DNA of 64,000 bases from Chloroflexota bacterium (GCA_018648325.1 JABGRK010000010.1:110219-174218); one strand, 5' to 3'; shown: positions 1 through 64,000, numbered from the stretch's first letter. Numbers and translations: made by a program. Notes: generated by a model not told the origin, from the letters alone.

Positions 1-480
1 TCCGCACTGCTCGCGTGCTTCTGCCAAAAGCTCCAATCCCGTTTTTGCCAAACCCTGGAAACTGAAAGGAGAAGTACGCGGCTTGAATGCTCCGCCCCGC
101 ATAATGCTGGCACCACTGGCCTTAACCTGCCCGGCAATCTGAAGCATCTGCTCCCTGGTTTCAACAGCACAGGGACCCGCAATTACAATAATCTGGTTGC
201 CGCCAATTTTTACGCCACCACAGGCAACAGTAGTATCCTTGGTTTTAAACTCGCGGGAAGCAAGCTTATAGGGCTTCATAATGCGCGTTACGCTTTCCAC
301 AGACGGCAACACCTCAAAAACACCGGTCTGAGTCTGACCCGTATTGCTGCCCAGTACCGCGATAACCTTTTTATCGGTGCCCTCGTTAAGTTGAACGGTA
401 AATCCAAGCGATTTGGCGCGATCTACAACGGCCTTTACTTCATCAGGAGAGGCTCCTGTTACCATCTCTACTATCATCAC
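1..480 (-). CDS. aroF: DAHP synthase (type I-beta with N-terminal regulatory domain), runs off window start
   Basis: Not in the ORF track. Manual translation from GTG 480: MMIVEMVTGASPDEVKAVV...VTRIMKPYKLASREFK...IIIAGPCAVET...LRGGAFKPRTSPFSFQGLAK-type motifs. Confidence 0.9.
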   Translation of the reverse strand, partial: MMIVEMVTGASPDEVKAVVDRAKSLGFTVQLNEGTDKKVIAVLGSNTGQTQTGVFEVLPSVESVTRIMKPYKLASREFKTKDTTVACGGVKIGGNQIIVIAGPCAVETREQMLQIAGQVKASGASIMRGGAFKPRTSPFSFQGLAKTGLELLAEAREQCG

Positions 481-632
481 TTCTGCCCCACTTTACATAA
501 ATGCAATACCTTTGCCCCACCGGCAATGACTTAAAAACAAACATAATCTACATTCGAAATATAATACTACCAGCGCAATCAGTCAAGTTTGTTATGTAAT
601 GTAATACGTCAAATCAGCAAATCAAACAGACG

Positions 633-1793
633 TTATCCAATTATACCAAACTTTTTAGCAGCGCTTTCAAAGCCCTCAAGTGCGCCCTCAAGCGTCCTGT
701 CATCCACACAGTAGGCTATCCTAAAATACCCCGGCGCACCAAACGCTGTTCCCGGCCCAGTAATTACCTTGAATTGCTGCAACTGCTGCACGAAAGCGAC
801 ATCATCCTCAATCGGTGTTTTGGGAAACAGATAGAAAGCGCCCTGCGGCAAACTCAACTGATAGCCTAAATCAATTAAACTCTTATAAAGATAATCACGC
901 TTTTTCTGATAAGCGTCTATATCTACAGTCACACTCTGTAAAAAACTGACCACCTGCTGCATCATGGCAGGCGCGTTTACATAACCCAATGCGCGCATAC
1001 AAAAAACAAGCCCGTTTATAAGATCAGGCTTCTGGTCAATATCAGGGTGGACTGCCACATACCCTATTCTCTCGCCAGGCAGCGCCAGATCCTTGGAATG
1101 AGACTCAATGATAATGGATCTTCTGTAATGGTGCAGCGGCGACGGATACTTCAGCCCGTCGTAGATAATCTTGCGATAGGCCTCATCACTAATAAGATAT
1201 ATCTGCGTGCCGTATTGCTGTTCTTTTTTCTCCAGTAAAAGGCCAAGCTGGTCCCAAAACTCATCACTTAACACAACACCGGACGGATTATTGGGCGAGT
1301 TTGCCAGTACCACTTTGGTGTTATCGCTTATCGCCGCCTCGATGTCGTCTATCTTGGGCACAAATGTTTCATCTGTTGTCACAACTCTGAGCACCGCACC
1401 GTAGTTGGCTGCGTAATTTACGTATTCACCAAAATAGGGCGCAAAGATGATCATCTCATCGCCGGGATTAAGCAACGTTTTCATAGTAATATTCAGAGCT
1501 GCTGCCGCACCACCGGTCATAACAACATCGTTCGTGCTAAAGCTCAGATCGAAATCTACGGATAGCTGCGCCGCTACCGCCTCACGAGTTTCGGGGTAAC
1601 CAGCGTTGGGCATATACCTGTGCAGACCGGTATCTGCGCTGGTAGCCAGCCTTAAAAGCTCTTTTCTGAACTGAGCGGGAGGTTCCATCTCAGGATTGCC
1701 CAATGAAAGGTCGTAGACGTTTTTGGTTCCATACTTCTGTTTGAGCACTATGCTGCCCTCTATACCATGCCTTACGTTATCTGAGATTGTCAT
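633..1793 (-). CDS. PLP-dependent aminotransferase, class I/II (aspartate/aromatic aminotransferase)
   Basis: Motifs LSLGNP, NSPNNPSG, SDEAY, SHSKDLALPGERIG. Start placed at ATG 1793 (MTISDN). Confidence 0.9.
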   Translation of the reverse strand: MTISDNVRHGIEGSIVLKQKYGTKNVYDLSLGNPEMEPPAQFRKELLRLATSADTGLHRYMPNAGYPETREAVAAQLSVDFDLSFSTNDVVMTGGAAAALNITMKTLLNPGDEMIIFAPYFGEYVNYAANYGAVLRVVTTDETFVPKIDDIEAAISDNTKVVLANSPNNPSGVVLSDEFWDQLGLLLEKKEQQYGTQIYLISDEAYRKIIYDGLKYPSPLHHYRRSIIIESHSKDLALPGERIGYVAVHPDIDQKPDLINGLVFCMRALGYVNAPAMMQQVVSFLQSVTVDIDAYQKKRDYLYKSLIDLGYQLSLPQGAFYLFPKTPIEDDVAFVQQLQQFKVITGPGTAFGAPGYFRIAYCVDDRTLEGALEGFESAAKKFGIIG

Positions 1794-2376
1794 TTCTAAT
1801 TTCCTTTTTCCCAACCTCAAAAGCCCTGTCGTTTATCTCCAAAATAGCCGCAGGAAGTCGCTGTGCCATGCTCTCCTTCCAAACCTGATCAGTTATGGGC
1901 AGGAAGTGCGAAATGGCTCCCAGCATCAACATATTCAGCGTTTTTACGTTACCCAGATCCGCTGCCATACTTGTCCCGCTAATAAGATATATCTTATCTG
2001 TTGCCCTCTTAATATCGGCGATAACCGTATCATCAGATGGATACGTTTCAACACCCAGATTAACCGAAAGAGGGGGCAAAACGTGATTATTAACTATGGC
2101 CACGCCATCGGGTTTCAGGTAGTATGCCCAACGGGCGGCCTCCATCTTCTCAAAGGCCAGCAGGATATCCACATCCCCCTGTGCGATAAGAGGTGAGTTT
2201 ACTTTTGGTGCGATTTTCAGGTGACTGATAACGCTGCCGCCGCGCTGCGCCATCCCAAGAGTATCCGTCTTTTTAAAATCGTATCCGGCAGCAATTGCCA
2301 CTTCACCAACGATATCGCTGGCCAGTATAACTCCCTGACCTCCAACCCCGGCTATTAGCAGATTAACCTTATCCAA
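1777..2376 (-). CDS. iorB: Indolepyruvate:ferredoxin oxidoreductase beta subunit
   Basis: AGVGGQGVILAS and GMAQRGGSVISH motifs; directly downstream of iorA. Confidence 0.92.
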   Translation of the reverse strand: MDKVNLLIAGVGGQGVILASDIVGEVAIAAGYDFKKTDTLGMAQRGGSVISHLKIAPKVNSPLIAQGDVDILLAFEKMEAARWAYYLKPDGVAIVNNHVLPPLSVNLGVETYPSDDTVIADIKRATDKIYLISGTSMAADLGNVKTLNMLMLGAISHFLPITDQVWKESMAQRLPAAILEINDRAFEVGKKEIRNDNLR

Positions 2377-2403
2377 ACCTATCCTCTTTTACATAATAAT
2401 GTT

Positions 2404-4185
2404 TTATTTAAGTTCGATTGCTCCGCGCGGGCAAACCTGCTCGCATATGGTGCAAATGTCTCCTGCGCACAGCGTAGCATCTATCCTGACCTTATCGCCA
2501 TCCTTCTGAATTGCCGAACAACCCAGTAGCAGGCACATGCCGCAATCATTGCACTTTTCGGTCTCCACAGCCCGTGGGCCGGAACGCGCTTTTATGCGCA
2601 CGGCGCAGTCGCCGCGTACGATGATAACCGACAGATGATCAGCATCCAGCGCCTTCTTTACGGTAGACTTGATCGTTTTTATGTCAAATGCATCCACAAC
2701 CTCAAGATCGTTGACGCCGCTGCCACGAATCAGTTGCTCAAGTCCCACTTTTCTAGTCTGGTCTCCCTGCGCCGAAACGCCGGTACCAGGGTGATCCTGA
2801 TGCCCGGTCATGGCGGTGGTCAGGTTATCCAGAATAACAAGCGTCATTTTAGAATCAAAATACACCGCTGAGAGCAGCCCGGATATGCCGGAATGGAAAA
2901 AGGTTGAATCGCCAATTACAGCAACCACCTTTTTATCAACATTGGCCCTTTCCATACCCAGCGCCGTGCCGATGCTGGCACCCATACAAACGTTTATATC
3001 CATCGCAGAAAGCGGCGGATAAGTACCCAGCGTGTAGCAGCCAATGTCGCCGCAAATCACAAGGCCGGAATTATTTATGTCCGTGGTCTTTTTGGGCGCA
3101 GAACGTTTGCCGATACTGCTTAAGATGGAAAACAGCCCCGTATGCGGACAGCCCGGACACAGCAGCGGAGGACGTTTTGGCAACCCTTCAGCCGGTTTAT
3201 TGCTAACCACGATATTATCAATAAGGCCAGCTTTTGCAGCGTTTTGTGCAATTACGTCTGGTGAGTACTCACCTATGGTCGGGAAAATATCCTTGCCTTG
3301 AAGTTCGATTCCCATCAGCCTTATGTTTTCTTCCAGGAACGGGTCAAGCTCCTCAACAACAATCAGCTTATCGACGCCGTCAGCAAAATCGCTGATCAGC
3401 TTTTTGGGCAGAGGATAAACCATACCCAGTTTTAAAAACGATGCATCGGGGAACACTTCTTTGGCATACTGATATGCAACGCCACTACTGATAATACCAA
3501 CATCTTTGCTTCCCAAGGTGATTTGGTTTAATTCAAACGTCTCGGCATGCTCTTCAAGCCCCGCAACACGGGCATATTGATCGGGCCGCCTGGCTCGTGC
3601 ATATCCGGGCAGCAGCACGTATTTGGAAACGTTGTACGTAAAATCACGATTATGCTCGGTGCGAACCTTGTTCACGTTTACCACAGACTTGGAGTGAGAT
3701 ATGCGCGTTGTGGTGCGCACTATCACAGGGGTATCAAACGTCTCACTCAAATCAAAGGCGTACTCGATGAAATCATACGCTTCCTGACTGTCGCTGGGCT
3801 CAAGCACGGGAATCTTGGCAAACCTGGCGTAGTTGCGCGTATCCTGCTCGCTCTGGGAACTATGCATACCCGGATCATCAGCAACAATCATCACAAGTCC
3901 GGCGTTTATCCCGGTTATGGATGATGACATAAATGGATCGCTGGCCACGTTCAATCCAACGTGCTTCATGACCACCAGCGATCGCACGCCGGCATACGAT
4001 GCCCCCAACCCGACCTCCATGGCAACGCGCTCATCGGATGCCCAGTCAGTGCGTATGTCCTTGTGTTCAGATAGCACTTCCAGTATCTCGGTGCTGGGTG
4101 TTCCGGGATAGGCCGAGGCCACCATCACACCGGCGTGATAGGCACCCAGGGCCAGGGCTTCATTTCCTGCAAGCAGCTCTAACAT
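2404..4185 (-). CDS. iorA: Indolepyruvate:ferredoxin oxidoreductase alpha subunit
   Basis: GNEALA, YPGTPSTE, MKHVGLNVA, LCPGCPH, GDIGCY, TPP motif GDSTFFHSG, C-terminal ferredoxin Cys clusters. Confidence 0.95.
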   Translation of the reverse strand: MLELLAGNEALALGAYHAGVMVASAYPGTPSTEILEVLSEHKDIRTDWASDERVAMEVGLGASYAGVRSLVVMKHVGLNVASDPFMSSSITGINAGLVMIVADDPGMHSSQSEQDTRNYARFAKIPVLEPSDSQEAYDFIEYAFDLSETFDTPVIVRTTTRISHSKSVVNVNKVRTEHNRDFTYNVSKYVLLPGYARARRPDQYARVAGLEEHAETFELNQITLGSKDVGIISSGVAYQYAKEVFPDASFLKLGMVYPLPKKLISDFADGVDKLIVVEELDPFLEENIRLMGIELQGKDIFPTIGEYSPDVIAQNAAKAGLIDNIVVSNKPAEGLPKRPPLLCPGCPHTGLFSILSSIGKRSAPKKTTDINNSGLVICGDIGCYTLGTYPPLSAMDINVCMGASIGTALGMERANVDKKVVAVIGDSTFFHSGISGLLSAVYFDSKMTLVILDNLTTAMTGHQDHPGTGVSAQGDQTRKVGLEQLIRGSGVNDLEVVDAFDIKTIKSTVKKALDADHLSVIIVRGDCAVRIKARSGPRAVETEKCNDCGMCLLLGCSAIQKDGDKVRIDATLCAGDICTICEQVCPRGAIELK

Positions 4186-4342
4186 TCATACTCCCGCTTC
4201 TAATAAGACTATCAATCAGATTCATTATAACAAATATTCCAGATGGAAAACAGACGACCAAAACGCGAGCAAAAACCAAGGCCGTATTGATGTAGGTATA
4301 TCTGTGTACTATAATTGCTTTGTTCGCTTTAAAGAGGTAGAT

Positions 4343-4819
4343 ATGTTCAGCGTCAGGCAATATCAAGAATCAGACCACGATGCGGTTTGGAACCTGCACA
4401 ATCTGGCACTGCATGCTGTAAAAGCCCATGTGGGAAACGGCCCGTGGGATGACGATTTGCATAATATCGATACTATTTACGCCAAAAACAAAGGCGTATT
4501 TTTAGTCCTGATCCAGAATGACACTATCTTTGCCATGGGGGCACTTAAAAAATTATCAGACTCAGAAGCCCAAATAACGCGCATGAGAGTACACCCCAAT
4601 CATCAAAAAAGGGGACTGGGCCAGATAATACTCACTGCGCTTGAGGGAAAAGCACGCGAACTGGGATATCAAATGCTGCGTCTGGATACAACCACTAAAC
4701 AAATTGCGGCGCAGGCTCTTTACAAGAAAAACGGTTACGTATTAACCGGACACAAGGAACTGTGGTCCTTTGAGGTAATTTCGTACCAGAAAACCATAAC
4801 CCAGGCAGACATATGCTAA
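4343..4819 (+). CDS. GNAT-family N-acetyltransferase
   Basis: Acetyl-CoA motif RMRVHPNHQKRGLG and ALYKKNGY. SD GAGG before ATG 4343. Confidence 0.85.
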   Translation: MFSVRQYQESDHDAVWNLHNLALHAVKAHVGNGPWDDDLHNIDTIYAKNKGVFLVLIQNDTIFAMGALKKLSDSEAQITRMRVHPNHQKRGLGQIILTALEGKARELGYQMLRLDTTTKQIAAQALYKKNGYVLTGHKELWSFEVISYQKTITQADIC

Positions 4820-4838
4820 AGAGGTGTAAAATTATAGC

Positions 4839-6380
4839 ATGACCATAGTAGACATGCTCAAAAACAATGCGGACAAGTATCCCGATGATACTGCACTCAT
4901 CGAGCTAAAACCCAGCAAGGATATCAGGTTGGAAATAAGCTGGAGCGAGTTCGACGAACGATCGAATCGTGTAGCTAACGCCCTTGCCTCCAGAGGCATA
5001 AAAAAGGGCGACAAGGTCATCCATCTCATGCGCAACTGTATAGACTGGCTTGTGGCCTACTTCGGCATCATCAAAACCGGTGCATGGGCAGTCCCTCTCA
5101 ACTACAGGTTTACCAGTACGGATATCAAATATTGCGCATACATCGCCGAGGCACAGGCGATGATACTCCAGGAGGAGTTTATCGACCGGATTGAACAAAT
5201 AAAGCCGGAACTTACCACCATTAAGCATTACATTGGATTGGGAAGCGACCTGCCGGATTACATGGAAGATTTTAAAACGGTGGTTGCAGACTCAAAAGCC
5301 GATGCCGTTGAAGTAGATATTGCTGAAAGTGACTCCTGCGGACTGTACTTTACCTCCGGCACAACAGGCGATCCCAAGCCGATCCTGCTGACACACAAAA
5401 ACATGGAGCACGCCGCAGTAACCGAGCAGATGCACCATAAGCAGACGCGTGAGGATAACTTTATACTGCTGCCACCGCTGTATCACACCGGGGCCAAGAT
5501 GCACTGGTTCGGAAACCTGCTTTCGGGAAGCCGGGCAACACTGCTGACCGAAATAAGCCCCAGATATATCTTCGAAGCTGTGCACAAGGAGCGCGGCACC
5601 ATCGTGTGGCTGCTGGTGCCATGGGCACACGATATCGTAGTAGCAATCGAAAGAGGCGATCTGAATATAGCAGATTACGACTTAAGTAGCTGGCGCCTGA
5701 TGCACATCGGTGCCCAGCAGGTCCCCACAAGCCTGGTTATGCAATGGAAAGAGCTTTTCCCGGACATGCAGTACGATGAAAACTACGGGCTTTCCGAAAG
5801 CACCGGCCCGGGAGTGGTTCACCTTGGAATGGAAAACGTGGACAAGGTGGGAGCAACCGGCAAACCCGGATACAAGTGGGAAGCGCGCATTGTTGATGAA
5901 CATGACAATGACGTCCCCACCGGCCAGACGGGAGAGCTGATCGTAAAAGGCCCCGGCGTACTGCAGGAGTATTACAAAAATCCACAGAAAACGGCTGAGA
6001 CTATTAAAGGCGGATGGCTGCACACCGGTGATATAGCCAAAATGGATGAGGACGGCTTTATCTACATCGTTGATCGCAAAAAGGACATCATCAACAGTGG
6101 CGGCGAAAACATCTTCCCGGCCGAAATTGAGGAACTGCTGGAAAGCCATCCCAAGATCTACGACGTAGCCGTGATCGGCATTCCCGACGATAGACTCGGC
6201 GAAATAGTGGCGGCGGTTATAGATCCCAAGCCGGATCAGACACTTACCGAAGACGAGATAGACCTGTTTTGTGAATCCCTGCCCAGATACAAAAGACCAC
6301 GGCGCGTGATTTTCGACAAGGTACCGCGCAATCCTACAGGTAAGCTGGAAAAACCTCAACTCAGACAAAAGTATTCGTAA
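4839..6380 (+). CDS. AMP-dependent acyl-CoA synthetase (ANL superfamily)
   Basis: YFTSGTTGDPK, YGLSES, LHTGD, DRKKD..SGGEN, PRNPTGK motifs. Confidence 0.92.
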   Translation: MTIVDMLKNNADKYPDDTALIELKPSKDIRLEISWSEFDERSNRVANALASRGIKKGDKVIHLMRNCIDWLVAYFGIIKTGAWAVPLNYRFTSTDIKYCAYIAEAQAMILQEEFIDRIEQIKPELTTIKHYIGLGSDLPDYMEDFKTVVADSKADAVEVDIAESDSCGLYFTSGTTGDPKPILLTHKNMEHAAVTEQMHHKQTREDNFILLPPLYHTGAKMHWFGNLLSGSRATLLTEISPRYIFEAVHKERGTIVWLLVPWAHDIVVAIERGDLNIADYDLSSWRLMHIGAQQVPTSLVMQWKELFPDMQYDENYGLSESTGPGVVHLGMENVDKVGATGKPGYKWEARIVDEHDNDVPTGQTGELIVKGPGVLQEYYKNPQKTAETIKGGWLHTGDIAKMDEDGFIYIVDRKKDIINSGGENIFPAEIEELLESHPKIYDVAVIGIPDDRLGEIVAAVIDPKPDQTLTEDEIDLFCESLPRYKRPRRVIFDKVPRNPTGKLEKPQLRQKYS

Positions 6381-6467
6381 GGGGATGTAACAAACACGCC
6401 CCTTTCATCGTTAACATAATTAAGAGAGACAAAAAGTCCGAACTTAAAACAAAAATGAGAAGCAGCG

Positions 6468-7203
6468 ATGAAACAACCACTCAAACGCATAACTTTGGCA
6501 ATACTTACGGCAACGCTGATAATCAGCCTGCTGTCAAACGCATGCCTTTTAGAGCAAGCTTCCATATACACCGTCACCCCCCCCCAATGAGGAAAACAAC
6601 TACCATGTCCAGTGTGAGTGGAACTACAAAGACAGAAGATGGGCATACGAGGTCGAAATACCGGTAACGCTTTATGAACACCTAAAAGGCACAGAAAGAA
6701 GCGCAAATTACGACGATTATGCGGTTAATGATCTGGATGACGACTGGTTGCAGGAAACAGCGACCACTTTCAAAACGCAGGCCGAGCAGGCAGGATGGGG
6801 ATTTCTCGATACGGTCGACTTCGTTATGTCGTTCGTACAAAATATACCGTACACCGTCGATCCTGAAACTACAAGCTATGACGAATATCCGCGCTATCCC
6901 ATAGAGACCATGATAGACGAAGGAGGTGACTGTGAAGACACAGTGGTGCTTCTTATCACTATCCTCAAGGAGATGGGATACGACGTAGCGCTGTTACTAT
7001 TTGCTTCAGATCAGCATATGGCCGCCGGAGTTCACATAACGCAGGAATTCGTTGACGGCTGGACTGAAAGCTACTCACTGAGATATTACAAAGGACTAAA
7101 CGGCAAAAACTACGCCTATTGTGACACAACCGGCTTGGGCTACAGACCGGGTGAGCAACCGGAAAAAATAAAGGGCAGCGCAAATATACTGCCTATTGAG
7201 TAG
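6468..7203 (+). pseudogene. Transglutaminase-like (GDCED) lipoprotein split by a frameshift in a C9 tract
   Basis: ATG 6468 gives a signal peptide and lipobox (LSNAC), then stops after C9 (6577-6585). With C8 the frame continues NEENNYHVQCEWNY... into ORF 6748-7203 (YPIET..GGDCEDT, HMAAG, YCDTT). Confidence 0.75.
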
Positions 7204-7242
7204 CAGACAATGAAATATCTGCGCAACTGATTAACCACAAAC

Positions 7243-7815
7243 TCATCCGTTTTCCTGCGGTTCTTTCGAAGCCAGCGCCCGTTTCTTTTTCTTCGATATG
7301 CGCCAGCGCCACAGGACAAAAAGCGCAACAAAACCAAATACTGCCCCTGTAACGCGCCAGGTTACAAAATCACCCAAGGCAATTGAAAGACCCCACGCTA
7401 GTAAAAATACTATAGAACCGGCAATAAGCACACCAATAACCGCTGCTGCAAATGCTTTCTTCCAATCCATACCCACCAGCCATGCAAGCAACGTGCCGGA
7501 ATATACGCCCGATCCGGGCAGTGGTATTCCTATAAAAATGCCCAGACCTATAAATCCATATTTTTTAATATAGGGTTCGCCCTTTTCCCTAATTCTTATT
7601 GTAGTTCTTTCATAGAACTTCCAACGTATAAGATATTTATGCGCGAATTTCAGTCCAAAATATATGGGGAAGAACAGCAGGATATTTACTATAACAGCTA
7701 TAGCAAAAACGGTTACCGGATTAAGGTCGTTATCAAGGATACCAATAGGAATGGAGGCCCTCAATTCTATCCAGGGCACCAGTGTAATCAATGCTATCTT
7801 CAAATAATCGACCAT
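7243..7815 (-). CDS. COG2426 / small multidrug export family membrane protein
   Basis: PWIELRASIP and FIGIPLPGSGVYSG motifs; multiple transmembrane segments. Confidence 0.8.
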   Translation of the reverse strand: MVDYLKIALITLVPWIELRASIPIGILDNDLNPVTVFAIAVIVNILLFFPIYFGLKFAHKYLIRWKFYERTTIRIREKGEPYIKKYGFIGLGIFIGIPLPGSGVYSGTLLAWLVGMDWKKAFAAAVIGVLIAGSIVFLLAWGLSIALGDFVTWRVTGAVFGFVALFVLWRWRISKKKKRALASKEPQENG

Positions 7816-7864
7816 ATATGCAATTCCTTATTCAAAATAAAAACCGCTGTACGCTTGCTTGAAA

Positions 7865-7917
7865 TTCTACACACTAACTTTGCCAAAGTCTACCTTGCCT
7901 GTGGTGATATAATGCGA
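7865..7917 (+). repeat. Copy 1 of promoter-bearing intergenic repeat
   Basis: 46/53 identical to 8275-8327. Contains ACTTTG-C-CAAAGT palindrome and extended -10 TGaTATAAT. Confidence 0.85.
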
Positions 7918-7935
7918 GCAAGATAGTGAAGGAGA

Positions 7936-8205
7936 GTGAGTATGGATTGGCTACTATGGGTCGTTAGAGCCATAATAATTGTTATAGGAATAATAGTGGC
8001 AATAAAGGTTTGGAAAGGGGAAAAGGGATACTCCTTTAGGTTTCTTACAATAGGAATTACTATTTTAATTTTGGGGGTTATTCTCCTAATAGTGTCTTTT
8101 GCAACAGACCTATCATCATTTTATGGTTTGTATCTTACTACTGCTGGAGCGATAGCTATCATAATCGGGTTGGTTATTCGGAATATATGGGAGAAGAACC
8201 GTTAA
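7936..8205 (+). CDS. Small hypothetical membrane protein (3 TM)
   Basis: SD GAAGGAG; hydrophobic helices; AT-rich. Confidence 0.7.
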   Translation: MSMDWLLWVVRAIIIVIGIIVAIKVWKGEKGYSFRFLTIGITILILGVILLIVSFATDLSSFYGLYLTTAGAIAIIIGLVIRNIWEKNR

Positions 8206-8274
8206 TGGCTCAACCTATGTTCAAACTCTCCCTATAGCTATAAAACCAGTTCAAACTCTAATTTTGTAACTGTG

Positions 8275-8327
8275 TTCTACACATTAACTTTGGCAAAGTC
8301 CACCTTGCCCATGATGGTATAATGCGA
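8275..8327 (+). repeat. Copy 2 of promoter-bearing intergenic repeat
   Basis: TTCTACACATTAACTTTGGCAAAGTCCACCTTGCCCATGATGGTATAATGCGA; TATAAT lies 9 nt before ATG 8333. Confidence 0.85.
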
Positions 8328-8332
8328 TAATC

Positions 8333-8938
8333 ATGAGCGATAAATACTATGCAGATATGGAAATCTTCTGGGCTGATTCATATCCATCGGTAGATTCTAT
8401 CGAAAATAGCGAGGCTTTCTATCAAGAGACTGGCTTTGTCGGAGGCTTCTTTCCTTACATCAACAAAATTCTGGCCCATCCATCGCTGAAGCCCAAAAAA
8501 GCACGCCTGCTTGAATTCGGTTGCGACAATGGCATCACACTAAACTACTTCAAAGATCGCTCACTTGAGTTATACGGCGTTGATATTAACAATGCCGCTA
8601 TCCAAAAAGGCAGAAAACTCTTCCCGCAGTTCAACCTTGTAAGATCATTCGGACTAGAAATCCCTTTCAAGGATAAATATTTTGATATAGTATTTGCTTC
8701 CGCTGTATTAAAACATATCAGGCACAAGGATAGACCTGCCGTATATCAAGAATTGGCGCGAGTTGCAGATTATGTTATTGTCAGCGAACTCAACTCTAAG
8801 GCTGATAACATCGAAGAAAGTTCGGGATTTATGTTTTACCATTCTGACTTTATCAAGGAGCTGCCAGACTATTTTGTCGAACTTGAGTTAATAAATATCG
8901 GCAATTACTTTCTGGGTCTATACAAGGTGAAACAATGA
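8333..8938 (+). CDS. Class I SAM-dependent methyltransferase
   Basis: LLEFGCDNG motif I, YGVDIN, IPFKDKYFDIVF. Confidence 0.85.
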   Translation: MSDKYYADMEIFWADSYPSVDSIENSEAFYQETGFVGGFFPYINKILAHPSLKPKKARLLEFGCDNGITLNYFKDRSLELYGVDINNAAIQKGRKLFPQFNLVRSFGLEIPFKDKYFDIVFASAVLKHIRHKDRPAVYQELARVADYVIVSELNSKADNIEESSGFMFYHSDFIKELPDYFVELELINIGNYFLGLYKVKQ

Positions 8939-9465
8939 CAAATCACGTATACATAGCTACAAGTTTAGATGGATATATTGCTACAAGCGACGGGGGATTG
9001 GATTGGCTTAACCAGATACCTAATCCCCAAAAAAGTGACTTCGGGTATGCTGAGTTTAACAGTAGAATCGATGCTATAGTGATGGGAAGAATCACATTTG
9101 AGAAAGTTTTAACCTTTGGCATTTGGCCATATGATAAACCTGTTTTCATATTAAGTACTACCCTAACCGAGCTTCCAGATACAATGGTTGGTAAAGCTGA
9201 AATTGTTAATGGAGACTTACACGAGCTGATTAAACGATTGAAAAAGAGAGGGTATAATAATTTATATATTGATGGCGGCAGAACAATACAGAACTTTTTG
9301 CAGGAAGATCTCATTGACGAAATGATTATTACAAGGGTTCCAATCCTGCTTGGAGATGGAGTCCCTTTATTCGGAAAGATCACGCAAAATATTAAGTTTA
9401 AACATAAGAAAACCGAGATTCTTAATAATTATCTAGCAAAGAGCAGCTATACCAGAGACAGATAA
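8935..9465 (+). CDS. Dihydrofolate reductase / RibD C-terminal family protein
   Basis: YIATSLDGYIA, VMGRITF, YIDGG, PILLGDG. Confidence 0.88.
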   Translation: MTNHVYIATSLDGYIATSDGGLDWLNQIPNPQKSDFGYAEFNSRIDAIVMGRITFEKVLTFGIWPYDKPVFILSTTLTELPDTMVGKAEIVNGDLHELIKRLKKRGYNNLYIDGGRTIQNFLQEDLIDEMIITRVPILLGDGVPLFGKITQNIKFKHKKTEILNNYLAKSSYTRDR

Positions 9466-9544
9466 TGGCAACTAAGGTGCCATCAAACTACCACCGTACT
9501 ATTCTCATAACTACAGCGCCAACTCAAATTCTTGCTTGTAACTG

Positions 9545-9574
9545 AAGTTCACATTGCATACAGTGGTATAATGC
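9545..9574 (+). repeat. Copy 3 (degenerate) of promoter-bearing intergenic repeat
   Basis: AAGTTCACATTGCATACAGTGGTATAATGC is colinear with copy 2 (23/30). Upstream TTGTAACTG is shared with copy 2 and CTTGCTTG with copy 1. Confidence 0.65.
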
Positions 9575-9608
9575 AGCCAATAATCAATGCATCCGAGAAA
9601 GGGAAACA

Positions 9609-9998
9609 GTGACTGCTCAAGTAGCCGCTATTATTGCATCAACGGGATTATTTGGATTGATGTGTTTTCAGCTATTACTGGCTACAGGATTGCCAATAGG
9701 ACATCTTGCATGGGGAGGCAAGTATAGAATACTTCCCACCCGTTTGCGCATCGCCAGCGTTTTCTCGGCGTGCGTTTTTGTATTTGCATCCATCCTAGTG
9801 CTGGAAAAAGCAAACGTCTTTTCGCTCCTGAACAATAGTATTCTATTAACATATGGGGTCTGGATACTTACCGGTTTCTTTGGATTAAACACCGCTTCCA
9901 ACCTGGCCTCACGCAGTAAATGGGAAAAGCGGATTATGGCCCCCATAGCGCTGAGTTTGTGCATACTATGCATAATTATTGCCATTACCTCCGGTTGA
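9609..9998 (+). CDS. Hypothetical 4-TM membrane protein
   Basis: FQLLLATGLPIGHLAWGG...LASRSKWEK pattern; hydrophobic; SD-like AGGGA. Confidence 0.75.
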   Translation: MTAQVAAIIASTGLFGLMCFQLLLATGLPIGHLAWGGKYRILPTRLRIASVFSACVFVFASILVLEKANVFSLLNNSILLTYGVWILTGFFGLNTASNLASRSKWEKRIMAPIALSLCILCIIIAITSG

Positions 9999-10015
9999 TA
10001 ACGATTGTATTCAAA

Positions 10016-10046
10016 GCCTGTGGTGGTATAATGCGATAATTATGAG
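10016..10046 (+). repeat. Copy 4 (3' part) of promoter-bearing intergenic repeat
   Basis: GCCTGTGGTGGTATAATGCGATAATTATGAG matches copy 2 through the start codon. Confidence 0.75.
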
Positions 10047-10395
10047 TAATAAATCTGAAAAGGCACAATTCCTTCAGTACGTATTATCCGAAGTCCTGGC
10101 AGACATAGACGGAATATCATCACGGGCTATGTTTGGAGGCTATGGCATCTACAAAGAAGGCATCATCTTCGCCATCATTGCTGATGAGCAACTCTACTTC
10201 AAAGTTGACCAATCCAACCGCTCTGACTACGAGCAGTACGGCAGCCACCCCTTCGTCTACTCTCAGGGTAAAACCAAATCCACCACCATGTCCTACTGGG
10301 AACTACCTGCCGATATTCAGGAAGACAGGCATGAAATCGCCAAATGGGTTGAGAAGGCATACGAGGTTAGTAAAAACCGAAAGAAAAATAAATGA
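10042..10395 (+). CDS. TfoX/Sxy N-terminal domain protein
   Basis: SRAMFGGYGIY, FAIIADEQLYFKVD, MSYWELP. Start at ATG 10042. Confidence 0.85.
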   Translation: MSNKSEKAQFLQYVLSEVLADIDGISSRAMFGGYGIYKEGIIFAIIADEQLYFKVDQSNRSDYEQYGSHPFVYSQGKTKSTTMSYWELPADIQEDRHEIAKWVEKAYEVSKNRKKNK

Positions 10396-10844
10396 GATCT
10401 GAAGCTACAACAGTAGATGATTACCTTTCGGAGCTACCCAAGGAACGCAGGCAGGCGATCGACAACGTTCGTAAGGTAATTCTAAATAACTTACCCCCGG
10501 GCTATGAAGAAGTGATGAACTGGGGAATGATCACCTATTAGGTCCCGCTAGCTACCTATCCCGATACCTACAACAAAAAACCGCTCATGTATGCCGCCCT
10601 GGCCTCTCAGAAAAACCATATGGCGGTGTATCTTATCAGTATCTATATGAATGAGCAAACAAGCCGAGAGTTTGAGGCAGAATACCGTGCTACCGGTAAA
10701 AGATACGATGTGGGCAGGTCATGCGTGCGCTTTAAAAAAGTCGATGATTTGCCACTTGAGCTGATCGCAAAAGCCATAGCCATGTACGATGCTAAAACCT
10801 ATGTGAATATGGAAAAAGCCAGAACTGCCAAAGACAATTCTTGA
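10392..10844 (+). pseudogene. DUF1801-family protein with an in-frame TAG
   Basis: ATG 10392 MRSEATTVDDYLSELP...NWGMITY*VPLATYPDTYNKKPLMYAAL. TAG at 10539-10541; the frame continues into ORF 10587-10844. Confidence 0.8.
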
Positions 10845-10889
10845 GTTATCAGGTATAATCGTTCCATTCTAATAAAAGGAGTATGCAAA

Positions 10890-11306
10890 ATGACCATCGA
10901 GATCAACGACCTCAACATCTGGGCAATCATCGTTTGTATCATAATCTATATGGCTATCGGGGCACTGTGGTACTCTCCAAAGCTGTTCGGCAATATCTGG
11001 CTCAAACTGGTTGGCAAAACCAAGGAGGACATAAGCAAGTCCGATGCCAATAAATCTATGATGCTCAGCATCATACCCGCCGCCATAACCGTGTTTCTGC
11101 TGGCGCATATACTGGGCTTTGCCAACACAACAACAGCATTTGATGCCTTGATCATGGGAACAATTGTATCAATAGGAATTATAGGCATGAGCACACTTAA
11201 CCTGGTGTTTTTCGAAGGAAGGTCACTCAAACTGACGGGGATAAATGTCGCCTATCCGTTCGTGGCACTCAACATTGCGGCGATAATACTTACATACTGG
11301 CAGTAG
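10890..11306 (+). CDS. DUF1761-family membrane protein
   Basis: NIWAII...IGALWYSPKLFGNIW, FEGRSLKL..IN; SD AAGGAG. Confidence 0.8.
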   Translation: MTIEINDLNIWAIIVCIIIYMAIGALWYSPKLFGNIWLKLVGKTKEDISKSDANKSMMLSIIPAAITVFLLAHILGFANTTTAFDALIMGTIVSIGIIGMSTLNLVFFEGRSLKLTGINVAYPFVALNIAAIILTYWQ

Positions 11307-11390
11307 ATTGAACTATTTTGAACAACCGCGGCAAAAAAGACTTTTCGGTGGACTACCCAATTCAGGTTTTAAAATGGGAGAATAGGCAAA

Positions 11391-12065
11391 ATGGACCTAA
11401 ACACATCAATCATAAGCTTCCTGATCCAGCTAACGCTGAACAATGACCGCAGTTGGTTTAATGCAAACAAAGAGCTATATGTGAGCGCCAAAAAAGAGTT
11501 CGAAGGATTTGTCGACAAACTCATTCCCATTATCAAAGGTATCGACCCGGGAATAGACGTGTTAAGTGCCAGCCAATGCACATTCAGAATCTATAGAGAT
11601 GCCCGGTTTTCAAGAGACGGCTTGCCATACAAAACAAACTTTGGCGCGCATATCGCAAAAGGAGGCAGAAAAAGCCCCTTTGCCGGATACTACGTTCATC
11701 TGCAACCGAATGAGTCCTTTGTTGGAGGAGGCATTTATATGCCCCAGCCCAAATATCTTAAAGCAATCAGAACCCGGATTTATGAAAACGCTCAAAGCTA
11801 TAAAGAAATAATAAATAACGCTGCTTTCAAGAAGTATTTCCCGGAACTATATGGTGAAAAGCTAAAAACCGCCCCCAGAGATTTCCCCAAGGATTTTGCA
11901 GATATCGGCCTGCTTAAAAACAAGCACTATGTCGTGACTCACAGTGTCGATGATTCTTTCTGGACATCACAAGAATTGATTAAAAAGCTGACCGAAATAT
12001 TTAAAGCCCAACTCCCGTTCAATCAATTCATGAACAAAGCGATTAAGAGTGCAATAAATACCTAG
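11391..12065 (+). CDS. DUF2461 (TIGR02453) family protein
   Basis: NNDRSWFNANK, FRIYRDARFSRD..PYK, GYYVHLQP, LKTAPRDF. Confidence 0.85.
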   Translation: MDLNTSIISFLIQLTLNNDRSWFNANKELYVSAKKEFEGFVDKLIPIIKGIDPGIDVLSASQCTFRIYRDARFSRDGLPYKTNFGAHIAKGGRKSPFAGYYVHLQPNESFVGGGIYMPQPKYLKAIRTRIYENAQSYKEIINNAAFKKYFPELYGEKLKTAPRDFPKDFADIGLLKNKHYVVTHSVDDSFWTSQELIKKLTEIFKAQLPFNQFMNKAIKSAINT

Positions 12066-12105
12066 GCAACACCCCGTCCCTCCAATCCCACAAAACGCCG
12101 CTTCA

Positions 12106-12135
12106 TTGACAATTGTAGCCTCAAAACCCTATACT
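12106..12135 (+). promoter_or_regulatory. Sigma-70 promoter of rpsU-yqeY
   Basis: TTGACA-N18-TATACT. Confidence 0.7.
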
Positions 12136-12180
12136 TAAGTTTCGTGACCCATATCCTATAACAGAAGGGAGGTGAAACCT

Positions 12181-12363
12181 GTGAGCGAAGTATATATCCG
12201 CGATGACGAAAACTTCGAGGGCGCACTTAAACGTTTCAATAAGAAGGTCCAGCAGGAAGGCATCCTTTCTGAAACGCGCCGCAGAGGTTACTACGAAAAA
12301 CCAAGCATAAAACGCAAGAAGAAGGAAGCTATCAAGAGGCGTAAGAGCGCCAAGAGTTCTTAG
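12181..12363 (+). CDS. rpsU: 30S ribosomal protein S21
   Basis: [20 protein letters not shown]...YYEKPS; SD GGAGG before GTG 12181. Confidence 0.95.
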
Positions 12364-12392
12364 AATAATTCTCTTATTTGATAGGTTTTTAA

Positions 12393-12839
12393 ATGGCTTT
12401 AGAAGAAAAACTAACGGATGACATGAAAACGGCGATGAAAAGCAAAGACAAGCTGCGCCTGTCGGTCATTCGCATGGTAAAAGCCAAGATCAAAAACGCC
12501 CAGATAGAAAAACGCGACGTGCTAAACGACGATGAGGTGCTCAAAGTCATTGCCCGCGACGTCAAACAGCACAAGGAAAGTATCACTGCGTTTACAGATG
12601 GCGGGCGCACCGAGCTTGCCGAAAAAGAAGAGGCCGAGCTTGAAATACTCATGGAGTATATGCCACAGCAAATGTCACGAGACGAGGTTGTGGCCATTAT
12701 CAATCAGGCGATTGCTGAGACAGGAGCCACCGGCCCGCAGGACAAGGGCAAGGTCATGGGCAAGATAATGGCTCAGGTTTCAGGCAAAGCCGATGGCAAA
12801 GAGGTCAATACTATCGTAATGGAACTTCTGGCCGGTTAG
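12393..12839 (+). CDS. GatB/YqeY domain protein
   Basis: DMKTAMKSKDK, DKGKVMG, GKADG; conserved linkage to rpsU. Confidence 0.9.
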   Translation: MALEEKLTDDMKTAMKSKDKLRLSVIRMVKAKIKNAQIEKRDVLNDDEVLKVIARDVKQHKESITAFTDGGRTELAEKEEAELEILMEYMPQQMSRDEVVAIINQAIAETGATGPQDKGKVMGKIMAQVSGKADGKEVNTIVMELLAG

Positions 12840-12860
12840 AGATAACCGGCCTTTCCTTTT
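12831..12860 (+). terminator. Intrinsic terminator after yqeY
   Basis: GGCCGGTTA-GAGA-TAACCGGCC followed by TTTCCTTTT. Confidence 0.7.
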
Positions 12861-12869
12861 CTCCCCACG

Positions 12870-15800
12870 CTACTTTTCACACCACTGGCGCGCGTTCTGG
12901 AACATGCGCAACCACGGCGAAACTTCGATTTTAGACCATGCTTTAGGCCAGTAGTGCCACTGCCACGGTAAGAAGAAGCGTTCCGGATGAGGCATGACCG
13001 CCAGATGACGTCCGTCCGGAGAACACAGCGAACTGATGCCCTGCTGCGATCCGTTGGGATTGGCGGGGTATGTTTCGGTTATCAGGCCACTATCATCGAC
13101 ATAACGCAGTGGTGCAAGATTCTGGCTCTCGATTTCTTGCACGAGCGACTCGTCGGTGCAATAGAATCGTCCCTCACCGTGAGCCACGGCAACACCAAGC
13201 ACAGATCCCTCCATACCTTCCAGCATGATGGCCGGATTCTTCTGTATTTGTACCGCAACAAAGCGTGATTCGAACATCTCGGACTGGTTTAGCACGAAGC
13301 GTGGCTGCTGCTTGATATCCAGACCCTGCCACGGCACCCAGCCCAAAAAGGCCATCACCTGGCAGCCGTTGCACACACCCAGCGAAAACGTATCCTGTCG
13401 CTGATAGAAGGCATCAAACTGACGTTTAACTTTATCGTTGAAAAGCACGCCCGCCGCCCAGCCTCTGCCCGAATCCAGCACATCAGCGTAGGCGAAACCA
13501 CCGCAAAAGGCAATACCCCTAAACTGATCCAAACCTATTCGCCCTTGGGCCAGATCGGTCATGGTCACGTCCCACGGCTCAAAACCAGCGGCGTAGAAAG
13601 CACCGGCCATCTCGCGATCGCCGTTCACGCCCTCCTCGCGAAGGATAGCTATCTTTGGTTTGGTAGCTGATTTAAGATGGGCTTGAGGCGTAGGCTCCAA
13701 TATAAAACTGAGGTTAAAGTTAAGGCCGGAACGATCATAACCAGTCTTAAATTCGCTCTCAGCACATATGGGATTGGACTGCAACTTTTCTATCTGATAC
13801 GAAGTCTCCTGCCAGATAGAGCGTAGCTTACGCATGTCCTCAGAAAGGACGCTATTCCCATCGTATACTACGTTTATATGCTTTTCGACCGTTGTACTGC
13901 CAATGGTATAGCTGCTTTCGATTAAACCGCGATTCTTCAACACAGCCTTGATGCTATCTTCATTCTCCGGCGCATATTCGACTATCAAACCAAGTTCTTC
14001 AGCAAACAGATAATCGATTGCACTGACATCAGATTTGAAGTCCAGTTTGATATCAAGACCACAGTTTCCGGCAAAGGCCATCTCGGCAAGACACGTTATC
14101 AGCCCGCCATCGGATACGTCGTGTCCGGCAAGGATCAGCTCATCTGCGATCATAGCCTGCACAGCCTCAAATCCTGCCTTTAGCGTCTGCGGATCATCAA
14201 CGTTTGGCGACTGATCACCTACCTGATTGTAAACCTGCGCCAGCGCAGAGCCACCTGTTCTGCTCTTACCACCAGACAGATCGATGAACATCAGCTTGCT
14301 TTGTCCCGGACGCTTGATATCAGGCGTTATAGTTTTGGTTATGTCTTTACACGATGCGTATGCAGTGATTACCAGCGTGCCGGGGGCCTTGGCAATGCCA
14401 TCTGCCCCGTCTTTTTCGACTTTAGCGGCCATGCTCATGGAATCCTTACCACCGTTGATAGAAATACCAAGCTGGTCAAGCATGATATCGAGTGATTCAT
14501 TGGCGCGATACAGGCGATCTCCCTCGCCCGGCTCCGAGGCGGCCACGCCCCAGTTACCCAGCAGGCTGATACCCTCAAACTCCACAATCTGTGCCCAAAC
14601 AAGGTTTGTCAGTGCCTCCCCCACGGCCATACGCACCGATGCCTCGGAATCAACAATCCATTTAATCGGCTGATCGCCTAGCGCCCAGCAGCGGCCCGTG
14701 TTGGCAAAATAGCTGTCGGCTGTTACCGCCACGTCCGCAACCGGAAGCTGCAATGGCCCGGCGCACTGTTGGCGTGCGATCAAACCCGTAACCGAACGAT
14801 CAACGTGGTTGACCAAAAAACTCTTGGACGATACCTTGAGCAATCGTAAAACTCGATCAAGAGCGTCCTTAACCGTAGTACCAACAGTCAGATCAAGCGA
14901 GTTCAGTTTGCGCTGTACGCTTTCGTCTTTCATAACCATCTGCGGAATCTTGCCCAGCACAAAATCGAGGTTCAGGTTAACCGGATGTTTAACATGTTCC
15001 GGCGCATCGGCGGGTGCATCTTCATCAACTATCAGTTGCTTGCCATCACCAGTGATCTCGCCGATAACGGCTATGGGGCATTTCTCACGCTCAGCGATAC
15101 GCTCAAGTACAGGCAATTCTTCCTTGCTCACCAGCAACACCACGCGTTCCTGTGATTCGTTGCACCACAGCTCCATAACAGACATCGTCTTGTCGCCGCA
15201 GGGAATACGACGCAGGTATATCTTGCCGCCAGCAGGGTAGATCAGTTCGGTAACCGCGTTGGAATCTCCACCGGCACCCAAATCGTGAATCGACTTAATG
15301 GGATTGTTATCGCCCATCATAATGCAGGCCTGAATCACCCGGTCATATACCTTTTCCATCTCGGCGTTGGCGCGCTGCACCGAGTTCCAGTCCAGTTCCG
15401 CTGCCTGAGATCCCAGCGTTTTACTGGAACCTGATGCCCCACCCAGCCCAATACGGTAGGCATCGCCGCCAAGTTGTACTATCTGATATCCTTCTTTTGG
15501 ATCGTATTTATGAAGATGACGCCCGTCCATCCAGCCCACACCCATGGTCCACATGCCACACTTGGTAAAACTGAACAGCTCGGCATTTACGCCATTGCCA
15601 TGCACGTATTCAAATGCAGTGGTAGAGCCGCTTATGGTGGGCTCGCCGTACTCGTTACCATAACGGTAGGCGCCTTTAGGCGCACCGAGCATTATCTGAA
15701 GCGGCGTTTCCAGCTGGAACGGATGCTGCCAGTTACGCTTTTCCCACGGCAATTCATATCCCGGGATGTGCAGGTTGCCCACAAGATATAGAGTTGAACC

Positions 15801-16802
15801 TGCTATGGCCGTGCCGCCCCTGCCCACCGTCTGGTTGTCGCGTATCCTGCCGCCTGTCCCGGTGCCCGCGCCAGATGGCGAAGTGATGGCTGTGGGATGG
15901 TTGTGCGATTCACCCTTGGCAGTCATCTCCACATCAATGTTCTCGACCACCATTTCAGAAGGTTTGGACGGATCGGAAAAGATCAACATTGGTACGTTGT
16001 GGCCTTTGATAACCGATGAGTTATCCTCAAAAGCAACCAGCGTGTGGCCCTTGTGCTTTTCATAGTTTTCCCTGATGGTTTTCATGAGGGTGCGCTTTTT
16101 AGTGTCACCGTCTATCTGCCAGATGGCGTTGAACCTGCGATGACGACTGTGATCCGACTGGACCTGATCCAGCTGCGTTAGCTCCACATCTGAGGGGTTT
16201 TTCTTGATAACGTTGGCAAAATAGTTGTAGTTATGCTCTAAAATCTCCTTATCGAAAGACATATCCAGCTTCTCAATAGCAGATATACCTTCTTCAAGCA
16301 GCGGAACGATTTTTACCGGCTCAGGGGTTTTGTCCGATTCAAAGGTAGTCAAAGGTTGAACGTATGCTGATTCGGTCATGCGGTCATGCAGCAGCGGATA
16401 GATGTTTTGGATATCACCAGCGCTCAGTTCGACACCGGAGATTGTGTTTATCTGGTAGCGCCGCGAACGTTCAATACGTTTGATGGAAGTAAGACCGCAG
16501 GAGTGGCAGATTTTGACTGCGTTTGTGGACCAGGGTGTGACTATCTCTACTCTGGGGCCAACTTCCAGAACTGTACCAGCAAGGCCGGTTTGACTACCAA
16601 AGCTCTCAGCTTCAAATGTCTCGGAGAGCAGCCAGTCCAGTATCCCATCCTCTTGGCTGGATAAAGGATTTGTCAGCTCGACATAAAAACAGTGCTCCAG
16701 TCTCACCGATACGATTCCCGCTACTGCATTCAGGATTTTGCTTGTTACCTGCTGCTGCTCAGGCTCCCACAGAGCAGAACGGCGGTATCTTCTGACCAGC
16801 AT
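12870..16802 (-). CDS. purL: Single-chain (large-type) phosphoribosylformylglycinamidine synthase
   Basis: 1310 aa; SHNHPTA..GTGGRIRD, IHDLGAGG, GGKDSMSM, glutaminase GVCNGCQ and MPHPER. Confidence 0.93.
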   Translation of the reverse strand: MLVRRYRRSALWEPEQQQVTSKILNAVAGIVSVRLEHCFYVELTNPLSSQEDGILDWLLSETFEAESFGSQTGLAGTVLEVGPRVEIVTPWSTNAVKICHSCGLTSIKRIERSRRYQINTISGVELSAGDIQNIYPLLHDRMTESAYVQPLTTFESDKTPEPVKIVPLLEEGISAIEKLDMSFDKEILEHNYNYFANVIKKNPSDVELTQLDQVQSDHSRHRRFNAIWQIDGDTKKRTLMKTIRENYEKHKGHTLVAFEDNSSVIKGHNVPMLIFSDPSKPSEMVVENIDVEMTAKGESHNHPTAITSPSGAGTGTGGRIRDNQTVGRGGTAIAGSTLYLVGNLHIPGYELPWEKRNWQHPFQLETPLQIMLGAPKGAYRYGNEYGEPTISGSTTAFEYVHGNGVNAELFSFTKCGMWTMGVGWMDGRHLHKYDPKEGYQIVQLGGDAYRIGLGGASGSSKTLGSQAAELDWNSVQRANAEMEKVYDRVIQACIMMGDNNPIKSIHDLGAGGDSNAVTELIYPAGGKIYLRRIPCGDKTMSVMELWCNESQERVVLLVSKEELPVLERIAEREKCPIAVIGEITGDGKQLIVDEDAPADAPEHVKHPVNLNLDFVLGKIPQMVMKDESVQRKLNSLDLTVGTTVKDALDRVLRLLKVSSKSFLVNHVDRSVTGLIARQQCAGPLQLPVADVAVTADSYFANTGRCWALGDQPIKWIVDSEASVRMAVGEALTNLVWAQIVEFEGISLLGNWGVAASEPGEGDRLYRANESLDIMLDQLGISINGGKDSMSMAAKVEKDGADGIAKAPGTLVITAYASCKDITKTITPDIKRPGQSKLMFIDLSGGKSRTGGSALAQVYNQVGDQSPNVDDPQTLKAGFEAVQAMIADELILAGHDVSDGGLITCLAEMAFAGNCGLDIKLDFKSDVSAIDYLFAEELGLIVEYAPENEDSIKAVLKNRGLIESSYTIGSTTVEKHINVVYDGNSVLSEDMRKLRSIWQETSYQIEKLQSNPICAESEFKTGYDRSGLNFNLSFILEPTPQAHLKSATKPKIAILREEGVNGDREMAGAFYAAGFEPWDVTMTDLAQGRIGLDQFRGIAFCGGFAYADVLDSGRGWAAGVLFNDKVKRQFDAFYQRQDTFSLGVCNGCQVMAFLGWVPWQGLDIKQQPRFVLNQSEMFESRFVAVQIQKNPAIMLEGMEGSVLGVAVAHGEGRFYCTDESLVQEIESQNLAPLRYVDDSGLITETYPANPNGSQQGISSLCSPDGRHLAVMPHPERFFLPWQWHYWPKAWSKIEVSPWLRMFQNARQWCEK

Positions 16803-16893
16803 TATTTACTCCACAACACAAGTGTTTTGTGTTACTATTGTGCTTGACCAAGCCCCTCAAAGTCAACATCGTTTTTTGGAGCGTAAAAGAGAC

Positions 16894-17085
16894 ATGTTTA
16901 AATCCATTAGAAGGCAACTGGCCTATTTTTTTGAAATGACCGGCAACATTTTGTACTGCTCATTTTTGAACCTGCTGATGGTCATCTCCTTGATACTACT
17001 TATGCCAACTTTACTCGTAGTTACCATCTGCGTAAAAATAAAACGACTGTTTAAAAAAGAGGAAGAAAGACCTTTAAATTTTTAG
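16894..17085 (+). CDS. Small hypothetical single-TM protein
   Basis: 63 aa from ATG 16894; one long hydrophobic stretch and a basic C-terminus. Confidence 0.5.
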   Translation: MFKSIRRQLAYFFEMTGNILYCSFLNLLMVISLILLMPTLLVVTICVKIKRLFKKEEERPLNF

Positions 17086-17109
17086 CGAAAAGGAGGTATA
17101 ATAGCCGCC

Positions 17110-17556
17110 ATGAAAGTTATATTTATCCAAGATGTAGACAATGTAGGTAAAGCCGGTCAGGTCAAAGATGTGGCCGACGGATATGCCAAAAACTATCTAA
17201 TTCGAAGGCAACTGGCTGTTGCTGCCACACCTGCCGAGCTTAAAAAACTGGAGGCCCGCTCTCAGGCCGAATCCAAGCGCCAGCAGCGCAGTGATAGTGA
17301 ACTTCAGGAGTTGGCCGATCAGATCGCTAAGCTGGATTTAACCCTGAAGGTCAAGGTGGGCACCGACGACAAGGTTTACGGCTCTATCACCACGGCCCAT
17401 ATTGCCAAAGAACTTACCAAGCTAACCGGGCACGATATCGATAAACGTAAAATCGAAATTGCACAGACAATTAAAAAGCTGGGCGATTATGAAATCAGCA
17501 TACAATTTTCCAAAGACATTATTGCAAAGGTAAAGCTAACGGTAACCGGGGAATAA
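17110..17556 (+). CDS. rplI: 50S ribosomal protein L9
   Basis: [36 protein letters not shown]. Confidence 0.96.
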
Positions 17557-17563
17557 TTAAAAC

Positions 17564-18937
17564 ATGAACAACGACAGGTTGCCCCCCAATGACGTCGACG
17601 CAGAGGAAGCGGTAATAGGGTCGCTGCTAATAGACAGCGAGTCCATGCATAAAGTCGCTGTAATGCTCAGTTCAGGTGACTTTTTCAGGGATAAAAACCG
17701 CTGGGCCTTTCAGTCATGCCTTGATCTGCACGAACGTAATGAGGCCATCAATCAGATAACGGTGGCCCAAGAACTGGCGCGCGAGGGCAAACTTGAGGCG
17801 CTGGGTGGCGCAGCATATCTGAGCCATCTGGTTTCACAGGTGCCCACATCGGTGCATATCGAATACTACGCCCAGATTGTTAACCGACTATCAATGATGC
17901 GCCACTTGATTGATGCCGCCGAAAGAATCTCAACAATCGGTTACGAGGCAGCACCGGACGTCGACGAATCCATGAACAGGGCGGAGGATATTCTGTTCCG
18001 CCTGCGCGGCAGCGAATCCCCCCGTGATTTCGTACCCATCAAAAACCTTTTGCACGACTACTTTGAGGAAAACGAACAGGATGCCAAGGATGGCAAGGAC
18101 GGCCAACTACATTCTGTGATGACCGGATTTACCGATATAGACAGTGTGCTGGGAGGCATGCAGCGATCCGATATGGTGGTACTGGGTGCCAGACCAAGTA
18201 TGGGTAAGAGTAGTCTGGCGCTTAACATCGCACGAAACGCAGCTGTAGACCAACACGCCAAAGTTGCCATATTCAGCCTTGAGATGTCTATGGAACAACT
18301 GGTGCACCGTTTCCTGGCCTCGGAGGCCGGCATAGACTCCAAGCGCATACGGCTGGGCCAGCACAATGCAAAAGAGGAAAGAAAGATCATGGATGCCACC
18401 GGCAAGCTTTCCGAGGCTCAGATATTTATCGACGATTCGCCTTTCCCTTCCACATCGGAGATAAGGCACAAAGCAAAACGGCTTCAAAACGAGCACGGCA
18501 TCGACCTTCTGGTTGTCGATTACCTGCAACTAGTCCGCTCAAGCGGACGCTCTTCCAATCTGGTACAAGAAATGAGTGAGATATCACGATCGCTCAAGGC
18601 CATTGCACGTGATTTGAGCATCCCGGTGCTGGCACTCTCGCAGTTGAGCCGCGCCGTGGAGTCCAGAACACCCAAAATACCACAGCTCGCCGATCTCAGA
18701 GAAAGTGGTGGTATCGAGCAGGACGCCGATGTGGTTATGTTCATCTACAGGGAAGAGTTCTATACCACAAAAGAGGAATGGGAGATGAGATCTACCGAGC
18801 AATATCCGGAAGGCAAGGCCGATCTAATAATAGCCAAGCACAGAAACGGTCCCACGGGCAAAGTATCGCTTTACTTTAAGAAAACATTGACCAAATTTGA
18901 AAATTCCACTAAGGATAGGCCGCAGCGTTATGACTAA
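17564..18937 (+). CDS. dnaB: Replicative DNA helicase
   Basis: GARPSMGKS, FSLEM, VVDYLQL, LSQLSRAVE, DLRESGGIEQDAD, KHRNGPTG. Confidence 0.97.
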   Translation: MNNDRLPPNDVDAEEAVIGSLLIDSESMHKVAVMLSSGDFFRDKNRWAFQSCLDLHERNEAINQITVAQELAREGKLEALGGAAYLSHLVSQVPTSVHIEYYAQIVNRLSMMRHLIDAAERISTIGYEAAPDVDESMNRAEDILFRLRGSESPRDFVPIKNLLHDYFEENEQDAKDGKDGQLHSVMTGFTDIDSVLGGMQRSDMVVLGARPSMGKSSLALNIARNAAVDQHAKVAIFSLEMSMEQLVHRFLASEAGIDSKRIRLGQHNAKEERKIMDATGKLSEAQIFIDDSPFPSTSEIRHKAKRLQNEHGIDLLVVDYLQLVRSSGRSSNLVQEMSEISRSLKAIARDLSIPVLALSQLSRAVESRTPKIPQLADLRESGGIEQDADVVMFIYREEFYTTKEEWEMRSTEQYPEGKADLIIAKHRNGPTGKVSLYFKKTLTKFENSTKDRPQRYD

Positions 18938-19589
18938 ATTCGACGGATTTGCCGACAACATGCGCTACAGTTCAATACCAAGCGCGTTTTTCAGCTCCGT
19001 CATGCCCCATATCAGCGACATTGATGAACTCAAGGCCACGCTTCAAGCTATACGTCTGCTGATTCCCAAAAAAGGCTATCCCAAATACATAACCTTTCAG
19101 GAACTACTCAAGGCGGGACCGAAAGACGAGGCAACCTTGCAACGAGGGCTAAAACTGGCAGCGACTCGCGGAATTTTACTTCATCTCAAATTTGAAAAAG
19201 ACGCTATTTACCTGCTAAATACGTTAGAAAACAGGGAGGCAGCCGCTAAAATTACGAGCGGTCAAATAAGCATAGGACATATGCCAAAAAAAGATAATGC
19301 AGAAATCCCTGTGCAGCGTCCCAATATATTCGACCTGTACGAACAAAATGTGGGCATTCTAACGCCAATGATAGCTGAGGAACTCAAGGAAGCGGAGGAT
19401 ATGTATCCCCCGGCCTGGATCGAAGAAGCTATCAAAGAAGCTGTTAGCCTCAATATACGCAAATGGAGATACATCGCCAGCATACTGGAACGCTGGACAG
19501 CGGAAGGCAAGGACGATGGAAAAACTGGACAAAATTCTAAAAAAGACAAGTATTTCAAAAGCAAATACTCCCACCTCTACCAACGCTGA
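18930..19589 (+). CDS. DnaD-domain primosomal protein
   Basis: NIFDLYEQNVGILTPMIAEEL...WRYIASILERW (DnaD/DnaB_2 domain). Confidence 0.85.
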   Translation: MTKFDGFADNMRYSSIPSAFFSSVMPHISDIDELKATLQAIRLLIPKKGYPKYITFQELLKAGPKDEATLQRGLKLAATRGILLHLKFEKDAIYLLNTLENREAAAKITSGQISIGHMPKKDNAEIPVQRPNIFDLYEQNVGILTPMIAEELKEAEDMYPPAWIEEAIKEAVSLNIRKWRYIASILERWTAEGKDDGKTGQNSKKDKYFKSKYSHLYQR

Positions 19590-20907
19590 TGATGAGGACA
19601 TAGAGTATTCTTGCGAAAAATGTAAAGATCAGGGTTGGCTGAGCTATGATGTGCCCTATGGCGACATCAATTTCGGCAAGCTGTTCCCCTGCGAGTGCAA
19701 ACAGCAGGAAATGAGTGCCGGCAGGCAGGCCAGGCTTGAACGCTACAGCAACTTGGGACCACTGACTCATCTCACATTTGAAACACTTATAGAAACGGGT
19801 CGCAGCAGCGATCCCAAAAACCAGGAGCTGTTCAAAAAAGCGCTGGCAGCTACAAAAGCCTTCGCCAAAAAACCTGATGGCTGGCTGGTACTCACCGGCA
19901 GCAGCGGTAGCGGCAAAACACATCTGGCTGCATCCGTGGCCAACAACCTGATAAAGGCAGGACAACCCGCGCTTTTCATCGTAGTTCCAGACCTACTTGA
20001 CCACCTGCGTTCGACCTTCAGCCCCGGCAGTGAGATATCATACGACGAACTTTTTAATCAGGTATTAAATGCTCCACTATTGATACTGGACGATCTGGGC
20101 ACGCAGAGCAGTACGGCCTGGGCACAGGAAAAACTGTTTCAAATAGTAAACAATCGTTTTAACTCCAAACTGCCCACTATATTTACCACCAACCTTATGC
20201 CGGAAGAACTGCCGGAAAGACTACGCACCAGACTAACCGATGTAACTTTGTCACAAGTGTTCCTGGTAGGAGAAAGTCAGCATCCGTTAATGACCAACAT
20301 AAGCCCTCTCGAACTCTCCCTGCTTAAAACTATGACGTTCGATAATTTTGATTCACAACGCCTGGATCTGCCATCCGATCAGAGACAAAACATAGAATTA
20401 GCTTTCAGGAGAGCTCATAATTATGCGCAAAAGCCTGAGGGTTGGCAGATTTTAGTGGGAACCCACGGCTGCGGAAAAACCCACCTCGCTGCTGCCATTG
20501 CCAACTATAGATTACAGTCCGGACATCCAGTCGAGTTTCAGATAGTGCCTGAATTCCTGGATCATCTGCGATTCACCTTCGATCCCGGCAGTAAGATCAC
20601 CTATGACAGCCTGTTCGAAAGAGTAAAAAAGGCGCCACTTTTAGTTCTGGACGATATCGGCGCCCAGACCAGCACACCATGGGCGCAGGAAAAGCTGTAC
20701 CAGGTTATAAACTATCGCTACAATGATAAACTACCTACAGTATTTACTACCGTACTCGATCTCGAAGAGCTTGAAGACCGGCTTAGCTCACGCATGATGG
20801 ACACCTCCCTCAGCAATATGTTCCACATAATGGCCCCCGACTATAGATCTGATCGCGAACCAAAAAGGCCCTCAATAAAACAAAAAGGCAAAGGCAAGCA
20901 AAAGTAA
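19516..20907 (+). CDS. DnaC/DnaI/IstB-like helicase loader with two tandem AAA+ domains
   Basis: N-terminal CxxC..CxC; two Walker A (GSSGSGKT, GTHGCGKT) and two Walker B (LILDDLG, LVLDDIG). Confidence 0.85.
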   Translation: MEKLDKILKKTSISKANTPTSTNADDEDIEYSCEKCKDQGWLSYDVPYGDINFGKLFPCECKQQEMSAGRQARLERYSNLGPLTHLTFETLIETGRSSDPKNQELFKKALAATKAFAKKPDGWLVLTGSSGSGKTHLAASVANNLIKAGQPALFIVVPDLLDHLRSTFSPGSEISYDELFNQVLNAPLLILDDLGTQSSTAWAQEKLFQIVNNRFNSKLPTIFTTNLMPEELPERLRTRLTDVTLSQVFLVGESQHPLMTNISPLELSLLKTMTFDNFDSQRLDLPSDQRQNIELAFRRAHNYAQKPEGWQILVGTHGCGKTHLAAAIANYRLQSGHPVEFQIVPEFLDHLRFTFDPGSKITYDSLFERVKKAPLLVLDDIGAQTSTPWAQEKLYQVINYRYNDKLPTVFTTVLDLEELEDRLSSRMMDTSLSNMFHIMAPDYRSDREPKRPSIKQKGKGKQK

Positions 20908-20993
20908 GCAAACTGCGCGCCTCACTCGCAAAAGCAGATAATGTTTTGATAATGACAACCCTCCTTGACTACTAGAGCTCAACCTGTTATTAT

Positions 20994-21014
20994 TGCTAAT
21001 AGGAATTATTTGCA
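20994..21014 (+). promoter_or_regulatory. Fur-box-like operator overlapping the fur promoter
   Basis: TGCTAATAGGAATTATTTGCA within a TTATTGC...GCAATAA inverted repeat; 12/19 to the classical Fur box; upstream TTGACT...TATTAT promoter. Confidence 0.65.
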
Positions 21015-21035
21015 ATAAGGTTTTAAAGACAGGTT

Positions 21036-21455
21036 ATGCAAAGTAACGACACAAAAACAGACAAGTTACCCGTCAAGAGGAATACCAGTCAGCGCAAGCT
21101 TCTGCTGGAAATACTCAATAAGGCCGACGGGCACCTGGATGCAGATGAACTATTCAGGCGTGCCAAGCTGCAAGAGCCGCACATAAGCTTGTCCACCGTC
21201 TACCGCACCCTGAGGCTATTTAAAGAAATGGGCGTGATAACGGAAAGACACTTTATTGAAGAGCACCACCACTACGAGGTAAAGCCCAAATCAGATCATC
21301 ATCATTTACTATGCGCTGGGTGCGGGCAGGTGGTTGAGTTCGATCTGGAGCAGATAAGCAAGATAGCAAAGAAAATAGGGCTTGAGCACGATTTTGAAGT
21401 AACAGGCTGTGACCTTCATATAGAGGGATATTGCCCCTCCTGCAAAAAGACCTGA
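21036..21455 (+). CDS. fur: Fur-family transcriptional repressor
   Basis: TSQRKLLL, HLDADEL, SLSTVYRTL, HHHLLCAGCG, GYCPSC. Confidence 0.88.
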   Translation: MQSNDTKTDKLPVKRNTSQRKLLLEILNKADGHLDADELFRRAKLQEPHISLSTVYRTLRLFKEMGVITERHFIEEHHHYEVKPKSDHHHLLCAGCGQVVEFDLEQISKIAKKIGLEHDFEVTGCDLHIEGYCPSCKKT

Positions 21456-21508
21456 GGAAACTGGATTTATATAAAAAGGATGTCTACTTTATTTTTCGTA
21501 CATATTAA

Positions 21509-21529
21509 TGCAAATGATTCTTATTATCA
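21509..21529 (+). promoter_or_regulatory. Fur box upstream of the feo/FTR1 operon
   Basis: TGCAAATGATTCTTATTATCA; 14/19 match to GATAATGATAATCATTATC. Confidence 0.7.
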
Positions 21530-21544
21530 TTAAGCACGATTGAA

Positions 21545-22138
21545 ATGAGCAGAAACGCAATGAAAATTAATATCCTACCAAAAATTCTAAACAGAGGAAA
21601 AAGCGCCGGTTCATGCCACACCGAAGATGAACTTTCCGATAATACGGGCATCGCAAAGGTAGCCATAGTCGGGACGCCAAACGTCGGAAAGAGCGTCATT
21701 TTCAACCGGCTGACCGGCCGCCACGCCACTATCTCGAACTACCCGGGCACAACCGTGACCATGTCCAGAGGAAAAATCAAAATCGCTGACATAGAAATGG
21801 AGATTGTTGACACCCCCGGCATGTACTCCCTGCTACCTATTACGGAGGAAGAGCGCGTAGCCAGATCAATTCTGCTTGAGGAAAAACCCAATCTGGTTAT
21901 GCATGTGGTAGACGGCAAAAATCTGGGACGTATGCTGCCCTTTACAATGCAGCTTATTGAGGCGGAACTAAATACGCTTCTGGTGCTCAACATGATGGAC
22001 GAAACCGAAGCTGCCGGAATAGAAATTGATATTAACGAACTGGAAAGCCAACTGGGGATACCTGTAGTCAGCACAGTGGCCACACGAAGCCACGGTATCG
22101 ATAACCTGAAAATAAAAATTGAAGAAGCATTTAAATAA
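21545..22138 (+). CDS. feoB: Stand-alone FeoB GTPase (N-terminal) domain
   Basis: GTPNVGKS, NYPGTTV, DTPGMYSL, LNMMDE; ends with TAA after the G domain. Confidence 0.88.
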   Translation: MSRNAMKINILPKILNRGKSAGSCHTEDELSDNTGIAKVAIVGTPNVGKSVIFNRLTGRHATISNYPGTTVTMSRGKIKIADIEMEIVDTPGMYSLLPITEEERVARSILLEEKPNLVMHVVDGKNLGRMLPFTMQLIEAELNTLLVLNMMDETEAAGIEIDINELESQLGIPVVSTVATRSHGIDNLKIKIEEAFK

Positions 22139-22151
22139 GGAGAACCAAACA

Positions 22152-23003
22152 ATGATTGCATCAATGTTAATAACGCTGCGGGAAGGGCTGGAAGCAGCAT
22201 TAATAATAGGCATAATTCTGGCTTATCTGGCCAAAACCGGAAACAGGCAAGCCTTCAAGCCAGTATGGATCGGCGTTGCGCTGGCAGTTGCTGTAAGCAT
22301 GATTGTCGGCGGGATCATTTTCTGGACAGCTGGTGAATTCAGCGGCAAAGGCGAGGAGATATTCGAGGGAATCGCCATGTTCGTAGCCGTGGGCGTGCTC
22401 ACCTGGATGATATTCTGGATGCGCAAACAGGCGGCGGGTATTAAAGCTCATCTGCATTCTCAAATCGATTCGGCACTTGGTAATAACTCGATAAAAGCCC
22501 TTGTCATACTAGCCTTTGTGGTTGTAGTACGAGAAGGAATTGAAACGGCGCTGTTCCTGTTTGCCTCAACACGGGTTTCAGAATCAACCGAGTCCTCACT
22601 TATAGGCGGACTTATCGGACTGGCCATTGCCATTGCTATAGGATACGCTTTCTATCGCGGAAGCGCCAGGCTCAACCTTAAAACCATCTTTAACGTAACC
22701 GGATTGCTGCTGATCGTATTTGCGGCAGGGCTTCTGGCTCACGGTATCCATGAATTCCACGAGGCCGGTCTCATACCTACGGGAATTGAACATGTGTGGA
22801 ATATCAATCATATCATCGATGAGAAATCCACCGTAGGCGCCTTCCTCAAGGCACTCGTGGGTTACAATGGCAATCCATCACTCGTTGAGGTAATAGCATA
22901 CGTCGTGTTTCTGACAACAGCACTAGCGGCATTCCTGCGCCCATGGAAGTACATACGACGGCAGAAAAGCAACGTGTACCAGATACAAAAACAAGTCAGA
23001 TAA
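22152..23003 (+). CDS. FTR1/EfeU-family iron permease
   Basis: Two REGxE motifs (LREGLEA, VREGIET); about 7 TM; SD AGGAG. Confidence 0.9.
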   Translation: MIASMLITLREGLEAALIIGIILAYLAKTGNRQAFKPVWIGVALAVAVSMIVGGIIFWTAGEFSGKGEEIFEGIAMFVAVGVLTWMIFWMRKQAAGIKAHLHSQIDSALGNNSIKALVILAFVVVVREGIETALFLFASTRVSESTESSLIGGLIGLAIAIAIGYAFYRGSARLNLKTIFNVTGLLLIVFAAGLLAHGIHEFHEAGLIPTGIEHVWNINHIIDEKSTVGAFLKALVGYNGNPSLVEVIAYVVFLTTALAAFLRPWKYIRRQKSNVYQIQKQVR

Positions 23004-23021
23004 GAAAGATACAGATGTAAT

Positions 23022-24479
23022 ATGCTTAAAGATGCACCAAAGCAAATCGTATACGGCGCAGCAATAGAATCGGCCATCGACAGCATCCAAAAACTGCTGG
23101 CGGGCAATTATGCCGTTTCCAAAAAGGCCATCGCCATACTGCTGTTGCAGGGCGATACTGAGATAGCAGACAAGGTTAAAGCCCGTGAAGGCGATCACTT
23201 CGAGCGCATTACTGAGATAATATCGCAGGCTCAGTCCGGCTATGGACAAGAGCTCAGCTACGTAATGGCCATGAGCCGCCAGCAACATGCGCGCGATATT
23301 CTGGCAAAAACAGTTGTCAGCCAACCAAAAATAGGTAAGGGGTTTGCCGAAAGACTGAGTCGCATTACCATGCATCCGGTAACCGGCATACCCATTCTTA
23401 TCGCCGTACTCTATGTAGGCCTGTACTGGTTCGTGGGTGTATTCGGAGCAGGCACACTTGTCGGACTGCTTGAAGAAAATCTTTTCCAAGATTGGCTCAA
23501 TCCATTGCTGTTGGACGCCTTTGAATGGCTCATTCCTGTCGATTGGTTAAGAAATCTGTTTGTGGGAGAGTTCGGTATTTTTACCATGGGTCTTACCTAT
23601 GCCTTCGCCATAATCCTGCCGATAGTGGGCACCTTCTTTATCGTTTTCTCAATTATCGAAGACAGCGGTTACCTGCCACGGCTGGCCATGCTGCTGGATC
23701 GAATATTCAAGAAGATCGGCCTTTCCGGCCGTGCTGTAATCCCTATGGTTCTAGGATTGGGTTGCGACACCATGGCAACCATCGTCACCAGAACGCAGGA
23801 AACCAAGCGGGAACGCATCATCACTACTCTTCTGCTGGCCCTTGCCATCCCCTGCTCGGCACAGCTCGGGGTCATCCTGGGTATTCTGTCCACCAATGGG
23901 ATGGCACTTCTCATCTGGATTATTACCATGCTTTTTGTACTGCTACTGATAGGCTATCTTGCATCCAAGGTAATACCCGGAAAAAAAACCAATTTTTACA
24001 TGGAAATCCCGCCTCTAAGGCTACCCAGACTCTCCAATGTACTGGCCAAAACCTATGCCCGGCTGCAGTGGTATTTAAAAGAGGTTGTGCCCTTTTTCGT
24101 GCTGGCCAGTTTTGTCCTGTGGCTGGGTGATCTAACCGGCGTCTTCGATTACGTGATCAAAGGGCTGGAGCCTATAGTCAGAGGCATCGGCCTGCCCAAT
24201 GAAACATCAGAGGTTTTCCTGATAGGCTTTTTCAGACGTGACTTCGGTGCTGCCGGACTGTATACAATGGTCGAAGACGGATTAATTGCCGGAGTGCCGC
24301 TGGTAGTGGCGGCGGTTACACTCACCTTGTTCGTTCCCTGCATAGCCCAATTCCTGGTCATGATAAAAGAAAGAGGCAAAAAGGTGGCGCTGGCCATAAC
24401 CGCGTTTGTATTCCCCTTTGCCTTCTTTGTGGGATTCTTGCTTAATACAATCTTGAATGCACTGGGGATTAAACTATGA
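23022..24479 (+). CDS. feoB: FeoB helical plus membrane (gate) domain
   Basis: EDSGYLPRLA, GLSGRAVIPMVLGLGC, AIPCSAQ, FYMEIPPLRLP, LFVPCIA. Confidence 0.9.
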   Translation: MLKDAPKQIVYGAAIESAIDSIQKLLAGNYAVSKKAIAILLLQGDTEIADKVKAREGDHFERITEIISQAQSGYGQELSYVMAMSRQQHARDILAKTVVSQPKIGKGFAERLSRITMHPVTGIPILIAVLYVGLYWFVGVFGAGTLVGLLEENLFQDWLNPLLLDAFEWLIPVDWLRNLFVGEFGIFTMGLTYAFAIILPIVGTFFIVFSIIEDSGYLPRLAMLLDRIFKKIGLSGRAVIPMVLGLGCDTMATIVTRTQETKRERIITTLLLALAIPCSAQLGVILGILSTNGMALLIWIITMLFVLLLIGYLASKVIPGKKTNFYMEIPPLRLPRLSNVLAKTYARLQWYLKEVVPFFVLASFVLWLGDLTGVFDYVIKGLEPIVRGIGLPNETSEVFLIGFFRRDFGAAGLYTMVEDGLIAGVPLVVAAVTLTLFVPCIAQFLVMIKERGKKVALAITAFVFPFAFFVGFLLNTILNALGIKL

Positions 24480-24670
24480 AATGTGCACTATGCGGATTTG
24501 AATTTGCTGAAGACGACGCTCAAGCATCCTGCAAGGGATGTCCGGTTTCCCGTGGCTGCAACATGGTAAAATGTCCCAACTGCGGCTATGAGGAACCCAA
24601 AGAACCGCGACTGGTTAAAATTATACGTAGACTATTTAAGGGCCGGAGGAAAAGTAAAAATGCAACTTGA
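24476..24670 (+). CDS. Small Cys-rich (putative metal-binding) Feo-associated protein
   Basis: CALCG...CKGCP...GC..VKCPNCGY; ATGA overlap with the upstream gene. Confidence 0.7.
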   Translation: MKCALCGFEFAEDDAQASCKGCPVSRGCNMVKCPNCGYEEPKEPRLVKIIRRLFKGRRKSKNAT

Positions 24671-25397
24671 AGAAAATACAGAAGAACTTCTGGAAACCCT
24701 GTGGATTCGCCAGAAAGAAAAGAAAAGTCTTCCCTCCGTAGAGGAACTTGCAGATAACAAGCCTATATTGGATAAACTGCTTGATGAAGGATACGTATCG
24801 GTTGCCGATAACAAGGTGTCGCTAACTAAAAAAGGCCTGCCCGAGGCAAAAAGCGTTATTCGCCGGCACAGACTAGCCGAACGCCTGCTTTACGATGTAC
24901 TAGGAACCAGCGATATGCTACTGCATGATAAAGCCTGCAAGTTTGAACATCTGCTCGACCGCGGGCTGGACGAAAGCATATGCATCCTGCTGGGGCACCC
25001 CAAGGTCTGCCCGCACGGTAAAGCTATACCTGCCGGTAATTGCTGCAAACAGCAAAAAACCCAGGCTCAAAAAGTGGTATATCCGCTTTCACAACTCTCA
25101 AGCGGACAACATGGCAAAGTTGCCTATATACATGCGCCGGAGACGGGCCAACTGCAAAAGCTCATGTCTATGGGAGTGCTGCCGGGTGAGCCGATCAAAC
25201 TGGTTCAAAGTTTCCCCTCATACGTTTTCGAGGTTCGCCACAGCCAGTTTGCAGCAGATGATGACATAGCACAGGCCATCTACGTGCGCCTGCCCGGACA
25301 GGAAGAGCTTGTTGGTAAAGAAGAAACGAGCACATCAGAAACAAACGCTTCCCCCAAAAAACGCGGATTGTGGAACACGCTACTGCGCCGGGATTAA
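24660..25397 (+). CDS. DtxR/MntR-like metal-binding protein fused to a C-terminal FeoA domain
   Basis: RRHRLAERLL, ACKFEH, LGHPKVCPHGKAIP, then FeoA KLMSMGVLPG; SD GGAGG. Confidence 0.85.
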   Translation: MQLEENTEELLETLWIRQKEKKSLPSVEELADNKPILDKLLDEGYVSVADNKVSLTKKGLPEAKSVIRRHRLAERLLYDVLGTSDMLLHDKACKFEHLLDRGLDESICILLGHPKVCPHGKAIPAGNCCKQQKTQAQKVVYPLSQLSSGQHGKVAYIHAPETGQLQKLMSMGVLPGEPIKLVQSFPSYVFEVRHSQFAADDDIAQAIYVRLPGQEELVGKEETSTSETNASPKKRGLWNTLLRRD

Positions 25398-25404
25398 TCC
25401 CGGT

Positions 25405-26274
25405 TTACTTATAATCCTTATGCTGCTCTTTATGCATAACCAAATAAATAAGTATCGGAACGCATACCAACATTATCACCAGCGTAGCTACCTGCGCCTG
25501 CTTTAGTGATCCCAGGTATGGATCGTTTACCCGCAGGAATGTAATCATAAAGCGCCCCAGCGAGTACATAGACAAATACAGCATGTAGGAAACACCCGCT
25601 GGCCGCAGTTTTTTGCGGAAAACCAGAAGCACGGCAAGCACCAGCATATCCCATATAAACTCATATACCGGTGTCGGATGTCCTACATAACTGGCCGACT
25701 CTTGAATCTGCCGATTAGAATGAGTGTACATAAGCCCCCATGGTAACCCGGTCGCGGTGCCCCATGCATCACCGTTTATAAAACAGCCGATTCTGCCAAT
25801 AGCCATGCCCAAAATCGAGCCTGGAGCAGCAATGTCAGCGATTCTAACCAGCTTCGTCCAGCTCCACCCGGCTATTCTTGCATATATCATCCCACCAATA
25901 GCTGCGCCAACAACGACTCCCACAATACTGGAGCCCTGCCATATACTAAATATAGCCTTAATATCTCCTGAATATATCTCCCACTGGTCAACAACATGGA
26001 ACACCCGTGAGAAAACAATGCCCCCAATCATAGCAGCAATGATGGGCCCGGCAAGTATCTCGATTCCATTACCGACTTTATCGGGATTCTGGCCTTTACT
26101 GATTGCATCTTCCCTGGCAAGCTGAACCGCAAGCCCGGTTTTTTTTGCCAGATATAATGTTAAAGCAAGTCCACCAAGCAATCCCAGAACCACCATAATC
26201 CCGTGCCACTCCAGAGGGTAACGCCCAAACAGCTCCGTAATTCTCGGGTCCATGCTAATAGTTATTGAATTCAT
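25405..26274 (-). CDS. lgt: Prolipoprotein diacylglyceryl transferase
   Basis: AIGRIGCFING, HPTPVYE, YSLGRFM, AQV motifs; multi-TM. Confidence 0.88.
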   Translation of the reverse strand: MNSITISMDPRITELFGRYPLEWHGIMVVLGLLGGLALTLYLAKKTGLAVQLAREDAISKGQNPDKVGNGIEILAGPIIAAMIGGIVFSRVFHVVDQWEIYSGDIKAIFSIWQGSSIVGVVVGAAIGGMIYARIAGWSWTKLVRIADIAAPGSILGMAIGRIGCFINGDAWGTATGLPWGLMYTHSNRQIQESASYVGHPTPVYEFIWDMLVLAVLLVFRKKLRPAGVSYMLYLSMYSLGRFMITFLRVNDPYLGSLKQAQVATLVIMLVCVPILIYLVMHKEQHKDYK

Positions 26275-26322
26275 TTTACCTGCCTTGCCTTGATCTCAAA
26301 CTATGCTATAATTTTAAATGCC

Positions 26323-26412
<90 letters not shown>

Positions 26413-26506
26413 TTTGTTTTTTTAAAAAACCCTTTCATTTACAGCCAGTTAATCTTATAATCTAATAAGTTAAAGTATAGCTAATAACAATCGAATAGAC
26501 AACCAG

Positions 26507-26596
<90 letters not shown>

Positions 26597-26719
26597 TTTT
26601 GTTTAGTCGATTGTTATACATCACTTCACAAATAGCGTCCAACCTGATATACTTCCTGAGGGCAAAAATAGAACCCATGCCCAATGTACATTCAACAACA
26701 TATTATCTGAGGGAAAATT

Positions 26720-28003
26720 ATGCCAGTAATAGCAGTTATCGGAGCACAATGGGGAGACGAGGGCAAAGGTAAAATCGTCGACCTGCTTGCCGAAAAAGCA
26801 AATATAGTAGCCCGTTTTGGTGGCGGGAGTAATGCCGGACATACCGTTGTAAATCCACAAGGTACGTTCAAATTGCGTCTTATTCCCTCCGGCATCTTTC
26901 ATACCAAGGCAACCTGCGTACTGGGCAACGGGCTTGCAATTGATCTAACCGCTTTTTTTGAAGAGCTTGCCATGCTTAAGGAAAGCGATATCCATCCATC
27001 CAATCTCTACATCAGCGATAAAGCGCATGTTATCATGCCCTACCACTATATTCTCGATGGACTGGAAGAAGAGGCAAAAGGCGCCAATGCAATAGGCACC
27101 ACGCGCAGGGGAATTGGCCCCATGTATGTGGATAAAGTATCACGTCTGGGAATACGCGTGGGCGATTTGCTGGATAAAGATGTGCTACGCTCAAGACTGG
27201 AACCGGTACTCAAACTCAAAAACGATATTATAACCAAGGTTTATGGTGATAAGCCCTTAAGCTTTGATGAAGTATACAAGCAATACTGCGACTTCGGGCA
27301 GCGCATTGCTCCGTTTGTTCGCGAAGTCGATAGTATGGTAATCGATGCACTGGATGCAGGAGAACTGGTCATGCTGGAGGGAGCGCAGGGCGCACTGCTG
27401 GACATCGACCATGGAACATATCCATTCGTTACATCATCATCTCCTATGATCGGTGGAGCCTGCACCGGCCTTGGCCTTAGTCCCTTGCGAATCGACCATA
27501 TCCTGGGCATTTTCAAGGCCTATACCACCCGCGTAGGGGCCGGCCCCATGCCCACCGAATCGCACGAAGAACCGGGCAACACTCTCCGCGAGAGGGGAAA
27601 TGAGTACGGAACCAATACTAAGCGGCCTCGCCGTTGCGGCTGGTTTGACGCAGTCATAAGCCGATATAGTGCGCAAATAAACGGTTTCAACCACGCCGCC
27701 CTTACCCGTCTGGATATTCTGGATACGTTTGAATCCATAAAGATTTGCACCGCCTACAAGGTAGGGGATGTTACCTACACACGCCCGCCTTCACTGCCCG
27801 GCCTGCTGGAGAAATGCGAGCCTGTTTATATAGAAATGCCGGGCTGGAACTGCGATATTACGAACATCAAGCGGTATGAAGACCTTCCCGCCGAAGCAAA
27901 GGCATACGCCAAAAAGATAGAGGAACTGCTGGGCTGCCCCATAAACCTGATCTCGGTAGGTTCTGCCCGTGAACAGACCATAGAGGTCAGCCCCATACTG
28001 TAG
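26720..28003 (+). CDS. purA: Adenylosuccinate synthetase
   Basis: GAQWGDEGKGK, GGSNAGHT, GTYPFVTSS, RPRRCGWFD. Confidence 0.97.
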   Translation: MPVIAVIGAQWGDEGKGKIVDLLAEKANIVARFGGGSNAGHTVVNPQGTFKLRLIPSGIFHTKATCVLGNGLAIDLTAFFEELAMLKESDIHPSNLYISDKAHVIMPYHYILDGLEEEAKGANAIGTTRRGIGPMYVDKVSRLGIRVGDLLDKDVLRSRLEPVLKLKNDIITKVYGDKPLSFDEVYKQYCDFGQRIAPFVREVDSMVIDALDAGELVMLEGAQGALLDIDHGTYPFVTSSSPMIGGACTGLGLSPLRIDHILGIFKAYTTRVGAGPMPTESHEEPGNTLRERGNEYGTNTKRPRRCGWFDAVISRYSAQINGFNHAALTRLDILDTFESIKICTAYKVGDVTYTRPPSLPGLLEKCEPVYIEMPGWNCDITNIKRYEDLPAEAKAYAKKIEELLGCPINLISVGSAREQTIEVSPIL

Positions 28004-28217
28004 TATCAGCACATAAAAGGCAAACCTCTTTTTGCCCAGATATCCTCTCCCCTGATCCGTTAATGATCTCCCCCCCTTCCAAATATGAGCCAACCCGTTC
28101 ACAAAAGTGATACTGTTTGACCCTGCCTGCGCCCTTCATTAGTGATACATATTAGATGTGATATGTTGCTTTAGACACACATAAACACTTAGCGCTATGT
28201 ATTTGGGGGAATTCGTA

Positions 28218-29059
28218 GTGAGAATTGCAAAAAACTTACTTCTGGGTTTACTGGTATTTGCGCTATGCGGCCTTTTTCAACCCATTATGATAACTCCTGC
28301 TTATGCCGCTGCTGGTGATCCAACCGTTGTAATTGATGACATACCGGAATACGTAAAATCTTATATACACACTCTTGTGCATATAAGTGGTACAGCATCA
28401 GGTTCCGATTTAAATGATGTTCAAGTGCAGATTCAAAAGAAACAGACAGTACTTATTGGGATGATACCAGTTGGCAGACGGAAGTAACTTGGAATAATGC
28501 CTCCGGAACATCTCAATGGTCATATGCAATGCCGATGCTTGTTGATGGGAATTACACTATTAAAGCCAAAGTTATAGATGGTGCAGGAAGTGCATCGTTA
28601 ATAGGTACTGATAGCTTTATATTTGATGCAACAGCCCCGACAATACCCACATCCCTGACGAAAACAACATCTGCTACCGACAATCCCCCAGCCTTCGCCT
28701 GGGATGCCGCTACTGACGCCACATCGGGAATAGCAGGATATGAAGTCAGGCTAGACTCCAAGCAAGGGAACAGGTGGCAGGACGGGCAATGGACCAGCGT
28801 AGGAAATAGAACCACTCATGCCTCCGGCAGAATCCTTGGCAGTGGTAGCTATACCTTTAATGTTCGAGCAGTGGACCATGCCGGAAACGCGAGTGATTCT
28901 ATCAGCTTGTCTTTTACATCAAGCGGTGGGGGCGGCTGTGGTGCCTCGGCAGTCGCAGCGTCAGCTGAAGATATTGGCTGGAGCTTCGGGCTTCTCGGTT
29001 TCCTGAGTGCATCCGGTTTATACGTTGGTCAGCGCCAGAAAAAACGTAAATCTAAATAG
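28218..29059 (+). pseudogene. Exported Ig-like/FN3 protein with C-terminal Gly-rich Cys-TM-basic sorting tail, frameshifted
   Basis: Signal peptide (…TPAYA). Frame change at 28435-28442; the second frame TDSTYWDDTSWQ...WSYAMP joins ORF 28529-29059, which ends SGGGGCG...TM...RQKKRKSK. Confidence 0.7.
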
Positions 29060-29078
29060 GCAGCGCGATACTATAAGC

Positions 29079-29879
29079 CTAAACCCGGCCAATCCGCGGA
29101 TCAACCACGCTATCCCACACCACATCGTTTATATCGAATACAGGCCCGTCCTGACAAACCTTGGCAAGCCCGTTTTGCGTCTTGATGGTGCAGCCGTAAC
29201 ACACGCCCCAGCCACAGGCCATCATCTGTTCAAGGCATACCTGCGTCGGCTTACTACTCAGTATCAATGTATTGCCAGCGATGGCCTGATACATGGGAAT
29301 CGGCCCGCAGGCGTATATGCGGTCATGATCTGGCGACAGTTCAGCAATCGCGCCAGTTACAAATTCCTTGCGCCCTACGGAACCATCTTCGGTTGCCGCT
29401 TCAAACGTGACGCTACTTGGTAATTCGTCTTGCGGATACAGCAGGTCGGCATTCCTTACGCCCTGCAAAACAGTGACCTCTAGTCCCTTATCTACAGCCT
29501 CATCAGCAAAAGCTATCATAGGCGCAATTCCCATCGCTCCACCACCAACCAGCAGCAGCTTTTTCGCACCCGCGTCTATGGTAAAACCATTGCCCAACGG
29601 GCCTAAAACGTCTACCTGACCGCCTGTCTTACGACCTGCCAGCCACCCCGTGCCCTGCCCAACAGCGGCGTACAGCAGAGCCAGCCTGTCCCCGTCTATA
29701 CGATGAACACTGAGCGGACGCCTGAGCAAAGGAGAGGTTTGACCCTCTCCCCTGCATAACACCATAACAAACTGGCCCGGTTTCACCATCAAGGCCACTT
29801 CCGGAACCTCAAGCCACATAACGTAACATCCGGACGAAAGCTTCTTATTCGATAAAACCCTGGCCACAACCTGCTTCAT
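29079..29879 (-). CDS. pyrK: Dihydroorotate dehydrogenase electron transfer subunit
   Basis: KPGQFVM, LRRPLS, GPLGNGF, YACGP, MACGWGVCYGC..VCQDGPVF. Confidence 0.92.
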   Translation of the reverse strand: MKQVVARVLSNKKLSSGCYVMWLEVPEVALMVKPGQFVMVLCRGEGQTSPLLRRPLSVHRIDGDRLALLYAAVGQGTGWLAGRKTGGQVDVLGPLGNGFTIDAGAKKLLLVGGGAMGIAPMIAFADEAVDKGLEVTVLQGVRNADLLYPQDELPSSVTFEAATEDGSVGRKEFVTGAIAELSPDHDRIYACGPIPMYQAIAGNTLILSSKPTQVCLEQMMACGWGVCYGCTIKTQNGLAKVCQDGPVFDINDVVWDSVVDPRIGRV

Positions 29880-29895
29880 GCAAAATACCCTTTAT

Positions 29896-32800
29896 CTATT
29901 TTATCGCCTTGTGATGCTCCTGCAGCGATGTTACCTCATCCTTGCCCTGTCTGAAAGCGGCTATGCCCTTGGTCGCCGCTGCTGCTGCTGCAAGCGTAGT
30001 TATATACGGCACTTTGTATTTAATTGCCGCCTTGCGTATGTATGAATCATCATGCTGGCTCATCTTACCGCTGGGTGTGTTTATAACCAGCTGCACTTCG
30101 CCGTTTTTAATGGCATCGCCAACGTTGGGCCTGCCCTCGTGCATCTTGAGGACTTGCTCGGACTTGATGCCCTGCTCGGTCAAAAACTTATGCGTTCCCT
30201 CTGTTGCCAGTATCTTAAATCCCATAGCCGCAAGCTGTTTTACCGTATCGGGCAATATCGGCGTCTGTTTACCTGCCACCGTTACCAGCACCGTGCCGCT
30301 TGTTGGCAAATGAGCCTTTGCCGCTTCCTGAGCCTTGTAAAAGGCCATACCAAACGACTCTGCTATGCCCAGCACTTCACCGGTAGATCGCATTTCAGGC
30401 CCCAGAATCGGATCGACCTCGGGGAACATGGAGAAGGGGAACACCGATTCCTTGACCCCGTAGTGCGGTATCTTTTTGGGCGTAGTGTCTATAGTAGAAA
30501 GGTCAGTGCCCAGTATAAGCTGTGTGGCTATTCTAGCCATGGAAACATTACAAACTTTAGATACCAGCGGCACCGTACGCGATGCCCTTGGATTTGCCTC
30601 CAGCACATAAACCTTGTCGTCAGCGATGGCATACTGCATATTCATCAAACCGACCACGTTGAGATCATTGGCGATTTTCTTTGTATATTCGTTAATCGTA
30701 TCAATATGTTTCTGCGGCAAGCTTATCGGCGGGATAACGCAGGCCGAATCACCGGAGTGAACACCGGCAAGCTCAATATGCTCCATTACCGCAGGGACGT
30801 AGGCCGTCTTGCCGTCTGCAATGGCATCTGCCTCTGCTTCGATAGCGTCTTCCAGGAACTTGTCGATGAGTATGGGCCTGTCCGGCGTAACTCCCACCGC
30901 AGCCGCCATGTATTGGCCCAGCATATCCTGGTCATAAACCACCTCCATGCCACGTCCACCCAGCACGTACGACGGGCGCACCATCAGCGGATAACCTATG
31001 CCGTTTGCGACCTCAATCGCCTCTTTGATATTGATCGCCATTCCGGACTTAGGCATGGGAATGCCCAGCGCTTCCATCTTCTGGCGGAAGCGGTCCCTGT
31101 CCTCAGCGAAATCGATAGTTTCCGGCGACGTACCCAGAATGTTGACGCCAGCCTCTTCAAGCTCTCTGGCCAGATTGAGTGGCGTCTGTCCGCCGAATTG
31201 GGCGATGACGCCTATAGGTTTTTCTTTGTGATAGATACTCAACACGTCTTCGACCGTGAGTGGCTCAAAGTAGAGTTTATCCGATGTATCGTAGTCGGTC
31301 GATACAGTCTCAGGATTGCAGTTAACCATGATGGTCTCATAACCCATATCGCGCAGTGTAAAGGCGGCGTGCACACAGCAATAGTCAAACTCAATGCCCT
31401 GGCCAATGCGATTGGGGCCTCCACCCAGTACCATCACCTTCTTGTTGCCCGTCACCGTCGTCTTGTCAGGCGCATTATACGTTGAATAGTAGTAAGCGGC
31501 ATTTTCCACACCGGAAACCCGCACTGCCTCCCACGCTTCGGTCAGTCCAGCGCTAATACGCTGCTCGCGAATCTGCTTTTCTGGCACACCAAGAATCTTA
31601 GCCAGATATTTGTCGGCAAAGCCGTCTTTCTTGGCTTTAATTAACAGGTCATCTGGAAGTCGCAAGCCCTTGTACTTAAGTACTTCCTCCTCAACTTCAA
31701 CCAACTCTTTCATCTGGTTAATAAACCAGTGCTTGATATGGGTCAGCTTGAACAATCCATCAACGTCAGCACCCTTGCGCAATGCCTCGTAAAGTATGAA
31801 CTGGCGCTCACTTGTGGGCTCCTTGAGCAGGACCATCAGCTCATCAAGCGTTTTCTCATTAAAATCCTTGGCAAATCCAAGGCCAGGACGGCCATTTTCC
31901 AATGAGCGGATGGCCTTTTGCATCGCCTCTTTATAGTTTTTGCCAATGCTCATCACCTCACCTACGGCGCGCATCTGTGTGCCCAGCTTATCCTCAGCCC
32001 CCTTGAACTTCTCAAATCCCCAGCGGGCAAACTTGACCACAACGTAATCGCCGGAAGGGGTGTATTTCTCAAGCGTTCCATCGCGCCAGTAGGGAATCTC
32101 GTCCATGGTCAGCCCGCCTGCCAGCTTGGCTGATATCAGAGCGATGGGAAATCCCGTCGCCTTTGAAGCCAGTGCCGATGAGCGCGATGTTCTGGGATTG
32201 ATCTCGATAACAACAACTCGATCCGATACCGGGTCGTGGGCAAACTGAACGTTGGTGCCACCTATAACCTCAATCCCCTCTACAATCTTGTACGAGTATT
32301 CCTGAAGGCGCTTTTGCAGCTCTGGCGTTATAGTCAGCATTGGTGCCGTGCAGTAGGAATCGCCGGTATGAACACCCATGGCATCCACGTTTTCTATAAA
32401 ACATACCGTTATCATCTGGTTTTTGGCGTCGCGCACAACCTCAAGCTCCAGCTCTTCCCAGCCCAGTACTGATTCTTCAACCAGTATCTGCCCGATAAGG
32501 CTGGCAGCGATGCCACGGCTGGCAACAATCCTTAGCTCTTCGACATTATAGACCAGCCCGCCGCCGGTGCCACCCATGGTATATGCAGGGCGAATGACTA
32601 CAGGATAACCAAGCTCTGATGCTATCTTTTCTGCATCTTCCACGCTGTATACAGCGGTACTCTTGGGCATATCAATGCCCAGCTTGTTCATCGTTTCTTT
32701 AAAGGCGATTCTATCCTCACCGCGCTCAATGGCATCAAGTTGCACGCCGATAACAGTAACGCCGTACTTATCAAGCGCGCCAGACTTGGCCAGCTCCGAA

Positions 32801-33096
32801 CTTAAGTTCAGCGCCGACTGCCCGCCCAGGTTTGGCAGCAGTGCATCGGGGCGCTCTTTTTCGATGATCTTGACCATGGCATCGTGGGTCAGCGGTTCAA
32901 TATAGGTCACATCCGCCGTACCGGGATCGGTCATAATAGTTGCCGGATTGGAGTTTACCAGCACAATCTCATAACCCAGCGACCTCAGCGCTTTACACGC
33001 CTGCGTGCCCGAATAATCAAACTCACAGGCCTGCCCTATTACTATGGGTCCGGAACCGATGATCATTACCTTTTTGATGTCCTCACGTCGAGCCAT
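29896..33096 (-). CDS. carB: Carbamoyl-phosphate synthase large chain (copy 2)
   Basis: [18 protein letters not shown], two ATP-grasp halves, MGS domain. Start at ATG 33096. Confidence 0.95.
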   Translation of the reverse strand: MARREDIKKVMIIGSGPIVIGQACEFDYSGTQACKALRSLGYEIVLVNSNPATIMTDPGTADVTYIEPLTHDAMVKIIEKERPDALLPNLGGQSALNLSSELAKSGALDKYGVTVIGVQLDAIERGEDRIAFKETMNKLGIDMPKSTAVYSVEDAEKIASELGYPVVIRPAYTMGGTGGGLVYNVEELRIVASRGIAASLIGQILVEESVLGWEELELEVVRDAKNQMITVCFIENVDAMGVHTGDSYCTAPMLTITPELQKRLQEYSYKIVEGIEVIGGTNVQFAHDPVSDRVVVIEINPRTSRSSALASKATGFPIALISAKLAGGLTMDEIPYWRDGTLEKYTPSGDYVVVKFARWGFEKFKGAEDKLGTQMRAVGEVMSIGKNYKEAMQKAIRSLENGRPGLGFAKDFNEKTLDELMVLLKEPTSERQFILYEALRKGADVDGLFKLTHIKHWFINQMKELVEVEEEVLKYKGLRLPDDLLIKAKKDGFADKYLAKILGVPEKQIREQRISAGLTEAWEAVRVSGVENAAYYYSTYNAPDKTTVTGNKKVMVLGGGPNRIGQGIEFDYCCVHAAFTLRDMGYETIMVNCNPETVSTDYDTSDKLYFEPLTVEDVLSIYHKEKPIGVIAQFGGQTPLNLARELEEAGVNILGTSPETIDFAEDRDRFRQKMEALGIPMPKSGMAINIKEAIEVANGIGYPLMVRPSYVLGGRGMEVVYDQDMLGQYMAAAVGVTPDRPILIDKFLEDAIEAEADAIADGKTAYVPAVMEHIELAGVHSGDSACVIPPISLPQKHIDTINEYTKKIANDLNVVGLMNMQYAIADDKVYVLEANPRASRTVPLVSKVCNVSMARIATQLILGTDLSTIDTTPKKIPHYGVKESVFPFSMFPEVDPILGPEMRSTGEVLGIAESFGMAFYKAQEAAKAHLPTSGTVLVTVAGKQTPILPDTVKQLAAMGFKILATEGTHKFLTEQGIKSEQVLKMHEGRPNVGDAIKNGEVQLVINTPSGKMSQHDDSYIRKAAIKYKVPYITTLAAAAAATKGIAAFRQGKDEVTSLQEHHKAIK

Positions 33097-33184
33097 GTTC
33101 ACCCCTTTTTCGTATTTTACTTCGTTTCACTTAGGTCCATATGATAATTACACATTTAAGTAATTATGTTCCCCGTCTCCCTTT

Positions 33185-36100
33185 TTAAGCCTTACCCAGA
33201 TATTCCGCTACGGTCAGCACATTATAGCCCTGGCCAGTACCGGTTAGCGCCTCCACGGCAACGCGCGCCGTATCCAGCGAGGTGAAACAGGGCATGCGCT
33301 TTTCAGCAGCAGTACGCCTGATAGCAATACCGTCTCGCAGGGGCACCGCGCCCTCAGTAAGCGTGTTTACCAGCGCATTCACCGTGCCGTCACTGATAAC
33401 GTCAACCACGTTGGGACGCTGGCCGCTCAGTATTTTGCTTATCATTATCACAGGCAGTCCGATAGACTTGATCATGGCCGCCGTGCCCTCGGTGGCGTAC
33501 AGCTTATATCCGGCAGCGGCAAGCTTCTTAATCATTGGTAGCGCTTCGGCTTTGTCTCTGTCCGCGATGCTCAGCAGTATGCCTCCCTTCTGGGGAAGCA
33601 TAAGTCCGGCAGCAATCAATGCCTTGGTCAATGCCGCTTTAAATGTAAGATCAATGCCCATCACCTCACCGGTGGATTTCATCTCCGGACCAAGATAAGT
33701 ATCCACCCCCGCCAGCTTGGACATGGAGAAAACCGGTGCCTTGATTGCTATCAACTTCTGGCTTTTCCACAGGCCCGTTTCATATCCCTGCTTTTCGAGA
33801 CTCTCGCCAAGCATTATATTGGTAGCTACCTGTACCATGGGCACTCCCGTTACCTTCGATAAAAACGGAACCGTGCGGCTTGAACGCGGGTTAACCTCCA
33901 GCACATAAACCGAGCCGCTCTCAAACGAATCAGCCTCGCCAGGAACAATGACATACTGGATATTCATCAGTCCCTTAACGTTTAGCTCAAGCCCGATTCG
34001 AACGGTGCAGTCAACGATCATCTCGGCTTCCTGCATGGTCAGCTTCAGTGCAGGATAAACCGCCATAGAGTCACCGCTGTGCACGCCCGCACGCTCGATG
34101 TGCTCCATGATACCGGGTATTAGCACACGCTCTCCATCACAAATGGCGTCCACTTCAACTTCCTTGCCTCGTAAGTATTTGTCGACAAGTACCGGATGCT
34201 CGCTGCCAAGGTCTACCGCAGTCGTAATATAGCGCACAAGCTCGGTGGCGTTGTGAACAATCTCCATGGCCCGCCCACCCAGCACGTAGCTGGGCCGAAC
34301 GATTACCGGATAACCGATGAGTTGTGCCGTGTTCAGCGCATCCTCAACATTGGTTATGGCAGCTCCCGGCGGCTGCGGGATTCCCAATCGACTCAACACC
34401 TCTTCAAAGCGTCCACGGTCTTCAGCCAGGTCGATGGCCTCGGCACTGGAGCCCAGCAGCGACAGGCCATTGCGTGATAGAGGCCCCGCCAGATTGACGG
34501 CAGTCTGCCCGCCGAACTGGGTTATGGATGGCGGTGCATCTGACGGTTCATCGGTCAGCGCCTCGTTCTCCAGAATATCGCGTACGCTCTCCTCATCCAG
34601 CGCCTCAAAGTAAAGGCGATCACTGGTATCGAAATCAGTCGATACCGTCTCCGGATTGGAGTTTATCATTATGCTCTCAACGCCAGCGCGCTGCAGCGCC
34701 CACGCCGAGTGTACGCTGCAATAGTCAAATTCTATCCCCTGTCCTATGCGGATAGGACCGGAACCAATGGTAACTGCCTTTTTCACATCGGTTGGAATAG
34801 CTTCGTTTTCACTCTCATATGCACTGTAAAAATAGGGCGTTTCGGCGGCAAACTCGGCAGCGCAGGTATCCACCGTCTTATATACAGGCGTGATGTTCCA
34901 CTGCTTGCGCAGCTCCCTCACCTGCTCCGTCAAACTGTCTGCCAACGTACCTATCTGCGAATCGGAAAAGCCCAGACGCTTGGCCTTTAGCATCAGCTCG
35001 GGCGTCAGTTTGTTTGCCAGCAGCTCTTTTTCCATATCAATAATGTTTTGCAGCTTATCCATGAACCAGCGATCTATCTTTGTTTCATCACATAGCTGTT
35101 CGACAGTCGATCCTCTGCGTAGCGCAGCCATAAGCGCCCACAGTCTCATATCGTGCGGGCCCAGCGGATATTTATCCTTCCACGCCGGGTCCTCCCACAA
35201 CAGCGACTTTTTGCCTATCTCAAGCGATCGCACCGCTTTTTGCAACGCCGCCTCAAAGTTGCGATCTATGGCCATCACCTCACCGGTGGCCTTCATCTGC
35301 GTGCCCAGGACCCTATCGCCCAAAGCGAATTTGTCGAACGGCCAGCGCGGTATCTTGACCACACAGTAATCCAGCGCCGGTTCAAAAGCAGCGGTCGTTT
35401 TACCGGTAACCTTGTTGGTTATCTCATCCAGCCTCTTGCCGGCAGCGATCTTGGCAGCAACGCGAGCGATGGGATAACCCGTGGCCTTAGATGCCAGCGC
35501 CGAGCTGCGAGAAACACGCGGATTGACCTCAATAACGTAGTATGGAGGCAAACCTTTCAGGTCGGTCCCGGCAGGAGCCAGCGCAAGTTGTACGTTACAC
35601 CCGCCTTCGATGCCCAGCTCGCGAATAATCTTCAGGCTGGCGCTGCGCAGCATCTGGTATTCACGATCGGTAAGCGTCTGACTGGGAGCTACTACGATAC
35701 TATCACCGGTGTGCACCCCCATGGGATCAAGGTTTTCCATATTACAAATGGTAATGCACGTATCCGCACCATCGCGCATCACCTCGTATTCAATCTCTTT
35801 CCAGCCCACCACGCTATGCTCCACCAAAATCTGGTTCACCGGACTGAAGGCAAGCCCGGAAGTGACAACCGTCTCAAACTCCTCCATGGTTCGCGCATGC
35901 CCACCACCGCTACCGCCCAGCGTATAGGCGGGTCGTATAACTGCAGGCAATCCGATTTCTTTGAGTGCAACACGCGCCTCTTCCATGGTAGTGGCAACAA
36001 CACTATCCAGCACCGGTTCGCCGATTTCAAGCAGCATCTTCTTGAACAGGTCGCGGTCCTCGGCACGTTCGATGGTATCTATAGGCGTGCCCAGTACGCG

Positions 36101-36442
36101 TACATTGTATTTGTCGAGAATGCCAGCATTGGCCACTTCGACTGCCAGATTAAGGCCGGTCTGGCCACCCAGCGTCGACAGCAGGCCGTCAGGACGTTCC
36201 TTTTGAATAATGCGCTCAACTACTTCAACCGTCAGCGGTTCGATGTAGACGGCGTCGGCGATGCCCTCATCGGTCATAATGGTTGCAGGGTTGGAGTTGA
36301 CCAGTATGGAATATATACCTTCCTCACGCAGCGCGCGACAGGCCTGCGTGCCCGCATAGTCAAACTCGGCCGCCTGCCCAATGACTATGGGCCCCGATCC
36401 TATTACCAGTACTTTTTTTGCTTTCGTTGCTTTATCTGTCAA
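33185..36442 (-). CDS. carB: Carbamoyl-phosphate synthase large chain (copy 1)
   Basis: [28 protein letters not shown], second half and MGS domain; overlaps the carA stop. Confidence 0.95.
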
Positions 36443-37515
36443 TTTTTCACCATATCCAGAAATCGTTTAAATGCGTCAACCGTATCCAGCGGGCCGGGTG
36501 AGGCCTCGGAGTGATACTGAATCGATAGTATCGGATACTCGCGATGAACCATGCCCTCAACCGTATTATCGTTAAGGTTTATCTGGCTTACCTCAAGCCC
36601 GCCCTTAAGGCTATCGCCATCAACGGCATAACCATGGTTCTGGGCGGTGATATACACGCGGCCAGTGGCCAAATCCTTTACCGGGTGGTTGGCTCCCCTG
36701 TGTCCGAATTTAAGCTTGAATGTGCGGCTTCCAAAGGCCCGCGCCAGTAACTGATGACCCAAACAAATGCCCATAACCGGTTTTTTGCCCACCAGATCTC
36801 TTACCGTATCCTGTAGATAGTTGAGCGCCGGGTCGCCTGGTCCCGGGGAAACCAGGATGCCGTCAGGATCAAGTTTCAGAATGTCTGCTGATGGAGTTGT
36901 AGCCGGAACAACCGTAACGCGACAACCCAGCTTCGATAAATTGCGCAGTATGCTGTACTTCACACCGCAATCGACAACTATGATGTGAGGGCCGGTACCT
37001 TTGCCGCCCTCATCCCACTCAAACACCTTGTCTGTCGATACTCTGGGCACGAAATCGGTATCCACGTATTTGGGCAACGTTTTGAGATGAGCGATAGCCT
37101 TGTCCGGCTCATCCTCGGTGATAATACCCATCATCACACCCACCGAGCGCAAGTGCCGGGTTATCGACCTTGTGTCGACTCCACCTATGCCCGGTATGCC
37201 GTTGGCTTTCAGATATTCGTGCAGTGTACGCTCGCTCTGCCAATGGCTTGGCTGATAGCAGTCTTGCCGAACGACAAAGCCGCTAACCTGTATACGGTTA
37301 GACTGATAATCGATGTCGTTGACACCGTAGTTACCTATCATCGGATAAGTAGGCACGACGACTTGCCCGGCGTACGACGGATCGGTAAGCATCTCCTGAT
37401 AGCCTGTCATGCTGGTATTAAACACCACCTCGCCATATCCCACACCCTCGGCACCGAACGCGTGGCCGGGGTAGGCCGAACCATCCTCAAGCACCAAATA
37501 AATTTTCCTGCTCAC
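36439..37515 (-). CDS. carA: Carbamoyl-phosphate synthase small chain
   Basis: [41 protein letters not shown]. Confidence 0.96.
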
Positions 37516-38822
37516 ACTTCCTCCAGATTAATAGTTCTGTCTCTATAAGCAACCTTGCCGCCAAAAATAGTGGCCATAACCTTGCCCGTAAGAGTGTGCC
37601 CGTTAAGCGGCGTGTTTGAGCCCATGGAGGCAAATATGTCTCCATCAACCTGCCACTGCGCATCGGGATCGAATATGGTCACATCCGCAGGCGCTCCAAC
37701 CTTGAGCGTACCCAGCAGCGGTACATCCAGAATCCGCGCCGGCTCAATGGTCAGCTTGGAAATTAGTGTATTAAGATCGATCTTTTTGCTGTGCACCAGG
37801 CTCATACAACTGCCCAGTGCCGTCTCAAAACCGCTTATACCAAAAGCGGCCCGGTCAAACTCACATATCTTATCGTCCTCCGAATGTGGCGCATGATCGG
37901 TAGCAATGGCGTCGATAGTTCCATCGCGCAGTCCTACAACCAGAGCATCAACATCGGCTCGTGTCCTAAGCGGCGGATTGACCTTGGCGTTGGTATTAAG
38001 CCTGTTACCCGACAGGACGCAATCCTCGGTAAGCGTAAGGTGATGGGGCGTAGCCTCGGCAGTCACCTCTACGCCCTGCTCCTTGGCATTACGAATAATG
38101 TCGACCGACCCGGCGGTGCTGACATGGGCAATGTGAACTTTTGCGCTAAGCAGTTGAGCCAGAGATATAACACGCTCCACCGCCATTTCCTCCGCCTCAA
38201 CCGGGATACCTGCCAGCCTCAGCTTGTCAGCCAGTTGACCAGCGTTCATCACGCCGTTTCCACTTATGGAAATATCCTCGCAGTGCTCAATTATGATCTT
38301 GCCATGAGCCCGGCTGTCTGCAAGTGCATCGCTCATCAATTGCGGATCGGATACCGGGCTACCGTCGTCGCTGAAAGCCACAACGCCCGCCGCAATAAGT
38401 TCGCTTAGATCCGATTGTTCCTTGCCATCACGCCCCTGGCTGATACATCCTATGGGCAATACGCGAGCAGAGCCGTCGGTGATGGCAGTCAGTTTGATAA
38501 AATCGACCACCGCCTTGGAATCAATCGGGGGATTGGTGTTGGGCATGCAGCATACGGTGGTAAAGCCCCCCATGGCCGCCGCCTCGGTGCCGGTAGCAAT
38601 CGTCTCTTTATGCTCATACCCCGGCTGTCGTAGATGACAATGCAGATCAATAAACCCGGGACTAACAATGAGGCTCGTAGCATCAAGCACCAGACAATCT
38701 TCCAAATGATGCAGGATATCGTAATTTTCAATCTTAAAGCCAGATATAAAAAGATCACCGATCCGATCGATGTTCTGCGATGGATCGATGATACGTCCGC
38801 CTTTTATAAGTAATGACCCTAT
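37512..38822 (-). CDS. pyrC: Dihydroorotase; probable ATA start
   Basis: PGFIDLHCHLRQPG, KVNPPLR, ATDHAPH. The conserved N-terminus (LLIKGGRIIDPSQNID) extends in frame to ATA 38822 behind a GGAGGT SD. Confidence 0.92.
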   Translation of the reverse strand: MGSLLIKGGRIIDPSQNIDRIGDLFISGFKIENYDILHHLEDCLVLDATSLIVSPGFIDLHCHLRQPGYEHKETIATGTEAAAMGGFTTVCCMPNTNPPIDSKAVVDFIKLTAITDGSARVLPIGCISQGRDGKEQSDLSELIAAGVVAFSDDGSPVSDPQLMSDALADSRAHGKIIIEHCEDISISGNGVMNAGQLADKLRLAGIPVEAEEMAVERVISLAQLLSAKVHIAHVSTAGSVDIIRNAKEQGVEVTAEATPHHLTLTEDCVLSGNRLNTNAKVNPPLRTRADVDALVVGLRDGTIDAIATDHAPHSEDDKICEFDRAAFGISGFETALGSCMSLVHSKKIDLNTLISKLTIEPARILDVPLLGTLKVGAPADVTIFDPDAQWQVDGDIFASMGSNTPLNGHTLTGKVMATIFGGKVAYRDRTINLEEV

Positions 38823-40240
38823 TGGTCTGTACCTCCCTTTTTCCCTTTTTCAGCAAAGCGGCTGGGTTTAAATCCATGCGCCTTTGCATCTTCTTCTGAT
38901 TCGAAGAAAAGCATATTGCTGGTATCAATTTTAGCTAGCAGATGACTCTGTACATTATGGTATAGCTTATTTTCAATCGTGCCCTGATGCCACTTGGTGC
39001 TGGCCATATACTTAGGCTGTGTCTCGCGCTCACAGTAAACGCAGCGCAAGGTCAGTGGCTTAAAGTTCACAATGGCAAACTTGGGATCGATGTAGCGCGC
39101 CTCATGCACTGCGGCGCAGTTGGGATTATGACAGCGCGCACCAAACTCCCGCTGATAAATGGGCGGGCTTGCCTTTCCGGCCTCAACATCGGGCATTTCG
39201 ATGTTTTTTGCACCCAACAGCATAGATATCAGTGCCATGCGTACCGGCACACCGCGCGCCGCCTGCTTGAAATATATGCTTCTTGGGTCGGAGTCAACCT
39301 CGTAGGCCAGCTCGTCCACACGCGGCAGCGGATGCATCACCAAGGTTTCCTTGAACTCCTTGCCCTTTAACGTCTTCTTATCTATCACCGGATAGCTCTT
39401 TTTCACATCATCGTCAGATGTGTTTGTGCGCTCTTTCTGTAATCGAGTGACATACAGGGCATCAACACCCTGCTTAAGGTCTACACGCATTCCAATGTCG
39501 GTAAGCAGCGCCGGTTGGTGTGGCGTACTGGGCGTCAGATACAGCGCATCCAGCTCGGCCTTATCACCACTGACCACCCCTGCCAGCGAGGGAACATCGT
39601 TGGCAGCAATCTTCCTGAGCTCGCCCCCGTACTCCTCGGTCAACTTCTTTACCACATAGTCGGGAATCTCATATCCGTCGCCGGGACAAAAGATTATACT
39701 GGCGCCCATGCGCGCCAATGCATAGGTAAGCGAATGTATCGTACGCCCGTATTTAAGATCGCCGCAAAGGGCTATGTTCAAGCCATCAATAGCGCCCTTT
39801 TCCTTTTTGAGTGAAAACAGATCACAAAGCGTCTGAGTGGGATGCTCGTGCCCTCCATCACCTGCGTTTATCACCGGAATCCCGGCGTATTCGGCGGCCA
39901 CCTTGGCCGCGCCCTCCCAGGGATGGCGTATTACCATTATATCGGCGTAGCTACCAATAACGCGAGCCATGTCGGCAATACTCTCTCCTTTTGCCAGCGA
40001 GGTAGCCTTTACATCCATGGCGGTTATCACGTTGCCACCCAGCCGGTGCATGGCCGCTTCAAACGACAGGCGTGTTCTGGTGCTGGGCTCAAAAAAGAGG
40101 CTGGCCATTATCTTGCCTTTGCATACTTCCGACTGCTCATAAAGCGTATCGGACATCTGGTCAGCCAGCGAGAATATACTCTCTATTTCTTTGTTCGACA
40201 GATCGTCTACAGTAACCAGATCCCTCTTTGTTAGACTCAT
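38819..40240 (-). CDS. pyrB: Aspartate carbamoyltransferase catalytic chain fused to a PyrI-type Zn domain and an extra C-terminal domain
   Basis: [24 protein letters not shown]; C-terminal CHNPNC...LRCVYCE. Confidence 0.92.
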
Positions 40241-40803
40241 GACACCACCTGTTCAGGCTTGGTTTTGTTGTTCATATTTGTTAGAACAACCTCGTCCCTG
40301 CCGTCGATTTCGGTTAATTTAACCTGTACTTTTTCATATCTGGATGTGGGTATGTTCTTGCCCACGTAATCGGCACGAATGGGCAGTTCACGGTGACCGC
40401 GATCGATCAGCGCTGCCAGCTGTATGCGTTGAGGACGGCCAAGGTTGATCAGGGCGTCCATACCCGCCCGGATACTGCGTCCGGTGTAAATTACGTCGTC
40501 CACAAGAACAACGTTCTTGCCCCGAATACTCACGGGGATTTCGGTATTACTTACCACCGGTTGATCATCGAGGGAATCAAGGTCATCGCGATGGAAGGTG
40601 ATATCCAGCGCACCCACGGGGATTTCGATATCGGCAAACTGCCTTATTTTGGCAGCCAGCCTGTGGGCCAGCGGCACGCCGCGGGTGTGAATGCCCACCA
40701 GCACCAGTCCCTCACATCCGCCGTTCTTCTCGATGATCTCATGCGCCAGTCGCGTAATGCTACGACCTATGTCAGCCGCAGACAGTATGGTTTTACTAGA
40801 CAT
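40237..40803 (-). CDS. pyrR: Pyrimidine attenuation protein / uracil phosphoribosyltransferase
   Basis: [43 protein letters not shown]. Confidence 0.95.
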
Positions 40804-40925
40804 AAAAAAACCCCCTGTTAACATTCAACAGGAGGACTTGTCTTAAGGATAATCCTATAACAGGGGTTGTCATGGCACCTACTCCTTACCAGTCTCTCCG
40901 GACTGACTTAAAGGGTTGAAAACGC
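40804..40925 (-). promoter_or_regulatory. PyrR-binding attenuator (binding loop plus terminator)
   Basis: Minus strand CTTTAA-GTC-AGTCCGGAGAGACTGG resembles the ARUCCNGNGAGGYU consensus; followed by the hairpin CCTCCTGTT...AACAGGGGG and a U-tract ending at the pyrR ATG. Confidence 0.85.
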
Positions 40926-41216
40926 CTTATTTAACTAAAAAGAGTATAGCACAAAAAATCCATCTTTTTCAACCGGCCATCCCTTCGTGAGCAGAAAAAA
41001 TTGGGTGAAAATTGGTGAAAAATACCCTTGAAGGAGCCTTCTTTTTTTGATATCCTTATGGTTCACCAGTAATAATATATCATCTCTCAAAGCAAGTGTA
41101 ACATTGTGTCAGATTACCGGTTGTCTAGTGAAACATACCAAAGGCAGACAACCAGATGAAATAGGAATAACAGGGTTAACCGCAATAATCGTTTATATTT
41201 TATCGGAGGAATCAAA

Positions 41217-42587
41217 CTGAGTAAGAAAGCCGCAGAACAGCTTTGGGAAGATGTACTCGAGCAACTTAAAAGTCAACTGCTACCGGCAAACTACGAAACG
41301 TGGCTCAAGGACACCGTAGGAGTATCGTATCAGAAAGACAGACTGGTTGTGGGCACTCCCACTCCCTCCGCTACCGAGTGGTTGGAGAAACGGTTGCATT
41401 CCATGATCAGAAAGACCCTGATGTCCATTACCTCCAATGAGATCAATGTTCAATTTCAGGTGCTGCAGCCGTGGGCAGGAGTATCAACAGAGTTCGGCGG
41501 CAACCATAACAAACACCGTGCCAATCATACAAACGGTACAAAGGTAAACGGCCATCTTAAGCTTAGCCCCAAATATACCTTCTCCACATTCATCGTGGGG
41601 TCATGCAACAGGCTGGCTCATGCCGCATCACTGGGTGTTGCCGAAAATCCAGGCAGAGGATACAACCCTCTTTTCATTTATGGGGGTGTGGGTCTTGGTA
41701 AAAGCCATCTGCTGCACGCTATAGGACACGTAGTGGCTAAAAACAACCTCAATATTGTATATGTATCCTCGGAGCAATTCACCAATGAGTTTGTTAATGC
41801 CATCAGGGAACGCAAAAACGAGGAATTTAGAAACAAGTATCGCAGTGCGGACGTGCTGCTTATAGATGATATTCAATTTATAGCCGATAAAGAACAAACC
41901 CAGGAGGGTTTCTTCCATACCTTTAATGACCTGCACAATAACAACAAGCAGATAGTCGTCACTTCTGACCGCTCTCCCAAATCGATGCCACTTCTAGAGG
42001 ACAGACTGCGCTCCCGTTTCGAGTGGGGTCTTATCGCCGATATACAGCCGCCCGATCTTGAGACAAGGCTGGCCATCCTGCGAGCCAAGGCTGATGAGCA
42101 AGAAGTAGAGGTTCCGTACGAGGTACTCAACTATATTGCCCGCAAGATACAGAAGAACATCAGAGAACTGGAGGGATCATTAAACAGGGTCGTAGCCTAC
42201 AGCCGCCTGTGTAACAATATCCCCACAGCCGAAATTGCCGCTCAGGCGCTAACCGATTTCCCCACCGATGGTTCCAGACGATCCATCACCCCGGATCAAG
42301 TTATAAGCGCTGTGAGCGAGTACTTTAACATTGATGAAGAAATCCTCAGAGGTAGCAAACGGGACAAGCCTGTGGCACTGGCCCGCCAGGTTGCCATGTA
42401 CATCTTAAGAGAAGAAACACAGCTATCCCTTTCGCAAATCGGTGTGCAACTTGGCAAGAGGGATCATAAGACAATAATGCATGGCTGCCAGAAAATAACT
42501 ACCGACATCGATAGCAACCCTGAACTCAGAAGAGACGTTATAGAGATCAGGGAAAGGCTTTTTTCACGGGGAGACAAAGTCCTCTGA
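41217..42587 (+). CDS. dnaA: Chromosomal replication initiator; probable CTG start
   Basis: YNPLFIYGGVGLGKSHL, IDDIQF, FFHTFN, RELEG, RDHKT. Domain I (QLWEDVL..YETWL) extends to CTG 41217 behind GGAGGA. Confidence 0.96.
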   Translation: MSKKAAEQLWEDVLEQLKSQLLPANYETWLKDTVGVSYQKDRLVVGTPTPSATEWLEKRLHSMIRKTLMSITSNEINVQFQVLQPWAGVSTEFGGNHNKHRANHTNGTKVNGHLKLSPKYTFSTFIVGSCNRLAHAASLGVAENPGRGYNPLFIYGGVGLGKSHLLHAIGHVVAKNNLNIVYVSSEQFTNEFVNAIRERKNEEFRNKYRSADVLLIDDIQFIADKEQTQEGFFHTFNDLHNNNKQIVVTSDRSPKSMPLLEDRLRSRFEWGLIADIQPPDLETRLAILRAKADEQEVEVPYEVLNYIARKIQKNIRELEGSLNRVVAYSRLCNNIPTAEIAAQALTDFPTDGSRRSITPDQVISAVSEYFNIDEEILRGSKRDKPVALARQVAMYILREETQLSLSQIGVQLGKRDHKTIMHGCQKITTDIDSNPELRRDVIEIRERLFSRGDKVL

Positions 42588-42870
42588 TTACATAAAATCT
42601 GGGGATAAGTTACATGCATTGGGGGATAACTACTTATCCCCTGGGGATAAATCCCAATAATTTATATCAAAAACTCCCAACCTGTTAGACACCATCCCCT
42701 GGGGATTCTTTTTCTACCCAACCTGTCCCCGTCCAATTCACCAAGTTCATGTACGCAATCCCCCGATTTCCCAGAACCCCCGGTTATGTTATTGTTATAA
42801 ATATACTTGTATAAGATATAATTTAAATATATAGGAATAACTAACAGTAATTACTTAATTGGGGATAAGC
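42588..42870. other. Probable replication origin (oriC)
   Basis: Directly downstream of dnaA. Repeated TGGGGATAA/TTATCCCC boxes at 42600, 42621, 42634, 42642 and 42860; AT-rich tract at about 42790-42858. Confidence 0.85.
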
Positions 42871-42873
42871 GAT

Positions 42874-44145
42874 TTGATTGATAGAGCTGAGATATATGTG
42901 AAAGCCGGAGACGGTGGTGACGGATCTATAAGTTTTAGAAGAGAGAAGTTTGTACCGCTTGGTGGTCCTGATGGTGGAGATGGTGGAGATGGTGGCAGTG
43001 TGATCATAGTGGCAGATCATAATCTTTCTACTCTCTCAAGCTTTCGGAAACAAAGAAAGTTTGTAGCAGGTAATGGAAATTATGGCAACAAAAACAAGCT
43101 GCATGGGAAAAGCGGAGCCGACCTTATAATAAAAGTACCGGTGGGGACTATAGTGAGCCGAATGGAAGAGGGAGAGGCAGAGGTTGTTGCCGACCTTACC
43201 GTTAACGGAGAAAAAGCAATTGTGGCCGCAGGAGGACAGGGCGGATTGGGCAATACCCACTTTGCTACAGCATCCAACCAGGCGCCACAGATGGCACAGA
43301 AAGGGTTGGAGGGTCAGGAGTCATATCTTGTGCTCGATCTTAAATTGCTGGCAGATGTAGGTATCGTCGGCTACCCCAACGCTGGCAAATCTACTCTGCT
43401 TAGTGTAATAACAAGGGCCACACCTAAAATAGCCGACTACCCGTTTACCACCCTGGAGGCAATGCTGGGTGTTGTAGACCTGGATGACGGTGGTTTTGTG
43501 GTAGCGGATATCCCCGGACTGATAGAAGGAGCACATAAAGGACAAGGACTTGGACACTACTTTCTAAGGCATATAGAAAGAACAAGAACAATCGTTTACC
43601 TGATTGATGGTGGAGCCGAGGATCCGGTTGCCGATTTTGAAAAAGTGCGTCAAGAGATGCAGCTCTACGATAAAACTCTTGTGGAGCGACCATATCTTAT
43701 CGCCGTAAACAAGATAGACCTGCCTTATGTTCGCGAGAAAATGGCCGAGCTTTCGACAAAACTGGAACAGCAAGAACTCTTGTTTGTATCAGCAGCCACA
43801 AGAGAGGGCGTAGACGTCCTTATTGGCAGGATAAGCCAGATGTTAAAAGAGATAAAACCGTCGGTGCCGGAACCCGACCCGGATGACGAATACAAGATAT
43901 TCCGTCCGCAACCCAGAGACGCCTTCTCCGTTACCCAAAACGGTGCTGTTTTTGAGGTGCAAGGGGCTATTGTAGAGAAACTGGTAGCAATGACCGACCT
44001 TGAAAATGACGAGGCGCAGGTGTACCTAAAGAAGCGTCTTAACCGGATGGGCGTGGTGCGCGCATTAACCAAGGCGGGTGTAAAACCGGGAGACATGGTA
44101 AAATTTGGCAAGGTTGAGATGGAGTGGGAAAAGGAATCAGAATAG
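42874..44145 (+). CDS. obgE: GTPase Obg/CgtA
   Basis: AGDGGDGSISFRREK, GYPNAGKS, YPFTT, DIPG, NKID, C-terminal OCT domain. Probable TTG start at 42874. Confidence 0.95.
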   Translation: MIDRAEIYVKAGDGGDGSISFRREKFVPLGGPDGGDGGDGGSVIIVADHNLSTLSSFRKQRKFVAGNGNYGNKNKLHGKSGADLIIKVPVGTIVSRMEEGEAEVVADLTVNGEKAIVAAGGQGGLGNTHFATASNQAPQMAQKGLEGQESYLVLDLKLLADVGIVGYPNAGKSTLLSVITRATPKIADYPFTTLEAMLGVVDLDDGGFVVADIPGLIEGAHKGQGLGHYFLRHIERTRTIVYLIDGGAEDPVADFEKVRQEMQLYDKTLVERPYLIAVNKIDLPYVREKMAELSTKLEQQELLFVSAATREGVDVLIGRISQMLKEIKPSVPEPDPDDEYKIFRPQPRDAFSVTQNGAVFEVQGAIVEKLVAMTDLENDEAQVYLKKRLNRMGVVRALTKAGVKPGDMVKFGKVEMEWEKESE

Positions 44146-44735
44146 GTATATTCGGCGGGACGTTCGATCCCATCCACGTTGGGCATCTAAAAGTAGCGCA
44201 AGATGCTGCGGATAAACTTGGTCTTGATAAGGTAGTATTTTTACCCGCAGGCAAACCGTGGTTTAAAAGCGACAGGCTCATTACCGCGGGCAAGCAGCGC
44301 CTGTCCATGATTGAACTTGCCATAGTGAACAACCCTCTTTTTGCTGTGTCCGATCTTGAACTGCTTCGGGATGGTCCTACCTACAGCATAGAGAGTATCC
44401 CCGCGCTCAAAAGTGAGTTTGGGAGTGGTGACGATTTGTATTTTCTCATTGGGCTGGATGCACTGTCGGACATACACAAGTGGAAGCAGCCGGCCCGATT
44501 GCTTGATATGTGTCGGGTGGTTGGGTTGACCAGGCCGGGCCATACTCAGATCGATTTTGGGCCTATCGAACGCAAAGTGCCCGGAGCCGCGAAGCTGATA
44601 CAGGTGATCGAAGTTAAACTAGTCGACGTAAGCTCAACCGCCATTCGCCGCAAAGTGGCAGACGGTCTTTCGATCAAAGACCTGGTTCCAGATGCCGTTA
44701 ATCGCTTTATCGCTGCACACAGATTGTATAAATAA
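44124..44735 (+). CDS. nadD: Nicotinate-nucleotide adenylyltransferase
   Basis: GGTFDPIHVGH, LIGLDA...W, VSSTAIR. Confidence 0.93.
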   Translation: MGKGIRIGIFGGTFDPIHVGHLKVAQDAADKLGLDKVVFLPAGKPWFKSDRLITAGKQRLSMIELAIVNNPLFAVSDLELLRDGPTYSIESIPALKSEFGSGDDLYFLIGLDALSDIHKWKQPARLLDMCRVVGLTRPGHTQIDFGPIERKVPGAAKLIQVIEVKLVDVSSTAIRRKVADGLSIKDLVPDAVNRFIAAHRLYK

Positions 44736-44882
44736 CAACGCCAAAAGCTCCTCGACTTTCTTTGATACCTACAAACGTCTGACTGATATCTAAACTTGCC
44801 GTTGCTATCCCACCACTACATGAATTGCAATTCATTTTCCATAGCAATATGATACGTATAATTAACGTGCGTTGATGTTTAT

Positions 44883-44912
44883 GGAACTTTCCCCTGTATA
44901 TCCGGGTATTAA
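44883..44912 (+). promoter_or_regulatory. Candidate ECF-sigma autoregulatory promoter
   Basis: GGAACT -35-like element with GTAT downstream, just 5' of the ECF gene. Confidence 0.4.
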
Positions 44913-44932
44913 TATATCAGGGAGAAGGAGAT

Positions 44933-45469
44933 ATGATTTTGGCAAAACAAGGTAAGCTGGATGATTTTGAACAAATCTTCCATGAGTACAAGGGATGGGT
45001 GTATAAAACCGCCTACCTGATAGTACAAAACCCCCAACAAGCAGAGGACATCATGCAGGAAGTATTTGTCAGGGCGTATAAATCCAACGGCACGTTTGAT
45101 CACCAGAAAGGCAGTTACAGCACTTGGCTGCGGCGCATAACCATAAACCGGTGCTTAAACGGCCATCGCAATGGGGCCTCAAGCACAGCCTCTATCGAGG
45201 AAATGGAGGAGCAGGGGCAGAGTATACCTGATAACGGCTTGGGGGTGTTGGATCAAATATCACTCAAAGATGACATACGCAATCTAATAGACTCGCTGGG
45301 TGCCAAATACCGTGCGGCACTGGTACTCAGATGTGTTGATGGGCTTGCATATGATGAAATAGCAGAGGTTTTGGGCATACCTTTAGGAACCGTCAAATCC
45401 CGCATAAACCGGGCAGTTGAAGCCCTGCGGGAGAAACGAAAAAGTATGGAAAAGGAGGCCCAAAAATAA
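44933..45469 (+). CDS. ECF RNA polymerase sigma factor
   Basis: AEDIMQEVF, STWLRRITINRC, YDEIAEVLGIPLGTVKSRINRA. Confidence 0.92.
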   Translation: MILAKQGKLDDFEQIFHEYKGWVYKTAYLIVQNPQQAEDIMQEVFVRAYKSNGTFDHQKGSYSTWLRRITINRCLNGHRNGASSTASIEEMEEQGQSIPDNGLGVLDQISLKDDIRNLIDSLGAKYRAALVLRCVDGLAYDEIAEVLGIPLGTVKSRINRAVEALREKRKSMEKEAQK

Positions 45470-46539
45470 TGGATTGCAAAGAAATAAAGGAAAAACTGAT
45501 AAGCTGCTCCGGCCAGATGCCTGAGTCTGAGGAGTTCGCGTCTGTCAAGGAACATCTGGCGGTATGCCCAAACTGCAGGCAGGAATGGGAGGCCTACGCC
45601 GGTATCTTCGCCGGGATTGTGCAGGTCATGGAAGACAGTGCGGCCAAGGCCTCTCCCTCGCCTCATGCCTGGGCTGATATAAAGGGGCGCATTGCGGTCA
45701 ACCCCCGTCGCATTTCCACGTTCGTAGCCATCAAGTCAAAGGTTGCACGCTTCGCAAAAGGTTTCTGGTTACGGCCCGTATGGCAGAAAGCCGTGAGTGT
45801 TGCATCGGTAGCTGCAATTATAGCTGCACTGTTGATAACGCAGCTCACTGTTGTACTGTCACCGGCAGCGGTGATTGCCAGGGCGCAGGAGGCTGCTACA
45901 GAAGTCAATAGTTATCATGTCACTCAGACTCGATCATATGCCGATGACGACTGGGTTATGAGACAAGAAATAGACTACGTGATGCCGGACCGGATGAAAT
46001 TAGTTAGATATGATGATGATGTTAAAAGTATGGAGGCACGCTATATTGGCAGCAATCGTTATTCATGGACTTCTGAAACAGGATTATGGGAATTGGATTC
46101 TGGAGACTGGAGCCCTCAAAGTATAGGAGAAATGAGCCAGGGCCTTATGCAGCTCGGAGCGATTACGCAAATCAGGGTTCTGCCTGATGAAGTGGTTGAT
46201 GTGGTTAGCTGTGTACATTACGAAGCAACTTTCAATCCCTCAGACCCCGTTTTCTACGTTAGCCTGATGAGAGAAGTAATAAAAGTAGAAAACGACCCGG
46301 ATGAGATAGAATTCTACCAAAAGGAAATCGAACGATCAGAACAAATGATAGCAGAGGGAGCAGAAGTGCCTGATGAAACGGTAGTTATGAACTACTGGAT
46401 TGGGAAGGATGATTATCTGGTGCGACAATTTCATAGCGTTCATTCCCGCCAATGGCAGGGAAAGCTGCAGGTAGCGACTGACACGGCCACATACTCACAA
46501 TTCAATGAACCTATTGAGATAGAGGCACCATCAATGTAG
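45469..46539 (+). CDS. ZAS (zf-HC2) anti-sigma factor with TM and extracytoplasmic LolA/LppX-like domain
   Basis: HLAVCPNC, one TM, C-terminal YWIGKDDYLVRQ..YSQFNEPIEIEAP; coupled to the sigma gene. Confidence 0.8.
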   Translation: MDCKEIKEKLISCSGQMPESEEFASVKEHLAVCPNCRQEWEAYAGIFAGIVQVMEDSAAKASPSPHAWADIKGRIAVNPRRISTFVAIKSKVARFAKGFWLRPVWQKAVSVASVAAIIAALLITQLTVVLSPAAVIARAQEAATEVNSYHVTQTRSYADDDWVMRQEIDYVMPDRMKLVRYDDDVKSMEARYIGSNRYSWTSETGLWELDSGDWSPQSIGEMSQGLMQLGAITQIRVLPDEVVDVVSCVHYEATFNPSDPVFYVSLMREVIKVENDPDEIEFYQKEIERSEQMIAEGAEVPDETVVMNYWIGKDDYLVRQFHSVHSRQWQGKLQVATDTATYSQFNEPIEIEAPSM

Positions 46540-46573
46540 GGATTGGTAGCTTCTTGTTAGCGATATACATCAG

Positions 46574-46603
46574 AAAAGAGCCACCTTTTTAGGTGGCTCT
46601 TTT
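46574..46603. terminator. Bidirectional intrinsic terminator between the anti-sigma gene and gyrB
   Basis: AAAAGAGCCACC-loop-GGTGGCTCTTTT. Confidence 0.85.
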
Positions 46604-46628
46604 GTATCACGTTGATATTGAATTAAAA

Positions 46629-48536
46629 CTACACGTCCAGGTTACGTACCGCCTGAGCGTGAGATAGGATAAACGCCTTGCGTGGCGGAACCTCATCGCC
46701 CATCAGTGTGGTGAAAATCTCATCGGCTTTAACGCCGTCCTCAATGCTTACCTGTAGTATGGTGCGTTTCTCTGGATCCATCGTGGTGTCCCATAGCTGA
46801 TCCGGATTCATTTCACCAAGACCCTTGTAGCGCTGAATGTCCACACCTCTGCTATCACCATATTTCTTCATTATGGCATCTTTTTCCGTATCCGAGTACA
46901 CCCAGTCCTGCTTCTTACCCTTTTTTATACGGTACAGCGGTGGTTGGGCCACGTACAGGTGTCCATTGGCAATCAGCGGCTCCATGTATCTGAAGAAGAA
47001 TGTCAGTAGCAGTGTGCGTATATGCGCGCCATCCACGTCTGCATCAGTCATGATGAATACCCGCCAGTAGCGCAGTTTGGACAGGTCCAGCGACTCGCCG
47101 ACACCTATGCCCAGTGCGGTTACCAGCGCCCGTATCTCCTCATGAGCCAGCATCTTGTCCGGGCGGGCCTTTTCTACATTGAGGATTTTACCGCGCATGG
47201 GCAGTATGGCCTGAAAACGCCTGTCACGGCCCTGCTTGGCCGATCCACCTGCAGATTCACCCTCAACAAGGTACAGCTCGCACAGCTCAGGGTCTTTCTC
47301 AGAGCAGTCGGTCAGTTTGCCGGGCAGGCTGGTGCTGTCCAGCAGGCTTTTCTTTTGAATAAGGTCTCTGGCCTTGCGTGCCGCCTCGCGGGCCCGTGAT
47401 GCGGTTAGGCATTTATCGATTATTTTTCTGCCCTCAGACGGGTGCTCTTCCAGCCAGAAAATCAGGGTTTCCGCCAGTGCAGACTCAACCTGGTTTTTCA
47501 CCTCGGCATTGCCCAGCCGCGTTTTGGTCTGCCCCTCAAACTGAGGTTCGGGGATTTTGACGCTGATAATAGCGGTGAGCCCCTCCCTGACGTCTTCGCC
47601 GGAAAGGTTGGCCTGGTCGTCCTTGAGTATCTTGTTCTTGCGGCCGTAGTCGTTCAGCACTCTGGTCAGCGCGGTGCGGAACCCGGTCAGGTGACTGCCG
47701 CCGTCCGGAGTGGTTATGCAGTTGGCATAACTGTAAATCGACTCGGCAAATCCCTCGTTATACTGCAACGAGACCTCGACCTGTGAGTTGCCTACCTCTT
47801 TGTTGACGTAAATGGGCGGATCGTGTACCACGTCGCGACCACGGTTCAGATGGCGGCACAGACTGGCGATACCACCTTCAAAGTAGAAGCTTTTTTCATT
47901 ATCTACACCCCCCATTTTGTGACGGAAGGTTATTTTAAGCCCCTTGTTTAAATATGCAACTTCCCTGAAGTGCTGGGCCAGTATTTTAAAGTCATAGTCA
48001 AGTTCCTGGAAGATATCCTTATCTGCCATAAATTTTGTAGTTGTGCCGGTGGTTTCGCTTTCGCCTACAATGGTAAGCTTGCCCTTGGGTATCCCGCAGT
48101 TGTATTCCTGTCTGTATGTCTTGTTGTTGCGTCTCACTTCAACCTGGGCCCATGAAGATAGTGCATTAACCACGGATGCGCCCACGCCGTGCAGTCCGCC
48201 GGATACCTTATAGGTGTTGTGACCGAACTTACCTCCGGCGTGCAGGATTGTCATAACAGTTTCCAGAGCGGAAACGCCGGTTGTAGCGTGCTTTTCTATG
48301 GGGATACCACGCCCGTCATCGGAAACGGTGACGATGCCGTCTTCGCCTATCTCAATGGTTACCGTATCGCAGAAACCGGCCATTGCCTCATCGATGCAGT
48401 TGTCAACAATTTCGTAGACGAGGTGATGCAGTCCTCGCTGATCGGTGCTGCCGATATACATCGCCGGTCTTAGACGTACTGCCTCCAGGCCTTCCAGTAC
48501 CTGGATATCGTCAGCTGTATACTGCTGTTCCTTCAT
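46629..48536 (-). CDS. gyrB: DNA gyrase subunit B
   Basis: LEGLEAVRLRPAMYIG, SGGLHGVG, VEGESAGG, MTDADVDG, QRYKGLGEM. Confidence 0.96.
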   Translation of the reverse strand: MKEQQYTADDIQVLEGLEAVRLRPAMYIGSTDQRGLHHLVYEIVDNCIDEAMAGFCDTVTIEIGEDGIVTVSDDGRGIPIEKHATTGVSALETVMTILHAGGKFGHNTYKVSGGLHGVGASVVNALSSWAQVEVRRNNKTYRQEYNCGIPKGKLTIVGESETTGTTTKFMADKDIFQELDYDFKILAQHFREVAYLNKGLKITFRHKMGGVDNEKSFYFEGGIASLCRHLNRGRDVVHDPPIYVNKEVGNSQVEVSLQYNEGFAESIYSYANCITTPDGGSHLTGFRTALTRVLNDYGRKNKILKDDQANLSGEDVREGLTAIISVKIPEPQFEGQTKTRLGNAEVKNQVESALAETLIFWLEEHPSEGRKIIDKCLTASRAREAARKARDLIQKKSLLDSTSLPGKLTDCSEKDPELCELYLVEGESAGGSAKQGRDRRFQAILPMRGKILNVEKARPDKMLAHEEIRALVTALGIGVGESLDLSKLRYWRVFIMTDADVDGAHIRTLLLTFFFRYMEPLIANGHLYVAQPPLYRIKKGKKQDWVYSDTEKDAIMKKYGDSRGVDIQRYKGLGEMNPDQLWDTTMDPEKRTILQVSIEDGVKADEIFTTLMGDEVPPRKAFILSHAQAVRNLDV

Positions 48537-48631
48537 ATATGCACCTCTGCGTTATTTTACCACATTTATTAGAGATTTTTAACTGTTTTTTTCACTTGAC
48601 AACAAGACTCCGTATAAGGTAAAAAGATTTA

Positions 48632-49111
48632 ATGGCTTTTCTACTTGGCGACACAATAGTTTTCAACGAGCAGGCCCCACCCGTTGGCGATACAACCGTT
48701 CTGACCATACTCTTTTTTTTGTATGTGTTTGGTGCGTCCTGCGGCGTACTGCAGCTAGTAGGCGCTTATAGCCGTATGGCGGGGATATCGTTTTTCAAAA
48801 GACCAGCTTACGGATATGTGTTTGGTGGCGCCGCTATTTTGGGCATGAACCTCATGTTTTTCCTTTCCGGCAATCGCAATGTTATCGAACCGCGTCTGGA
48901 AGGGGCACAGCTTTTTGGCGGGACGCTTGCCGGACTTGCCGTCGCGGTTGCGGTCACTCTGGCTGTTGCCCATTTCATTAGGCGGAAAGAAATATCAGTG
49001 GATGCAGATACTGATCCCGTCGAGGGCTTTCAGGCGCTCCAGAAGCAGACCTATCTGCCCATAATCAAGCGGGTTTGGCATAGACTCAAGAACAAGGACA
49101 GTCAAGTATGA
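48632..49111 (+). CDS. Hypothetical membrane protein (3 TM)
   Basis: Hydrophobic segments; ATGA-coupled to the PAP2 gene; TTGACA upstream. Confidence 0.7.
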   Translation: MAFLLGDTIVFNEQAPPVGDTTVLTILFFLYVFGASCGVLQLVGAYSRMAGISFFKRPAYGYVFGGAAILGMNLMFFLSGNRNVIEPRLEGAQLFGGTLAGLAVAVAVTLAVAHFIRRKEISVDADTDPVEGFQALQKQTYLPIIKRVWHRLKNKDSQV

Positions 49112-49779
49112 GAGTTTCTCCCGACTGGCAACTTTTTGAATGGATCAATGGACTAACCGGCAATAATGATACTGTCGATAACATTATTAAGTTCATTGCC
49201 AACGATTATTTTATCACTGTAACTATCGTGCTGATTCTATTGGGCGTGTGGTTTGGGGCGCGCAGTATTGAGCAGCGCAAACGCAATCAGTGGGGTGTGG
49301 TTTGGGCTGCGGTGGGCGTTGGTTTTACCAGCCTTTTTATACACATACTCAATCGTGTGTTAGACATCGATCTTTGGTTCCGGCCTTATGATGACGGGGC
49401 AGGTCATGCAGTCAACCGCATTTTCGGTTATGCACCTAGCGATCCCTCATTCCCGGCCAATTCTGCTGCCGTAGCTTTTGCTTTTGCTACCGGCGTTTTT
49501 ATGGCCAACCGCAAAGCGGGCGTGGTGATGTACTGCATAGGGGCGCTGTGGGGTTTTTCCCGCGTTTTCAGCGGCATTCACTATCCGCTGGATATAATTG
49601 GTGGTGCAGCGATAGCCATAATCATTACCTATGTCATGAAAAAAGCATTACCTCTGCTTGAACCTCTGCCTACGCTGTTTCTGGCCATCCCCAAAAAGCT
49701 GCATCTGAGTGATATACCAGTGGATACAACAATAAACTGGAGACCAGTGCTGTTTACTAAGTGGTGGCAGAAGTCATAA
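49108..49779 (+). CDS. PAP2-family membrane phosphatase (BcrC-like)
   Basis: RP, SFPANS, SRVFSGIHYPLDI motifs. Confidence 0.82.
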   Translation: MRVSPDWQLFEWINGLTGNNDTVDNIIKFIANDYFITVTIVLILLGVWFGARSIEQRKRNQWGVVWAAVGVGFTSLFIHILNRVLDIDLWFRPYDDGAGHAVNRIFGYAPSDPSFPANSAAVAFAFATGVFMANRKAGVVMYCIGALWGFSRVFSGIHYPLDIIGGAAIAIIITYVMKKALPLLEPLPTLFLAIPKKLHLSDIPVDTTINWRPVLFTKWWQKS

Positions 49780-49866
49780 AGTATGCCGTTTGGGATAGCA
49801 GGAAGATAATTTTTAGCCAGAGGCGTCAGTCAAAACTTCAAGGCGTGCCGAAGGCACAGAGCCAGG

Positions 49867-51726
49867 TTACTCTTTAGCCGGAATCTTTTCGGTAAAGGCC
49901 TTTTCCAGAGCTTTGCCCTCAAGGGTCTCCTCTGCTATGAGGCGCTTGGCCAGGTGAACAAGTCTGTCCTTGTTTTCTGTCAGCGTATTGAGTGCCAGTT
50001 GATTGGCATCATCAATTAAGATGTTTATCTCTCTATCAATCTCGTTTGCTATCTCGTCGCCGTAGTCCTTCTGCTCATCTACCATTCTGCCCAGATACAT
50101 GTGTTGCTCTTTGTTTCCGTAGGTGCGAGGCCCAAGCTTCTGGCTCATGCCCCAGTCCTTGACCATTCTTCTGGCGAAATTCGTCACCTGCGACAGGTCG
50201 CTTGAGGCACCGGTGCTTATCTCGTCAAAGATGATAACCTCGGCGGCTCTGCCACCAAGTGCAAATCCCAGCTGGTCTTTAAGCCAGCTTAAAGTGAGGA
50301 ATTTCCTGTCTTCAGGCAGAGCTTTGGTATAACCCCCAGCCATGCCTCTAGCGATTATAGACACCTTGTGTATGGGATCGACGTTGGGCAGTAACTGTCC
50401 AACCAATGCATGTCCAGCTTCGTGATAGGCGGTAAGCTCTTTTTCTTTCTGGCTTATAACCCTGCTTTTTCTTTCCGGTCCCATGGATACGCGGTCTATA
50501 GCTTCTTCCAATTCATCTTGCTCTACCATCGTTTTGCCGCGTCTGGCGGCCAGAATGGAAGCCTCGTTTATTAGATTGGCCAGATCTGCACCGGTAAAAC
50601 CGGGTGTCTGCTTGGCTATGATTTCCATATCAACATTTTTAGCCAGCGGTCTGGTTTTAGCGTGTACTGCCAATATTGCCGTACGGCCTTTAACATCGGG
50701 CGAATCCATTACCACCTGACGGTCGAATCTACCTGGCCTCAGCAGTGCCGGGTCAAGAATATCCGGTCGATTGGTTGCAGCTATGATAATAACGTTTGTG
50801 TGTGTATCGAATCCATCCATCTCAACCAGTATCTGGTTCAGCGTTTGCTCGCGTTCGTCGTGGCCTCCGCCCATGCCGGAACCACGGTGTCTTCCTACGG
50901 CATCAATCTCGTCTATAAAGACAATACTAGGTGCGGCCCGTTTGGCCTGCTCGAACAGGTCGCGCACGCGTGATGCGCCCACACCCACGAACATCTCTAC
51001 AAACTCAGAACCGCTTATGGAGAAGAAGGGGACACCGGCCTCACCAGCTACGGCACGACTGATAAGCGTTTTTCCTGTGCCGGGAGGGCCTACCAGCAGT
51101 ACCCCTTTGGGTATGCGTGCGCCGATTGAAAGAAATTTCTCCGGATATTTAAGAAATTCGACGATTTCTTGAAGCTCTTCTTTGGATTCTTCCGCACCTG
51201 CCACGTCGTCAAATGTTACCTCGGGCTGGTTGCCGATGAGCATACGGGCGCGGCTCTTTGAGAAGTTCATTGCCTGGCCTGCACCCCCGCCGGCTCTACG
51301 CATGATGAAGATGAAGATGGCGACAATGATGATTAACGGAAGCATAAATGTCAAGATTGAGCTCCACCAGCTTGTACCTCCAACCTTGGCATCCACAGTG
51401 GTTTGAATGGCAGGAAGCGGAGGGTCTTGATTGGCTCGCTCTATGTTTATCTCACTTATAATAGTATCGATAACCAGAAAGCCTTCTTTGGATGAAGTAT
51501 AAGTTTTGTCGGCATTCCCATCGCTGTTTAGAGTATAGGTCAGCGTTTGCTGGTCTCCGGCAACCGTGAGGGTTTCAATCTCGTCTTTTTCCAGATGCGC
51601 CCGGGTTTGGCTCCATACTTCTATCTCGGGCTTAACAGCAAGCGGGTTCCATAACGCATAAATGATGGCAATAAAGGCAAAGAATATGATGACTAGTATG
51701 AACCCTCTTCTAAAACCCGGCGTCAT
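49867..51726 (-). CDS. ftsH: ATP-dependent zinc metalloprotease
   Basis: 2 [30 protein letters not shown]. Confidence 0.96.
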
Positions 51727-51835
51727 TTTTCCCCTTATGCTATAAAATCTGGCTTTGTTGATAATATACTATTTATGCCAAGCTCCATTATATCAGAAAC
51801 GAACATAATAAAAAACCGGCGCTGGCTGTGCTAGC

Positions 51836-52120
51836 TTAAGAACGTATGTTAAAGTCGGTGAAGTTGTTTTTGTATTGTAACCACTGCGCGTTGACTTTGC
51901 TTACCCTGGAAGAAGGTGGTCCGGCATGAAGGCATTTGAGTAACTCTTTGAGTTTGTCGCTTGACCCTTCAGCCACAATCTCCACCGCTTCGCCGTCTGG
52001 CGTGTTGCGAACATGCCCGGTTACATCGAGGTCACGGGCAATACGGCGAACGAAGTAACGGAATCCAACGCCCTGGACCAGTCCATATACCGTTGCCGAT
52101 AGTGCAGCCATATCTGCCAT
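51836..52120 (-). CDS. acyP: Acylphosphatase
   Basis: GLVQGVGFR, GHVRN..DG..VEIVAEG, GPP. Confidence 0.9.
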   Translation of the reverse strand: MADMAALSATVYGLVQGVGFRYFVRRIARDLDVTGHVRNTPDGEAVEIVAEGSSDKLKELLKCLHAGPPSSRVSKVNAQWLQYKNNFTDFNIRS

Positions 52121-52171
52121 GCCAATCCTTTTGCAAGCCCGATCCTTACGTTTGGAACACGCAGTTTTTGC

Positions 52172-52306
52172 TTACTCCCCGTCTTTTCTGTGTGTTTTGT
52201 CAATTACCTCGGTGGGTGAGGATGTGGGCAGTGCTACCGGTTGTACTCCCTTTTTTTTCTTTTGCTTGGGTTTTTTAGTTTCTTTTTTAATATCACGTGA
52301 GCCCAT
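52172..52306 (-). CDS. Small Lys-rich 44-aa protein (below the ORF-track cutoff)
   Basis: Strong SD AGGAGG; MGSRDIKKETKKPKQKKKKGVQPVALPTSSPTEVIDKTHRKDGE*. Confidence 0.6.
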   Translation of the reverse strand: MGSRDIKKETKKPKQKKKKGVQPVALPTSSPTEVIDKTHRKDGE

Positions 52307-52397
52307 TTCTTTAGCCTCCTTATATAGGCCAAAAGTTTAGCAGAAGCCGTCTGCTGTGTAAAGGAATATGGTCCTCTTACTTGTGATATAATCGGTC

Positions 52398-53729
52398 GTG
52401 CCTATGAATTACAAAGAGTCAGTTGACTGGATTTTAAACTTTACCGATTATGAGAAGATACACGGCGCTCTATACTCCGAGGCCGACTTTGATCTAAGGC
52501 GTATGGAGGAGCTTCTGGCGCGGCTGGGTGATCCTCATAAAAGCTCAAAGTCGGTTCATATCGCCGGTTCCAAGGGCAAGGGCAGTACCGCCACTATGGT
52601 TGCTTCTGCACTACGCGTTGCTGGTCATAAGGTCGGGCTTTTCACTTCGCCACACCTGCATACTATCAGAGAGCGAGTTTCTGTCGATGGTGTTCCGATT
52701 GCAGAAAACGAGCTGGTTGTACTTGTAGCAAAACTTGTTCCTGTTGTCAACGCTGTTAATGCAGACGCCCGATACGGTAAGCTAACCACTTTTGAGATAC
52801 TTGCGGCGCTGGCGTTTACACACTTCTCGGATAAGAGGGTTGGCTATAAGGTCATTGAGGTTGGGTTGGGCGGCAGGCTGGATGCCACCAACGTCGTAAT
52901 CCCAGAAGTATCGGTTATCACGTCAATAAGTATGGATCATGTGAATATTTTGGGTGACAGCCTGGCAAAAATAGCCAAAGAAAAGGCCGGGATCATCAAA
53001 AACGGCGTTCCGGTGATCGCTGCCCCGCAAAAAGCCGAGGCAATGGCCGTTATCGAAGGTGTATGTAAGGATCAAAACACAGAGCTTATCAGAATCGGGC
53101 AGGACATTACCTGGCGTAGCACAGGGCATAACATCAAAGGGCAGTCATTTATCGTTTCTGGCAGGTACAATACATATGATCTGACGATCCCACTACTGGG
53201 TGAGCATCAGCTGGAAAACGCCGCTGTCGCCGTCGCCGTACTGGAACTGATTGGCGTTGATGTGCGATCAATCGCCGATGGGTTGAAAAACGTTTACTGG
53301 CCGGGCCGTATGCAGATACTTAAAACAAACCCCCTTCTTGTTGTCGACGGTGCGCACAATCCCGATTCCATGCAAAAGCTTATGCGAGCCCTAAAACAGC
53401 ATTTCACATTCAGTCGCCTGATATTAATCCTGGGCATGTCATCTGATAAGGATGCCGCTGGTATTATCGATGTGCTGGCTGCGGCCTGCGATGATGTGGT
53501 CGTCACCGGCTCACGGCACCCGCGCTCGGCTGATATATCGATACTAGCCGACCAGTTTGCCACACATAGTCTGATTGTAAAACAGTGTCCTTATGTGGCA
53601 GATGCTGTGAACCATGCGCAAAAAATCGCTGGTCCAGATGACCTGATATGCGCTACAGGCTCGCTTTTCATCGTAGCTGAGGTAATCGAGGAGGTGAAGG
53701 GCTTGTCTGGTGAGGTATATTCATTGTAA
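52398..53729 (+). CDS. folC: Folylpolyglutamate synthase / dihydrofolate synthase
   Basis: HIAGSKGKGST, FTSPHL, EVGLGGRLDATN, WPGR, DGAHN, GSL. Confidence 0.94.
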   Translation: MPMNYKESVDWILNFTDYEKIHGALYSEADFDLRRMEELLARLGDPHKSSKSVHIAGSKGKGSTATMVASALRVAGHKVGLFTSPHLHTIRERVSVDGVPIAENELVVLVAKLVPVVNAVNADARYGKLTTFEILAALAFTHFSDKRVGYKVIEVGLGGRLDATNVVIPEVSVITSISMDHVNILGDSLAKIAKEKAGIIKNGVPVIAAPQKAEAMAVIEGVCKDQNTELIRIGQDITWRSTGHNIKGQSFIVSGRYNTYDLTIPLLGEHQLENAAVAVAVLELIGVDVRSIADGLKNVYWPGRMQILKTNPLLVVDGAHNPDSMQKLMRALKQHFTFSRLILILGMSSDKDAAGIIDVLAAACDDVVVTGSRHPRSADISILADQFATHSLIVKQCPYVADAVNHAQKIAGPDDLICATGSLFIVAEVIEEVKGLSGEVYSL

Positions 53730-53768
53730 AATCACTAAAGCGTTTATTTCTTTGGGAGATTATTGTAG

Positions 53769-55028
53769 ATGGTTAAAGATCCGAAGGGCAGAAAACGAGT
53801 AGTTGTTACCGGCATAGGGGCGATTGCCCCCGTAGGGCTGAATGCAGATGAGTACTGGCAGAATCTGGTAGCCGGTAAGTCTGGAATTGATAAGATAACG
53901 CTATTTGATGCCTCTGACCTATCTTGTAAGATAGCGGGTGAGGTCAAGGGTTTTGATCCCCTGCAGTATATCGACAGAAAAACCGCACGCCACATGGCTA
54001 GGTTTACCCAGTTCGCCGTAGCTGCTGGCAAAATGGCCATAGATGACGCCGAACTTGATTTGGACAAGGAAGACAGAGACAGAATCGGTATGATAATCGG
54101 CAATGGCATTGGCGGTCTGCCCAACATGCAGGAACAGTGCAATATTCTTGAAACCAGGGGTGGCATGAGGGTAACCCCTTTCTTTATGACCATTACGCTG
54201 GCCAACATGGCGGCGTCCCAGATAAGCATTCATTTCGGACTAAAGGGCTATACGTCTACCACAGTTACCGCATGTGCGGCGGGTACGCAGGCCATCGGTG
54301 AGGCGGCCGAGATCATTCGTCAGGGCAAGTGCGATATCATGGTCACCGGCGGCACCGAGGCGGGCATAACCGGAATCGGCGTTGCCGGATTCTGTACGAT
54401 GAAGGCGCTTACCACCAACAACGAAGTTCCGGCAAAGGCCTCAAGGCCGTTTGACGCCAATCGCGATGGATTTATACCCGGCGAGGGCGCAGGTATACTG
54501 ATATTGGAGAGCCTTGAGCACGCCTTAAATCGTGGCGCCAACATACTTTGCGAGGTGGTGGGATACGGATGTAGCGCAGATGCCCATCACGTTACAGCTC
54601 CCGAACCCAATGGTGCCGGTATGGCGCGTGGCATGAAGGCTGCGCTTGATGATGCTTTCCTGACAACCACGGATGTTGATTATATAAACGCACATGGCAC
54701 ATCCACTCCCTTGAACGATGTAACCGAAACACGGGCTATAAAAAGGCTGTTTGAGGGCTATGCCTACAAGATCCCCATAAGCTCCACAAAGTCTATGATA
54801 GGGCATTTGCTGGGTGGTTCCGGCGGTGCTGAGGCGGTGGCGGTGGTCAAGACAATAGTTGAAGGCGTTATTCATCCCACAATCAACTACGAAACTGCTG
54901 ATGCGGAATGCGATCTGGACTATGTACCAAATACGGCACGCAAGAAGCAGGTGAAGGTGGCCATGTCCAATAGCTTTGGCTTTGGCGGACAAAACGCCTG
55001 CCTGATACTTAAAGCCTACGAACAGTAG
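53769..55028 (+). CDS. fabF: 3-oxoacyl-ACP synthase II
   Basis: RVVVTGIG, TACAAG, NAHGTST, KSMIGHLLG, SNSFGFGG. Confidence 0.95.
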   Translation: MVKDPKGRKRVVVTGIGAIAPVGLNADEYWQNLVAGKSGIDKITLFDASDLSCKIAGEVKGFDPLQYIDRKTARHMARFTQFAVAAGKMAIDDAELDLDKEDRDRIGMIIGNGIGGLPNMQEQCNILETRGGMRVTPFFMTITLANMAASQISIHFGLKGYTSTTVTACAAGTQAIGEAAEIIRQGKCDIMVTGGTEAGITGIGVAGFCTMKALTTNNEVPAKASRPFDANRDGFIPGEGAGILILESLEHALNRGANILCEVVGYGCSADAHHVTAPEPNGAGMARGMKAALDDAFLTTTDVDYINAHGTSTPLNDVTETRAIKRLFEGYAYKIPISSTKSMIGHLLGGSGGAEAVAVVKTIVEGVIHPTINYETADAECDLDYVPNTARKKQVKVAMSNSFGFGGQNACLILKAYEQ

Positions 55029-55034
55029 CTTTTT

Positions 55035-55346
55035 CTAAGTATTACTCTCTATCTTTAGTTCAAGCTGCGAATGTGTGGGAGGGTGTAGACTGTATTGAGG
55101 CACCGCAGTCTGAGCTTCTACAGGCAGCATTTCACCCAGCAGCTTCTGCATGGCAATTGTATGGCTGCACATTCCCCAGTTTGAGAAGAAATCGCAGGAG
55201 CAGTACATTTTGCCTTCTGTGAAGCTTACGCTGTAAGCGCTGTGGTCTCCGTCGAAGCTGAGTTTGAAGTCCTGAAACATTACGCGGTCCGGTTCCTGAA
55301 TGTAGCGGTTGGCTTTTTCTATCTTGCCGATGATGCTAGAGCGCAT
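55035..55346 (-). CDS. Small SWIM zinc-finger-like protein
   Basis: CSCDFF...CSH motif; SD GAGGAGG. Confidence 0.7.
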   Translation of the reverse strand: MRSSIIGKIEKANRYIQEPDRVMFQDFKLSFDGDHSAYSVSFTEGKMYCSCDFFSNWGMCSHTIAMQKLLGEMLPVEAQTAVPQYSLHPPTHSQLELKIESNT

Positions 55347-55522
55347 ATATAACCCTCCTCATTTTCCCACCACCACCATGATAGAGTTCCTGCTGTATTG
55401 CTGTCAAGGCTGATTTATTTTTTTATCAGCAAGATGTGATGGGTCTTTGATTGGGGTAAACGCACCTATCTGATGTTCAAACCGCAGATAAAAGCATTTT
55501 GTGTCCTATTGGCAATGGCCTT

Positions 55523-56607
55523 TTAACTCCACGTGGAGAAGGTTATTTTAGTTCCATCTGTGGACCAAACAAAGTATCCTACGTCCAAATTCAAGGGATC
55601 ATCTAACTGGATTAAATTTGTCCCGTCAACATCCATCACATAGAGTGAACCACGTGAAATAAAGGCTATCTTTGTTCCATCGGGTGCCCACGTGGGATAT
55701 TCTTTATTGTTTGAAGGGTTATTTGTAATGTTCTGCATCTGGGAACCATCTGAGTTTATCGTATAAACATCCCAATTCTTTTCATCTTGAGGTCTACTTC
55801 TGACTATAAACGTAATCGTATCATCATTTGGAGACCAATCTGGATCACTGATGTGTACGGGATATGCAAAATCTGTTATCTGAGTCACATTGGAGTCGTT
55901 AATGTCTAAAATATATAGGTTGAACCCAACCCTAAATACTACCCTTGTGCTATCCGGTGACCAGTCATACTTTTGGATTTCATCAGGTAGAGTGTATTCT
56001 CTTAAATCGGAACCGTCAGGAGTAATAGTATAGAATGAGTCATCAGAGTAATAAGCTAATCTGCTTCCATCCGGCTGCCAGGATAGACTGCGGCTATTGA
56101 TACCACTTCCTGCTTCGATGACCTTAAGGGTAGTGAAGTTAGTCCCATCTGCATCAATAATATAGAAGCCAGTACTAATATGATTACTCTGTGTCACGTT
56201 ACGCGAAATACGAATAGTTTCTCTTGCTGCAAAGGAGAAAGCTATTTTCCCCCGTCAGGTGACCAGAGATGACCGGATCCAGCACTCCCGCCTAGATCGG
56301 GGATATCTTCTATTAGCCTTATGTTCTGCAGTATCGGGAGATCGATTTTATCCGAACCATCCGGGTTCATAATAGATACGCCATTGGCATACTGAAGAGC
56401 TATCTTATCTCCATTGGGTGACCACATCGGAATATTTTTCCAACCTTTGGTTCTAGTAAGGTTAACTAAATTGGAGCCATCAATGTTTACCATGTAGATA
56501 TCGTTGGTGTGTGTATGCCCAAAACAGCCGATAGGCAAAATAGCCAAAGTCAATGTAGCCACGATCATCACAAGCATCATCCGCTTTATGTGTGGCAATA
56601 TACTCAT
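55523..56607 (-). pseudogene. TolB-like PD40 beta-propeller lipoprotein, frameshifted
   Basis: Lipobox LPIGC; repeats WSPNGDKIA, WQPDG, WSPDS, WAPDG. Frame break at G5A4 (56245-56253), restored as WSPDGGKIAF. Confidence 0.78.
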
Positions 56608-56675
56608 TTTGTGCTCAATATGATTGTAGTTCATGCTGGGGCCATGATAGTATCCGTAGGGAGGTTTGTCAACTA

Positions 56676-57050
56676 TTATACCGTACGAGTGGGCGTGCCC
56701 TGATGGAATGTGATTTGCCACCTGCCATCGATCAGCTTCCATATTGAACTTCGTAGAGATTGACTTGTTTGCCCGTCCGGGTTGTGCCGCGTAGCGCGGT
56801 AGGTTGCCAGAACCACACCCGGAGCCAGCGTCTTTGCCTCAAAATCTGACATGGCTAGTTGTGCCGGGTCCTCGCCTTGAAGCCCTTCCACAACCTGTTT
56901 TTTATCGAAAACGCGTCCCGAACTGCCGTACTCGATGAAGTCATCAGCAAGTAGCTCTGAAACATCTTTCGCCGAGCGTCTTACGTCCGGTTGCAGTAGG
57001 CGCTGCTCAAGCTGGCGAATTGTATCTTCATCTGTGTTTCGATTATTCAT
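56676..57050 (-). CDS. DUF4440 / NTF2-like protein
   Basis: LLADDFIEYGSSG, RSSIW..WQITFHQGT. Confidence 0.85.
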   Translation of the reverse strand: MNNRNTDEDTIRQLEQRLLQPDVRRSAKDVSELLADDFIEYGSSGRVFDKKQVVEGLQGEDPAQLAMSDFEAKTLAPGVVLATYRATRHNPDGQTSQSLRSSIWKLIDGRWQITFHQGTPTRTV

Positions 57051-57054
57051 TCGT

Positions 57055-57843
57055 CTACCCCCGGCAACTACCAAACACTGAGGCAGGTATTATCCCATAG
57101 CTTAGCTTAATGAAATTGCTCTCAACCTGCGCTTCAACGTCATCTGCCGGCACGTTTTTGCACTCGGCAATGCCCTCTACAACCTGCCTAACAAACAGCG
57201 GTGTTGGTTTTTTGCTGGTGTAGGTTGCGCTACCGCCGGGATTATCGGTTTCAGTCAGTAGTTGGTCTAAGGGGATAGTTCTGACTATCTCCTGTATTTT
57301 CTCGGAGAGATTGACCTTGGGGCCTATAGAAAAGTAATATCCCTGCTCAATCAACTTTTTCAGTATATCCAGAGGCCCGGCGTAAGAGTGCATCACCACC
57401 CTCTTGCTGCCGTACTTTTTCAGCAGATCAAGCACTAGTTGATCCGTGCCTCTTGAGTGTACCGATAGCATGCGGTCGGCAGACTCAGACAGGAACAGTT
57501 CAAATATCTCCTGCTGCGCCGGGTACCTGCTGGCATCCTTTACAAGTAAATGATCGAGGCCTATTTCACCGATGATCCGCGTTTTTCTTATCATCTCCCG
57601 TATCATATCCAGTTTGCCCGTATATTTGTAAGCGTTCCAGGGGTGAATACCAAATGATGGGATTACATACCCGCACATGCGCCCGATTCTTTTGTTTATC
57701 TTGTAGGACGTAAAATCCATTGAATTTGCCATCGTCAGGATTTTATTGCGCTCGATTTCCTGGATAACCGGCGCCAGCGTCCCGCCGAAACTCTTGCGGG
57801 CGTATGCGTTCAGATGGCAGTGTGCTTCAATCAGCATATGCAT
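57055..57843 (-). CDS. TatD-family hydrolase
   Basis: HCHL, GIHPW, IGEIGLD, VHSR, HSY, LTETD. Confidence 0.88.
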   Translation of the reverse strand: MHMLIEAHCHLNAYARKSFGGTLAPVIQEIERNKILTMANSMDFTSYKINKRIGRMCGYVIPSFGIHPWNAYKYTGKLDMIREMIRKTRIIGEIGLDHLLVKDASRYPAQQEIFELFLSESADRMLSVHSRGTDQLVLDLLKKYGSKRVVMHSYAGPLDILKKLIEQGYYFSIGPKVNLSEKIQEIVRTIPLDQLLTETDNPGGSATYTSKKPTPLFVRQVVEGIAECKNVPADDVEAQVESNFIKLSYGIIPASVFGSCRG

Positions 57844-57957
57844 GTCTCCCATTTGTTGTATGCAATATATCTGCTCATTGCTCAAAGCGCAAGTAGAAGC
57901 TCGTTTCTTGGTTGGAGGATTGAGCCTGTTTGGTGCGCAAGATGCGTAGAGGATGGG

Positions 57958-58452
57958 CTAAGCTTGAGTTGAAATGCTATGTTCTGTTTTGAGTGCTTTG
58001 CGGAAGCGAACAATATCTACCTCGCCGTAAGAACCGCTACCTTTCTGTTTATAACCATGCTTGCGATAGAACTCTAGCGTTAATGGTCGAGATTTGGCGG
58101 TTTCAAATGAGAAGGTCGTGATTCCAGACTTAAGCGCCAGTTCTTCAAGCACATCAAGTAGCTGTGTTCCGTATCCCTGATCCTGCAGGTCGTTTCGGAT
58201 GCGCATGCGGCGTAGTTCGGCTGAATCGTAAGAAAGTCTTTCGAATCCACCCATAGCAATAACCTGCTCATCGATCAGTCCTATAAGAAACACGCCACCG
58301 CTCAGGAAGTAAACATCCTCAATAGATTTGAGGTCGGACTCTTCATCGCGCTTGTTTATGCCTATAGGCAGGCCTTCTTTGGCGCTGCGGTGAAGGGCCA
58401 GCACCTCTTTGTAGTATTGCGGTTTGTAATATATTAGCTGCATGCTTTTCAT
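57958..58452 (-). CDS. GNAT-family N-acetyltransferase
   Basis: AELRRMRI..LQDQGYG, FYRKHGY. Confidence 0.85.
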   Translation of the reverse strand: MKSMQLIYYKPQYYKEVLALHRSAKEGLPIGINKRDEESDLKSIEDVYFLSGGVFLIGLIDEQVIAMGGFERLSYDSAELRRMRIRNDLQDQGYGTQLLDVLEELALKSGITTFSFETAKSRPLTLEFYRKHGYKQKGSGSYGEVDIVRFRKALKTEHSISTQA

Positions 58453-58590
58453 AATCGGCAACACTTTCTACTTATAAAAACGTAAATTAAGATTCATCGT
58501 CACAACTTCATCGTGGCTTTGGCACTCTTTTTAGTAAGGTTTGGGTGTTGAGTGATGGCTGTTGTATAATTGACATGCAAGGAGTCACAC

Positions 58591-58830
58591 ATGTTAGTAA
58601 CAGTAAAGTTTTTTGCCAGTTACCGCGAAATTGTGGGCAAGCCTGCAATTGAAGTAGAGCTTGAGGACGGGGCAACCGTCGCAGCTCTTATTGCCAATCT
58701 TGTCGAGCAATATCCCGATTTTCCTGACGATCCGTCGTCGGCTGCGGTCAACGCCGAGTATATAGATACCGATTTAACTTTGAGCCCGGGGGATGAAGTG
58801 GCCTTTTTCCCCCCGTTCAGCGGAGGATAG
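58591..58830 (+). CDS. moaD: MoaD/ThiS sulfur carrier
   Basis: VKFFA, AVNAEY, GDEVAFFPPFSGG with C-terminal diglycine. Confidence 0.88.
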   Translation: MLVTVKFFASYREIVGKPAIEVELEDGATVAALIANLVEQYPDFPDDPSSAAVNAEYIDTDLTLSPGDEVAFFPPFSGG

Positions 58831-58832
58831 AC

Positions 58833-59249
58833 GTGTTTAAGATTACCAAAGAAGTTCTTTCGGCAGATGAAGTTACAACCGAAGTAAGTAAAGGTGGCAA
58901 TGGCGGCATCTGCACGTTCGTGGGTATCGTGCGCAACAACGCCGATGGTAAAAAAGTGCTGCACCTTGAGTACGACGCCTATCCTGCCATGGCCGAAAAA
59001 AAGCTGGCCGAAATCGCGAGCGAAATCAACGCTAAATGGGGCCTATCTGACGTAGCCATAGTTCACCGCATCGGCAAGCTGGAAATAGGCGAGGCGGCGG
59101 TGGTTATAGCGGTGGGCGCTCCGCACCGCAAGGAGGCATTTGCCGCCTGCTCGTACGTCATCGATCGCATAAAAGAGTTCGTTCCCATATGGAAAAAAGA
59201 GTTTTTTGAGGACGGCGAGGTCTGGGTGGAGGAATCGCTCGGCCACTAA
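58833..59249 (+). CDS. moaE: Molybdopterin synthase catalytic subunit
   Basis: FVGIVRN, LEYDAY, HRIG, HRKEAF, VPIWKKE. Confidence 0.93.
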   Translation: MFKITKEVLSADEVTTEVSKGGNGGICTFVGIVRNNADGKKVLHLEYDAYPAMAEKKLAEIASEINAKWGLSDVAIVHRIGKLEIGEAAVVIAVGAPHRKEAFAACSYVIDRIKEFVPIWKKEFFEDGEVWVEESLGH

Positions 59250-59272
59250 TAGCTTCCCGAAAGGTATTTTAT

Positions 59273-60040
59273 TTGAATCAACACAAGGTTGAACTGCAAG
59301 TAGACGGTCTGAACATAGTTGGTGAAATCTTTTCCCCTGACATAGTTGGCCCCCACCCGGCGCTGGTGCTGTGCCACGGCATACCCAGCGGCAACCCCAA
59401 AGATCCCGACGACGGTGGCTATCACGCGCTTGCCAGACGTTACGTGGGTGAAGGTTTCATCGTTATGATCTTCAACTTCAGGGGTGCGGGCCTTTCCGAG
59501 GGTCATTTTGATATTCTGGGCTGGACGCGGGATCTCTCCGCAGTTCTGGACTATATTTACGATTACGATGGTGTGGATAAGACGCGTCTTTCGGTGATGG
59601 GATTTTCTGCCGGAGCCAAGGTGTCAGTATATGTTGCAGCACGTGATAAACGTGTGTCGACGCTGGTGAGCTGCTGCTGCCCGGTGCGCATATCCTTCGC
59701 CAGGGATGAGCAGAAGATTGCGGAACTTATCGAACACCAACGTCAGTTGAGCGTTAGCAGAGGCACACTATCACCGCTGACACCGCAGGACCTGATGAAA
59801 AAGTTCGAGCATATCGCTGTACTGGATTGTGTGGATGATATATCACCCAGACCGCTACTTATTATCCATGGCGATAAGGATGAAGTGGTCGATTCGGCGC
59901 AGGCGCATGAGTTGTACGATAGTGCAGTAGAACCCAAGCAGCTGGTAATGATCGAGGGTGCGGGACACCGGCTGCGATTGGAGCATGAGGCTATGCAAAT
60001 CGCTACCGACTGGCTTAAAAAAGCAAACGGTTTAGGTTAG
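59273..60040 (+). CDS. Alpha/beta hydrolase
   Basis: CHG, FNFRGAGLSEG, nucleophile elbow GFSAG, HGDKDEVV, GAGH. Confidence 0.85.
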   Translation: MNQHKVELQVDGLNIVGEIFSPDIVGPHPALVLCHGIPSGNPKDPDDGGYHALARRYVGEGFIVMIFNFRGAGLSEGHFDILGWTRDLSAVLDYIYDYDGVDKTRLSVMGFSAGAKVSVYVAARDKRVSTLVSCCCPVRISFARDEQKIAELIEHQRQLSVSRGTLSPLTPQDLMKKFEHIAVLDCVDDISPRPLLIIHGDKDEVVDSAQAHELYDSAVEPKQLVMIEGAGHRLRLEHEAMQIATDWLKKANGLG

Positions 60041-60050
60041 GGGACGATAA

Positions 60051-60782
60051 GTGCGTATTCTGGCGGTAACGCAGGGAGTGTACGGCGACAGGATAGTCGA
60101 TAACATCCGCAAACGTGGACCTGCCAACTGGCAGATAGAGGTTTACAATCCGCCACGCGCCCTGCCGTCGATCGTGGATGATCCCGAAGAATTTCTTCCT
60201 CAAGCGATGCCGCAAGTCAATTTAGTCTTACTCCTCAGCGAGTCATCCAAGGTAGCCCAGCTCATAGGCGGAATCGCTTCTCTAACCGGAGCAAAAGCAA
60301 TCATTGCGCCCATAGATGATTCATCGTGGTTGCCACCGGGACTGGCCAAGCAGCTTGAAAAGGAACTGGCCGACATGGGCGTTACCAGTGCTTTCCCTAA
60401 AACATTCTGCACGCTCACCGAAGACGGCTGTGGCTACAGAGGCAGCTATGTTACCTATGATAATGAGACAATTGCCGAGTTCGCAAAACACTTCGGCCGC
60501 CCGAAAGTAAAGCTTACCACCAGCACTGATGGCGCCACCGTCGAAAACTTCGAGATCCTGCGCGGTGCTCCGTGCGGCTCCTCGCATCACGCTGCCCGTC
60601 AGATGACCGGCCATCCTGCTGATGAAGTTAAGTACAAAGCCGGTCTGGCGTCGCACCACTATCCATGCCTGGCCTCGATGCAGCAGGAAGCGCTGGACGA
60701 CGGCCTGTTCGACACACTGATGCACCTTTCCGGCTACGTGATGAACGACGAGGTTCAAAAGTCACTGGACGCACCGGAATAG
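60051..60782 (+). CDS. DUF166-family protein
   Basis: G.YG.R N-terminus, FPKTFCTL, FGRPKV, RGAPCGSS, HHYPCLASM, MHLSG. Confidence 0.72.
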   Translation: MRILAVTQGVYGDRIVDNIRKRGPANWQIEVYNPPRALPSIVDDPEEFLPQAMPQVNLVLLLSESSKVAQLIGGIASLTGAKAIIAPIDDSSWLPPGLAKQLEKELADMGVTSAFPKTFCTLTEDGCGYRGSYVTYDNETIAEFAKHFGRPKVKLTTSTDGATVENFEILRGAPCGSSHHAARQMTGHPADEVKYKAGLASHHYPCLASMQQEALDDGLFDTLMHLSGYVMNDEVQKSLDAPE

Positions 60783-60810
60783 TAGCCTAATCGTCTGGAT
60801 GATCGTAACA

Positions 60811-62046
60811 TTACTTCACGCTTTTAGTTAACTCAGAAACCATGTCTTTCAGTCCGCAGGCCAGTTCGGCCAACTTCCCGCAGTTCACAAGATCAATAGT
60901 GTCTTTTGGCGTGTGCGTGATATTTGCCAGCGCCTCCCCCATTTGCTCGGAGGTAACCGCCAGCGCTGGTATCTGCTGCTGCACAAAGATCATGTGGTCC
61001 CCCTGATACCACGGCTGGCCCTCTATCAGTTCTTCACGATTGCCAAGTGTATTACAGATGAGTTGTGCCATGGTTTCCGGGCACTGATAGAGTGAGTAGG
61101 CGGTTTTACCATCATGATAACCTGCGTCATCGATATTGATCACCAGTTTGATATCCTTAAGCGTTGCTTGATTTGCGGCCAGGTACTGTATCTGGCCGGA
61201 GGCGGCATAGTAGTCCTCACCGTTAAAGGCGATGATCTCAAGGCCAAGTGGCCCTTTGTAGTCGGCAAGCAGTTCTGCTAGCGCAAGCAGGGTGGCCACA
61301 CCCGCAGCATTGTCCAGCGCACCCGGCGTATATTTTCTGGAGTCGATGTGCGCGCAGAAGATGAGTTTTCGTGCGTCCTGCGGGCCTTTTGTGGCGATGA
61401 CGTTGCAGCCCTTAGACTCAATACGCTTGGACATAAAATCGAGCGTGATCTCAGTTCCAGCGTGAGCTAATAAGCACTCACCGTGAACGTCTTTCATGTA
61501 CACCGACGGGATATCGAAATCACCGTCCTCAATGAGCGGAAACGGGTACATTGCGCCAACCAGTTCCGGGTCCTTTCCCGTCGCGCAGATGATGGCTGCA
61601 GGTGCTTTTTCCTCTAACAGCGATATGATCTTTTTATGCTCGTCTGGATTATAGAAGGGGAAGTTTTTGGGCATAAGCTGTTGGCTGGCAATCTGGCCGT
61701 GAATGAGCAGTATTTTGCCCCCGATCTCGCTTTGCGTCAGTTCTTCAACCGTCGATGCAGCGGCAAGTGTCGCGGTTCCGCTATAGCCCAGAGTGTACGG
61801 GCTCACGTACGCCTCAAACATATCTTTACCCGCCTTGAGATTAACGCTGCCATGCTCCCAGTCTATACAATCGAAATCTGGGCAAGCCGTTTTAAATCCG
61901 AACGAGGAGATCGTTTTATCAAAAAAGTCCGTTGCCTGCCGGTTGCCCGGCGCTCCCGGTGAGCGGTCGGTGATGTTCACGCATAGCTCTTTCACATAGC
62001 GATGGATGGTTTCTGTAAGTTTATCTGTGGTCAAGTCGTCCTCCAA
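60811..62046 (-). CDS. M28-family aminopeptidase with PA domain
   Basis: CAHIDS, GALDNAAG, NGED, INID, GDH, HTPKDT. Confidence 0.85.
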   Translation of the reverse strand: MEDDLTTDKLTETIHRYVKELCVNITDRSPGAPGNRQATDFFDKTISSFGFKTACPDFDCIDWEHGSVNLKAGKDMFEAYVSPYTLGYSGTATLAAASTVEELTQSEIGGKILLIHGQIASQQLMPKNFPFYNPDEHKKIISLLEEKAPAAIICATGKDPELVGAMYPFPLIEDGDFDIPSVYMKDVHGECLLAHAGTEITLDFMSKRIESKGCNVIATKGPQDARKLIFCAHIDSRKYTPGALDNAAGVATLLALAELLADYKGPLGLEIIAFNGEDYYAASGQIQYLAANQATLKDIKLVINIDDAGYHDGKTAYSLYQCPETMAQLICNTLGNREELIEGQPWYQGDHMIFVQQQIPALAVTSEQMGEALANITHTPKDTIDLVNCGKLAELACGLKDMVSELTKSVK

Positions 62047-62104
62047 AAATTTACTCCAATAACAATCATATAACTATGGTGGGCTAATAGAGGGTTAGGT
62101 GCTA

Positions 62105-62878
62105 TTATCCGGTCGTCATCGCTTTTACCAGCTTTACCATGTTTCTGGCGCTTTTTTCTATCTCGCCCAGCTTCATGAGCCACTGGTCGGTATTATAAAA
62201 CTGGTAGGCGTGTGTATCATCCGGTGGATAGTCATCAGGGACAGGCAGGCCTAGAGCTTGCCGTATGTTATCTGTATTGCCTTCATCCAGCAGATGCAGC
62301 ATACGCAGGATGGACATGGTGCTAAAGCGTGCCTGACGCAGGGTGCGGATAACGCGCAGTCGGTTGAGTTCCGATGTGCCATAGAGACGGTAGCCGCTTT
62401 TGGGATCACGCGGGACGCCAATCATGCCATTGCGTTCCCAGTTGTACAGGGCATCCTTGGTAGTGTGCAGCAACTGCGCCGCTTTACTGATCGAAATTGG
62501 CTTTAAATGATCCTCTGCGGCGGTGCTTTGAGCCCAGTGCTCCAGCACGTCGGCTGCAGCTTCTGCACGACCTCGCTCGTCGCGTATCAGCCTGTGGTGG
62601 GCGCGGGCGTTTGTCAGTGCAGTCGTTAGATTGTTTTTCGCCGAGGCGTATATCACCGCCAGCGCTGAGCGTCTGATATCACTACCCAGCCATGTACTGC
62701 ACAGCGCCAGCCTGATAAGCCGCGCCTGATCGAGGTGCAGTTTGGTAAACAGGCGATATCCGTTATCACCACGCGGTACGGGAGGCAGGAAGCCAAGCTG
62801 CTCGTACAGACGTATGGTGTTATGATGCACGCCAACGGCCTTGGCGATATCGGATGTGCGCAGGTGATGGGTAGTCAT
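62105..62878 (-). CDS. MerR-family regulator with two HTH domains
   Basis: IAKAVGVHHNTIRLYE..NGYRLF and a second AAQLLHTT..LYNWERNG..SGYRLY. Confidence 0.85.
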   Translation of the reverse strand: MTTHHLRTSDIAKAVGVHHNTIRLYEQLGFLPPVPRGDNGYRLFTKLHLDQARLIRLALCSTWLGSDIRRSALAVIYASAKNNLTTALTNARAHHRLIRDERGRAEAAADVLEHWAQSTAAEDHLKPISISKAAQLLHTTKDALYNWERNGMIGVPRDPKSGYRLYGTSELNRLRVIRTLRQARFSTMSILRMLHLLDEGNTDNIRQALGLPVPDDYPPDDTHAYQFYNTDQWLMKLGEIEKSARNMVKLVKAMTTG

Positions 62879-62893
62879 GGGGCTATTCTACCA

Positions 62894-64000
62894 TTACTTG
62901 GGTTCAACCTCATTAACCTCTGTTGCAGATCTTTTAGATGGATAAAAGAATCGGAAACGTATACCCATTCTGCGAGACTCAAATAGAACCCAGCTTAATC
63001 CCAAAACTGCTCCCAATATATCGGATACTGGGAAAGTTATCCATAATCCCATTTGTTCCATTAGCCTGGGTAATATATAGATTAACGGTAGAATAAAAAG
63101 GTATTCACGGGCAAGCCCAATTATAAGCGCCGGTAATCCCTTTCCAATACCCTGGAAGAATGCGCTGGGAATCTGACGAGCTCCCATTGTCAGGTATACG
63201 ATTGCAAAAAGCCTCATTGCCGGAATACCTTGCTCTACAAACTGGGGCTCTGAGTTAAATACCGATAGAATCTGCTTTGGAAAGATTAAGGCAAGCAGGG
63301 CACACAGTAATCCCCAAATAAAAGAAGCCTTCATCGCTTTGACAAATACCTCTCCCACACGATTCAGGTTTTTTGCCCCGTAATTATATCCAATTAACGG
63401 CAACGCGCCCTCTGTTATACCCAACGAAGGCATCCTGGCGAAACTGTTGGTGCGAAAAATAACACCCATCACTGCAACAATAGTCACTCCAAACCCTACC
63501 GCAACTCTATTGATGAAAATCATGAGGACTGAAAATCCGCCGAAGCGCAATATCGACGGAAGGCCGACTCGATATATTTCCCATAATACCTTCAAACGGG
63601 GAATGAAATTGCTCAAACGGAATTTGGCAGATGATCTGCCAGAGACGAAAAAGTAAATATATAAGATTGCTCCTATACTACGAGCGATAACAGTGGCAGT
63701 TGCTGCTCCGGCTATGCCCATCTCCGGAAAAGGACCCCAACCGAAGATCAATATCGGATCCAGAACTAAGTTGGTTAACATGCCAATAATGTGTACAACG
63801 CTGGCATACATGGGAGAACCTTCTGCTCGCACAACGTGTCCCATACCCATGTAAAACGTTTCTACTACTGCAAACATCAATATAATGTACAAATAATCTT
63901 GCCCGAAGGAGAGCACGGAGCCAGAAGCACCAAGTATATTTAGCAGTCCGGTTAAATAGGGCAAAGTGATCGCGGTAGCAAGGCCACCAATTATTAGAAG
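62894..64000 (-). CDS. MATE-family efflux transporter (5' end outside window)
   Basis: NLVLDPILIFG, GIAGAATAT, IGYNYGA, FFQGIG; frame open to the window end. Confidence 0.9.
   Translation of the reverse strand, partial: LLIIGGLATAITLPYLTGLLNILGASGSVLSFGQDYLYIILMFAVVETFYMGMGHVVRAEGSPMYASVVHIIGMLTNLVLDPILIFGWGPFPEMGIAGAATATVIARSIGAILYIYFFVSGRSSAKFRLSNFIPRLKVLWEIYRVGLPSILRFGGFSVLMIFINRVAVGFGVTIVAVMGVIFRTNSFARMPSLGITEGALPLIGYNYGAKNLNRVGEVFVKAMKASFIWGLLCALLALIFPKQILSVFNSEPQFVEQGIPAMRLFAIVYLTMGARQIPSAFFQGIGKGLPALIIGLAREYLFILPLIYILPRLMEQMGLWITFPVSDILGAVLGLSWVLFESRRMGIRFRFFYPSKRSATEVNEVEPK

Follow-up and report, generated by a model that had tools for sequence, protein, structure and literature searches.

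Introduction

Small accessory genes that are found in one genome and missing from the next have been described in several settings. The flexible genomic islets of marine bacteria are accessory blocks that are present or absent between conserved core genes. Integron cassette arrays, including those without an integrase (CALINs), hold small co-directional genes of mostly unknown function and variable content, together with attC sites and a common Pc promoter.

Promoters themselves can recur. Putative mobile promoters have been delimited by an identity of at least 80% over at least 50 nt in a window of −150 to −50 from the start codon (Matus-Garcia, Nijveen and van Passel 2012; commentary PMC3575422). 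The PeSLs of T4-type phages combine a promoter with terminator stem-loops and occur in many copies, and both recombination products and mini-circles have been demonstrated for them (Arbiol et al. 2010 PMC2839356; Comeau et al. 2014 PMC4122927).

The locus described here lies in a window of 64,000 nt (GCA_018648325.1 JABGRK010000010.1:110219-174218), from whose first letter all positions are counted. It belongs to the 2.0-Mb genome (G000) of an uncultured marine Chloroflexi bacterium (Dehalococcoidia). On the 278-kb contig C11, eight genes, all on the + strand, fill a block of ~4.2 kb (7936–12065) between COG2426 and rpsU (Table 1). The sole same-genus relative compared, G001, has a genome of 1.2 Mb that is 90% complete. 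The original prediction took the block for a gene-capture array in which modules are exchanged at a shared promoter repeat. We consider it probable that the block is a flexible-genome islet in a core syntenic region, which uses a promoter type of the genus, includes one case of promoter reuse and has no capture machinery. Like other flexible islets, it is low in G+C, has conserved flanks and carries no mobility genes, and a second islet is found in the same genome pair; it differs in being very small (4.2 kb) and in having been compared with one relative.

Table 1. Features of the block and its flanks (window coordinates).
Feature	Position	Strand	Basis and remarks
COG2426 / small multidrug export family (Sm_multidrug_ex)	7243..7815	-	Pfam PF06695, E=1.2e-28; conserved left flank
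Candidate COG2426 promoter, TAGACT-17-TAGAAT	7864..7892	-	Consensus scan; overlaps element copy S1
Element copy S1	7865..7917	+	Palindrome 7877-7889; extended -10 TGATATAATGC at 7905-7915
Small membrane protein (first gene)	7942..8205 (ATG, 87 aa); GTG at 7936 gives 89 aa	+	No Pfam / NCBIfam family
Element copy S2	8275..8327	+	Palindrome 8287-8299; TGGTATAATGC at 8315-8325
Class I SAM-dependent methyltransferase	8333..8938	+	Pfam Methyltransf_11/25/23
RibD_C / dihydrofolate-reductase-like	8935..9465	+	Pfam PF01872, E=1.2e-17
Promoter word TGGTATAATGC, spacer S3 (9466-9608)	9564..9574	+	Word search
129-aa membrane protein	9609..9998	+	No Pfam / NCBIfam family
Promoter word TGGTATAATGC, spacer S4 (9999-10041)	10024..10034	+	Word search
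TfoX_N, TfoX N-terminal domain protein	10042..10395	+	Pfam PF04993, E=1.1e-29
DUF1801 gene	10392..10844	+	Pfam PF08818, match spans in-frame stop
Other promoter-like site, AAGACA-17-TATAAT, before DUF1761	10831..10859	+	Consensus scan
DUF1761 membrane protein	10890..11306	+	Pfam PF08570, E=4.5e-24
DUF2461 / TIGR02453 family protein	11391..12065	+	Pfam PF09365, E=1.2e-70; NCBIfam TIGR02453
rpsU promoter (predicted), TTGACA-18-TATACT	12106..12135	+	Consensus scan; conserved in G001
rpsU (S21) + yqeY	12172..12839	+	Pfam; S21 = 12172-12363; conserved right flank

Genes of the Block

The predicted set of eight genes was confirmed, with Pfam families for all but the first gene and the 129-aa membrane protein; seven are intact and one is broken, because DUF1801 carries an in-frame TAG at 10539–10541. 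Contigs from another study that are 100% identical show the same TAG, a related contig reads CAG there (C for T at 10539), and the copy in the block is probably a pseudogene. Two junctions are ATGA overlaps without a spacer, where the starts of RibD_C and DUF1801 overlap the stops of the methyltransferase and TfoX genes, and two others have unrelated spacers. From 633 to 28003, Pfam annotation places core genes around the islet and finds no mobile-element genes or recombinase.

The description of these genes as AT-rich holds for the block as a whole, which at 41.4% G+C (genome mean 46.8%) falls in the lowest 3.4% of 4.25-kb windows, but the bias is uneven, with 36–40% in the first three genes and 42–46% in the other five. 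The protein of the first gene matches no Pfam or NCBIfam family; it has 365 homologs at E<=0.001, with 70–98% identity among the 120 listed. The methyltransferase has 16 homologs of 72–81% identity, nearly all 201 aa long. For both proteins, many homologs of 70–80% identity are named Chloroflexota, so these two genes belong to the gene pool of the wider lineage. The accession numbers of the two protein types in NCBI records are never less than 6,151 apart, which points to an independent distribution.

A Repeat Shared by Two Spacers

Copies S1 and S2 are identical at 46 of 53 positions (87%) and both contain the palindrome ACTTTG-N-CAAAGT, just as predicted; elsewhere in the 2.0-Mb genome the palindrome is found just once. 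Among 820 promoter pairs, S1/S2 ranks first, with 34/45 upstream identities (mean 13.3, sd 4.1), and its Smith–Waterman score stands at z=25 over shuffles. The repeat stops short of both coding regions, and the genes downstream, a family-less membrane protein and a class I methyltransferase, are not paralogous.

The claim that four spacers share one element is weakened. All four spacers S1–S4 contain TGNTATAATGC, but the true repeat is common to only two of the seven spacers: when the 55 nt upstream of the promoter word were compared, S1 and S2 formed a two-member cluster and S3 and S4 were singletons, with best similarity scores of 18, below the 99.9th percentile of the null (22). The upstream part of S3 has no significant likeness to S1/S2, and spacer S5, before DUF1761, is unrelated to S1–S4. 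The likeness of S2 and S4 extends into the first codons (33/39; downstream 17/20, the highest of the 820 pairs), and is partly due to chance, since MS[DN]K is the native N-terminus both in the methyltransferase family and in the TfoX ortholog of G001. The second shared motif that had been pointed out, TAATGGC...TCAAACT, is confined to the two spacers named for it, but their upstream halves are matched by 26/1000 shuffles.

S1/S2 resembles the putative mobile promoters in being similar non-coding DNA (87% over 53 nt) before unrelated genes with no known mobile element attached. In contrast to those, S1 spans about −71 to −19 and S2 about −58 to −6 relative to the start codons, so that both extend beyond the window of −150 to −50 and include the −10, which the published screen window mostly excludes, and a distance of only 410 nt separates the copies within a single array. 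No further copy of the element was found in 399 other genomes of the class, in 185,579 species genomes or in viral contigs; G001 has a decayed copy.

A Putative Promoter Word of the Genus

TGNTATAATGC is not local to the block. It has 41 sites in G000 (2 for the reversed-pattern control) and 22 in G001 (control 1), as compared with 5, 6 and 0 sites in three genomes of other families, and the genes behind the sites elsewhere in G000 and G001 are unrelated. The original prediction would give way if the element occurred mainly before housekeeping genes as an ordinary operator or promoter; this was found in part, as the word precedes many unrelated genes elsewhere. In the DNA searched, the 53-nt element is limited to this locus. 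The word is thus widespread in the genus, and its form suggests a promoter. A consensus scan found no canonical −35 at 16–18 nt in the four TGNTATAATGC spacers. A related promoter family, built as CATCCCGATAAC...CTCCTTGCCAAC...TGGTATAATGC, accounts for 24 of 53 sampled sites.

In S1, a leader with GGAG precedes the first gene. In S2, the methyltransferase ATG lies 9 nt past TATAAT, a leaderless-type layout, and the TfoX ATG is at the same distance in S4. No + strand terminator-like site was detected in any block spacer, and the region's only one is a hairpin at the end of rpsU-yqeY (12830–12851); with no internal terminators, read-through toward rpsU would be possible.

Comparison with G001 and Other DNA

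Content between COG2426 and rpsU is variable, as had been expected, in that the block is missing from the one relative. G001 has a syntenic COG2426 ortholog (73% protein identity) only 249 nt from rpsU. The left 93 nt of this spacer align with S1 as far as ACCTTG (window 7897), which places the left end of the difference inside S1; homology to the window resumes at about 12092, with the right end not in a repeat. In the decayed element copy of G001, the −10 reads TGGCATAAC and the left palindrome arm is gone, while the hexamers of the candidate COG2426 promoter are retained as TGGACT/TAGAAT. None of the listed TGNTATAATGC sites is on this G001 contig. Seven of the eight block genes were not found in G001, among them RibD_C, the 129-aa protein, DUF1761 and DUF2461. 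The G001 ortholog of TfoX (78% nt identity) has a different locus and its own promoter with the same −10 word, and homology runs from the −10 region through the stop codon.

A second islet, present in G000 only, occupies C9:9763-13666, and its flanks are 45 nt apart in G001. It holds methyltransferases, TfoX_N-like and SnoaL-like genes and two of the same promoters, which indicates that islets of this kind recur in the two genomes and are nothing unusual there.

A contig from another study has the same arrangement over 6649–10098 with 0 differences. Joined, alternative or structural-variant forms were absent from four metagenome runs, which are of low depth and were searched as contigs, and 60 metagenome loci with COG2426 homologs of ~50% identity gave no COG2426–rpsU synteny. 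The best non-self matches of COG2426 (P0153, 82%) and of the methyltransferase (P0003, 80%) are each on a JGI contig of 2,710 nt, a length for which no first-gene homolog is listed. If P0153 and P0003 are on one and the same contig, the junction has a third state, and a closer relative may carry the methyltransferase beside COG2426 without the first gene. The coincidence could be due to chance; a second equal pair, of 1,172 nt, is too short for both genes.

Alternative Explanations

One alternative is that G000 recently acquired the block, or its low-G+C left part, by horizontal transfer, with insertion behind an upstream promoter that was already there, and that G001 retains the ancestral empty site. 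The composition of the first three genes fits a recent foreign origin better than long residence, a point against the reading that we prefer, and the absence of most of the block from G001 would follow. The distribution is narrow as well: the first gene was found in one of 301 class genomes and one of 401 phylum genomes (the query's own, and thus in none of the 300 and 400 others, nor in G001), and the methyltransferase in one of 251 class genomes (again its own, with no ortholog in G001 or the 250 others). Against this, the decay of the + strand promoter to TGGCATAAC and of half the palindrome in G001 fits gene loss better, the right five genes are near-normal in composition, and for both the first gene and the methyltransferase the best homologs carry the name Chloroflexota. 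On balance, we regard recent acquisition as unlikely.

A second possibility, which we hold to be more doubtful, is that the array was built, in a cellular analogue of phage PeSLs, by the insertion, deletion and exchange of genes together with their promoters through homologous recombination at the repeated promoter module. Such exchange predicts two things that are seen and that weigh against our preferred account, direct repeats that bracket one gene (the first, and no other) and a left difference end within S1. It would also suit the TfoX gene, which sits with its promoter at different loci in G000 and G001, and contig C32 of G001, where five co-directional promoters of the 24-member family stand before genes whose G000 homologs are scattered over five different contigs. 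The possible 2,710-nt contig of a closer relative would be of the same kind, subject to the doubts given above. However, there is a single true repeat pair here, the right end of the difference is outside it, no stem-loops or recombinant joints were seen in the spacers and the four low-depth runs, respectively, and none of the other genomes searched contains the element. Break points must in any case fall between transcription units and would therefore lie near promoters even if no mechanism were at work. For these reasons, module exchange as originally proposed is not supported.

More doubtful still is the extension of this idea to the genus, by which near-consensus modules (S1/S2 and the CATCCCGATAAC...CTCCTTGCCAAC...TGGTATAATGC family) would act as joints for gain, loss and reshuffling by homologous recombination, as a cellular counterpart of PeSL shuffling. 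This predicts that S1xS2 exchange inserts or deletes the first gene and that relatives have other cargo behind the element. As in the T4-type phages, sigma70-like promoters, here predicted to be strong, are repeated among small non-essential genes, and close relatives differ in the region concerned; unlike the PeSLs, the locus has no stem-loop and a single true repeat pair, lies on a cellular chromosome and showed no recombinant form in the four runs.

An integrase-less cassette array with attC-type sites is very improbable and largely refuted: in its favour are small, unrelated genes that all run in one direction and a content that differs between relatives, but none of the 11 PF00589 (tyrosine recombinase) matches of the genome is on contig C11, the six spacers that were folded are no better than shuffles (z −0.82 to +0.62) and contain no within-spacer inverted repeats or Rfam match at E<=1, in agreement with the predicted lack of canonical attC sites, two gene pairs overlap without a spacer, and each unit has its own predicted promoter in place of a common Pc, unlike promoterless cassettes.

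A Probable Flexible Islet with a Reused Promoter

As a flexible islet between COG2426 and the rpsU-yqeY operon, the block would comprise some five or six compact units of transcription: the first gene; the methyltransferase with RibD_C; the 129-aa protein; TfoX with the broken DUF1801; and DUF1761 and DUF2461. Each of the first four would begin with a near-consensus extended −10, TGGTATAATGC, and two would be almost leaderless. S1 appears to be a bidirectional control region for COG2426 and the first gene, with the TAGACT-17-TAGAAT site as the putative COG2426 promoter and a 13-nt palindrome as the probable binding site of one regulator, and S2, the presumed methyltransferase promoter, would be a paralogous copy of S1.

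The genes of the block would be gained and lost by ordinary recombination, with no dedicated capture machinery taking part. G001 most likely lost the block and S1 was left decaying, a direction, loss and not gain, that is argued from one relative and its decayed promoter. Loss is a general trend of G001, as its genome is about 40% smaller.

Significance

If the block is an ordinary islet, its value is mainly for annotation: it provides a usable promoter consensus for a genus of uncultured marine Chloroflexi, points out two small islets of variable content in core regions and offers a single clean example from nature of a reused promoter with a candidate operator. If shuffling at the modules were true, recombination between repeated promoters would organize the accessory genes of a cellular genome with no need of integrases, which would be relevant to the way in which streamlined marine bacteria maintain a flexible gene pool.

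Gene content and surroundings

The eight plus-strand genes named in the original prediction for the block between COG2426 and rpsU (7936-12065) were borne out by Pfam, and two gene pairs, methyltransferase/RibD_C and TfoX/DUF1801, are joined by ATGA overlaps. On the right, the block is followed by rpsU, yqeY and then a fused purL that is convergent to both (Pfam). The wider neighbourhood (633-28003) consists of genes of core metabolism and replication (POR, AMP-ligase, purL, rplI, dnaB, fur and feoB), with no mobile-element genes in its annotation. No Pfam or NCBIfam model was found for the 87-aa membrane protein encoded by the first gene. The G+C content of the first three genes is 36-40%, as opposed to 42-46% in the remaining five. 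Its genes were probably acquired in more than one layer.

Genes of the block and the flanking COG2426 gene
Feature	Position	Strand	Assigned by
COG2426	7243-7815	minus	Pfam
Small membrane protein (first gene)	7942-8205	plus	
Class I methyltransferase	8333-8938	plus	Pfam
RibD_C	8935-9465	plus	Pfam
129-aa membrane protein	9609-9998	plus	
TfoX_N	10042-10395	plus	Pfam
DUF1801	10392-10844	plus	Pfam
DUF1761	10890-11306	plus	Pfam
DUF2461	11391-12065	plus	Pfam

The assembly of the block was confirmed by two contigs, one of which, from another study, spans 6649-10098 with 0 differences, while another spans 10803-12733. The metagenome runs containing the stretch are marine or seawater, and in RNA runs just 5-6% of the words were present according to the run listing. 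The defence library PADLOC gave a weak methyltransferase-domain match and nothing else, and no paper that treats DUF2461 together with DUF1801 was found in the literature collection searched.

The DUF1801 reading frame is interrupted by a TAG at 10539-10541. Since 100%-identical contigs of other metagenome runs carry this TAG as well, and TAG is common as a stop codon in this region, where it ends DUF1761, DUF2461, rpsU and yqeY, DUF1801 is probably a fixed pseudogene. In a related contig of about 85% identity the T at 10539 is replaced by C, so that the codon is CAG. Very-high-depth contigs (115-380) of other organisms in the marine runs align to some 77 nt of DUF1801 within 10478-10711 at less than 90% identity, and thus point to an abundant marine organism that carries a related DUF1801 gene.

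One repeat pair among the spacers

It had been proposed that four spacers share one element. This stood for S1 (7865-7917) and S2 (8275-8327), which are a true repeat pair with 46 of 53 positions identical, but not for S3 (spacer 9466-9608) and S4 (9999-10041), which have hardly anything in common with them except the promoter word, the extended -10 sequence TGNTATAATGC. Among the 820 pairs of the 41 TGNTATAATGC sites in the query's own genome (G000), S1 and S2 rank first, with 34/45 upstream identities (mean 13.3, sd 4.1), and their local alignment score is 25 sd above shuffles. Both contain the perfect palindrome ACTTTG-N-CAAAGT. This palindrome (ACTTTGSCAAAGT) has three sites in G000, and the only one outside S1 and S2, at C17:30451-30463 (ACTTTGACAAAGT), precedes by about 30 nt a 383-aa gene that we take to resemble myo-inositol-1-phosphate synthase (inositol-phosphate synthase-like) and that may belong to one regulon with S1 and S2. 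On the minus strand, a consensus scan of S1 found a promoter-like site for COG2426, TAGACT-17-TAGAAT, which makes S1 a putative bidirectional control region, the whole of which would have been copied in S2.

When 53 promoter sites were clustered with the promoter word excluded, S3 and S4 were singletons, and their best scores, 18, stayed below the null 99.9th percentile, which was 22. S2 and S4 are nonetheless identical at 33/39 positions, extending into the first codons, and their 17/20 downstream identities are the highest of the 820 pairs. This likeness is coincidental in part, because both the methyltransferase family and the TfoX ortholog in the single same-genus relative (G001) natively begin with MS[DN]K. 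Once this is set aside, the likeness is reduced to GATAATY, the 7 nt that separate the -10 from the ATG. A converted 5' end that includes the codons common to S2 and S4 was rejected in its coding part on the same ground, and a reading of GATAATYAT after the -10 of S2 and S4 as a Fur box was dropped, its resemblance by eye to the boxes upstream of fur and feoB being weak. The likeness TAATGGC...TCAAACT, said to begin two spacers, exists at the level of the string but is marginal as an alignment, its score being reached by 26 of 1000 shuffles. By alignment against shuffles, the later spacers S5, S6 and S7 have no relation to the remaining ones. The starts of the methyltransferase (8315-8335) and TfoX (10024-10044) come 9 nt after TATAAT, which would imply mRNAs that are leaderless or nearly so; several further promoter-word sites have the same start layout.

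A promoter word used across the genus

Besides its 41 sites in G000, TGNTATAATGC has 22 in G001, with 2 and 1 for the respective reversed-pattern controls, and 5, 6 and 0 sites in three class genomes of other families. The genes downstream are mutually unrelated, and some are presumably housekeeping genes by their N-termini (RuvB-, FolD- and isopropylmalate-synthase-like). Such genus-wide use before unrelated genes suggests that the 3' part of the proposed element is an ordinary, very conserved promoter.

A single promoter family accounts for 24 of the 53 sampled sites (17 in G000, 7 in G001), with a common -35 region, CTCCTTGCCAAC, often an upstream CATCCCGATAAC box, and the architecture [CATCCCGATAAC]-N6-8-CTCCTTGCCAAC-N13-TGGTATAATGC; this family of modules appears to be genus-specific, and S1 and S2 lie outside it at the threshold used. 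Examples are L087 (C6:23626-43625), L086 (C2:25000-44999) and L091 (C17:1-20000) in G000 and L092 (C32) in G001, and the genes behind family promoters include YcxB/Zn-ribbon, a PD40/FN3 surface protein, DinB_2, a histidine kinase, methyltransferases, DUF7226 and a NucS_C-like gene. About ten of the G000 TGNTATAATGC sites are less than 10 kb from tyrosine-recombinase matches, as read from coordinates. On the G001 contig C32, five such promoters, four of them in the family, are co-directional within 9.3 kb, and the G000 homologs of the genes there are spread over five different contigs.

A variable islet in a conserved setting

Among the genomes examined, the taxonomic family is represented by G000 and G001 alone. 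COG2426 and rpsU are syntenic in G001, where they are separated by 249 nt, and the block is missing from this interval; the content between the two genes is variable, as had been predicted, which makes the block an islet of variable presence. In the G001 spacer, alignment with S1 covers 93 nt on the left, as far as ACCTTG (window 7897), and on the right the alignment starts at about 12092, shortly before the conserved rpsU promoter; the middle 70 nt hold no block-gene remnants (score 21 versus a shuffle mean of 20.4). The COG2426-side hexamers are retained in G001, whereas its plus-strand -10 is TGGCATAAC and its palindrome lacks the left arm, and such a decayed promoter would favour loss of the block in G001.

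Seven of the eight block genes were not found in G001 (90% complete). TfoX is there at another locus, with 78% nucleotide identity and its own GTGGTGGTATAATGC promoter, behind a large acyl-CoA-synthetase-like gene and a dispersed repeat. This repeat, a sequence of about 85 nt (L071 6979-7061, on G001:C165), lies between a 959-aa gene and the TfoX promoter, and G000 carries four copies of it at 74-77% identity (C4, C12, C10 and C7).

A second islet found in G000 only (L089 9763-13666, which is C9:9763-13666) has flanks that are 45 nt apart in G001:C93, with a gatA-like amidase on one side and an asnC-type regulator and an aminotransferase on the other. It carries two methyltransferases, a DUF4625-like gene, an unknown gene, TfoX_N-like and SnoaL-like genes and two TGGTATAATGC promoters, and thus G000 and G001 differ recurrently by small accessory islets that have their own promoters and are set in core regions. 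Of six other promoter sites, two are in continuous synteny, three inside G000-only segments and one at a conserved-gene edge, a pattern that is not distinguishable from chance because about 40% of G000 is missing from G001 (2.0 Mb at 93% completeness versus 1.2 Mb at 90%).

Tests of gene capture

With one true repeat pair and a genus-wide word, the idea that genes were captured by recombination at a shared promoter repeat was not supported by the tests made. Integron membership fails on the defining features: as originally noted, there is no integrase, a tyrosine recombinase being absent from the 278-kb contig C11, on which the window occupies 110219-174218, and no canonical attC, with no spacer folding better than its own shuffles and no Rfam match. 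No block spacer contains a plus-strand terminator. PeSLs, the promoter-early stem-loop cassettes of T4-type phages (PMC2839356 and PMC4122927), are a functional analogy only, and the block lacks defining features of theirs. The closest described phenomenon to the case of S1 and S2 is promoter reuse (PMC3575422).

A 33-nt pattern of the element, searched with up to 2 mismatches in 401 class genomes, occurs exactly in G000 (2) and G001 (1) only, with 2-mismatch matches in three other class genomes (control 1). A search of 185,579 species genomes with the 22-nt core gave 1 match, in a Cyclobacteriaceae MAG and at chance level, and viral contigs gave 0. No joints or alternative junctions at the repeats were seen in the contigs of four metagenome runs (depth 3-7, contig-level only), a comparison that is a weak test for rare variants and in which uncovered parts in X7, X9 and X10 were not counted as evidence. 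A metagenome scan with the COG2426 protein was uninformative: its 60 loci had identities of about 50% throughout, and none contained rpsU or a block gene.

Homologs of the first two genes

The first gene has 365 homologs at E<=0.001, with identities of 70-98% in the 120 matches listed, many named Chloroflexota, and its product belongs to a large, highly conserved membrane-protein family. For the methyltransferase, 16 homologs were found, with identities of 72-81%, and the close homologs of both genes carry the name "Chloroflexota bacterium". Among sampled genomes, the query's own was the only one with the first gene (1/301 in the class, 1/401 in the phylum) or the methyltransferase (1/251 in the class). 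In the NCBI records, accession numbers of first-gene homologs are never adjacent to those of methyltransferase homologs, being always at least 6,151 apart, and thus the two genes appear to travel separately.

The best non-self matches of COG2426 (P0153, 82%) and the methyltransferase (P0003, 80%) are each recorded on one JGI contig with a length of 2,710 nt, which is not given for any first-gene homolog among the matches listed. The equal lengths may be due to chance, and a second equal-length pair (1,172 nt) is too short to hold both genes. P0153 and P0003 may share one contig that lacks the first gene. If they do, a closer relative has COG2426 adjoining the methyltransferase with no first gene between them, and this junction would be the product expected from an exchange between S1 and S2.
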